From positions 1 to 36,972 of the forward strand of contig CAZDKA010000004.1 in NCBI GenBank assembly GCA_964505815.1: a stretch of DNA of 36,972 nucleotides. The letters are read 5' to 3'. The position numbers and the translations under genes are program-made. The notes beneath the pieces were generated by a model. It saw only the letters and a program-made list of their open reading frames with translations, searched no databases and was not told where the DNA came from. Positions 1 through 36,972 of the stretch are shown piece by piece; positions within the stretch are counted from its first letter, which is position 1, and each line of letters begins with the position of its first letter. This DNA comes from an uncultured Candidatus Saccharibacteria bacterium (GTDB lineage Bacteria; Patescibacteriota; Minisyncoccia; Sungbacterales; SURF-37).

Positions 1-150
1 CGATTGAACGTGATATATTAAAAACTAAAGTTGCATTTCACTAGGAAATTTAGGCTCTTTAGCCATAGCCATTAGTTGCATAAGGCTGAAAACTTGTCAA
101 GCCCCGTTAGAAGCAGCGGTCGCGGCTATTTGCTCAACTTAAATTGAATT

Positions 151-179
151 TTGACATCCACAACCTGGTCTGCTACAAG
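151..179 (+). promoter_or_regulatory. Putative sigma70 promoter of comM (leaderless)
   Basis: TTGACA (151-156)-N17-TACAAG (174-179) with TG extension; ATG follows 7 nt later. Confidence 0.45.
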
Positions 180-186
180 TGCAACT

Positions 187-1734
187 ATGGTAAAACTTTA
201 TTCCGCGCAACTCTCCGGCCTCGATGCAACATTGGTTACGGTTGAAGTGGATCTCTCGTCAGGGCTTCACATTTTTTCTATTGTGGGACTGGCCGATAAA
301 GAAGTGCAGGAATCCAGGGAGCGAATAGGCGCGGCAATTAAAAATATCGGCGGCCGAGCGCCGCACAAAAAATCCCAGCGCGTAATCGTAAATCTCGCCC
401 CTGCGGATGTCAAAAAAGAAGGGCCTGCTTTTGATTTGCCGATAGCGCTCGCCTATCTTCTGGCTTCCGAGCAAGCGGCTTTCAATCCGGACGGAAAAAT
501 GTTTTTGGGCGAGTTAGGGCTCGACGGCACGGTCAAAAAAGTGCGCGGGGTGCTCTCAGCAGCCATCACTGCGCGTTCTCTTGGATTTAAAACAATCTAT
601 GTACCGGCCGGGAACGGGAATGAAGCATCCCTTGTTGAGGGCATTGAAACAAAAGAAGTTAAGAACATCAGCGAGCTTCTTGATGAGCTGGAAAACAAAA
701 AGCCGATTGCTCCATATTATCGCGAACAAAATGCAGAAAAACGCGTACAGGCGCTTGGCCTTTCTTTAATAAAGGGCCAGGAGCAAGCCAAACGCGCTCT
801 TGAAATTGCGGCCGCCGGCGGACATAACATTCTTATGCAGGGACCGCCCGGAACCGGTAAAACAATCTTGGCGCGCTCGCTTCCAGAAATTCTTCCGCAG
901 CTTTCTCATGAAGAAATGATTGAAGTGATGAAAATTTATAGCGCATCAGGCCTTTTAAAAGACGGCGACCTTGTTCACGATCGCCCATTTCGCTCGCCGC
1001 ATCATACTTCCTCGCCGGTAGCGATCGCAGGCGGCGGAAATCCGATCAGGCCGGGCGAAGTAACGCTGGCTCATCGCGGAGTGCTCTTTTTGGATGAATT
1101 GGCCGAATTTCAATCCGGCGTGCTTGACTCACTAAGAGAGCCGCTTGAGGAACGGGTTATTACTGTTTCACGCTCTCAGGGAAGCGTTGCATTTCCGGCG
1201 CATGTTATGCTCGTTGGAGCCATGAACCCTTGCCCCTGCGGCCATCTCAATAATCCCGGCAAAGAATGCGTCTGCACACCGGGTCAGATTACGAAATACC
1301 AGAGAAAAATATCAGGGCCGCTTCTTGACCGCATTGATATTTTCATAGAAGTGCCGCAAGTTGAGGTAAGAAAAATTGACGAAGAAAACGAAGACATAAC
1401 CGTGTCCGAAAAAATCCGCGAACGGGTGGAGCGCTCAAGGTCCGTCCAGCGCGAAAGGTTTTCCGCCAAAGGTAGCGCCGCCTCGGGCGGAAAAAGCGAA
1501 ACTATTTTCACCAATGCCGAGATGGGCCTGCGGGAAATAAAAAAATACTGCCCGCTCGGTGATGCTTCAAGGACAATGCTCAACCAGGCCTATGAGCGTC
1601 TCGGCCTCTCGGCCCGCGCCTATTATAGATTAGTAAAGATTGCGCGAACCATCGCCGACCTCGCCGAATCTCAAAATATAGAAACGCCTCATCTTCTGGA
1701 GGCGCTACAGTATAGAGCCAAAACAGAAGTATAA
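187..1734 (+). CDS. comM: ComM/YifB Mg-chelatase-like AAA+ ATPase (competence helicase)
   Basis: N-terminal VEVD..GL..FSIVGLADKEVQESRER, NLAPADVKKEGPAFDLPIA, Walker A GPPGTGKT, RPFRSPHH, GEVTLAHRGVLFLDE, MNPCPCG, ISGPLLDRID. ATG at 187 is preferred over TTG at 151. Confidence 0.95.
   Translation: MVKLYSAQLSGLDATLVTVEVDLSSGLHIFSIVGLADKEVQESRERIGAAIKNIGGRAPHKKSQRVIVNLAPADVKKEGPAFDLPIALAYLLASEQAAFNPDGKMFLGELGLDGTVKKVRGVLSAAITARSLGFKTIYVPAGNGNEASLVEGIETKEVKNISELLDELENKKPIAPYYREQNAEKRVQALGLSLIKGQEQAKRALEIAAAGGHNILMQGPPGTGKTILARSLPEILPQLSHEEMIEVMKIYSASGLLKDGDLVHDRPFRSPHHTSSPVAIAGGGNPIRPGEVTLAHRGVLFLDELAEFQSGVLDSLREPLEERVITVSRSQGSVAFPAHVMLVGAMNPCPCGHLNNPGKECVCTPGQITKYQRKISGPLLDRIDIFIEVPQVEVRKIDEENEDITVSEKIRERVERSRSVQRERFSAKGSAASGGKSETIFTNAEMGLREIKKYCPLGDASRTMLNQAYERLGLSARAYYRLVKIARTIADLAESQNIETPHLLEALQYRAKTEV
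1459..1494. repeat. Palindromic in-frame insert in comM
   Basis: TTTTCCGCC...GGCGGAAAA inverted repeat; 1462-1491 encodes SAKGSAASGG. Confidence 0.55.
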
Positions 1735-1739
1735 AATTG

Positions 1740-2070
1740 AAAACACCCCGACCGATGTGCCAGAGGTGTGGTCTTGGAAGTCCTACCCGCAGGAGCAGAT
1801 AGAACAGCTGTTTCCACACTTGAACACAAATGGTCGAGGTGAGTATTTTGACTCGGACAAAGCGGCTTGTCCGAACATTGCTTTGAAGGGCTCGCTCCCC
1901 ATCACTTCGGCCTTTATGGCCGAAGCCGCGTGGCGCGATTGCGCCTAAAAAGTGCAGTGACTGGAGACCTGTGCCCCGTTCATTGGCTGGCTTTCAAACG
2001 ACGTCCCCGCCGGCCAACTACCATCTTCCCAATCTGGGACGCTTAAGGCCTCGGGCCCTCCAGTCGGTTT
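1740..2070 (-). ncRNA. Candidate structured ncRNA, family unknown
   Basis: Lies downstream of a consensus minus-strand promoter, has several perfect stems (1853-1874, 1905-1925, 1959-1966/2058-2065) and no convincing minus-strand ORF. Confidence 0.4.
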
Positions 2071-2076
2071 AGATAC

Positions 2077-2104
2077 ATTATACCAAAACTGTATAATCTG
2101 TCAA
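2077..2104 (-). promoter_or_regulatory. Consensus sigma70 promoter
   Basis: Minus strand TTGACA (2104-2099)-N16-TATAAT (2082-2077) with TGn extension. Confidence 0.65.
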
Positions 2105-2113
2105 GCAAAAATC

Positions 2114-2143
2114 AAAAAACGCCAGTGTTTACTGGTGTTTTTT
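2114..2143. terminator. Bidirectional intrinsic terminator
   Basis: AAAAAACGCCAGT-GTTT-ACTGGTGTTTTTT hairpin with A and T tails, downstream of the minus-strand M23 gene. Confidence 0.6.
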
Positions 2144-2180
2144 ACTATTCACTAACAACTGCCTACTACCAACTAATTCA

Positions 2181-2389
2181 ACCCCAGCACCAAATTTTGC
2201 GAGTTATTCCACGGCAAGACGCTTCGCCCATTTCGGATTGGGCCTATTCGGCCCACGCGTCTTGCTCGGGTTTCTCAAGAACCTACAAATTACGAAATCC
2301 TTTCAATGGTTACGGCAAAATTAGTGCGGGGTTAAGCATTTGTAGCCACTCGAATTACGCTTCGCTTATTCTCGCGGACAAATGCTTAA
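2181..2389. repeat. Bipartite palindromic element: ~150-bp unit plus 58-bp TTAAGCATTTGT...ACAAATGCTTAA unit
   Basis: TIRs at 2181-2200/2315-2332 and 2332-2343/2378-2389; second copy at 3431-3635. Confidence 0.7.
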
Positions 2390-3450
2390 AACGGATTCTT
2401 TGCTCCTCTTACTTCAAAGTGGACATGGCAACCGGTAGAATTGCCGGATGAGCCGATAGTGCCTATGGGCTGGCCCTGGCTAATATTTTGCCCGACTGCG
2501 GCAGAAACCTCTTTGAGGTGGGCGTACAAGGTCTGGGTTCCGTTCGGATGAGTGATAGCAAGATACCTGCCGTATCCGCCGTTCCAACCCTGAGGGCGCG
2601 CGATAATCACGGTTCCGCCGGCCGAGGCCAGAACCGGCAGGCCGCAGGTATTAGCAAGGTCAATTCCGTTGTATCCGTGAATGCCGCGGCTCTTTCTTCC
2701 GCCATCAATGGGGCGGAGATAGTAACCGTCATAGGACGGGTAGCGGTTGATTTCTGCCTGATGGCGCGAAGGCCCTAAGTAGTTCGGGGTCCAGTCAAAC
2801 TCGCCGTCGGGAATAATAAGCGTTGAGCCGACGAGCGGCGGCCCGTCCGGTGAAAGACCGTTGAAAGCCAGAATGTCCTCAATGTTCCCTCTGTATTTTT
2901 TGGCGATGGAGTCAATTGTGTCATTTTTTTTCACTTCAACCTGGACGCCGGATATGGGCAAAACAAGAAGCTTGTCTCCCGGGCGTATGGCCCTGGGATC
3001 GGTCAAGTTGTTTGCCCAAAGAAGGGTATTTAAGCTGACACCGAACGACTTTGCAATTTGCGACGGATTGTCGCCGGGCTTTACCGTATAAATGAAAATC
3101 TGTCCTGCGGCAAACTCATCGGCTATAACTCCGACCGGGTTTAGGGGTGCGGCCAAGGCGCTGTTTTGTACAACGGTAAGCCCTATATCCTCACGCAGTC
3201 CGCCTTTGCCCTCCAGCGGAGGGTTGGGCGTTGAGTCAAGAGCCGGGATAGAAACAGAGGCAAGTGTTTCCTTAATAAAGAACGGCTGTGCCCGTTCTTC
3301 CACGGCTTTTTTTGAAGAATAGCCGAAAAATTCAAACAAATTAGACAAAAATCCGGCCTGGGCCGGACTTGTATTGGGAAACAAAACAAAAAAGCCGATA
3401 AAAACAGTAATAATTGCGGTTTTAGCTCTCACCCCGCACCAATTTTGCAT
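2386..3450 (-). CDS. LysM-domain M23 family metallopeptidase (peptidoglycan DD-endopeptidase)
   Basis: Hydrophobic N-terminus, two LysM repeats (YTVKPGDNPSQIAKSFGVS; VKKNDTIDSIAKKY), M23 motifs HGYNGID, YAHL, GNSTGCHVHFEV. Start likely ATG 3450 or GTG 3432, not 3780. Confidence 0.9.
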   Translation of the reverse strand: MQNWCGVRAKTAIITVFIGFFVLFPNTSPAQAGFLSNLFEFFGYSSKKAVEERAQPFFIKETLASVSIPALDSTPNPPLEGKGGLREDIGLTVVQNSALAAPLNPVGVIADEFAAGQIFIYTVKPGDNPSQIAKSFGVSLNTLLWANNLTDPRAIRPGDKLLVLPISGVQVEVKKNDTIDSIAKKYRGNIEDILAFNGLSPDGPPLVGSTLIIPDGEFDWTPNYLGPSRHQAEINRYPSYDGYYLRPIDGGRKSRGIHGYNGIDLANTCGLPVLASAGGTVIIARPQGWNGGYGRYLAITHPNGTQTLYAHLKEVSAAVGQNISQGQPIGTIGSSGNSTGCHVHFEVRGAKNPF

Positions 3451-3635
3451 GATATTCCATGGCGAAGCGCTTCGCTCATTTAGGGATGCGCTATTCGCGC
3501 ACGCACTTCGCTCACTTTTATCAGTCCATCTGTGGCATCCGTACAGCAAAGCTAACCAAGGCAAAATTGGTACTGGGTTAAGCATTTGTGCCTTCTCAAC
3601 TTCGCCTCCGGCTAGTTTCGAAGACAAATGCTTAA
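3431..3635. repeat. Second copy of the bipartite palindromic element
   Basis: ACCCCGCACCAATTTTGC (3431-3448)...GCAAAATTGGTACTGGGT (3561-3578), then TTAAGCATTTGT (3578-3589)...ACAAATGCTTAA (3624-3635). Confidence 0.7.
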
Positions 3636-3765
3636 AAAAAGCCGAATGCTTCTTTTGTGAAAGAAGCATTTTTGGCATTTTTACTATTTTTTTTGCTATC
3701 CCCAAACCACATACCGAGGTCTTGCCTGATTGGCTGGGGTTATATATCGCTTTAATAGGCATTTT

Positions 3766-3838
3766 GGCGGCTTTTTTCAATTTTTACCTGCGAGCGCGAG
3801 GCATAGCCGATGCGCGAGTAGCTGTAAAGATTGAACCC
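3766..3838. repeat. ~70-bp palindromic element, copy 1
   Basis: TTCAAT-TTTACCTGCGAGCG...GCTGTAAA-ATTGAACCC; similar copy at 13974-14043. Confidence 0.6.
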
Positions 3839-4029
3839 GCCAAAATTTTTGCGGAGCAAAAACTTAGGCGGGTCGCTTGGTTTGCGGCCAAATTTCTCGC
3901 TTTTGGCTCGAAATTTGGGCAAACAGCAGCTTTTAAGCCACTTTATAACAAGATGTTGCCTGACTGTTATCAAGGGCTAATTTTTAGAATACCCAAAAAA
4001 AGCTGCCTATGGCAAGTGCTATATCCACA

Positions 4030-4104
4030 CCCCGTTAGAGATCCGCCCTGTCTACGGCCATGGCGGCAGCCCCGACGTAACGTCGGGGCTTATCTCTAAC
4101 GGGG
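4030..4104. repeat. CCCCGTTAGA-family miniature inverted-repeat element
   Basis: Perfect 13-bp TIR CCCCGTTAGAGAT/ATCTCTAACGGGG with internal hairpin AGCCCCGACG-TAA-CGTCGGGGCT; lone ends at 102-113 and 4201-4212. Confidence 0.7.
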
Positions 4105-4233
4105 CACGCCCCAGACAGTTTTGCCTGCTCCGCTTATAATTTTGTCCTAAAAAGGCCACCAGGCCATTTTGAGAGACATCCGAAACAAAATCAGTGTAAG
4201 TTTCTAACGGGGTCTGCTACGATACCTCCATCA

Positions 4234-6198
4234 ATGCCAGAGAGAGACCGCTTACAAGACCCGATCCTGGGTCCCCTTAACGAAAAACAGCGGGAGGCGG
4301 TTACGGCCGTTCACGGCCCTGTATTGATAATTGCCGGCGCCGGCTCGGGCAAAACCAAGGCCCTGACCCACCGCGTGGCTTATCTCGTTTCGCAGGGTGT
4401 GAAGCCCGAAAATATCCTTGCCGTAACCTTCACCAATAAAGCCGCGGACGAGATGCGCAACCGAATACGTGCGCTAACCAACAACCAACAACTAACAACT
4501 AACAACTCGCTATTTGTCGGCACCTTCCACTCTTTTTGCGCATCAGTTCTACGGGCGGAGTATGCGAAAATAGGTTTTCGCAAGAATTTCACTATTTTTG
4601 ACGATGATGATTCTTTATCGCTCGTCAAAGAAGTAATGAGGGGCTTGAACGTTTCTTCCAAACAGTATCAGCCGGGCATGATGGGCCATGTTATATCCGG
4701 TCTGAAAAATCAGCTTATCGGGCCGGAAGAGTATGCATTAGAATACAGCACGGACGTGTTCACCAAAACAGTATCGCGTGTGTATGCCGAGTATCAGAAA
4801 AAACTGAAAGACGCTAATGCTTTTGATTTTGACGATCTTATTATGCAGGTCGTGCTTCTTTTCCGGAAGAGCCCCGACATCCTTGAAAAGTACCAAAATC
4901 ACTATAAATACTTGCATGTTGATGAGTTCCAGGACACTAATCTACCCCAGTATCTCCTGGTGCGGCTGCTTGCCAAAAAACACGGCAATATCTTTGTTAT
5001 TGGGGACGATGGGCAAGCGATTTATGGATGGAGGGGGGCTGATTGGCGGAACATCCTCAATTTTGAGAAGGACTGGCCCGGCGCCAGGGTTATTTTCCTT
5101 GAGCAGAATTACCGCTCAACCAAGACCATTCTTGCGGCCGCCAACCATTTAATCCGCCACAACGCCCTTCAAAAAGAAAAAAATCTGTGGACAGATAACG
5201 CAGATGGCGTCCGGCTTACTTTAAATCTCGTAGAGAACGAACGCCGTGAAGCAGAAGCTATTGCCGAGGAAATCGTGCGGCTCACAAAAGAAGAAAATAA
5301 GCGCCCCGAAGATGTTGCCGTCCTGTATCGCACAAATGCTCAATCCAGAGCGCTGGAAGAAGCGCTGATTGAATATTCGCTGCCTTATGTGATTATCGGC
5401 GGCATAAAATTTTTCCAGCGAAAAGAAATCAAAGATATTGTCGCTTACCTCCGATACCTCGTGAATCCTTCCGACTACGTTTCTCTCAGGCGAATAATCA
5501 ATCTGCCGCCCCGCGGCATTGGCAAAGTCGCTTTCTTGAATTACGTGTCCGGGAAAAAGAAGCTATCCTCTGGAAAAGAAGCTTTAGGGATTGAAAAATT
5601 TGATCATTTGATAGATGCGCTCCGGCGCGAATCGGAAAAACTTACTGCCTCAAAATTCATCAAGGCCCTTCTTCAAAAAATCCGCTACCGCGAATATCTT
5701 GACGACGGCCGAGAATTGGCCCGAGAGCGCTGGGAAAACGTGCAGGAGCTGGTGAGTTTGGCGGCTCACTTTGACGAACTCGGTCAGGAAGGAGGGATAA
5801 CAAAACTTCTGGAAGAAATCGCACTGGTTTCTTTTGAAGACCGGGGAAATCCCGGCGAGCGGGCCCAAGGAAAAACAACCCTGATGACCATGCATGCCGC
5901 CAAAGGCCTTGAGTTCCCGGTTGTATTCATAACCGGCATGGAAGAAGGTATTTTTCCGCATGCGAAATCATTTGCTGATCCGGCCTCGCTTGAAGAAGAG
6001 CGCCGGCTTTGTTACGTGGCTATCACAAGAGCCAAGGAAAAACTTTATCTTTCCCGGGCCTCCAGAAGAATGCTTTTCGGCGAGATACAATCCAATATTC
6101 CTTCGCGCTTTTTGAAAGAAATCCCAGGGGAATGCGTTGAGGTCAAAGAATTGAACGAAGATGATGACTATGAAGACGATGCGTTTATCATCGAATAA
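4234..6198 (+). CDS. pcrA: ATP-dependent DNA helicase PcrA/UvrD
   Basis: IIAGAGSGKT, VTFTNKAA, TFHS, VDEFQDTN, QNYRST, LYRTNAQSR, HAAKGLEF, EERRLCYVAITRAK. Confidence 0.96.
   Translation: MPERDRLQDPILGPLNEKQREAVTAVHGPVLIIAGAGSGKTKALTHRVAYLVSQGVKPENILAVTFTNKAADEMRNRIRALTNNQQLTTNNSLFVGTFHSFCASVLRAEYAKIGFRKNFTIFDDDDSLSLVKEVMRGLNVSSKQYQPGMMGHVISGLKNQLIGPEEYALEYSTDVFTKTVSRVYAEYQKKLKDANAFDFDDLIMQVVLLFRKSPDILEKYQNHYKYLHVDEFQDTNLPQYLLVRLLAKKHGNIFVIGDDGQAIYGWRGADWRNILNFEKDWPGARVIFLEQNYRSTKTILAAANHLIRHNALQKEKNLWTDNADGVRLTLNLVENERREAEAIAEEIVRLTKEENKRPEDVAVLYRTNAQSRALEEALIEYSLPYVIIGGIKFFQRKEIKDIVAYLRYLVNPSDYVSLRRIINLPPRGIGKVAFLNYVSGKKKLSSGKEALGIEKFDHLIDALRRESEKLTASKFIKALLQKIRYREYLDDGRELARERWENVQELVSLAAHFDELGQEGGITKLLEEIALVSFEDRGNPGERAQGKTTLMTMHAAKGLEFPVVFITGMEEGIFPHAKSFADPASLEEERRLCYVAITRAKEKLYLSRASRRMLFGEIQSNIPSRFLKEIPGECVEVKELNEDDDYEDDAFIIE
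4474..4508 (+). repeat. Heptamer tandem repeat (ACAACYA-like x5) inside pcrA
   Basis: CTAACCA ACAACCA ACAACTA ACAACTA ACAACTC; encodes LTNNQQLTTNNS. Confidence 0.75.
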
Positions 6199-6260
6199 TC
6201 CGCTTTTAACAAAATACAACTAATAAGCGACCGCTTATTAGTTGTATTTACTACGCTCTT

Positions 6261-7046
6261 ATGCAAAAATCGAAATTCCTCGGTCAGCATTTTCTCAAAA
6301 ACCAAAAAGTAGTCCTTACGATGGTCGATGCGGCACGCACCGAGCCGGCTGTTGATGTTGTCTTGGAAGTCGGAGCGGGACAAGGAATCCTCACCCGTGC
6401 TCTTAAAAAATTTAAGAACGTCATCGCTATAGAAAAAGACCCGCGCCTTGCCGAAGAATTGCGCGCCGCTTTAGCAAAAATAGAGATTACCAACTGCGAA
6501 ATTATTACAGGCGATATTTTAAAAATTGATATTGCCGCCCTTATCGGGGAAAAATCATACGCCGTAATCGCCAACATTCCCTACTATCTAACTTCGCGGC
6601 TTATCCGCATATTTCTTGAGAGCGGCCGCCAGCCGCGCTACATGATCCTAATGGTGCAAAAAGAGGTTGCCGAGCGGATTGTTGCGCGCCCGCCATGTAT
6701 GAATCTTCTTGCCCTCTCCGTGCAAGCTTATGGCCATCCGAAAATCATCGGCCGAATATCCAAAAAAGAGTTCAACCCGGAACCAAAAGTTGATTCGGCT
6801 ATCGTAAAGATTTCGGACATATCAAAACAATTTTTTACAAAGCAAAAAATATCCGAAGCGGATTTTTTTGCAGTATTGAGAACGGCGTTCTCGCAAAAAA
6901 GGAAAAAGATCGCGAACTCTCTTGCCGGATTTTACGGAGAGAAAATTGTCGCCGAAGAAAAAATTAAAACAGCCGGCCTCCGATCGAATGCGCGAGCGCA
7001 GGAATTGTCGCTCGAGGATTGGACTAATCTTTTGCGCTTACCCTGA
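6261..7046 (+). CDS. rsmA: 16S rRNA adenine dimethyltransferase RsmA/KsgA
   Basis: GQHFL, VLEVGAGQG, IEKD, ANIPYYLTS, MVQKEVAERI, PKVDSA. Confidence 0.95.
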   Translation: MQKSKFLGQHFLKNQKVVLTMVDAARTEPAVDVVLEVGAGQGILTRALKKFKNVIAIEKDPRLAEELRAALAKIEITNCEIITGDILKIDIAALIGEKSYAVIANIPYYLTSRLIRIFLESGRQPRYMILMVQKEVAERIVARPPCMNLLALSVQAYGHPKIIGRISKKEFNPEPKVDSAIVKISDISKQFFTKQKISEADFFAVLRTAFSQKRKKIANSLAGFYGEKIVAEEKIKTAGLRSNARAQELSLEDWTNLLRLP

Positions 7047-7073
7047 TGCGCCCTTATATCTGATTCAAAATCC

Positions 7074-8180
7074 TTAAAGATTGCAGCCGCAAATTTTTGT
7101 GGCTGGATCCCAGATTGCCGATCCGGAACAAACATTCAAGCATCCAACCGGTTTCTTCTTGATGGAACACTTGCAGCACGGAGCCGGAAAATTCACACCC
7201 ACGGTCTCTCCGCCTCCGCCGACACGGAAACAAACCGGACCAGCACCAATTTCTAACGCCTGAGCGCTTTGCGGCATAATATTGAATGCTTTTAATAAAA
7301 GCTCCGCTGACTCATGAAAAATGCCGCGAAACGCGCCGAGCAAGACCACTGCCTTATTCTCTTCGGGGAAACATGCGCCCAACGGCTCCGGCAGCAAATC
7401 AAATGTCGGCGGCAGTCCTTGCGATTTCAATAACTCATCAACTTGTTTGTCCGCCTCTTCCTTAGACGGCAGTGTTTTTTCTGCTTCACGCAAAAGCGTT
7501 GATCGACGCAAAACTGTCACATCTTGCGCTTCCCGATATTTCTCGCTATAGGGCCGATCAAAAAGGAACGCCCGACCCGAGAGGTAGCCATTATAATCGG
7601 CCTGCGAGATAGCTCCTTGGTCGCGTAGGAATTTAAAAAAAATATCGTTAAATTTTATTACGTCCGTTTCGCCGCTGAACTTAAACTGTTGATTTTTGGC
7701 AATAGCTCCTAGCCCAACCAGCGCGGCCTGGACGTCTTTAAGCGTATCAAGGTAGAAATTTGGGAATAGGGTATGGAAAACCTCGTCTGGCGTAAGGACT
7801 ATCTCGGCGGCCGGCGGCGACGGGGCGGCTTTCGGCGGCTCTTTTTTTTGTAGAGCCGGCTCAACAATCCTTTTTGATATCTCAAAAAGCGGCCGCAGCT
7901 CCTCGGCAACCAGCGAAGGAAGCTGAATAATTGAACCAAAAAACTCAACAATAACGGGCTTTTTTTCTACTTTCTCAGCCCCTATGGGCACCTGTACCTC
8001 TCGCTCCGTCTGGGTTCCGCGTCCTGGGATGGCGGGGGCAAAACGAACTTCGGAACTAGGAAGAGTTATCGACCTCGGCTGCTGTGGGGTTAGAGTCTTA
8101 AATAGGAAAAAGAGGGCCACGGCGGCACCAAGCCCAACAAACAAAAACGACACAATTACTAGCGTCCGCCTACTCATCAT
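7074..8180 (-). CDS. Membrane-anchored hypothetical protein with Cys-rich C-terminal domain
   Basis: N-terminal TM helix; 8 Cys in the last ~52 aa. Start at 8180 lies 7 nt after TATAAT (ORF track starts at 8189). Confidence 0.75.
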   Translation of the reverse strand: MMSRRTLVIVSFLFVGLGAAVALFFLFKTLTPQQPRSITLPSSEVRFAPAIPGRGTQTEREVQVPIGAEKVEKKPVIVEFFGSIIQLPSLVAEELRPLFEISKRIVEPALQKKEPPKAAPSPPAAEIVLTPDEVFHTLFPNFYLDTLKDVQAALVGLGAIAKNQQFKFSGETDVIKFNDIFFKFLRDQGAISQADYNGYLSGRAFLFDRPYSEKYREAQDVTVLRRSTLLREAEKTLPSKEEADKQVDELLKSQGLPPTFDLLPEPLGACFPEENKAVVLLGAFRGIFHESAELLLKAFNIMPQSAQALEIGAGPVCFRVGGGGETVGVNFPAPCCKCSIKKKPVGCLNVCSGSAIWDPATKICGCNL

Positions 8181-8201
8181 TATCCTCATTATAAACTCTA
8201 A

Positions 8202-8245
8202 TTATCCACAGGAAAGCGACATTTTGTCCACATCCATACTATAAT
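8202..8245 (+). promoter_or_regulatory. Divergent promoter region with DnaA boxes
   Basis: TTATCCACA (8202-8210, perfect), TTGTCCACA (8224-8232), TATAAT (8240-8245) 7 nt before ATG 8253. Confidence 0.5.
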
Positions 8246-8252
8246 AAAAATA

Positions 8253-9278
8253 ATGGAAAATAGCGGACTTTTCAGAAAAACTCACGGAGCTCGCCTGAGG
8301 TGGTTTTGGATTTTTGTAGGGGTATTGCTTGTCGCCCTTGTAGGATTCTTTGTTTTTGTTCCGCTGACCACTAAAGAGAAAAAGCGCTCTGCCGGCCCAC
8401 CAAAAACAAAAGAGGAGGCGATTCAGCTGGTTATGCGCGATAGCGATAATGACGGCCTAAAGGATTGGGAGGAGAAAATATACGGCACTGATCCGGAAAA
8501 AATCGATACCGACAAAGACGGAACGCCTGACGGCGAAGAAATAAAAGAGGGCAGAAATCCTCTCCAACCAGGCCGCAAGTTACCTGACGGTGCTTGGTCA
8601 GATATACTTTCGGTGGCTCTTGCGCCACCCGAAGACAATAACAAAACCCAAGCGTTAGCCAACGAGTTAATAAACAACTCGCTGACCAAGGTCATTGCCG
8701 AAAGCGTTGCCGGCAGCAAGCCGGCCACCGATCTTTTAGCGAATCCCGGTCTCCAGTCATACGTTGAAAAACTTGGCAAGACATCACTCTTCGATAAAGT
8801 CATCCGGCCGGAAGAGCGCGAGTTTATAATACAGGGCGACAACTCGCCCGAAGCAGTAAAAACTTATTTCAACCGCGTTATCGAAATCCATGTTGATAAT
8901 TTTTCCAAGATAGACAGCGACTTGAGTATTTTGTACCTTGCCGCAACCGGCTCGAACCCCAAGGCCTTTCGCCGTCTGGATGCCAATATTGCCGCAATCG
9001 AAAAAGCTATTCAAGAAACGAGAGGCGTTCCGGTGCCGACGCAGTGGCTGGAATTTGCCAAAAAGTATATCTGGTACCTTTCCAAGACGCTCACCGCGGT
9101 CAAGATTCTAAGAAACAGCGAAAACGATCCGGTCTCGTCCTTGCTGGTGCTAAACGACCGCGTACAGCTGATAGATGACTTCCGCAATCTCTATCTCGAT
9201 ACAAAAATAAAGCTGGCTGCAGCCGGCATAGCTTTTCATAGTCGCGAGCCGGCCTTCTTGATTACTCAACAAAAATGA
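8253..9278 (+). CDS. Membrane-anchored protein with thrombospondin type 3-like Ca-binding repeats
   Basis: N-terminal TM; DSDNDGLKDWEE..YGTDP..DTDKDGTPDGEE..GRNP. Confidence 0.8.
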   Translation: MENSGLFRKTHGARLRWFWIFVGVLLVALVGFFVFVPLTTKEKKRSAGPPKTKEEAIQLVMRDSDNDGLKDWEEKIYGTDPEKIDTDKDGTPDGEEIKEGRNPLQPGRKLPDGAWSDILSVALAPPEDNNKTQALANELINNSLTKVIAESVAGSKPATDLLANPGLQSYVEKLGKTSLFDKVIRPEEREFIIQGDNSPEAVKTYFNRVIEIHVDNFSKIDSDLSILYLAATGSNPKAFRRLDANIAAIEKAIQETRGVPVPTQWLEFAKKYIWYLSKTLTAVKILRNSENDPVSSLLVLNDRVQLIDDFRNLYLDTKIKLAAAGIAFHSREPAFLITQQK

Positions 9279-10723
9279 CTGCTGTATCAAAAAATTTAAA
9301 CCAGCCGGTGGCCATGCTGCTCCTTTTTGTGGTGCTAGGCGGTCTCGTGCTAATACCCTTCACGGCAGAAGCCACTGTTCCCACCATAGACCTTACTCTG
9401 ATCGGCAAGGCTATCCTGCAACTAGCCGAGCTTGTTTTTCAATCCGGACAACTCAGCGCCCTGGTGGTCAAAGAATACGTCCTTGATCCGGCAGTCAAAC
9501 TTCTTGCCGCCATCATGCTGCAAGCCCTCACCCGCACCATCATCGAATGGATTCAGGGCGGAGGGAACACTAATTTTGTTTCAAATCTTCAAGCCGCGCT
9601 CAATCGGGCCGCAGACGAGGCCGCCGGAGAATTTTTGAATTTACTGGCCGGCACAAACTTGTGCGCCCCATTCGCCAATCCCTTGCGCATCACCTTCTTA
9701 AAGCCGCAGCTTAGAGATCGTCTGGCTTGCACTGCGACCGACATTTTCAAGAATCTTCAAACATCCTATGAAAATTTTCTCGCCGACTTCACCAAAGGCG
9801 GCTGGATTGCATACCAGACAACGCTGGTCGGCAACAACAACTATATTGACGCCTTAATTAACGCCTATGACGCAAAAATTAAGGCCGAATCGCGAAGAGT
9901 AACGGTTTTGCAAAACCAGTACCAGGCCGGCCAAGGATTTTTAGGGGTGCGCATTAAAAAGAAAGACTGCACGCAATTTGACCCCGGAGAATTTGAAGAT
10001 TGCCCAACCGTTGACGTTCAGACCACACCCGGCAAGCTGGTGTCCGAACAACTTGCTAAAGTTTTCAATTCCGGCATTGATCAAGCGGTCAACACCGACG
10101 AAATCGGCGAGGCGATTGATGCCATTATCACGGCTCTCATCAGCAAACTAGTATCTTCGGCGCAAGCCGGACTTCTTTCCAATAACGAGTCAAGCGGAAT
10201 ATATGATCCCGGACTCAGCTTGCCAGCCCCGCTGCCATCTCCTCCGCCGCCTCCGGAGCAAATCGCTATTAAAACTGATATTCAAAGAATCGAGGCCGCG
10301 ATCACCCGCGACATTAGTCCTGCGATCGTCTCGGTAAATGCGATCATGCCGCAAATCACCACTGCGCTAAATAGAATTGCCACCTCTTCGCCCTCATTTA
10401 CCGATACGGACATAGTTAGATTGAGAGAAGTCCGCAATCAACTCTTAAATGCATCGGCGGCTCTCGTCACCGCAAAAGATTCTCTCATCTCGATGAGAAA
10501 AGAGCTTGAGAGTATCGACCTGAAAATTTCAGCAATCCTCGCGAACCCCAACGCTGTCCCGGTCGATGATCTTGCCGCGCTTTACTCGCGATCCCGGCAA
10601 ATCAGTCAAAATATTACCGAAGAAGTTAACGATGCAATCACGCCTCGCATAACCAACATCCAAAGTCTTGTCTCCGAAGCGCAAATCCTTATTCCGAAAG
10701 TAAACAATTTGCCGACAACATAA
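9275..10723 (+). CDS. Secreted or membrane hypothetical protein, possibly VirB5-like
   Basis: Signal peptide ending TAEA followed by TVPTID; helical body with Cys pairs, Pro linker and coiled-coil C-terminus; overlaps the upstream stop (ATGA). Confidence 0.7.
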   Translation: MTAVSKNLNQPVAMLLLFVVLGGLVLIPFTAEATVPTIDLTLIGKAILQLAELVFQSGQLSALVVKEYVLDPAVKLLAAIMLQALTRTIIEWIQGGGNTNFVSNLQAALNRAADEAAGEFLNLLAGTNLCAPFANPLRITFLKPQLRDRLACTATDIFKNLQTSYENFLADFTKGGWIAYQTTLVGNNNYIDALINAYDAKIKAESRRVTVLQNQYQAGQGFLGVRIKKKDCTQFDPGEFEDCPTVDVQTTPGKLVSEQLAKVFNSGIDQAVNTDEIGEAIDAIITALISKLVSSAQAGLLSNNESSGIYDPGLSLPAPLPSPPPPPEQIAIKTDIQRIEAAITRDISPAIVSVNAIMPQITTALNRIATSSPSFTDTDIVRLREVRNQLLNASAALVTAKDSLISMRKELESIDLKISAILANPNAVPVDDLAALYSRSRQISQNITEEVNDAITPRITNIQSLVSEAQILIPKVNNLPTT

Positions 10724-10735
10724 AAAGTTAAACGC

Positions 10736-13255
10736 ATGCCTCGCCCGATTCAACAATTTATTAGCGCCATACTTCTCCTGGGGATACTTACTCCGGCTGT
10801 TATACTGATATTCGCACTGCCGCAGGAGACATATGCAGCCGACGTTGATAACTCGCAGGCCGGCAACCGCTCAATTGAAGGACTGGTGGATATTTTGGGC
10901 AGCAAACGCTGCTCGGTTATAAGCGCGCTTCTGTCTCTTGAGTTTGATTGTCTCTTTTTAAGCACTATCTGGATTGTTGATAAATTCTTAGCCGGAACGC
11001 TTCTGAATCTTGCCACAGGAATTTTCGAAGTATCAGTGAAGGCGAATCTTACGGATATCGCCAAGAGTGATTTTGTGACTACAGGCTGGGGAATTGTTCG
11101 CGACATTACCAATCTCTTTTTCATTTTCATCCTCCTTTGGATTGCCCTGGCCACAATCTTCAATATCCAGGGCTACGGCGCAAAAGAACTTCTAGGCCAA
11201 CTGATTGTTGCCGCGCTCCTGATTAATTTCAGTTTAGCCATCGGCGGTTTCTTTATTAATTTTACCAATGCCTTGGGCCGGGCTTTTCTTTCGGGTATTC
11301 CCAGAAGCGGCGCATGTCTTATGGAAAATACCTTATCTTGCGGCATCTCCAACAGACTTCTTGCTTTTGCTGATATCCAAGGGCAAACAATAGTGCCAAT
11401 TGACACGAAGGATCCTTATACAAATTGTGTGAATACTCAAATTGACCTCGGGGCAATAGAAACGGGGGGGAGCGTAGGGGCCTTTCAGGAAAAAGTTCAA
11501 GAGAAATGCGGACAATTCCAGCCGCACACTCAAGAAGCAGTGGAGGTTAACCAAGCCATTCTCAACGCAATCTATCAAGCGCTTTGGCTCATAATTATTA
11601 TTCCCATTCTCTCCTTTGTTTTCTTTGCCGCGGCAATATTTTTCCTCATCCGCTATCTGATGCTTTCTATACTATTGGTGTTTACTCCAATCGTATTTCT
11701 CTTTTGGATTTTGCCGGCTACAAGAAGCCACTGGAACGATTGGTGGAACCGTCTAATTCAGTGGTCTTTTTTTGCCCCGGCTTTTCTTTTCCTGCTTTTC
11801 TTAACAATTATTACTCTTGAGAAACTTTCAATCCTTAATGTGCTCAAAGTCGCTACCAAAGGATTTATTGCTATCGGTTTTGACATGGTTCTCATTATTA
11901 TCTTGATGATTATAAACCTGATGGTGGCGCAGAAAATGGGCATTATGTTTGCCGGATCGGTAATCGGGGTGGGAAGCAAAGTGGCCGGCTGGACCGGCCG
12001 GAAAGTTCGCGGAGCTGCGTATCGCGGAGCAATACGAGGTGTTGCGCCCGCGGCGCAAGAATTCATGAAGACCGGAGTTGCCCAGAGAATGGCCCAAATT
12101 CCGTTTATTCGCGGCCTGACCCAACCAGCAGTGGCTATACAGCAAGAGCGTGAACATCTTGATAAAGAACGCGCAGACAGGGTTCAAAAAGCAATAGGCG
12201 CTATGCCTCCGGAGTTTGCCGCCCAGCGTCTCGCAGGCGAAACGCGCAATGTACAGGAAGCATTCTACAAGTCAGCCCGACCGGATGACATTGAAAAAAT
12301 TATGAGGGGTCTTATGAAAGAAAAGAAAGAAGCAGTGGAAGAGATAGAAGAAACGAGGGAAGTGAAGGATACCGAAGGAAGAACAATCAGGACGGAAACA
12401 GTGGTCAGGCCGAAAGAGGCAAGAGATGTGGCCGGTGTTAAAGAAGTGAAGGATACCGAAGGAAGAACAATCAGGACGGAAACAGTGGTCAGGCCGAAAG
12501 AGGCAAGAGATGTGGCCGGTGTTAAAGAAGTGAAGGATACCGAAGGAAGAACAATCAGGACGGAAACAGTGGTCAGAACAAAAGAAGTGACCACAATAGA
12601 CAAGAGTTCTGCGGAGAAAGAAATAATCAAGATCCGCAATCGCGATCCGAAGCTTGCCGAGCGCATTGAATCCTCGGTAAAAGATCTTCACCTCAAAGTG
12701 GTGGCCAGCAAAGGAGTGATGCTCGGCGAGCCGGTGGCGGAAGCGCAGCGCAGCGCAGAAGATAAACAGCGCTACAGCAACTTCCAAGCCGCGGCAAATG
12801 CATACTTGAACGAGCAGAGCGAGCAGAAACTAAAACAAGTACTCTCGGCAGAAAACCTGAGAATGGAGCAGGTCGGGGAATACATGCTTCAGAATTTCGG
12901 AGCAAGAGAAGCCAAGTCCGTATCTCGAACCACTGAGCAGGTACGAGCTTTTGCCGATACGCTTATGAAAGCGGTGGAAAAGCAAAAGAAAGCTGAATTT
13001 ACTCAGCGCGTGAATGAGCTCCGTACGCAGGGCGTATCAGAAAGCAGTTCTCGCTTCCTCGCTTTCCAGGAACTCGCTCCGCAAGTCATAAAAAACCCCT
13101 CACTCCAAAACTGGATTAGAAGTGCTCCGGGGGTACGCGCAATATATCACGGTAAACCAATCCGAGAGCGCGGCCGGTTGTCTCAATACGAAGCTGGGGG
13201 GGGCGTTGCTCCGCAAGAAGGAAGAGGCGGACCTGTTGGCGGTGGCGGCCCATAA
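10736..13255 (+). CDS. Extended VirB6/TrbL-like polytopic membrane protein
   Basis: Multiple TMs; GWGIVRDITNLFFIFILL, LIVAALLINFS, RYLMLSILLVFTPIVFLFWILP..WNDWW..FFAP; long charged C-terminal tail; VirB4 and PrgI nearby. Confidence 0.7.
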   Translation: MPRPIQQFISAILLLGILTPAVILIFALPQETYAADVDNSQAGNRSIEGLVDILGSKRCSVISALLSLEFDCLFLSTIWIVDKFLAGTLLNLATGIFEVSVKANLTDIAKSDFVTTGWGIVRDITNLFFIFILLWIALATIFNIQGYGAKELLGQLIVAALLINFSLAIGGFFINFTNALGRAFLSGIPRSGACLMENTLSCGISNRLLAFADIQGQTIVPIDTKDPYTNCVNTQIDLGAIETGGSVGAFQEKVQEKCGQFQPHTQEAVEVNQAILNAIYQALWLIIIIPILSFVFFAAAIFFLIRYLMLSILLVFTPIVFLFWILPATRSHWNDWWNRLIQWSFFAPAFLFLLFLTIITLEKLSILNVLKVATKGFIAIGFDMVLIIILMIINLMVAQKMGIMFAGSVIGVGSKVAGWTGRKVRGAAYRGAIRGVAPAAQEFMKTGVAQRMAQIPFIRGLTQPAVAIQQEREHLDKERADRVQKAIGAMPPEFAAQRLAGETRNVQEAFYKSARPDDIEKIMRGLMKEKKEAVEEIEETREVKDTEGRTIRTETVVRPKEARDVAGVKEVKDTEGRTIRTETVVRPKEARDVAGVKEVKDTEGRTIRTETVVRTKEVTTIDKSSAEKEIIKIRNRDPKLAERIESSVKDLHLKVVASKGVMLGEPVAEAQRSAEDKQRYSNFQAAANAYLNEQSEQKLKQVLSAENLRMEQVGEYMLQNFGAREAKSVSRTTEQVRAFADTLMKAVEKQKKAEFTQRVNELRTQGVSESSSRFLAFQELAPQVIKNPSLQNWIRSAPGVRAIYHGKPIRERGRLSQYEAGGGVAPQEGRGGPVGGGGP
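12359..12576 (+). repeat. Perfect 84-bp in-frame tandem repeat (~2.6 copies)
   Basis: Unit starts at 12359, 12443 and 12527; encodes EVKDTEGRTIRTETVVRPKEARDVAGVK. Confidence 0.95.
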
Positions 13256-13258
13256 TAA

Positions 13259-13288
13259 ATCCCCCACGTAACTAGTTATGTGGGGGAT
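13259..13288 (+). terminator. Hairpin after the VirB6-like gene
   Basis: ATCCCCCACGTAAC-TA-GTTATGTGGGGGAT stem; U-tract weak. Confidence 0.4.
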
Positions 13289-13333
13289 AAACCAGCTAAA
13301 AATGTGTTAGTTTGCAAATCCAGCATGTCGGTA

Positions 13334-13361
13334 TTGACAAATGCTGGATTTTTGTTATAAT
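13334..13361 (+). promoter_or_regulatory. Consensus sigma70 promoter overlapped by an inverted repeat
   Basis: TTGACA-N16-TATAAT with TGn; AAATCCAGCAT (13316-13326)/ATGCTGGATTT (13341-13351) brackets the -35. Confidence 0.7.
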
Positions 13362-13417
13362 ATAAATAATTCGCTCTTTGGCTTGAGAATGAGCAATGAG
13401 CCAGGAAAGGAACAAGA

Positions 13418-13741
13418 ATGGCCAGAAGAAAAGAAGATCCTCCGCTCACGATGCCCCAGATCAGGGGGCTGGTGCAAGAACTCGGCGAGCCATTCTGGGC
13501 TCCCGGCCAACCCGACTACGCCCCGCCCAAAAAGGGTTCAGTAGAGTACACCGCCTGCCAGACCCCGAACTGCGCCGGGCAAGCCCGGCACTGGAAAATC
13601 AGGTGGCTCTGGGAGTCAAACTCCTTCTACTGCATGCCATGCTTGTGGAAGAGAGGAGCCATTGCGACACTCCTGACCACCGCCCTGATTCTCACCGGCG
13701 GGCTCATCCTCATGATTCTCGCTCGGCTTCTTGCCTCCTGA
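13418..13741 (+). CDS. Small putative zinc-ribbon protein with C-terminal TM helix
   Basis: AAGGA upstream; CQTPNC...CMPC; hydrophobic C-terminus; own promoter and terminator. Confidence 0.6.
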   Translation: MARRKEDPPLTMPQIRGLVQELGEPFWAPGQPDYAPPKKGSVEYTACQTPNCAGQARHWKIRWLWESNSFYCMPCLWKRGAIATLLTTALILTGGLILMILARLLAS

Positions 13742-13771
13742 GAGGCGACCCCTGGTCGCCTCTTTCTTTTT
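13741..13771 (+). terminator. Intrinsic terminator
   Basis: AGAGGCGACC-CCT-GGTCGCCTCT followed by TTCTTTTT. Confidence 0.75.
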
Positions 13772-13953
13772 GCCAATGTTGTATAAATTATGAGCGAGCC
13801 CAATGCGAGCGAAATAATTTAGCTACAACATTGAGCACCCTGTTAAATAGCGCTTCGCGCTAATTTTGCGGAGCAAAATTATTTAACAGGGTAAAGGTTT
13901 TGTAACTGAAATTTCGCCGCCTGCGGCTCGAAATTTCAGACAAAGCCCTTTAT
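13771..13953 (+). repeat. Composite ACCCTGTTAAATA-family element, copy 1
   Basis: 56-bp core 13837-13892 with 13-bp TIR ACCCTGTTAAATA/TATTTAACAGGGT; 13816-13900 is the exact reverse complement of 15525-15609. Confidence 0.85.
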
Positions 13954-13973
13954 TATCCACACCTCCAAAAAAC

Positions 13974-14191
13974 GGCGGATTTTTCAATATTTACCTGCGA
14001 GCGACAGCAGGGCGGGAAGCGAGCGGCTGTAAATATTGAACCCTGTACCAATTTTGCCAAAATTTCAGTAAAATTGCCGATTTTAAACCAGTTTACGGCA
14101 AAAGCTCGCGAAGCGCGTGTGCCGAATAGGCACATCCCTGCAATGGGCGAAGCGCTTCGCGTTGGGACAAAACGCAAAATTGGTGTGGGGT
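13974..14191. repeat. ~70-bp palindromic element fused to a ~150-bp ACCC..ACCAATTTTGC element
   Basis: 13974-14043 resembles 3766-3838; 14040-14191 has TIRs like 3431-3578 and shares GCGAAGCGCTTCGC. Confidence 0.65.
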
Positions 14192-14291
14192 TTGTCCCCT
14201 TTTGTGATATAATAAAAACAATGCCTCGTTTAAGAGGCGGAAATAATAACGAATTAAATAGTGAGGCACGGCCTCTCTTTATAAGCGTTAG

Positions 14292-14369
14292 TGACTTACA
14301 ACCTACAACTAACAACCCGCAACAAAAGGGGGATTTGCCAGTAGTTAGTCGTCAGTCGTTAGTCATTAG
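14292..14369. repeat. Heptamer-arm palindrome
   Basis: ACAACCT/ACAACTA-type arm opposed by AGTCGTT/AGTCGTC-type arm. Confidence 0.6.
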
Positions 14370-14380
14370 CCACACCGGGT

Positions 14381-15475
14381 ATGCCCCAAACACTACAATC
14401 CCCGCGAAATAACCAAATTGACGAAGAAACCATATTAAAGCGCTACGATTCTCTTCCCGATGACCTCAAAGAGGCGCTTATGGATGTATCCACAGCGGAC
14501 GCGATTTATGAAATCGGACGGAAAGCCAACTTAGACGTGGAAAAAATCGGCTTGCTCGCCGAAGAAATAGGCCTGATAATTTTGGGGTTTATCCCATCGG
14601 AAAACTTCATATCAGACCTAAAAAGGGTTCTGGAAATAGGCGAGGAAAAGGCCTCGTCCGTAGCCCTTGAAGTAAACGACCGGATTTTTCTACCAATACG
14701 CGAATCGCTGAAAAGAATTCATGGCGCAGCATGGGCTGAAGGCATTACCAGGACTCCGCTCAAAACTCTGGGTCCTGTGGTTGTCGAAAAAAAACCAGCG
14801 CCGCCAATTGCTGAAATCAAACCTGAAGCAACTGCAAAACCATTGGCGCGAACAGAAGAAAAAATCCCGCAAGCGCCATTTAGGCCTCCTCCAGCGCCGG
14901 CTCCCAAAGAACCGCTTTTGATCCGCCCAATGGGAGGAGTACCTGGCGCCCCGATAACAAAAGAACCTTTTGTCAAAGCAATGCAGCAGCCGACTACTCT
15001 GCCTCCTGCTCCTCCGCCAATCCCTCGCATTCCGGCGCCCGCGGTTAAACCGCCTGAAAAAACAGCCCCACCTCCGCCAACTCGCGGACTTACAGCAGAG
15101 AAGAAACCTTTTGAAATCCGTCCTCCGGGTTTTCCATACCAGCCGCCCAGACCACCTGAAGTAAAAACTCATCTGGCTCCGGCAGCTAAATCGTTAACAC
15201 CGCCCCTTCCCGAAGTAAAATTTCCTCCGCCGCCCGCTGTATCAAAAACCTTTGAAACCATAAAAGTGCCTCCGCCGCCGAAACTACCGGTCGAGGAAAA
15301 GCCGGCCACAGCGCAGCCGAAACACCCGCCCCAAGAGAACGCCGCTCCCCAGGGAGCGAGTCTCACTCCAGCGGAGCGGGAGGCTCGCTCAATAAAATTG
15401 AGCGGCAAAATCCAGGTTCCGCCCCCGCCGCCGCGGCAGGCCGGCCTTGACCCGTACCGCGAACCAGTTGAATAA
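14381..15475 (+). CDS. Hypothetical protein: helical N-domain, Pro-rich linker, C-terminal DPYREP motif
   Basis: 364-aa ORF; ~115-aa globular N-terminus, then very Pro-rich, ending LDPYREPVE. Confidence 0.8.
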   Translation: MPQTLQSPRNNQIDEETILKRYDSLPDDLKEALMDVSTADAIYEIGRKANLDVEKIGLLAEEIGLIILGFIPSENFISDLKRVLEIGEEKASSVALEVNDRIFLPIRESLKRIHGAAWAEGITRTPLKTLGPVVVEKKPAPPIAEIKPEATAKPLARTEEKIPQAPFRPPPAPAPKEPLLIRPMGGVPGAPITKEPFVKAMQQPTTLPPAPPPIPRIPAPAVKPPEKTAPPPPTRGLTAEKKPFEIRPPGFPYQPPRPPEVKTHLAPAAKSLTPPLPEVKFPPPPAVSKTFETIKVPPPPKLPVEEKPATAQPKHPPQENAAPQGASLTPAEREARSIKLSGKIQVPPPPPRQAGLDPYREPVE

Positions 15476-15648
15476 AGGGCTTGGCCTGCGATTTCGAGCC
15501 GCAGGCGAAAAAATCGCAGCTGACAAACCTTTACCCTGTTAAATAATTTTGCTCCGCAAAATTAGCGCGAAGCGCTATTTAACAGGGTGCTCAATGTTGT
15601 AGCTAAATTTGCTGCACATTGAGCTTGCAAATTTAGACAACATTGGCA
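15471..15648 (-). repeat. Composite ACCCTGTTAAATA-family element, copy 2 (inverted)
   Basis: Reverse complement of 13771-13953; runs from the TAA at 15473 to the ATG at 15648. Confidence 0.85.
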
Positions 15649-16058
15649 TGCAGCAATTCCAAGTTCCGCAATTCATAAATATAGAAGACCGCATTATCGG
15701 CCCGCTGACGCTGAAGCAGTTTCTGTATCTAGCCGGCGGGGGTGCGATCGTACTGCTTGCCTGGTTTATTCTGAACCCGTTTTTCTTTGTAATTGTTTCT
15801 GTCCCGGCCGCAATCTTTTCTGGATCTCTCGCCTTTGTAAAAATTAACGGCCGGCCTTTTCCGGAAACGATGTTGAACGGCATCAATTTTTACCTGAGGC
15901 CGCGCCTCTATATTTGGAAACGCTCACCGGCAAAAAAAGTTGATGCGCCGAAAACTGGCGAGCCGACCTCTTCGCAGCTGAAGACGCCGACTCTTTCCGG
16001 GTCCAAGCTCTCGGATCTCTCCTGGAGTTTGGATATAAAAGAAAAACTTAACCGCTAG
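15648..16058 (+). CDS. prgI: PrgI family protein (VirB3-like)
   Basis: QFQVPQFINIEDRIIGPLTLKQF, two TMs, KINGRPF, RPRLYIWK. Confidence 0.85.
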   Translation: MQQFQVPQFINIEDRIIGPLTLKQFLYLAGGGAIVLLAWFILNPFFFVIVSVPAAIFSGSLAFVKINGRPFPETMLNGINFYLRPRLYIWKRSPAKKVDAPKTGEPTSSQLKTPTLSGSKLSDLSWSLDIKEKLNR

Positions 16059-16061
16059 CGC

Positions 16062-16176
16062 CAACTTACAACTAACAACTTACAACCCACAACTCTTCAT
16101 GACATATGGCCCGCGACTTACAACTCATAACAAATCCACAGCGCGTTGTCCGTTGTTAGTTGTTTGTTGTTAGTTA
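16062..16176. repeat. Heptamer-arm palindrome
   Basis: ACAACTA/ACAACTT arm...GTTGTTA/GTTGTTT arm fills the intergenic gap. Confidence 0.65.
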
Positions 16177-16180
16177 CACT

Positions 16181-16855
16181 ATGGCGGAACAAGCAACCGA
16201 ATCGGTCAAGGCCAAAGGAGCGCGTTCGGCCCAGGATTTTCTGGTTATTGATTCCATCCGTGACGGAATTCTTATTCTCAAAGGCAACGCGGGCATGAGG
16301 GCCGTGCTTATGGTCTCATCGTTTAACTTCGCGCTGAAATCCGCGGAAGAACAAGACGCGGTTATTTTCCAGTATGAAAGTTTTTTAAACTCGCTTGATT
16401 TTCCCATCCAATTCATAGTGCAGTCGCGGAAACTGAACATTCTGCCGTATCTTGAAACCCTTAAGGATCGCGAAAAAGAAGAAACCAACGAACTTTTGAA
16501 AATACAAATCGGCGAGTACGTAGAGTTCATCAGGAGCTTCGTGGAGCTCACCAACATAGTAGCTAAAAGTTTTTACGTCATTGTCCCATTCGCGCCGACT
16601 ATCGCCGAGAAGGCCGGGGTCACCTCTTTTTTATCCTCCTTGATTGGAGAGGGGGGGGGCGGGGCCAAACTCACAGGTGACGAACAGTTTGCCGAGTATA
16701 AAAATCAGCTGTTGCAGAGGACGGATGCCGTAGCCACCGGCCTAAGAAGATTCGGCTTGAGGACGGCTATGTTAAACACCGAAGAACTGATAGAGCTTTT
16801 TTACGGCCTTTATAACCCCGGCGAGGCCGAACGGCAGAAATTAAAGGAATCGTAA
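16181..16855 (+). CDS. VirB4/TraC N-terminal-like protein
   Basis: AQDFL.IDSIRDG, RAVLMVSSFNFALKSAEEQ, FLNSLDFPIQFIVQSR, EELIELFY.LYNP; lies between prgI and virB4. Confidence 0.75.
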   Translation: MAEQATESVKAKGARSAQDFLVIDSIRDGILILKGNAGMRAVLMVSSFNFALKSAEEQDAVIFQYESFLNSLDFPIQFIVQSRKLNILPYLETLKDREKEETNELLKIQIGEYVEFIRSFVELTNIVAKSFYVIVPFAPTIAEKAGVTSFLSSLIGEGGGGAKLTGDEQFAEYKNQLLQRTDAVATGLRRFGLRTAMLNTEELIELFYGLYNPGEAERQKLKES

Positions 16856-16856
16856 A

Positions 16857-16936
16857 AGCGACACCAATTACAAATGACACACGAATCTACTAATAAATAT
16901 TCGGGTCATTCGGGTGTATTCGTGTATTAGTGTCGC
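16857..16936. repeat. Palindrome with short degenerate repeats
   Basis: GCGACACCAAT...ATTAGTGTCGC ends; internal ATTCGGGT/ATTCGTGT repeats. Confidence 0.55.
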
Positions 16937-16962
16937 TACGGATCAGCATACATCTCAACAAC

Positions 16963-18783
16963 ATGGCCATATTGGGATTCGGAAAAAAAGAAAAATCCCC
17001 GCAAGAAATCTTTCCGGTCTTCCCGGAAGAGATTTACCGTGCCGCCGAGGTGACTCTGAAAGATGTCATCGCGCCGGCGGCCCTTGAGATCAACCCGGGT
17101 TTTATCAGATTGGGCGAGCGCCTCGCGCGCACTCTTTTTGTTTTTTCCTACCCGAGATTTCTCCACACCAACTGGTTTTCGCCTATAGTCAACCTTGATA
17201 AGGTTTTTGAAATCGCTATATTCATCCATCCGGTTGACACCGCAATAATCCTACGCGAATTGAGAAAACAGGTGGCCCGCGTCCAGTCGCAAATAGGGCT
17301 TCGCGAAGAAAAAGGGCTGGTTCGCGACCCCATGCTTGATACGGCATACCGCGACCTGGAAGTTCTCCGCGACAGGTTACAGCAGACACAGGAGCGTCTT
17401 TTCAACGTCGGGCTCTATATCACTATTTATGGCGCAAATGAGCACGAGCTGGACAAAGCCGAGAGCGAGATACGTTCAATGATGGAGTCAAAGTTAATCT
17501 ACGTAAAACCCGCGCTTTTCCAGCAGGAAGAAGGATTCAACTCCACCCTGCCCTTAAACACCGACCGGCTGCTCATCCACAACTACTTAAACTCCGGTCC
17601 GGTCTCATCCACTTTTCCTTTTGTATCTTTTGATCTCACTTCAAACAGAGGCATCTTATACGGCATCAACCGCCACAATAATTCATTGGTTCTTTTTGAC
17701 CGCTGGACACTTGAAAACGCAAATTCGGTGACTTTCGCCGTATCGGGCGCCGGCAAATCGTACGCGACCAAGCTTGAAATCCTGCGCTCGCTTATGTTCG
17801 GCGCGGAAGTTATAGTAATTGACCCGGAAAGAGAATATAAATACCTTTCCGACACCATAGGCGGGGCCTACTTTAACATTTCTTTGACCTCGCCCCACCA
17901 CATAAATCCCTTTGACCTTCCGATGCCGCGCGAGGACGAAGCGCCCTCGGACGTCCTCCGCTCAAACATCATCAACTTAATCGGGCTTTTTCGCATAATG
18001 CTCGGCGGCCTAACCCCTACGGAGGACGCGATACTTGATAGAGCCATCACCGAAACCTACGCCGCAAGAGATATAACTCCTGAATCCGATTTCAGCAAAA
18101 TCACTTCACCGATCCTCTCGGATCTCGCCCTGGTCCTGGCTAACACCGAAGGCGGAGACGAGCTTGCGGTGAAGCTAAAAAAATATACGGAAGGCACCTG
18201 GGCGGGTTTCTTAAACCAGCAAACCAACATCAATGTTCAAAACCGGCTCGTGGTTTTCTCGGTTAGAGACATGGAGGAAGAGCTCCGGCCAGTCGCGATG
18301 TACATAGTTCTCCACTACATATGGAATATAGTGCGCTCCGAGTTGAAAAAGCGGCTTTTGGTGGTGGATGAGGCCTGGTGGCTGATGCGTCATGAGGATG
18401 GGGCCTCGTTCCTTTTTGGTATTGCCAAGCGCGCCAGAAAATACTATCTCGGCCTCTCAACTATTACCCAGGACGTTTCCGACTTCCTCGGCTCGCCGTA
18501 TGGCCGACCCATAGTTACCAATTCTTCGATGCAACTCCTGTTGAAACAGTCGCCGGCGACTATCAAAAACCTTGTGGAAACATTCAGTCTTACTGAGGAA
18601 GAAAAATTTCTGCTCCTTGAATCAGAGGTCGGCGAGGGAATTTTCTTTGCCGGCCTGAAACACGTCGCAATAAAGGTCATTGCTTCCTATACCGAAGACC
18701 AGATAATCACCACCGACCCTGCACAGCTCTTGCTTATTAAAAAGGCCAAAGAAGAGTTCCAAAAGACAGGAGGCGCGGGATAA
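16963..18783 (+). CDS. virB4: VirB4-family T4SS ATPase
   Basis: LYGIN, Walker A AVSGAGKS, IVIDPEREY, HINPFD, Walker B LLVVDEAW, RARKY, ITQ, VGEGIFF. Confidence 0.9.
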   Translation: MAILGFGKKEKSPQEIFPVFPEEIYRAAEVTLKDVIAPAALEINPGFIRLGERLARTLFVFSYPRFLHTNWFSPIVNLDKVFEIAIFIHPVDTAIILRELRKQVARVQSQIGLREEKGLVRDPMLDTAYRDLEVLRDRLQQTQERLFNVGLYITIYGANEHELDKAESEIRSMMESKLIYVKPALFQQEEGFNSTLPLNTDRLLIHNYLNSGPVSSTFPFVSFDLTSNRGILYGINRHNNSLVLFDRWTLENANSVTFAVSGAGKSYATKLEILRSLMFGAEVIVIDPEREYKYLSDTIGGAYFNISLTSPHHINPFDLPMPREDEAPSDVLRSNIINLIGLFRIMLGGLTPTEDAILDRAITETYAARDITPESDFSKITSPILSDLALVLANTEGGDELAVKLKKYTEGTWAGFLNQQTNINVQNRLVVFSVRDMEEELRPVAMYIVLHYIWNIVRSELKKRLLVVDEAWWLMRHEDGASFLFGIAKRARKYYLGLSTITQDVSDFLGSPYGRPIVTNSSMQLLLKQSPATIKNLVETFSLTEEEKFLLLESEVGEGIFFAGLKHVAIKVIASYTEDQIITTDPAQLLLIKKAKEEFQKTGGAG

Positions 18784-18800
18784 AGGGCTTTGCGTTGCCA

Positions 18801-18909
18801 GTTTTTAGTTAATAGTTATTAGTTTTAGTTTAAAGTTATTGGTTTTGGTTACGTTTCGAAAAACTATAACTAAAAAACAGAAAACTTAAACCAAAAACCA
18901 ATAACTAAG
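18801..18909. repeat. Heptamer/hexamer-arm palindrome
   Basis: AGTTTTT/AGTTAAT/AGTTATT arm...AACTAAA/AACCAAA/AACCAAT arm. Confidence 0.65.
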
Positions 18910-18934
18910 AACAAGGCATTTAAATAAAATTCGC

Positions 18935-19495
18935 ATGGATGGCATTGAAGCGCCGGGGTTCGGCGCAACAACTGAAGAAGTGGAGGCGGAAGAAAAGCGT
19001 CCTCTGCCCAAAACCGGGGAGCGGCCCTCCGCCAGAACCAAAGGGACCGCGGGCAGGCCGCAAATCTCGGCTACACAAGGCGGTCTTCTTATCGGAACAG
19101 CGGCTTTTTTTGACGGAGCTCAATTTATTATTGGGGCCTTATCGGGTCTTACAGTAATTCTCTTGCCGCTCGGCGTTGCCGCCGGCTGGATAATAGACGC
19201 TGCTGCTTGGATGACTTTCTTCTTTTGGCTGCATTCCTTGGGATCGGGTATGATAAAAAAAGGAGGACAAGGCGCGGCAGGGCTAGGCAGAGAACCGTTC
19301 ATTATAATCGCGCTCGCTTTCGGTATAGAGTTTATACCTATTATCAACGCGCTCCCGGCGTGGACCGCTGCGATTGCTACTCTCGTCTTTCGGCAACGAA
19401 TCATGGCCCTCGCTTCACTAGCTGGTCCGGGCGGAACAGCTTCGTTGTTAAAAAAGGCAATTCCCAAAACAAAAACAGAGCAACAAGTAAAATGA
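18935..19495 (+). CDS. Membrane protein in the T4SS-like cluster
   Basis: Several hydrophobic segments; EFIPIINALPAWT motif. Confidence 0.75.
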   Translation: MDGIEAPGFGATTEEVEAEEKRPLPKTGERPSARTKGTAGRPQISATQGGLLIGTAAFFDGAQFIIGALSGLTVILLPLGVAAGWIIDAAAWMTFFFWLHSLGSGMIKKGGQGAAGLGREPFIIIALAFGIEFIPIINALPAWTAAIATLVFRQRIMALASLAGPGGTASLLKKAIPKTKTEQQVK

Positions 19496-19504
19496 ATATC
19501 TCTC

Positions 19505-19790
19505 GGCATCCCAAAAATTTTCTAGAACTCCGATTTTTACAAATGGAGTGATACTCAGCATGCCGTTTATTTTTCTCGCCTATTTCTTTTAGAAAATCGC
19601 TTCGCGATTTTCACGCCCAAGGATCCCAAATTTGCCTCCTCGGCAAATTCCTGGGCTCCGCCGAGCTAAGCTCGGCTCCGCCCGTCGCAAAGCTATTAAA
19701 ACGCTTTGCGACCCAGCCCGATGAAAAATAAACGGCATGCCTCGCTTACCATGATACAAAATCTCCGTAATAGAAAATTTTTGGAATGCC
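19505..19790. repeat. Nested inverted-repeat element
   Basis: Outer IR 19505-19524/19771-19790 (1 mismatch); inner perfect 18-bp IR 19558-19575/19723-19740; contains a 65-bp unit (19615-19679) repeated at 36908-36972. Confidence 0.75.
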
Positions 19791-19876
19791 TCGCTTGAAT
19801 GTAGAATTGAATCATCAAACCGAGGAAGAAAAAATGGAATACCTCGTTTGGGATGAAAAATACATAAAAAGTTAAT

Positions 19877-20848
19877 ATGAAAGCCGTAATCACGTTTTTC
19901 CTACTCCTTCTCATTCTTGCCGTTATCTTTCCCTGGGCGAGCGCTCAGTTTGCCCAGAATCTTGCCGTTGTGTTTGATCCGCCGTTTCCAAAAGTTGGCG
20001 GCGAAGTCACGGCCAAAGCCGTACTTACCGGCGCCGATTCCTCACTTTCTTCGTTTGAATGGTATAAAAACGGGCGGCGGGAATTGACCGCCTCAGGAAA
20101 AGGCAAAAATACGTTTACTTTTCGGCTCGGCCCGGAAGCAAGAACGGTAATTGACTCTGTCGCCATTACTCCTGACGGCAGCCGCCTTTTGGCAACACAG
20201 GCCATCACCCGCGAACGGCCAATACTTCTTTGGTGGGCAGATACTTCCTCGCCCGCCTGGTATAAAGGCAAGGCCTCGCCGAGCTCCGGCTCCACCGTAA
20301 CTATCTTTGCCGTTCCCGGCTCCGGATTTGGCGAACGCTCATCTGACCTTGTCTACTCATGGAGTGTCAACGTGGAGCCGCGTCCGGAAATTTCAGGCAC
20401 AGGTAGAGATCATTTCACGCTCAAGGTCTCGCGGGTCTCCGACGTTATTCAGCAGGTGAACATCAGAATCTCAAACTCCGCGAAAACCATTGCCCAGGAA
20501 GCAACGCTTCTCCTGCCCACCATAAGACCTGAAATCCTTGTTTATAAGCTTCTGCCGACCGGCGGAATTGATTTCTCAAAATTAGTAACGCTTTTCGCCG
20601 GAGAATCCGGGGGGACATTTGATTTTGCCGCCGTTCCGTTTTTCTTCCGCTCCGATCATCTCTCAACTCTGAAATACAACTGGCGGATAAACGATCGGGC
20701 TTTGGATAGTACGGCCAAGGATCCTCATGTATTAAGTTTAAAAACAAGGTCAGGCGATGTGTCGCAAAATGCCATAACGGTGCGGGCGGCCGGCAGCGGA
20801 GCTGACGCCCAAGAGGCCGAATCTGCTTTTACGGCGAGTTTTCGCTAA
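19877..20848 (+). CDS. Secreted beta-rich (Ig-like) protein
   Basis: Signal peptide (ASA); three repeats of the F/Y-x-W pattern (FEWYKNG, YSWSVN, YNWRIND). Confidence 0.75.
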   Translation: MKAVITFFLLLLILAVIFPWASAQFAQNLAVVFDPPFPKVGGEVTAKAVLTGADSSLSSFEWYKNGRRELTASGKGKNTFTFRLGPEARTVIDSVAITPDGSRLLATQAITRERPILLWWADTSSPAWYKGKASPSSGSTVTIFAVPGSGFGERSSDLVYSWSVNVEPRPEISGTGRDHFTLKVSRVSDVIQQVNIRISNSAKTIAQEATLLLPTIRPEILVYKLLPTGGIDFSKLVTLFAGESGGTFDFAAVPFFFRSDHLSTLKYNWRINDRALDSTAKDPHVLSLKTRSGDVSQNAITVRAAGSGADAQEAESAFTASFR

Positions 20849-20854
20849 ACAACA

Positions 20855-21259
20855 ATGAAATTATTCTTCTTTGCTGCCATTCTTTTTTTTGTGATCACCT
20901 TAACTGTGTTCGGAGGGTTTTTGACTTCGGCGCAAGTTCAAGTACAGATTCAAGGAGGCCAGCCCGTCTCCGCGCAATCCGAACCCCCCTCTTCACCATC
21001 GTCATTTCTGGATAATCTCTATGTTTGGATGTTGGGCATTGTCGGTCTTGCGAGTTTGTTTGCGCTCGTCTGGGGCGGTGTTCTCTACATTTTTTCGGGC
21101 GCTATTGAATCCACTGCTGAAGCAAAAAAGTGGATGACCAACGCTTTTTGGGGCCTGCTTATCGCCGGCGCTTCCTACCTGATTCTTCGCACCATAAATC
21201 CGGAACTGGTTAAAAAATTTAACATTGAAAGCATTATCCAGCAAAGAACTCCGCCTTAA
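20855..21259 (+). CDS. TrbC/VirB2-like T4SS pilin
   Basis: Signal peptide; two hydrophobic helices LVWGGVLYIFSG...EAKKWMTNAFWGLLI..SYLILRTINPEL. Confidence 0.8.
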   Translation: MKLFFFAAILFFVITLTVFGGFLTSAQVQVQIQGGQPVSAQSEPPSSPSSFLDNLYVWMLGIVGLASLFALVWGGVLYIFSGAIESTAEAKKWMTNAFWGLLIAGASYLILRTINPELVKKFNIESIIQQRTPP

Positions 21260-21270
21260 AAATAAATCCT

Positions 21271-22467
21271 ATGGAAACGCGCAATCGTCAAATCCTCATA
21301 ATTTTTATCGGCGTCCTGATCCTCGGAGGAATCGGGTTCTTCTTATATCGCCTTTTTGCCCCAGAGGGGCCAACGCCGGCCGGAAAAGCGCCTTCTCTGT
21401 TTGGAAGATTACCGATTATTGGGGGACGGCCGGGACCCGAAGTTCCGGCCGCGCCTCCCGCGGAAGGGATACCTCAGGGGGCCGTACCTCCACGAGAAGA
21501 GCGACGCCGTTTGATACAAATCACCGATGAACCGGTTATCGGCATCGCGCTTGATGCCAAACAGCAAAAAGTTCTCTACTACAAAAAACGCGACGGGCAT
21601 CTTCTCGCCAACAGCTTCACCGGCGGAGCTCAAGAGACCGTTTCCAATCTAACCATCTTGAACATCATTGAGGTGCTCTGGTCGCCTAATCAAAGAAAAG
21701 CGGTCATTCTTTATCAAGATGGCGAGGCGCTAAAAAAATTCATTACTGAAGCGACGTCAACGCCCAAAGTGGCTTTCTTGCCGGAGGCCGCCGTGTCGCC
21801 GGCTTGGGCGCCTGATGCTAAAACACTTTTCTGGCTGCAGCGCCAGAACCAAAACTATACACTGGTCAGCTCTGGGCCGGACGGCAAAAATCAGAAGAGC
21901 CGAGGATTCACAACTCCTATCCCCGATCTTCAGCTTCATCTTTTGACCCCGGAGCTTCTGGCCCTTATACCAAAAACCGTTTCTTTCTTTGAAACGCCGC
22001 TTTTTATCTTGAACCTACGGACTCTTTCCCAAAACACCGCCGCAGTCAACTTCGGAATGACGGCGCTCGGCGACAGCGACGCTGCCGCACAATTTATTGC
22101 CTATTCGCCCTCAAGCAGAATCGGAACACTCCGGGACTTGCACACGCTTGATGTTAAAACCGGAAAAGACACGGCTTGGCCGATAAAAACCATTGCCGAA
22201 AAATGCGTCTTCGGACAAGGTGCATCCGCTCTCTTCTGCGCCGTTCCCCGGCTACTTCCCGATAAAGACCTGCCCGAGGCCTGGTTCCAGGGCAAAGTTT
22301 CTTTCTCGGATACCATTGTCCGCATGAATCTGGGAACCGGCCGGGCTGAACAAATTTTTGACGAAGGCGACTATGATGCCACTAACCTCGTTGTCTCTGA
22401 CGACGGCAAACGGGTTTTCTTCATAGACAAAAAAACGGGATTCCTCTACGGCCTCTTCCTTGAGTAA
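21271..22467 (+). CDS. Membrane-anchored TolB-like beta-propeller protein
   Basis: N-terminal TM, Pro linker, repeats WSPNQRK, WAPDAKT, YSPSS, VSDDGKRVFF. Confidence 0.75.
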   Translation: METRNRQILIIFIGVLILGGIGFFLYRLFAPEGPTPAGKAPSLFGRLPIIGGRPGPEVPAAPPAEGIPQGAVPPREERRRLIQITDEPVIGIALDAKQQKVLYYKKRDGHLLANSFTGGAQETVSNLTILNIIEVLWSPNQRKAVILYQDGEALKKFITEATSTPKVAFLPEAAVSPAWAPDAKTLFWLQRQNQNYTLVSSGPDGKNQKSRGFTTPIPDLQLHLLTPELLALIPKTVSFFETPLFILNLRTLSQNTAAVNFGMTALGDSDAAAQFIAYSPSSRIGTLRDLHTLDVKTGKDTAWPIKTIAEKCVFGQGASALFCAVPRLLPDKDLPEAWFQGKVSFSDTIVRMNLGTGRAEQIFDEGDYDATNLVVSDDGKRVFFIDKKTGFLYGLFLE

Positions 22468-22578
22468 CTAACGACAAACAACTTACGACTCACAACAAAA
22501 CGCCGAGATCAAAACGCCCGGCGTTTGTTGTTTTTGATTAATCGTCAGTCGTTAGTCGTCAGTTGTTGGTCGTTAGTC
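22466..22578. repeat. Heptamer-arm palindrome between convergent genes
   Basis: AACTAACGACAAACAACTTACGACT...AGTCGTTAGTCGTCAGTTGTTGGTCGTTAGT. Confidence 0.65.
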
Positions 22579-22580
22579 AA

Positions 22581-23063
22581 CTACGGATAGGGCTTGATAA
22601 CCACTCTCCTTCGCTCGCCCTCGCCAATGGACTCGGTGGTGATGTCCGGATATTCGGCAAGAGCAATATGTATGATTCTCCGCTCAAAGGCCGACATCGG
22701 TTTTAACACAAGTTCTTTGCGGTAAAGACGGACTTTTTTGGCCACTTGCTTGGCTTCTTCTTTCAGGGCATCAATCGCGTGCAGGCGGTAGCCGTTAATG
22801 TCAAGAAAAAATCTGGGGCGCTCGGCGTCCTTTATTTCTTTTTCGGTCATCCGCTTGATTAAGTGCTCAAGAGCAAGGAGATTCTCGGCTCCGGCGCCTA
22901 TAAGCAACCCTGCGTCCGGCGTGACAATATTTATATAGAATGACGCGACTTCGGGATGTTCTTCTCGCTCGAGCGAGGCCTCAATCCCGGCCCGCTCAAG
23001 TATTTCTTTAATTTTCGCGATGACAACTTCAGTTGTTTGCTCTCCTGAAATTACTGCGTCCAT
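22581..23063 (-). CDS. jag: Jag/KhpB RNA-binding protein (KH + R3H)
   Basis: GLLIG..ENLLALEHL, LDINGYR, PMSAFERRIIH, TESIGEGERRRVVI; downstream of yidC. Confidence 0.9.
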   Translation of the reverse strand: MDAVISGEQTTEVVIAKIKEILERAGIEASLEREEHPEVASFYINIVTPDAGLLIGAGAENLLALEHLIKRMTEKEIKDAERPRFFLDINGYRLHAIDALKEEAKQVAKKVRLYRKELVLKPMSAFERRIIHIALAEYPDITTESIGEGERRRVVIKPYP

Positions 23064-23066
23064 GGC

Positions 23067-23789
23067 TTATGAAAAATACTTTCTGATCCAAATTTGCTCC
23101 ACTATAGCAAAGAGGTTCATGGTTGTCCAATAAAGCGGGAGCGCTGAAGGCAGGGAGAAGGACCAGACGGCGATAAGCGCCGGAAACAAATATTTGGTCT
23201 GAAGCGACAAGATTTTGGAAAGGTCGGGTTCCATGGCGCGATTGCTTTTAACGGTCGGCGGCTCGGGCTGGGGCATGAGACGCGCCTGAATAAATTGTGT
23301 CAGGCCGGCAAGAATGGCGAGCCCAATACTTGCTTCGGTCAGGTTAACAATGCCGAACATCGTTGAGCCGAACTCCGACGGGGCTCTGATAAAAGAATAG
23401 AGTGAACCGACGTCCAGCGGCGAGAGCCCTTTCCAAAAAACATTGTAAAGCGCTATCAAAAGCGGAAGCTGAATCAGAATCGGCAGGCAGCCGGAAAACG
23501 GATTCACTTTTGCTTCGCCGTAAAGCGCCATGAGGCGCTTGGCCTGTTCATCTTTCCGGTCCTTATATTTTTCCTGGATTTCTTTGATTTTTGGCGACAA
23601 CTCGCGAAGGGCGGCCTGGCTCCGGAACATGCGAACCGTTGCCGGGAACAGCATCAGGCGGACGGCCAGGGTCAGAATAATTATGGCGAGGCCAAGGTCG
23701 GCAAACGGAAGAATTGAATAAATAAAAACAAGTCCGTTGAACAACGGCCTGTATAAAACCTCATTATAAACCACGTAAAGTATGCCCAT
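23067..23789 (-). CDS. yidC: Membrane protein insertase YidC (short form)
   Basis: GLAIIILTLAVRL, PKIKEIQEKYK, NPFSGCLPILIQLP, PSALPLYW. Confidence 0.95.
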   Translation of the reverse strand: MGILYVVYNEVLYRPLFNGLVFIYSILPFADLGLAIIILTLAVRLMLFPATVRMFRSQAALRELSPKIKEIQEKYKDRKDEQAKRLMALYGEAKVNPFSGCLPILIQLPLLIALYNVFWKGLSPLDVGSLYSFIRAPSEFGSTMFGIVNLTEASIGLAILAGLTQFIQARLMPQPEPPTVKSNRAMEPDLSKILSLQTKYLFPALIAVWSFSLPSALPLYWTTMNLFAIVEQIWIRKYFS

Positions 23790-23814
23790 TTTGCTGTATT
23801 TGCTCTACTTAAAT

Positions 23815-23916
23815 AAAATCCGAAGCTCAAAACACAAAACTCAAAACAAATCTAAAATTCCAAATCCGAATGTTCTAAACACGTTTAGGATTTAGAGTTT
23901 CGGGTTTAGGGTTTTC
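23815..23916. repeat. Heptamer-arm palindrome overlapping the yidD 3' end
   Basis: AAATCCG/AAGCTCA/AAACACA arm...TTTAGGA/TTTAGAG/TTTCGGG arm; encodes the YidD tail NPKPETLNPK. Confidence 0.65.
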
Positions 23917-24141
23917 TAGTACGGGGTCGTAGCCGCCCTTCATCCACGGGTTGCATCGCAAAATCCGTAAAAGCGATGCCATAAAACCCTTCCTAAGTCC
24001 ATATTGACGGATGGACTCCGCCGCATATTGTGAACAGGAAGGATAAAATCGGCATCGCCCAAAGCCGGAGAGACCTCCGACAAGATCCGGCGAGAACACA
24101 TTCTGCCAAATACGTATTGAGAGGAGTGCGAATTTGATCAT
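23875..24141 (-). CDS. yidD: Membrane protein insertion efficiency factor YidD
   Basis: CRFYPSCSQYA, RILRCNPW.GGYDPV. Confidence 0.93.
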   Translation of the reverse strand: MIKFALLSIRIWQNVFSPDLVGGLSGFGRCRFYPSCSQYAAESIRQYGLRKGFMASLLRILRCNPWMKGGYDPVLENPKPETLNPKRV

Positions 24142-24476
24142 AGAAGGATGGCTCTTTCTAAAAGCTCCCTTAGCTGGAGGTAAAATTTTTTCTGCGCCAG
24201 TTCACGCGACCCTTTTTTGAAAACAAAAACCGCGTCGTACCCGCCAGAATTCTCCACATGCTTTCTCACCCATTCTGATGCTCTACGACGCAGAAGATTC
24301 CGGTCAGAGCTTTTCTTGGCAACCTGACGCGAGGTGATAAAGGCAAAACGGCTGGGTCCCTCGCCCCTGAGAAGGTAACGCAGAGTGGCAATGTTATTTG
24401 AGACGGCGCGCCCCCGACTCAAAACTTTTTTTACGTCGGCTGTCTTGCTTAAACGCCGCTTTCCTGGAAGAGCCAT
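24138..24476 (-). CDS. rnpA: Ribonuclease P protein component
   Basis: RLSK..D.KKV, RFAFITSRQVAKKSSDRNLLRR (RNR-like); lies between rpmH and yidD. Confidence 0.9.
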   Translation of the reverse strand: MALPGKRRLSKTADVKKVLSRGRAVSNNIATLRYLLRGEGPSRFAFITSRQVAKKSSDRNLLRRRASEWVRKHVENSGGYDAVFVFKKGSRELAQKKFYLQLRELLERAILL

Positions 24477-24611
24477 CTATACCGTAAGCCGAGCTCTGCC
24501 TTTGGCCCGCCTTCTTGAAAGCGTTCTCCTCCCTCCGGGCGATCTTGCGCGCACAAGAAATCCGTGAGTCCTCGCTCTTTTCTTCTTTTTTGGCTGATAG
24601 GTAATAGACAT
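24477..24611 (-). CDS. rpmH: 50S ribosomal protein L34
   Basis: Hand translation (not in the ORF track): [44 protein letters not shown]. Confidence 0.95.
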
Positions 24612-24700
24612 GGGCTCTGATTAATTGCGGCTAATATTAATAATGAAGAAGCCTTACAGAGCATAGCATAAGACACTTTTCTGTCGAAGAAAAGCGCCCG

Positions 24701-24814
24701 CCCCGCTAGAAGTAGTGTGCGTGCTTATGCAGAATCGAAGCCAAATTTTTATAACTTTTATAGAGTAAGGCGAGCTCCGCATGAAAATTTTAGCGCACGC
24801 GACTTCTAGCGGGG
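24701..24814. repeat. CCCCGTTAGA-family element (variant TIR)
   Basis: Perfect 13-bp TIR CCCCGCTAGAAGT/ACTTCTAGCGGGG; degenerate mini-copy at 24986-25019. Confidence 0.7.
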
Positions 24815-25110
24815 TAAATCGTTTTGCACAATATATGAACAGCTTCTTCAGGAAAATAGTATTTTTAGCCCATAGCAGAGAGCTGGCGCGGCCTGTTATA
24901 CTTTCAACAATGTTTTCTCTGAACGCAGAAAGTCGAAAAACCTGAAATCCAACCGAGGATATCTAATTTATAATCCATTCGTTTACCCAGTTAGATAGAG
25001 CTCCGCTCATCTAATGGGGTTAAGGAGGGATTGAAAGCGAATTATTTTGCTTTCTCTGGGGAACGCGAGCCTGCTCAAAAACCTGGCGGGGCCGGGAAGT
25101 ACCCGAACAT

Positions 25111-26505
25111 ATGGATTACAACACATTGTGGAAAGCGGCATTAGCCGAAATAGAGCTTGCCATCCCGCGGGCAAGTTTTGTTACATGGTTTAAAGAAACA
25201 ACGGTAACCGGGGTTGCCGACGGTACAGTTATTGTCTCGGTGCCAAACGGTTTCGCCAGAGAATGGCTGCAGTCCAAGTACAACCGACACATAGTCCGGG
25301 CCCTGCGCAACGTCGGTGGGGATACGGTCCGTGAAATAAGCTACGTCATCGGCAGGGCCGGGGCTGACGCCGAGGCCGCGCTCACCAAAGAAAGAACGAG
25401 GCGGATAAAAGTGTTTGAGCGGGTCGAGCCGCAGGAAATGCAGTTGAAAGATCTTCATACAGATCCCGAAACCGGCCTCAACCCCAGATACACTTTCGAA
25501 AACTTCGTCGTCGGGTCATTCAATGACATTGCGCACGCCGCGAGTCAGGCGGTAATTAAAAACCTCAGCTCGTCCTATAATCCTCTTTTTATCTTCGGCG
25601 GGGTGGGATTAGGCAAAACTCACTTAATACAGGCCATCGGCAACGAAGTCATAAAAACAAAGCCGGGTATTAAAGTAAAATACGTGACCTCCGAAAAGTA
25701 CATGAGTGAAATAGTTGAGGCCATTTCCAACCAGTCCACCAATCGCCAAGCCATGGATCACTTTAAAGAACGCTACCGAAAAATTGACCTGCTTATAGTT
25801 GATGACATCCATTTTATCTCCGGAAAAGAAAAGATGCAGGAGGAGTTTTTTCATACCTTCAACGCCCTGCACCAGCAAAACAAACAAATAATCATCTCTT
25901 CCGACAGGCCGCCCTCGGCAATTCCGGCCCTGGAAAGCCGCTTGCGCTCGCGCTTTGACGGCGGCATGACCGCGCCCATCTCTGAGCCGGATCTTGAAAC
26001 CCGGCTTGCCATATTAAAGACCAAGGCCGAACAAAAGGGGGTTTCCATTCCGGAAGAGTCGCTGCGCTTCATCGCCTCAACCATCAAAGCCAGCATTCGC
26101 GACCTGGAGGGGGCTTTGAACCGGCTGATTTTGAGCACCAAAATGAACTCACTCCCTCCAACCGCCGAGGAAACAAAACGAATTTTGGAACAGTTGACCC
26201 AGGCGCCGAAAAGATTCACCTCACCCAAAAAAGTCATCAAAACCGTGGCTGATTTTTTCGAAATCATGGAGAAAGATCTGGTTAACCAGAGCCGCAGAAA
26301 AGAGATCGTGAAACCTAGACAGATCGCGATGTACATTCTTCGCGAGGAGCTAAGGTGTTCATATCCTTTCATCGGTGAGCGGCTTGGAAAAAAAGACCAC
26401 ACCACGGCGATTCACGCCTTTAAAAAAATAAGTAATGAGCTTAAAAGCAACTCCGATCTTCAAAACGAAGTAAAGGCGATAAAAGAAAAAATTTATTCTG
26501 CTTAA
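25111..26505 (+). CDS. dnaA: Chromosomal replication initiator DnaA
   Basis: YTFENFVVG, YNPLFIFGGVGLGKTHL, QEEFFHTFN, SDRPP, RLRSRF, PRQIAMY, KDHTT. Confidence 0.98.
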   Translation: MDYNTLWKAALAEIELAIPRASFVTWFKETTVTGVADGTVIVSVPNGFAREWLQSKYNRHIVRALRNVGGDTVREISYVIGRAGADAEAALTKERTRRIKVFERVEPQEMQLKDLHTDPETGLNPRYTFENFVVGSFNDIAHAASQAVIKNLSSSYNPLFIFGGVGLGKTHLIQAIGNEVIKTKPGIKVKYVTSEKYMSEIVEAISNQSTNRQAMDHFKERYRKIDLLIVDDIHFISGKEKMQEEFFHTFNALHQQNKQIIISSDRPPSAIPALESRLRSRFDGGMTAPISEPDLETRLAILKTKAEQKGVSIPEESLRFIASTIKASIRDLEGALNRLILSTKMNSLPPTAEETKRILEQLTQAPKRFTSPKKVIKTVADFFEIMEKDLVNQSRRKEIVKPRQIAMYILREELRCSYPFIGERLGKKDHTTAIHAFKKISNELKSNSDLQNEVKAIKEKIYSA

Positions 26506-26745
26506 CTGTGCGCACACTCAGTGTTAGTTGTGCAAAACAACCCATGGGTATTGTGGATGAAAAGTAATGAGGTATCTATTAGTCCACTATAACCTCTTTG
26601 CCTTTCCACAACTTCTCTAGGTTCCTGTAAGGGTACAGGAGAACGATAAACGCGAGCAAACATCAAAAAAATATTTCTTTTTAACAACTTGTTCGTTCTT
26701 AATAACTACAATAATATTCATATATAAATCTATTGTTGTTATGAA
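26506..26745. other. Probable oriC
   Basis: dnaA-dnaN gap with degenerate DnaA boxes (TGTGCAAAA 26529-26537, TGTGGATGA 26552-26560, CTTTCCACA 26602-26610) and an AT-rich tract ~26665-26745. Confidence 0.65.
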
Positions 26746-26747
26746 TT

Positions 26748-26869
26748 CCGTTAGAGATCGCGGACGCGGATAAAATTATTTTTATGAAAGAGTCAAAAAT
26801 TTATAAGCAATAAAAAAACAAACGTAGAGCGCTGGGCGTTTTGTGCGTCCGCGTCCTATCTCTAACGGG
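26748..26869. repeat. CCCCGTTAGA-family element abutting the dnaN start
   Basis: CCGTTAGAGAT...ATCTCTAACGG with inner GGACGCGGA/TCCGCGTCC; followed directly by ATG at 26870. Confidence 0.7.
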
Positions 26870-27964
26870 ATGAAAATAGTATGTACGAAAAATAATCTCC
26901 GCGAAGCTTTCCAGCTTGCCGAGAGATTCACCGGCAAGAATTTTACCCTTCCTGTTCTCGCCAACATATTTTTCGCAGCTGACGGAAACAATGTGCGCTG
27001 TGTCGCCACCAATCTTGAAATGGGAGTTGAGGTTTCTATTCCAGGAAAAGTGGTAAAGGCCGGATCAATTACTGTCCCCGGCCGGGTGATAAATACGCTC
27101 ATTCAGTCCATTGATGAAGATACGGTGATTATTGAAGAGAAAGACGCATCCATCACTATAAAAACAGACTCATCAAGCTTTACTCTGCAGGGTAGCAACC
27201 CCAAAGATTTTCCTATGCTTCCCAAAATAAAAAAAGACCATGAATTTTCAGTATCTTCCGCAGATCTGCAGCTAGCCCTCGGACAGGTTCTGCCGGCATC
27301 AGCCGTTTCGGACTTCAAACCCGAACTTTCCGGAGTTTTCGTAAAGCGAGAAGGGAAAACAATGACTTTGGCTGCAACCGACTCTTTCCGTCTCGCGGAA
27401 AAAACGCTCATTTTGCCATCCGCGGCCGAGGCCATCTCTTTAATTATTCCGGGAAGAACATGTCAGGAACTTTTACGAACCCTGCCGGAAGCAGACGAGG
27501 AAGTTTTGGTGTCCGAAGGCGAAAACCAGGTCAGGTTTAACTTCGCCGGGGTTCATATTGTTTCGCGTCTGGTTGACGGAACGTATCCTGATTATGCCGC
27601 GATAATCCCCAAAGAATTTACGGCACACCTCTCCGCGGGCCGCGATGAATTAATCAGAAAAGTTAAGACGGCAAGCATCTTGTCGTCAAAATTGAACGAC
27701 ATCGCCGTAATATCTTCGGACGGCGAGTCCTTTGTGGAGGCGGCCAACGCCGAGCTCGGCAAAAGCCGGATTCAGTTTTCGGCCAAAACCAAAGGTAAGG
27801 AAAGCCGCGTTTCTTTCAACTTTCGGTATCTGCTCGACGGCCTGGAGGCCCTATCAGGAGAAGAAGCGATTTTATCGGTGAACGGCGACTCCTCGCCGGC
27901 GCTGATTCGCGACCCCAACGACTCATCGTTCCGTTACGTCCTGATGCCCATCAGGAGTGTGTAA
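26870..27964 (+). CDS. dnaN: DNA polymerase III beta sliding clamp
   Basis: LPVLANI, ATNLE, DFP.LP, AATDSFRLAE, SRLVDGTYPDY, FNFRYLLDGL, YVLMPIR. Confidence 0.97.
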   Translation: MKIVCTKNNLREAFQLAERFTGKNFTLPVLANIFFAADGNNVRCVATNLEMGVEVSIPGKVVKAGSITVPGRVINTLIQSIDEDTVIIEEKDASITIKTDSSSFTLQGSNPKDFPMLPKIKKDHEFSVSSADLQLALGQVLPASAVSDFKPELSGVFVKREGKTMTLAATDSFRLAEKTLILPSAAEAISLIIPGRTCQELLRTLPEADEEVLVSEGENQVRFNFAGVHIVSRLVDGTYPDYAAIIPKEFTAHLSAGRDELIRKVKTASILSSKLNDIAVISSDGESFVEAANAELGKSRIQFSAKTKGKESRVSFNFRYLLDGLEALSGEEAILSVNGDSSPALIRDPNDSSFRYVLMPIRSV

Positions 27965-28064
27965 AGAATAGCGCCCGACCTTAGCGTAGTGTTTGTGGAA
28001 GTCTTAGAAGAGTTGTCTCTATAAAAAAGCGGCTTGATGTTATCGCGCCGCTGACCTCCTATCT

Positions 28065-28577
28065 TTAGCGGAGAAAATCTACTTTATAGCACACCTCTTT
28101 GCCGTCATCGGTTGTGAGAATACCGTGTTGTTCGTTCATTAGGCATAAGTTAAGCCATTTCAAGCTGTCTATATTTCCTCCAGCGCTTCTTATGAAATCC
28201 GTCATCGCACTGAGCGTTATCATCTGAGAAGTCATTGGGCCGGTTCGTGGCTGTGCATAGAAGGAATTACCGAATTTAACTGCATATACTCCACTTTCTG
28301 TGTAGAGATTCCAGCCTTTCCAAAAGAGCTCCTCGCTGCCGTCTTTGTAAAACACAGAAAGCGTAGAACCAGTACCGTCATGTTGTGCGGGATCAACATA
28401 ATACCGTTTCACCAAACCAGATCCTTTGTCCTGGTTAAAGATAAACCGCTCCTCGCCAACTTTGATCCAGTTTTCAACAGGCAGAATAACGGCTGAAGGT
28501 TGTGCGAGGCTTTCTGACAGAAAAAGTTGTGTCATAATCATCACACCAAAAGCTGCCAAAACGGCTATTTTCCGCAC
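28065..28577 (-). CDS. Secreted hypothetical protein
   Basis: GTG start after GGGGGGGA; signal peptide ending ESLA; upstream TTGACA-N17-AATAAT (28665-28637); hairpin 28029-28053 downstream. Confidence 0.65.
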   Translation of the reverse strand: MRKIAVLAAFGVMIMTQLFLSESLAQPSAVILPVENWIKVGEERFIFNQDKGSGLVKRYYVDPAQHDGTGSTLSVFYKDGSEELFWKGWNLYTESGVYAVKFGNSFYAQPRTGPMTSQMITLSAMTDFIRSAGGNIDSLKWLNLCLMNEQHGILTTDDGKEVCYKVDFLR

Positions 28578-28792
28578 AGTCCCCCCCTAATCTTACAGAG
28601 AGTTATATTGAATTATAGTTTACAAGGAGCCAAATAATTATTACAAAGCCACCAGCTCTTGTCAAATCTGCAGAAGTACGTTTTAACAAGCGATAGCATA
28701 CTAAAACGTATTTTGTTTATTTCCTCACCTCATAACCGCCGCATAACAAAAAACGCAAACGCAGTTATGATATATCTGAACTTATGCAAACA

Positions 28793-31279
28793 CTATTTAT
28801 TCTCAAACGGAATCACGAGCTCGCTGGAGTTACCGACTCGGTCATAGGCCTTGAGAACAACATTTGACGGCGGGTTTCCGAGAGCAGTTTTTTTTATTTT
28901 GAATATAACCCGTCCTTTATCGCCGGGCTGTGCCGAGGCAACAAGGGCATCAAGCACCAAAGCGTTGACTTCTTTCAGCGGATAACGGGATTCAACCAAG
29001 AGGCCAAAGTAGTAGTGGTCGCCCTCATCAGCAAGAGAAGCAATGTTTATTTTTGGTTTGGTTTCGGCGGTGTGCACGTCGTCAGATTCTTTGGGCGCCT
29101 GCGCAATGGGCTTAGAAACAAAACCGGATGTCTTTAACCATTCTTTGAAAGCCGCGTCCCAGTTTTTGTACTGCGGATCCTGGTTTGGATCGCTTGGCGG
29201 CGGCCCGAGCGGGTCGTTTTTGCTAATCCAGAACAACGGGTCATGCGGCTCGCCGAAAGCTATTTCCTCAACCAAATCAGTAGGAGTAAAATCAGTGGCC
29301 AGCTTCTTTGAGACCTTGTCAACGCGGACAAGGCTTTCGCCCTGCCACAAGCCGTTGATCACGGCTTTTTCTGATTTTTTGTAATCGGGCCTCGCAAAAA
29401 ATTCCGGCAAGGAGTTGGTGCTGGCAAAACGCATGAATTTATTCCACATGGGGGCCGCAGCCAGAACTCCGGAGCCCCTCTGTTCCATTGGCGTATTATC
29501 GTTGTTTCCGGCCCAAACTCCTACCACAAGCGACGGCGTATACCCTATTGTCCAGGCGTCTCTGAATTCTTGGGTGGTTCCTGTTTTGGCCGCAGCCGGG
29601 CGATCAGGAAGCCAAAGAGAACCCCTGGGCTGAAATACAGGAATTCTGGCCTCGTCATCGGACAGAACATCGTTGATAACCCTGGCAATTTCAGTATCAA
29701 TGGCTTGCCGCGGCTCGATTTTGGCCTCTTCAAGCATTTGACCTTTCGCCTCCACCGAGAGGATGGCTCTATGAGGATGAAGAACGCCCTCAGTCGCAAA
29801 AACGCCGAAGGCCGAAGTCATTTCCAGAAGCTGCACCTCAGCGCCGCCGAGCACCAAAGACAACCCGAAGCGCGAACGGTCTTTGAGCGTGGTAATGCCC
29901 GCGGCCTCGGCGGTGCGAATGGAGTCCTCAACTCCGGCAAGGTACAGCAATTTTGCCGAGGGGACGTTTCTTGACTGGGCAAGGGCCTGGCGAAGGGTTA
30001 CCGGGCCGAGGAACTTTTCGTCATAGTTTCCTGGGTGGTAGCAATCCTCGTCTTTAATTAACGCAGAAGCCGTTTTTCCGGCCGTGTCGCAGAGCGGGTT
30101 GAGTTCAGTCGGCACGTCAAAGAGTACGGTGTCGGGCGTGTAGCCCTTTTTGAACGCGGTTGCGTAGACAAAAGGTTTGAAAGCCGACCCCGGCTGGCGC
30201 AGAGCCGTTGCGACGTTGAAGTTGCCCTCGTTTTCTATATCAAAGTAGTCTCTAGAGCCGACCATGGCGAGTATGTCTCCGCTTTTCGGGTCAACGGCAA
30301 CCAATGCGGCATTTTTTGCTTTTATCGCTTTCTCGTTGAACTCCGCCCCTTCTTTCACGATGCGCTCCGCTTCTTCCTGACGAGACCAGTCAAGAGTGGT
30401 GCGAACCGCGAGGCCTCCTTCCTGCACGGTTTCTTCGCCATATTTTTTTATCAAAAGCTCGCGAACGTACATTACAAAATGCGGGGCCCGTATGCCGGCC
30501 CGGTTTTGCGGCAGAAATTTCAGCTTTTCTTTTTTGGCCGCTTCGGCGTCTTGGCCTGAAATATAGCCGAGCTTGGCCATGCGCTCCAGCGCCGTGTCTT
30601 TTCTGGCCGCGAGCTCGTCCGCATGGTTGCCGTAGGGCGAATAGTAAGTTGGGGCTTTGGGCAGGGAGGCCAAGATCGCCGATTGGGCCAGGGTTAGGTG
30701 AGGGGTAGAGGTTCCGAAATACGTTTCTGCGGCGGCCTCTATTCCGTAAGCATTTGATCCATAGGGAATCTGGTTTAAGTACAGGTTTAGAATTTCATCC
30801 TTGGAGTAGCGCGACTCCAGGAGTATGGCCAGAAGCGCTTCTTTGATTTTTCGTTTGAAGGTGCGCTCGCGGCCCAGGATGGAATTTTTTATCAGCTGCT
30901 GGGTAATGGTTGAACCGCCTTGCTGGATGTTTCCTGACAAGATATCTACAAAAAGGGCCCGGGCAACTCCGCGGAAGTCAATGCCGCCGTGCCTGTAGAA
31001 ATTGGCGTCTTCCAGGGCGATGGCCGCGTTTTTGACTGAGGGCGGAATCTTTTCAAAAGAGACGATAGTTCGTTTTTCATCGCCGTGTATTTCAAAAAGG
31101 GGGATCGTGCCGGTCCGGTCGTAAATTTTTGTGGACTCCACGACTTTGCGCTCGTCAAACTTTGCCGGGTTAGGCAGGTCCTTGAAGAGCGAGGCAAGCA
31201 CAATTCCTCCTCCGGCAGCGGCAAGGAGTAAAACGGCGAGGGCGAAAGGAAGAAATCTGCGTATGAGGGAGCGGCGCAT
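28793..31279 (-). CDS. Class A penicillin-binding protein (PBP1A family)
   Basis: EDANFYRHGG, GGSTITQQLIKN, RKIKE, YLNQIPYG; transpeptidase motifs SAFK, SRN, KTGT. Confidence 0.95.
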   Translation of the reverse strand: MRRSLIRRFLPFALAVLLLAAAGGGIVLASLFKDLPNPAKFDERKVVESTKIYDRTGTIPLFEIHGDEKRTIVSFEKIPPSVKNAAIALEDANFYRHGGIDFRGVARALFVDILSGNIQQGGSTITQQLIKNSILGRERTFKRKIKEALLAILLESRYSKDEILNLYLNQIPYGSNAYGIEAAAETYFGTSTPHLTLAQSAILASLPKAPTYYSPYGNHADELAARKDTALERMAKLGYISGQDAEAAKKEKLKFLPQNRAGIRAPHFVMYVRELLIKKYGEETVQEGGLAVRTTLDWSRQEEAERIVKEGAEFNEKAIKAKNAALVAVDPKSGDILAMVGSRDYFDIENEGNFNVATALRQPGSAFKPFVYATAFKKGYTPDTVLFDVPTELNPLCDTAGKTASALIKDEDCYHPGNYDEKFLGPVTLRQALAQSRNVPSAKLLYLAGVEDSIRTAEAAGITTLKDRSRFGLSLVLGGAEVQLLEMTSAFGVFATEGVLHPHRAILSVEAKGQMLEEAKIEPRQAIDTEIARVINDVLSDDEARIPVFQPRGSLWLPDRPAAAKTGTTQEFRDAWTIGYTPSLVVGVWAGNNDNTPMEQRGSGVLAAAPMWNKFMRFASTNSLPEFFARPDYKKSEKAVINGLWQGESLVRVDKVSKKLATDFTPTDLVEEIAFGEPHDPLFWISKNDPLGPPPSDPNQDPQYKNWDAAFKEWLKTSGFVSKPIAQAPKESDDVHTAETKPKINIASLADEGDHYYFGLLVESRYPLKEVNALVLDALVASAQPGDKGRVIFKIKKTALGNPPSNVVLKAYDRVGNSSELVIPFENK

Positions 31280-31342
31280 GGGAAAACTATATCACCAAAT
31301 CACTATTTTACAACATGCCGTTGTCAGCCTACAATGAAAACA

Positions 31343-32557
31343 ATGGCCACCACGAACTCACCGGACCGACTCAAGCATTTGCTTGAAGATCGGGTATTTA
31401 GCGTAACTCTCCGTTCCTCGCTCGAACAAAAATTAAAATCGGGGAAGAAACTTGTTGTCAAACTCGGCGCCGATCCGTCCGTGCCCGATTTGCACCTAGG
31501 CCACGCCCTCGTTTTGCGAAAATTAAAAGAATTTCAGGACTTGGGACACCAGGCGATTTTCATCGTTGGCGATTTTACGGCGATGATCGGCGATCCTTCG
31601 GGAAGAGCCGAGTCGAGAAGGCCGCTTACACGAGAGGAAGTTCGGAAAAATGCAAAGACGTATCTCACTCAGGTCGGAAAAATCCTTGATCTTAAGAAAG
31701 CAAAGGTTCGCTATAACAGCGAGTGGTTTTCAAAAATGGATCTCGGCAAGTTTCTTCCTGTTGCCGCTCAAGTTTCTCTCAGGCGGCTTCTTGACCGGGA
31801 GGATTTTCAGAAGCGCCTTCGTGCGGGAGGCGAGGCCTGGCTCTCTGAGGGGCTCTATCAAGTGTTTCAGGCCTATGATTCGGTGGCAATCCGAGCTGAC
31901 GTAGAGCTCGGCGGCCGCGATCAGTTGCTGAATCTTCTCGCGGCGCGTGACTTGCAGAAAAAAATGGGGCAGCAGCCGGAGGATGTTGTAATTATGCCAC
32001 TCCTTCTTGGTACGGACGGCGTTCATAAGATGTCGAAGTCCTTCGGGAACTACATCGGCCTCCTTGACCCGCCGGAAGAAATGTTCGGGAAAGTCATGTC
32101 TATACCCGACGAACGGCCGAATGTGCACATGATTGACCACTATGCGGAGCTCGCGGCATTTTTAGAGCGAGACGATTTGAAAACAATTCGCCAAATGCGG
32201 AAAGGGTCGCCGTATCAGGCCAAGCAGTTTGTAGCCAAAAAAATCGTAACGCTCTACTGGGGTCGAGAAAAGGCAGGGCGAGCACATGAGACGTTCTTGA
32301 AGCGTTTTGCCAGAAGAGGAGAGGATAGAGAGGCCTATACCGAGAAAAAACTGCCGAAGTATGAATATTCGCTTCTTGATTTGGTGATGGCCCTGAATGG
32401 GGCGAGCTCGCGCTCGGAAGCGCGGCGCCTGATTCTTGGCCGGGCCGTTGAAGTTGACAACCGCGTGCGAACCGAGACAGGGCGCCTCGTGATTCTGGAT
32501 AGGGAGCGTTATATCCGCATCGGCAAGAAAAAGTTTTTAAAAGTTATCCCAAAATGA
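31343..32557 (+). CDS. tyrS: Tyrosine--tRNA ligase
   Basis: KLGADPS.PDLHLGH, GDFTAMIGDPSG, QAYD, GGRDQLLN, KMSKS, C-terminal S4 domain. Start at 31334 or 31343. Confidence 0.96.
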   Translation: MATTNSPDRLKHLLEDRVFSVTLRSSLEQKLKSGKKLVVKLGADPSVPDLHLGHALVLRKLKEFQDLGHQAIFIVGDFTAMIGDPSGRAESRRPLTREEVRKNAKTYLTQVGKILDLKKAKVRYNSEWFSKMDLGKFLPVAAQVSLRRLLDREDFQKRLRAGGEAWLSEGLYQVFQAYDSVAIRADVELGGRDQLLNLLAARDLQKKMGQQPEDVVIMPLLLGTDGVHKMSKSFGNYIGLLDPPEEMFGKVMSIPDERPNVHMIDHYAELAAFLERDDLKTIRQMRKGSPYQAKQFVAKKIVTLYWGREKAGRAHETFLKRFARRGEDREAYTEKKLPKYEYSLLDLVMALNGASSRSEARRLILGRAVEVDNRVRTETGRLVILDRERYIRIGKKKFLKVIPK

Positions 32558-32558
32558 A

Positions 32559-32594
32559 ATCAAAAACGCCCGTCCAGTGACGGGCATTTTTGAT
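32559..32594. terminator. Bidirectional intrinsic terminator
   Basis: ATCAAAAACGCCCGTC-CAGT-GACGGGCATTTTTGAT between convergent genes. Confidence 0.75.
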
Positions 32595-32603
32595 AATTCA
32601 GTT

Positions 32604-32816
32604 TCAGTACTCTTCGCTTTCTTTTTCTTTGCTGCCTTCAGCGCCGTCTTCCTCCTCCGCCAATTCGTCCTCCCCTTCTTCTTCGTACTCTTCGTCTTCG
32701 TGGGGCTCGTCCTCGTCTTCTTCCTGGTTAAAAATACGCCCGCCAGTCGGCGACAGAAGCCCCGGGGCGGCCCGATAGGCAGCTACGGTATTAAGGCGAT
32801 CGTAAGTATCAATCAT
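32604..32816 (-). CDS. Small highly acidic protein
   Basis: 70 aa with an E/D-rich C-terminal half; fits between ruvC and the terminator. Confidence 0.55.
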   Translation of the reverse strand: MIDTYDRLNTVAAYRAAPGLLSPTGGRIFNQEEDEDEPHEDEEYEEEGEDELAEEEDGAEGSKEKESEEY

Positions 32817-32858
32817 ACGAACTCATTGGAAATGATTTTTTCGACCTTTGTTATATGG

Positions 32859-33332
32859 TTAAAAATTTTTTGTATGGATCGCAGTCAAGGCAATGGCCAT
32901 GGCATCGGCGATGTCGTCAAGTTCGGGCACTTGCGCTAGTTTCAGGATGGTTTTTACCATCTCTTTGACCTGACGCTTGTCGGCTTTGCCGTAGCCGGTG
33001 ACCGCCACCTTGACTTCGCCAGGAGTATACTCAGAGACCCTAATTGATAGCTCTTTTGCAGTCAAGAGCAGGACTCCTCTGGCCTCGGCCACCGAGAGCG
33101 CTGTCTTTATATTCTTGGAAAAGAAAATTTTTTCAAGAGCGATCAAGTCGGGCCTGTGGATATCTATCAGTCCGCGCATGCCTCTTGCGATTTCCAGAAG
33201 TCGGCTCTCTTTTTCCTTGGATGAAGGGCGTATGGCTCCGCTTCTCAAAAGCTCGGTGTCGCCGCCTTCGGTTTTTTTAAGCACGGCATATCCAATTATG
33301 GCCGTACCCGGATCAATGCCTAAGATAATCAT
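32859..33332 (-). CDS. ruvC: Holliday junction resolvase RuvC
   Basis: ILGIDPG, ALEKIFFSKN, EARGV, EYTP.EVK.AVTGYGKADK, DDIADAMAIA. Confidence 0.97.
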   Translation of the reverse strand: MIILGIDPGTAIIGYAVLKKTEGGDTELLRSGAIRPSSKEKESRLLEIARGMRGLIDIHRPDLIALEKIFFSKNIKTALSVAEARGVLLLTAKELSIRVSEYTPGEVKVAVTGYGKADKRQVKEMVKTILKLAQVPELDDIADAMAIALTAIHTKNF

Positions 33333-33430
33333 TTGGTCTTTGGTTGTTAGTTTTTAGTTATAGTTTTCAGTTATTGATTTTAGTTTAACTAAAACCAGGA
33401 ACAAAAAACCAAAACTGGAAACCAATAACT
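33332..33430. repeat. Heptamer/hexamer-arm palindrome
   Basis: GGTCTTT/GGTTGTT/AGTTTTT arm...AACTAA/AACCAGG/AACCAAT arm. Confidence 0.6.
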
Positions 33431-33446
33431 GAGAACCTTCATACGA

Positions 33447-34172
33447 CTATTCTTTAGCGTTGGTGTATATCTCTTGAACATCATCGTGCTCATCCAGCGC
33501 CTCCAAAAGGGAGGCGAGCTTGGCTTTGTCGTCTTCGGCAAGCAAGATGGGGTTTGTCGGAACATAATCAACTCCCACACGAGAAAAGGCAAGACCCTTT
33601 CGTTCAAGTTCTTCTTTAAACTTTTCAAGCGAATCCGGATTGACGTAAGCCGTAAACCCCTCCGGGAATTCTTGAACGTCATCGGCCCCGGCGTCAATCA
33701 GTGTAAGAGTAAGCTCTTCCGATCTTTTCCCAGCCGATTCTTTGGGGAAATCCGCCGCGCCCACTTTTTTAAAAAGCCAGGCCACACTGCCCTCAGTGGC
33801 GAGCTTTCCTGCGCACTCGGCAAGCAGATGTTTGATCTCGCTCGTTGTCCGGTTCTTATTGTCAGTAACACCTAAAATCAGCAAGGCCGTTCCTCCCGGA
33901 CCGTAGGCCTCATAACGCACTTCTTCTAAAGCTTCTACTCCAGCGCCGCCAGCGCCGCGCAAGACGGCGCGCTCTATATTTTCTTTGGGCATGCCGATTG
34001 ACCTAGCGTTCTCAACGGCCATTCTCAATTTTGAGTTCATTGCCTGATCAGCGCCTTTTTCTTTTGCGGCAACGGCAATTAACCGCGCCATCTTTGAGAA
34101 AAGATTGCCTTTTTTGGCGTCAGTAATGGTTTTTTTATGTTTGACTTGCGCCCAGTGCGAATGTCCGGACAT
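33447..34172 (-). CDS. yebC: YebC/PmpR family protein
   Basis: MSGHSHWAQVKHKK, MPKENIERA, YEAYGPGG, TDNKNRT, DDVQEIYTN. Confidence 0.96.
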   Translation of the reverse strand: MSGHSHWAQVKHKKTITDAKKGNLFSKMARLIAVAAKEKGADQAMNSKLRMAVENARSIGMPKENIERAVLRGAGGAGVEALEEVRYEAYGPGGTALLILGVTDNKNRTTSEIKHLLAECAGKLATEGSVAWLFKKVGAADFPKESAGKRSEELTLTLIDAGADDVQEFPEGFTAYVNPDSLEKFKEELERKGLAFSRVGVDYVPTNPILLAEDDKAKLASLLEALDEHDDVQEIYTNAKE

Positions 34173-34184
34173 ACCTTACGCTCG

Positions 34185-34248
34185 AATTATGGAATTAAGA
34201 ATTATGAATACAAACGCGGCATTATTCTTAATTCGTTATTCATAATTC
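34185..34248. repeat. Heptamer-arm palindrome
   Basis: GAATTATGGAATTAAGAATTATGAAT...ATTCTTAATTCGTTATTCATAATTC. Confidence 0.6.
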
Positions 34249-34766
34249 TGTTTTTGAATTTGTTGCAGCGGTTGTTGGTGTGCGTATTTGAGAATAAGAT
34301 CTTTGGCCCTATACATATCCGGCACGTCACGGATGATGAACGTTGACTGCGAGGCCGTCTCCACCTTCAGATTTCCAAAACGGAGCACGGTTGAAATAAA
34401 CCCGGGAACCTCCATTGTAACGTTCTGGACTTTGCTCATCGGAAGCTCCGAGATCGTGCGCGAGAAAAGACCGCGCTGTTCAATATCTACGAGGCGCTTG
34501 TCGGTGATAATCCAGACATCCAGATAGTAGTCGGTCCAGACGATGAATGCGTAAAGCAAAAGCCCCAAAACATAAATGGTTAAAACGAAGTAGGCCGCCG
34601 ACCGGATTTCCGGCTTGAGTAGATAAAAACCGAGTGTCTGGGCGAGGTACAAAAGGACAAAGGGAATAAATACCAGCGAACCCAACACCGCGGCGTGTCT
34701 TGTCAGGGCGTACCAGTGACGGCGGATGACCATTAATATTTGCTCCTTGGGCTCAAGCGTTATCAT
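34236..34766 (-). CDS. Bacterial PH-domain membrane protein
   Basis: RRHW, two TMs, WIITDKRLVDIEQRGLFSR, KVQNV, FGNLKVETA. Confidence 0.85.
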   Translation of the reverse strand: MITLEPKEQILMVIRRHWYALTRHAAVLGSLVFIPFVLLYLAQTLGFYLLKPEIRSAAYFVLTIYVLGLLLYAFIVWTDYYLDVWIITDKRLVDIEQRGLFSRTISELPMSKVQNVTMEVPGFISTVLRFGNLKVETASQSTFIIRDVPDMYRAKDLILKYAHQQPLQQIQKQNYE

Positions 34767-35149
34767 GCTAATTTTCTCAGCGAGGCGAGCGATTTCGCTC
34801 GCGAAGCCGAGCTGTTAGAAAATTCAGCACCCTGTTAAATAAGATTTGAGGCGCTTCTTTAAAAACATCTTACCAAAATGGGTTTTAAAATACTTTTCTC
34901 TTCGCATGGCGTCTTTTCGACTCAAGCCGGCTTCATAATATATCAATTTTAGCGGCCGCCTGCTTTTTGTTGCCGGCACGCGTCCTTTTTGATGTTCCTC
35001 AAATCTTAATTTTATCCTGTTAAATAAAATCTTTGATTTTCTTTTGCTTAAAGCAAAAGATTTAACAGGATAAAATTATTTAACAGGGTAAAGGTTTTCT
35101 AGCTAAAATTTGTTCGCCTTTGGCTCCAAATTTTAGAGAAAGCCCTTTA
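34764..35149 (+). mobile_element. Composite ACCCTGTTAAATA-family element carrying a GIY-YIG nuclease remnant
   Basis: TIRs at 34829-34841 and 35077-35089; nested 19-bp IR 35007-35025/35060-35078; flanks shared with 35349-35512. Confidence 0.65.
34824..35009 (-). pseudogene. 5'-truncated GIY-YIG (UPF0213-like) endonuclease
   Basis: Hand translation LRFEEHQKGRVPATKSRRPLKLIYYEAGLSRKDAMRREKYFKTHFGKMFLKKRLKSYLTGC*; has the R..H..G, TK.RRP.KL.YYE and A..RE..K motifs; no start codon or N-terminal GIY/YIG strands. Confidence 0.8.
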
Positions 35150-35351
35150 ACTGGTTCCAGGGAGTGATTAAAAAGAAGTAAGCGGCCAGGATAAATAATA
35201 TCGCTGAGAGCAGGAGAAAAGCGGGCATGACTACTTTGACAGCGCTCCATCCCGGCAGGGTGTATTGATACAGATGATAAAAAACCGCCGCGGTCAGCAG
35301 TATGTAGCCGAGAGCGAAGAAGACAAATAGTCCGCCGAAAATTGCAAACAT
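35133..35351 (-). CDS. Small two-TM membrane protein
   Basis: 72 aa, two hydrophobic helices, YHLYQY loop. Confidence 0.65.
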   Translation of the reverse strand: MFAIFGGLFVFFALGYILLTAAVFYHLYQYTLPGWSAVKVVMPAFLLLSAILFILAAYFFLITPWNQLKGFL

Positions 35352-35512
35352 GCGAATTTTATTTACGAGCGTTAGCGAATAACTATAAAATTCAGCACCC
35401 TGTTAAATAGCGCTTCGCGCTAATTTTGCGGAGCAAAATTATTTAACAGGGTAAAGGTTTTCTAGCTAAAATTTGTTCGCCTCCAGCTCCAAATTTTAGA
35501 GAAAGCCCTTTA
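35349..35512 (+). repeat. Composite ACCCTGTTAAATA-family element, empty copy
   Basis: 35394-35461 is identical to 13834-13901; right flank nearly identical to 35072-35149. Confidence 0.85.
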
Positions 35513-36512
35513 GCGCGTTTTTGGCCGGTACCAGGCCGAGATGTTCACAGCCGAGCGCGGTAACAACCCGGCCTCTTGGCGTTCTCTCAATAAATCCTAG
35601 CTGCATTAGATACGGTTCGTAAACCTCCTCAATCGTGTCTTCCTCTTCGGAAGAAGCCGCGGCAAGGGCTTGCAACCCAACCGGGCCGCCGCCGAATTTG
35701 TTTACGATGGTTTCAAGAATTCGCCGATCCGCTGGCTCAAGTCCGATGGAATCAATTTCTAGAAGGTGAAGGGCCGCGATGGCCTCTTTTTCGGTGGCTA
35801 AACCCCCGGAATGAATCTCGGCGTAGTCGCGCACTCTTTTTAAGAGCCGATTCGCGACTCTGGGAGTATAGCGCGAGGCCTCGGCAATTGTCCGCAGGGC
35901 CTTATCATCAATTTTTACATTAAGAAGCGACGAGGAGCGGTGAAGGATTTCTGAAATTTCGTTTTCGGTATAAAAATCCAGCCGAAAGGTTACGCCGAAT
36001 CTGGAACGAAGCGGCGAAGAGATTAGTCCGACCCGCGTAGTGGCGGAAATAAGAGTGAACGGCGGCAGTTCAATCTGGATGGTCCGGGCCGACGGCCCTT
36101 TGCCAATGATGATATCAAGAGTTCGCGTCTCCATTGCCGGATAAAGAATCTCCTCAACCAGTTTATTCAGGCGGTGGGCTTCATCAATAAAAAGGATATC
36201 ATACGGCATCAGGTTGGTGAGTATTGAGGCGAGGTCCCCGACTCGCTCAATCGCCGGCCCCGATGTGACCCGGATATTGGTATTCATTTCCCTTGCAATA
36301 AGGTGGGCTAACGTGGTTTTGCCTAAACCCGCTGGACCGTAGAGGAGAACATGCTCAATCGGTTCGCCCCTCTTTTTGGCGGCGTTAATCAAAATTGCAA
36401 GGTTGTCCTTGATGCGTTTCTGGCCTATATACTCACTCCACTTCTGGGGACGAAGCGCAGAGTCAAGCGAACGGTCTTCTTTCTCCTGTTTTTTTGGTGC
36501 TATTTCATCCAT
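35496..36512 (-). CDS. ruvB: Holliday junction branch-migration helicase RuvB
   Basis: [66 protein letters not shown]. Confidence 0.98.
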
Positions 36513-36562
36513 AATGGTTGACCCCGCACTTTTCCGCTGGATATCAATGGAAATGTGCGGGA

Positions 36563-36590
36563 TTGACTTTAATTTTTAATCTGATATAAT
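36563..36590 (+). promoter_or_regulatory. Near-consensus sigma70 promoter
   Basis: TTGACT-N16-TATAAT with TGn extension. Confidence 0.6.
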
Positions 36591-36595
36591 ATTAG

Positions 36596-36880
36596 GTAAA
36601 AGGAGGGAAGGCGCACCCTCTCTTTTTCTTTATACCAGGTAGTAGAATTTCGGATAGTAGGGCGTCAGTCGTCTCTGGGCAATTAAGGTTCTCGAAGGGC
36701 CTTAATGGGGCTTTCCTTCGCTGGGTATGCTGGGCCCCCCGACCACTTTTTATAAGTCCCGCTGTAAAAAGTGGTGGGGGGTTCTGGGGTATTTCACAAG
36801 GAAATCCTGACCTCCGCGTTCCCAAACCGGAGCATTGCCCAGAGGTGAGTGGCGCTCTCGGCATACCGTTTCTTTTTCAC
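36596..36880 (+). ncRNA. Candidate structured ncRNA, family unknown
   Basis: Closing stems 36659-36667/36850-36858 and 36673-36683/36834-36844; internal hairpins 36682-36706 and 36735-36781; ends in a U-rich tract; no plus-strand ORF in the track. Confidence 0.45.
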
Positions 36881-36907
36881 GCCTCTTTTTATATGTTATA
36901 TGTGATA

Positions 36908-36972
36908 GCCCAGGGATCCCAAATTTGCCCCCTCGGCAAATTCCTGGGCTCCGCCGAGCTAAGCTCGGCTCC
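36908..36972 (+). repeat. 65-bp palindromic unit, truncated by the window end
   Basis: 63/65 identical to 19615-19679. Confidence 0.85.

What the first reader, a model, noticed from the sequence alone, without database searches (positions are those of the whole stretch)
34824..35089. GIY-YIG nuclease remnant inside a TIR element, with the TIR encoded by the gene's own 3' end: candidate nuclease-mobilised miniature element system
Seen: the same 13-bp TIR (ACCCTGTTAAATA/TATTTAACAGGGT) bounds three identical empty 56-bp cores (13837, 15533, 35397) and one 261-bp copy. That copy contains an unannotated frame LRFEEHQKG...TKSRRPLKLIYYE...AMRREKYFK...KSYLTGC*, whose codons TAT TTA ACA GGG T are the TIR. 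The 5' part is replaced by a nested related IR (35007-35078). Known: these motifs match the C-terminal half of small stand-alone GIY-YIG (UPF0213-like) nucleases, and GIY-YIG domains drive homing of other elements. Inference: the empty copies are non-autonomous derivatives of a GIY-YIG-encoding element, analogous to REP/RAYT but with a different nuclease. I know of no description of this, but cannot verify novelty.
Basis: partly seen in the sequence, partly recalled or inferred. Interest (0 to 1): 0.85.

Follow-up and report, generated by a model that had tools for sequence, protein, structure and literature searches.

The report
Decayed GIY-YIG cassette and its miniatures
A broken copy of a very small nuclease gene that is wrapped in its own DNA hairpin lies here beside gene-less 56-base miniatures of the same hairpin; it is a new architectural variant of the recently described Ssn nuclease-plus-hairpin-repeat systems.

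Summary
The 13-bp inverted repeat bounds three identical 56-bp cores and one 261-bp copy that carries the C-terminal two thirds of a GIY-YIG nuclease (Pfam 28.1 bits). The repeat arm is the gene's last codons.

Elsewhere the genome holds an intact 88-aa gene inside the same repeat, a second identical truncated copy and at least 24 cores.

The 80 closest homologue loci come from many phyla and carry 82 tblastn gene matches. In 78 of the 82, the best inverted repeat has this motif. Three stems form a three-way junction. They covary (204 double-sided changes against 56 in shuffles), with no G-U excess, which points to DNA pairing.

The cassette interrupts conserved genes (PF05635 at one profile position in four loci). 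Upstream of rpsP, a related genus has the full gene where this genome has the empty core.

So the cores are loop-deleted miniatures of a roughly 290-bp GIY-YIG cassette. They sit inside BIME-like arrays of intergenic hairpins.

Mobilisation by the nuclease is inferred, not shown. The idea itself is already published: Ssn nucleases with NTS/SRM hairpins (Chenal 2025). This case is a new variant, with the gene inside the hairpin, a different motif and codon-embedded stems.

The parts
34829..35089 (-). Truncated 261-bp GIY-YIG cassette, from outer repeat arm to outer repeat arm
   Evidence: It is 261/261 identical to G000:C26:10394-10654.
34824..35009 (-). C-terminal GIY-YIG fragment: 61 codons plus a TGA stop. 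The GIY and YIG motifs are absent.
   Evidence: Translation. Pfam PF01541 at 28.1 bits. 77% identical to residues 22-86 of the intact G005 protein.
34829..34841 (.). Outer repeat arm at the 3' end of the gene. On the minus strand it encodes S-Y-L-T-G.
35077..35089 (.). Outer repeat arm on the 5' side of the gene
34841..35007 (-). C module bracketed by inner inverted repeat IR-C. The arms lie at 34841-34851 and 34997-35007 and correspond to codons RLKS and LRFE.
   Evidence: Helix 3 of alignment A2 is 91.1% paired.
35009..35076 (-). Nested hairpin occupying the slot of the lost N-terminal module. The arms lie at 35009-35025 and 35060-35076 and have a repeat-like ATCCTGTTAAAT sequence.
   Evidence: In the intact copy this slot holds the 5'UTR plus residues 1-25.
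34770..34824 (.). Flanking hairpin A. It ends next to the ATG of the 176-aa gene at 34236-34766.
35090..35148 (.). Flanking hairpin B (AAAGGTTTT...AAAGCCCTTT). It supplies the last codons LKGFL* of the 72-aa ORF.
35397..35452 (-). Empty 56-bp core, a miniature three-way junction
   Evidence: Folded as DNA it gives -19.8 kcal/mol, z -7.19.
35354..35393 (.). Hairpin A of the 35397 array. It abuts the ATG of the 72-aa ORF (AAAATTCGCATG on the minus strand).
35453..35511 (.). Hairpin B of the 35397 array. It supplies the last codons LKGFL* of RuvB.
   Evidence: RuvB C-termini in relatives differ.
13837..13892 (-). Empty 56-bp core
13774..13951 (.). Whole array around the 13837 core: an A-type hairpin at 13774-13833, the core, then hairpin B at 13893-13951.
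   Evidence: (D1, I1).
15533..15588 (+). Empty 56-bp core in the opposite orientation
15474..15609 (.). Array around the 15533 core: hairpin B at 15474-15532, the core, then the start of an A-type hairpin. It is 91% complementary to 13816-13954.
   Evidence: (I1).

Best explanation
WHAT IT IS (shown). Positions 34829-35089 hold a dead copy of a compact cassette of about 290 bp. The cassette consists of one single-domain GIY-YIG nuclease gene of 84-88 aa, from the clade ending ...RLKSYLTG, wrapped in a palindromic scaffold. The scaffold has three stems:
- an outer inverted repeat, whose right arm is the last codons of the gene;
- a stem that brackets the 5'UTR plus residues 1-25;
- a stem that brackets the rest of the gene.
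Together these fold into a three-way junction. The 56-bp cores are the same junction with both coding loops deleted. In this genome the cassettes and cores form the middle module of mosaic hairpin arrays. These arrays fill the spacers between co-directional genes from stop codon to start codon.

HOW IT WORKS (inferred). The nuclease comes from an intact copy, here G000:C49. By analogy with its Ssn relatives, it recognises the folded junction on single-stranded DNA and nicks beside it. The nick provokes copying of a filled or miniature unit into another site. This could happen by homing-like repair between arrays, or by insertion of the folded unit into new sites. Hairpin-promoted slippage deletes the coding loops. 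That leaves miniatures which keep the recognition scaffold and depend on the nuclease in trans.
For: Copies in this genome
- An intact 88-aa gene lies inside a compensated repeat variant, ACCCGG.../...CCGGGT.
- There are 24 complete cores. 16 of the 24 are identical in the inner 30 nt. Three more cores are cut by contig ends.
- Two truncated copies are 261/261 identical at loci with different outer flanks.

The repeat travels with the gene
- In 78 of 82 gene matches the best inverted repeat carries the repeat's core motif, across many phyla.
- 80 of 82 have an inverted repeat of at least 12 nt, against 7 of 79 in a shifted control.

The three-way junction is conserved
- 34 pairs are 90.9% paired. 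There are 204 cells with changes on both sides, against 56 +/- 8.3 in shuffles (0 of 500 reached the observed value) and 25-70 when the partners are slid.
- Synonymous codon changes in the coding arms are matched by changes in the non-coding arms.
- G-U cells number 79 and A-C cells 99, so both strands pair equally well.
- Folds give z -7.19 and z -5.54.

Insertion is real
- PF05635 genes are split at profile positions 45|49 in 4 of 4 loci tested. PDDEXK_3 genes are cut at positions 27 and 83.
- In one genome, 2 of 8 PF05635 genes are split and 6 are whole.

Miniatures derive from full copies
- Upstream of rpsP, G005 has the gene and G000 has the core.
- 88-bp and 140-bp forms keep the original stem sequences. 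A 146-bp form keeps only the N module.

Other points
- One contig of run X3 lacks the whole element at this locus.
- No Y1 transposase and no TnpB was found in the genome.
- Ssn biochemistry and the authors' own IS/REP analogy come from PMC11893778.
Against: - No cleavage or transposition data exist for this clade.
- GIY-YIG enzymes hydrolyse DNA and do not join it (established knowledge, recalled). Integration would therefore need host functions.
- No target-site duplication was seen by eye.
- Identity between the two truncated copies extends 26-27 nt past the repeat arms.
- Only 1 of 301 sampled genomes shows an expansion. Gene presence predicts copy number poorly.
- The array upstream of rpsP is shared by two genera. 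Some units are therefore old and vertically inherited.
- More distant homologues often lack any flanking repeat: 4 of 12 had only background repeats of 8-9 nt.
Confidence: 0.6

Rival explanations
1. A domesticated Ssn-type system. The hairpins are cis sites kept by the host. The nuclease cuts single-stranded DNA that carries them, for example incoming DNA during uptake. The elements no longer move; their number reflects host selection rather than selfish spread.
For: - In Neisseria, SsnA cuts ssDNA beside NTS hairpins and modulates transformation.
- Our protein is 37% identical (46.6 bits) to an Azospirillum protein flanked by four SRM hairpins.
- The cores have a fixed orientation and are nearly invariant.
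- The array upstream of rpsP is conserved across two genera.
Against: - The cassette interrupts protein genes and sits in unrelated contexts across phyla. That looks like a parasite rather than a host tool.
- Most genomes with the gene have no dispersed hairpins.
- Two of the three gene copies in this genome are dead.
Confidence: 0.2
2. The stems act in RNA. The arrays would be intergenic mRNA structures serving as processing sites, stabilisers or terminators. The junction around the gene would control its own translation or insulate it within operons. The GIY-YIG gene would be a passenger sitting in a loop.
For: - Arrays fill operon spacers. 18 of 24 cores have a large upstream ORF nearby and 20 of 24 a large downstream ORF. 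12 of 24 show AAAATTCGCATG at the downstream start.
- Cassettes tend to be co-oriented with their neighbours: both neighbours in the same direction in 39 of 72 loci, both opposite in 6 of 72.
- Another GIY-YIG ORF sits in a helix of RNase P RNA. GIY-YIG ORFs are also reported in non-intron insertions of CPR rRNA genes (passages read).
Against: - There is no G-U excess over A-C (79 against 99 cells), unlike what is usual for RNA helices.
- No Rfam family matches.
- The repeat travels with the gene into coding sequences, where an RNA role for the host is unlikely.
- Miniatures remain perfect palindromes.
Confidence: 0.12
3. Reverse causality. The hairpins are older host repeats that spread by recombination or slippage. 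The GIY-YIG gene would be a homing-type invader that targets hairpin loops. The cores would then be uninvaded targets rather than derivatives.
For: - A different GIY-YIG gene sits in the loop of an RNase P helix, using that helix as its 'repeat'.
- Other repeat families occupy the same slot between hairpins A and B.
- Identity beyond the repeat arms resembles the co-conversion seen in homing.
Against: - The right arm and both inner stems are codons of the conserved protein, and are conserved across phyla where no such host repeats exist.
- Forms of 88 to 146 bp retain gene-derived stem sequences or gene fragments.
- The core's left flank keeps the Cys codon and stop codon of the local gene type.
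Confidence: 0.08

Closest known systems
Ssn nucleases with NTS/SRM hairpin repeats (Chenal et al. 2025, PMC11893778; I read the Results part 1 and sections 10, 12 and 17)
   Same: Both have a single-domain GIY-YIG protein of about 90 aa. Both genes are associated with an inverted-repeat hairpin that is also dispersed through the genome, expanded in some lineages only. The authors already compare their system with IS elements and with REP/RAYT/BIME. Our protein is 37% identical to an SRM-flanked Azospirillum homologue.
   Different: - Here the gene lies inside one hairpin, whose arms are 250 nt or more apart, rather than between separate small hairpins.
- The stems are partly the gene's own codons, and there are three of them.
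- The motif is unrelated to SRM: 0 matches in the core, and 4 in the genome against 0-7 in simulations.
- The cassette is found inserted in protein genes.
- Membership of the cd10448 clade could not be tested.
REP elements, BIMEs and RAYT (domesticated IS200/IS605-type Y1 transposases). This comparison is recalled, and is also made in the Discussion of PMC11893778.
   Same: Both have short palindromes in intergenic spacers, combined into mosaic arrays with other hairpins. Both have a cognate nuclease gene bracketed by the repeat. Action on folded single strands is presumed in both.
   Different: The enzyme class differs: a GIY-YIG hydrolase rather than an HUH/Y1 transposase. No PF01797 match was found in this genome. 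The gene itself forms part of the palindrome.
GIY-YIG homing endonuclease genes (I-TevI, Seg proteins; recalled)
   Same: The catalytic fold is the same. Both insert at one conserved position of a target gene family (PF05635 positions 45|49 in 4 loci). Co-conversion-like identity runs beyond the element. Both are patchily distributed across phyla.
   Different: This protein has no DNA-binding extension (84-88 aa). No intron is present. It has terminal inverted repeats and gene-less miniatures, which homing genes lack.
MITEs such as Neisseria Correia elements (recalled)
   Same: Both are short, bounded by inverted repeats, gene-less, intergenic, and multi-copy in one lineage.
   Different: No target-site duplication was seen. 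The parent element encodes a nuclease rather than a DDE transposase. The internal structure, a three-way junction, is conserved.
GIY-YIG ORFs in non-intron insertions of CPR rRNA genes (bioRxiv 10.1101/2024.02.27.582315; four passages read)
   Same: Both are small GIY-YIG ORFs in CPR genomes, sitting at the tops or bases of stem-loops of structured RNA genes. The RNase P case in this genome is of that kind.
   Different: That work reports no inverted repeats (the term occurs 0 times) and no miniatures. It regards GIY-YIG as lying outside homing.

Membership tests
GIY-YIG superfamily (Pfam PF01541) | Domain match above the curated cut-off | tested here: met
   Window fragment: 28.1 bits against a cut-off of 22.6. 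Intact G000:C49 copy: 50.7 bits over profile positions 2-71.
GIY-YIG superfamily (Pfam PF01541) | GIY and YIG motifs plus conserved Arg and Glu (the catalytic roles are recalled) | tested here: met
   This holds for the intact copies. Y5 V6 Y7, Y18 G20, R28, H32, Y50 Y51 E52 and R63 E64 are invariant in alignment A1. The window copy lacks profile positions 1-21 and so lacks both motifs.
Ssn family (PMC11893778) | Single-domain protein of about 94 aa | tested here: met
   The proteins are 84-89 aa: 47 of the 78 with the canonical repeat are 84 aa. PF01541 is the only significant Pfam match for the fragment.
Ssn family (PMC11893778) | Falls in the cd10448 clade of the GIY-YIG tree | not testable with these tools
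   No CDD library is available. Indirect evidence: 37% identity and 46.6 bits to an SRM-flanked Azospirillum protein; no BLASTP alignment to E. coli YhbQ; 26 bits to PDB UPF0213 protein BH0048. The paper's supplementary lists could not be seen.
Ssn family (PMC11893778) | Gene flanked by SRM hairpins (degenerate motif given in the paper's Methods) | tested here: not met
   The motif matches 0 times in the core and 4 times in the genome, against 0-7 in 10 simulations. The positive control L091 gave 4 matches around its gene.
Ssn family (PMC11893778) | The associated hairpin is dispersed in many copies in the genome | tested here: met
   There are 24 complete cores plus 3 cut by contig ends, and about 25 hairpins of a sister repeat family. 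This holds in only 1 of 301 sampled genomes.
Ssn family (PMC11893778) | Site-specific cleavage of ssDNA only | not testable with these tools
   This needs a biochemical assay.
REP/RAYT | A Y1 (HUH) transposase gene bracketed by the repeats | tested here: not met
   PF01797 gave 0 matches in G000, while the control genomes gave matches in 6 of 14.
UPF0213 / YhbQ | Close sequence similarity to YhbQ-type proteins | tested here: not met
   No BLASTP alignment to E. coli YhbQ at E <= 100. Only 26.1 and 19.6 bits to the two PDB UPF0213 proteins.
Classical MITE | Terminal inverted repeats plus a target-site duplication | tested here: inconclusive
   Repeats are present. No duplication was evident on reading the flanks of 80 loci. 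No systematic test was made.
Homing endonuclease gene | Recurrent insertion at one conserved site of a target gene | tested here: met
   PF05635 is split at profile positions 45|49 in L012, L015, L060 and L037. Uninterrupted paralogues occur in the same genome.
Homing endonuclease gene | Resides in a self-splicing intron or intein, or carries a DNA-binding extension | tested here: not met
   No Rfam intron match. The protein is a bare domain of 84-88 aa.

The most novel reading that the evidence does not exclude
The ...RLKSYLTG clade would be the smallest autonomous mobile DNA yet seen in bacteria. It would be a cassette of about 290 bp whose single 84-aa GIY-YIG nuclease recognises a three-way junction built from the cassette's own codons. 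It would move between phyla and into conserved sites of other small selfish gene families and structured RNA genes, and it would spawn loop-deleted miniatures. The Ssn/NTS systems would then be domesticated or rearranged relatives of this ancestral parasite.
Probability: 0.35. Interest if true: 0.85.

Novelty: new variant of a known kind. Interest (0 to 1): 0.62.

Why it matters
- It extends the newly described pairing of bare GIY-YIG nucleases with hairpin repeats to a clade found in many phyla, with a different and very economical design: the gene's codons double as the recognition scaffold.
- It gives direct genomic evidence that was lacking for Ssn. The unit inserts into genes, and gene-less repeats arise from gene-bearing ones.
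- It provides a defined 56-nt junction and a cognate 88-aa enzyme for biochemical tests. These may be useful as a structure-specific ssDNA tool.
- It explains part of the dense intergenic hairpin arrays of a small CPR-type genome. These arrays rewrite the C-termini of neighbouring proteins.

Tried and rejected
- NCBIfam gave only sub-threshold group I intron endonuclease and UvrC hits, which were uninformative.
- Rfam gave nothing for the cores or cassettes at the gathering threshold or at E <= 0.1. The one E 0.058 hit to a Brucella sRNA was dismissed as chance.
- The published SRM motif does not describe this repeat.
- tblastn against plasmids found only 4 weak homologues. The Sphingomonas one has no SRM match.
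- The 12-mer census is noisy. Single hits are no more frequent than the reversed-pattern control, so only counts of 4 or more were read. It also misses repeat variants, as G111 shows, so copy numbers elsewhere are lower bounds.
- I tried to reconstruct the exact insertion point and any duplication in PF05635 from paralogues. About 2-3 codons are replaced, but the boundary is ambiguous.
- Read laying used contigs only. Joints at 34859/34876/34865/35014 to 35071 or 34987, and those elsewhere, have sides of 21-28 nt. They probably come from other copies or other organisms and were not interpreted. Parts without cover were ignored.
- The X3 joint has only 30 nt on its left side, inside a repeated hairpin. 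I treat it as a hint only.
- No structure prediction, complex prediction, protein-atlas search or large protein-database search was run. The Pfam and alignment evidence sufficed.
- Literature searches for a prior description of this architecture used these term sets: GIY-YIG + miniature inverted-repeat + bacteria; GIY-YIG + Ssn + single-stranded + site-specific; SsnA + GIY-YIG; GIY-YIG / inverted repeats / Patescibacteria; GIY-YIG + repetitive extragenic palindromic, which returned 0 papers; GIY-YIG / 23S rRNA intervening sequence / four helix bundle / GxxExxY. Only PMC11893778 describes a like system.
Full report
**1. Observation**

The 13-mer ACCCTGTTAAATA, with up to one mismatch, occurs nine times in the window against 0.01 expected. 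It forms inverted pairs 43 nt apart at 13837-13892, 15533-15588 (inverted) and 35397-35452. It also bounds a 261-bp element at 34829-35089.

The minus strand of 34824-35009 reads LRFEEHQKG...KRLKSYLTGC*. It matches Pfam GIY-YIG at 28.1 bits, E 2.6e-6, over profile positions 26-74 of 78. The codons for SYLTG are the repeat arm.

**2. The rest of the genome**

The window is contig C4 of a 1.0-Mb assembly in 104 contigs. A scan found the following:
- 24 complete 56-bp cores, of which 16 are identical in the inner 30 nt, 7 have one change and 1 has two;
- three further cores cut by contig ends;
- a second copy of the truncated element at C26:10394-10654, 261/261 identical;
- an intact 88-aa gene at C49:4353-4642.

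The intact gene is bounded by ACCCGGTTAAATA / TATTTAACCGGGT. This is the same repeat with a change on both arms. PF01541 scores 50.7 bits on that copy.

Other GIY-YIG genes in the genome are a UvrC-like gene, a 91-aa gene on C72 and an 85-aa gene on C19.

**3. Anatomy of the cassette**

In the intact copies the outer repeat arm lies 21-46 nt upstream of the ATG. Two further inverted repeats lie inside:
- One brackets the 5'UTR plus residues 1-25. Its right arm is the codons N-L-K-L.
- The other brackets the remainder. Its arms are the codons LRFE and RLKS.

Folded as DNA, the intact element gives exactly this three-way junction (z -5.54). The 56-nt core gives the same junction with three-base loops (-19.8 kcal/mol, z -7.19). 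The window copy keeps the C module and has a hairpin in the N slot. A 146-bp element in G005 keeps only the N module.

**4. Relatives**

A scan of species-representative genomes with alignment A1 found 449 relatives. The best 80 loci were kept. They come from records titled Patescibacteria groups, Desulfobacterota, Thermodesulfobacteriota, Bdellovibrionales, Bacteroidota genera, Verrucomicrobia, Scalindua, Thermotogaceae, Atribacteria, Chloroflexota, Elusimicrobia and Cloacimonadota, among others. Identity is 58-73%.

These loci carry 82 tblastn gene matches:
- 80 of the 82 have an inverted repeat of at least 12 nt between the upstream region and the gene's end, against 7 of 79 when the right window is shifted by 400 nt.
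- In 78 of the 82, the best repeat found carries the repeat's core motif. The elements measure 274-328 bp, median 290.

This is the closest clade only. Among 12 loci of more distant homologues from the phylum sample, 4 had this repeat or a related one, 4 had another repeat of 11-15 nt, and 4 had only background repeats.

**5. The stems are under selection for pairing, probably as DNA**

I worked on alignment A2 (83 rows, 82 distinct). The 34 pairs of the three helices are 90.9% paired. There are 204 cells changed on both sides, against 56 +/- 8.3 in shuffles (0 of 500 reached the observed value) and 25-70 when partners are slid by 1-3 columns.

The clearest case is the N stem. TTTTAAAT pairs with ATTTAAAA in one group and GCTTGAGG with CCTCAAGC in another. 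The coding arm changes synonymously (N-L-K-L in both) and the non-coding arm follows.

G-U cells (79) are not more frequent than A-C cells (99). Neither strand is therefore favoured, which argues for DNA rather than sense-strand RNA. The shuffle control does not remove relatedness, but the slid control does.

**6. The cassette inserts**

In L012, L015, L060 and L037 the flanks encode the two halves of a 23S_rRNA_IVP protein (PF05635). The halves cover profile positions 1-45 and 49-105/106. In L022 and L027 the left flank is a PDDEXK_3 gene cut at positions 83 and 27.

The genome behind L060 has 10 PF05635 matches: six whole genes, and four halves that make two split genes. Paralogues read D-N-I-A-E-G at the site. 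About two or three codons are replaced. I could not fix the boundary and saw no target duplication.

Many other copies sit within a few bases of a neighbour's stop or start codon.

**7. Miniatures derive from full copies**

Upstream of rpsP, G005 (same family, another genus) has the intact gene followed by hairpin A and AAAATTCGC-ATG. G000 has the empty core, hairpin A and the same junction at the orthologous place, C52.

G111 has an intact gene (71% identity) and two intermediates. An 88-bp element keeps all three original stem sequences with tiny loops, and a 140-bp one has only the N loop collapsed. G111 also has cores of the G000 type.

The left flank of the G000 cores keeps the Cys codon and stop codon of the local gene type.

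**8. Arrays**

Each G000 core has a fixed orientation between two other hairpins, each with a variable interior:
- On the left is one of several hairpin types. Most run GAATTTT...AAAATTC and are followed by AGC.
- On the right is AAAGGTTT...AAGCCCTTTA.

In the gene's sense, the array runs from the upstream gene's stop (TAAAGGG in 13 of 24) to the downstream gene's ATG (AAAATTCGCATG in 12 of 24). 18 of 24 cores have a large ORF upstream and 20 of 24 have one downstream.

RuvB and the 72-aa ORF in the window both end in LKGFL*, encoded by hairpin B. RuvB in relatives ends differently. In G005 the two orthologous spacers are 108 and 27 nt and carry no such arrays.

The slot between hairpins A and B can hold other palindromes that begin ACCC and end GGGT. 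A sister repeat family, CCCCGTTAGAT...ATCTAACGGGG, is also present. Its arms would encode the same Y-L-T-G with other codons, as in L071 and L087. It contributes about 25 small or mid-sized hairpins.

**9. Population hint**

Four groundwater runs of one study hold the stretch. In run X3 one 321-nt contig (depth 9.66) matches 35094-35376 without a difference. It continues leftward through 8 other letters into 30 nt ending at 34824. It therefore lacks the whole 261-bp element. The left side is short and lies in a repeated hairpin, so I treat this as a hint of a presence/absence allele and no more.

**10. Spread and distribution**

- Exact repeat pairs were found in 2 of 41 genomes of the family and order sample.
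- In 301 phylum genomes the degenerate 12-mer gave 55 hits in G000, 9 in G111, 5 in G125 and 4 in G076. The rest had 3 or fewer, like the control.
- A 19-20-nt signature of the core was found in 5 of 301 genomes (G000 26, G111 2, and G052, G076 and G198 one each), with control 0.
- GIY-YIG homologues at E <= 1e-8 occur in 151 of 301 genomes, often in several copies.

The expansion is therefore peculiar to this genome, and the correlation with gene presence is weak.

The two truncated copies share identity for 26-27 nt beyond the repeat on both sides and then diverge. This resembles co-conversion during recombinational copying more than clean transposition. No Y1 transposase and no TnpB was found.

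**11. What is known**

PMC11893778 describes SsnA, a 94-aa single-domain GIY-YIG protein of family cd10448. I read the abstract, Results part 1 and sections 10, 12 and 17. SsnA cuts only ssDNA beside NTS hairpins that are present in hundreds of copies. In that study, 71% of homologues have an SRM nearby and 42% have one on both sides. The Discussion notes that NTS-ssnA-NTS looks like an insertion sequence and compares it with REP/BIME and IS200/IS605.

An Azospirillum plasmid gene flanked by four SRM matches is 37% identical to our protein. E. coli YhbQ gives no alignment.

The SRM motif does not fit our repeat.

A CPR rRNA study (four passages read) reports GIY-YIG ORFs in non-intron insertions at stem-loops. 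Our C19 gene lies in a 251-nt insertion in a helix of RNase P RNA (86.8 bits, E 1.7e-26).

My searches found no description of a gene-in-hairpin GIY-YIG cassette with codon-embedded stems or of its miniatures. Supplements were closed.

**12. Verdict**

Mobilisation by the nuclease is a reasonable but untested mechanism. The concept is no longer new. What is new is the architecture, the cross-phylum conservation with covariation, the insertions into genes and the filled/miniature site pair.

Noticed in passing
L008:1201-1859 (= G000:C19, about 10575-11233): The RNase P RNA (class A, full model 1-367, 86.8 bits, below the gathering score of 100) carries an insertion of about 251 nt in one helix. 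The insertion holds an 85-aa GIY-YIG gene. The 17-bp helix arms CCCCCCACCACTTTTAT / ATAAAAGTGGTGGGGGG bracket the gene, and the gene's stop codon lies in the arm.
   Followed up: partly
window 35496-35512 and 35133-35149: RuvB and the neighbouring 72-aa membrane ORF both end in LKGFL*, encoded by the outer arm of hairpin B. The repeat arrays have replaced the native C-terminal codons and stop codons of the host genes. RuvB in four relatives ends differently.
   Followed up: partly
G000:C3:28948-29146 and G000:C10:4307-4489: A different palindrome family, ACCC(A/G)CCCAA(A/G)TTTTTGG...CCAAAAA(C/T)TTGGGCGGG(G)T, occupies the same slot between hairpins A and B as the GIY-YIG cores.
   Followed up: no
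G000, about 25 sites (e.g. C17:1286-1323, C80:2558-2595, C28:9764-9866): A second hairpin family has arms CCCCGTTAGAT / ATCTAACGGGG. It includes 30-42-bp hairpins and elements of 95-103 bp, some nested inside hairpin B. The arms equal the repeat of other GIY-YIG subtypes (L071, L100). No intact cognate gene was found in this genome.
   Followed up: partly
window 12359-12610: Three tandem copies of an 84-bp unit: two identical and the third 74% alike. This is probably a repeat within a coding region.
   Followed up: no
window 2314-2391, 3560-3637, 3431-3480, 14031-14058, 14142-14191, 2193-2232: Another intergenic repeat family (GGCAAAATTGGTRCGGGGT...) occurs in direct and inverted copies. It is unrelated to the GIY-YIG repeat.
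   Followed up: no
window 19615-19679 and 36908-36972: A 65-nt repeat, 97% identical, made of stacked small palindromes. The second copy runs off the end of the window.
   Followed up: no
window 4470-4511, 14298-14372, 16061-16176, 18803-18912, 22471-22579, 33332-33436: Intergenic tracts of A/C-rich (or, on the other strand, G/T-rich) short periodic words such as ACAACTAACAAC recur near gene boundaries.
   Followed up: no
L047:1462-1753 and 1960-2251: Two near-identical GIY-YIG cassettes lie 498 bp apart in one Paceibacterota record, each with its own repeat ACCCCGTGAAGTAA.
   Followed up: no
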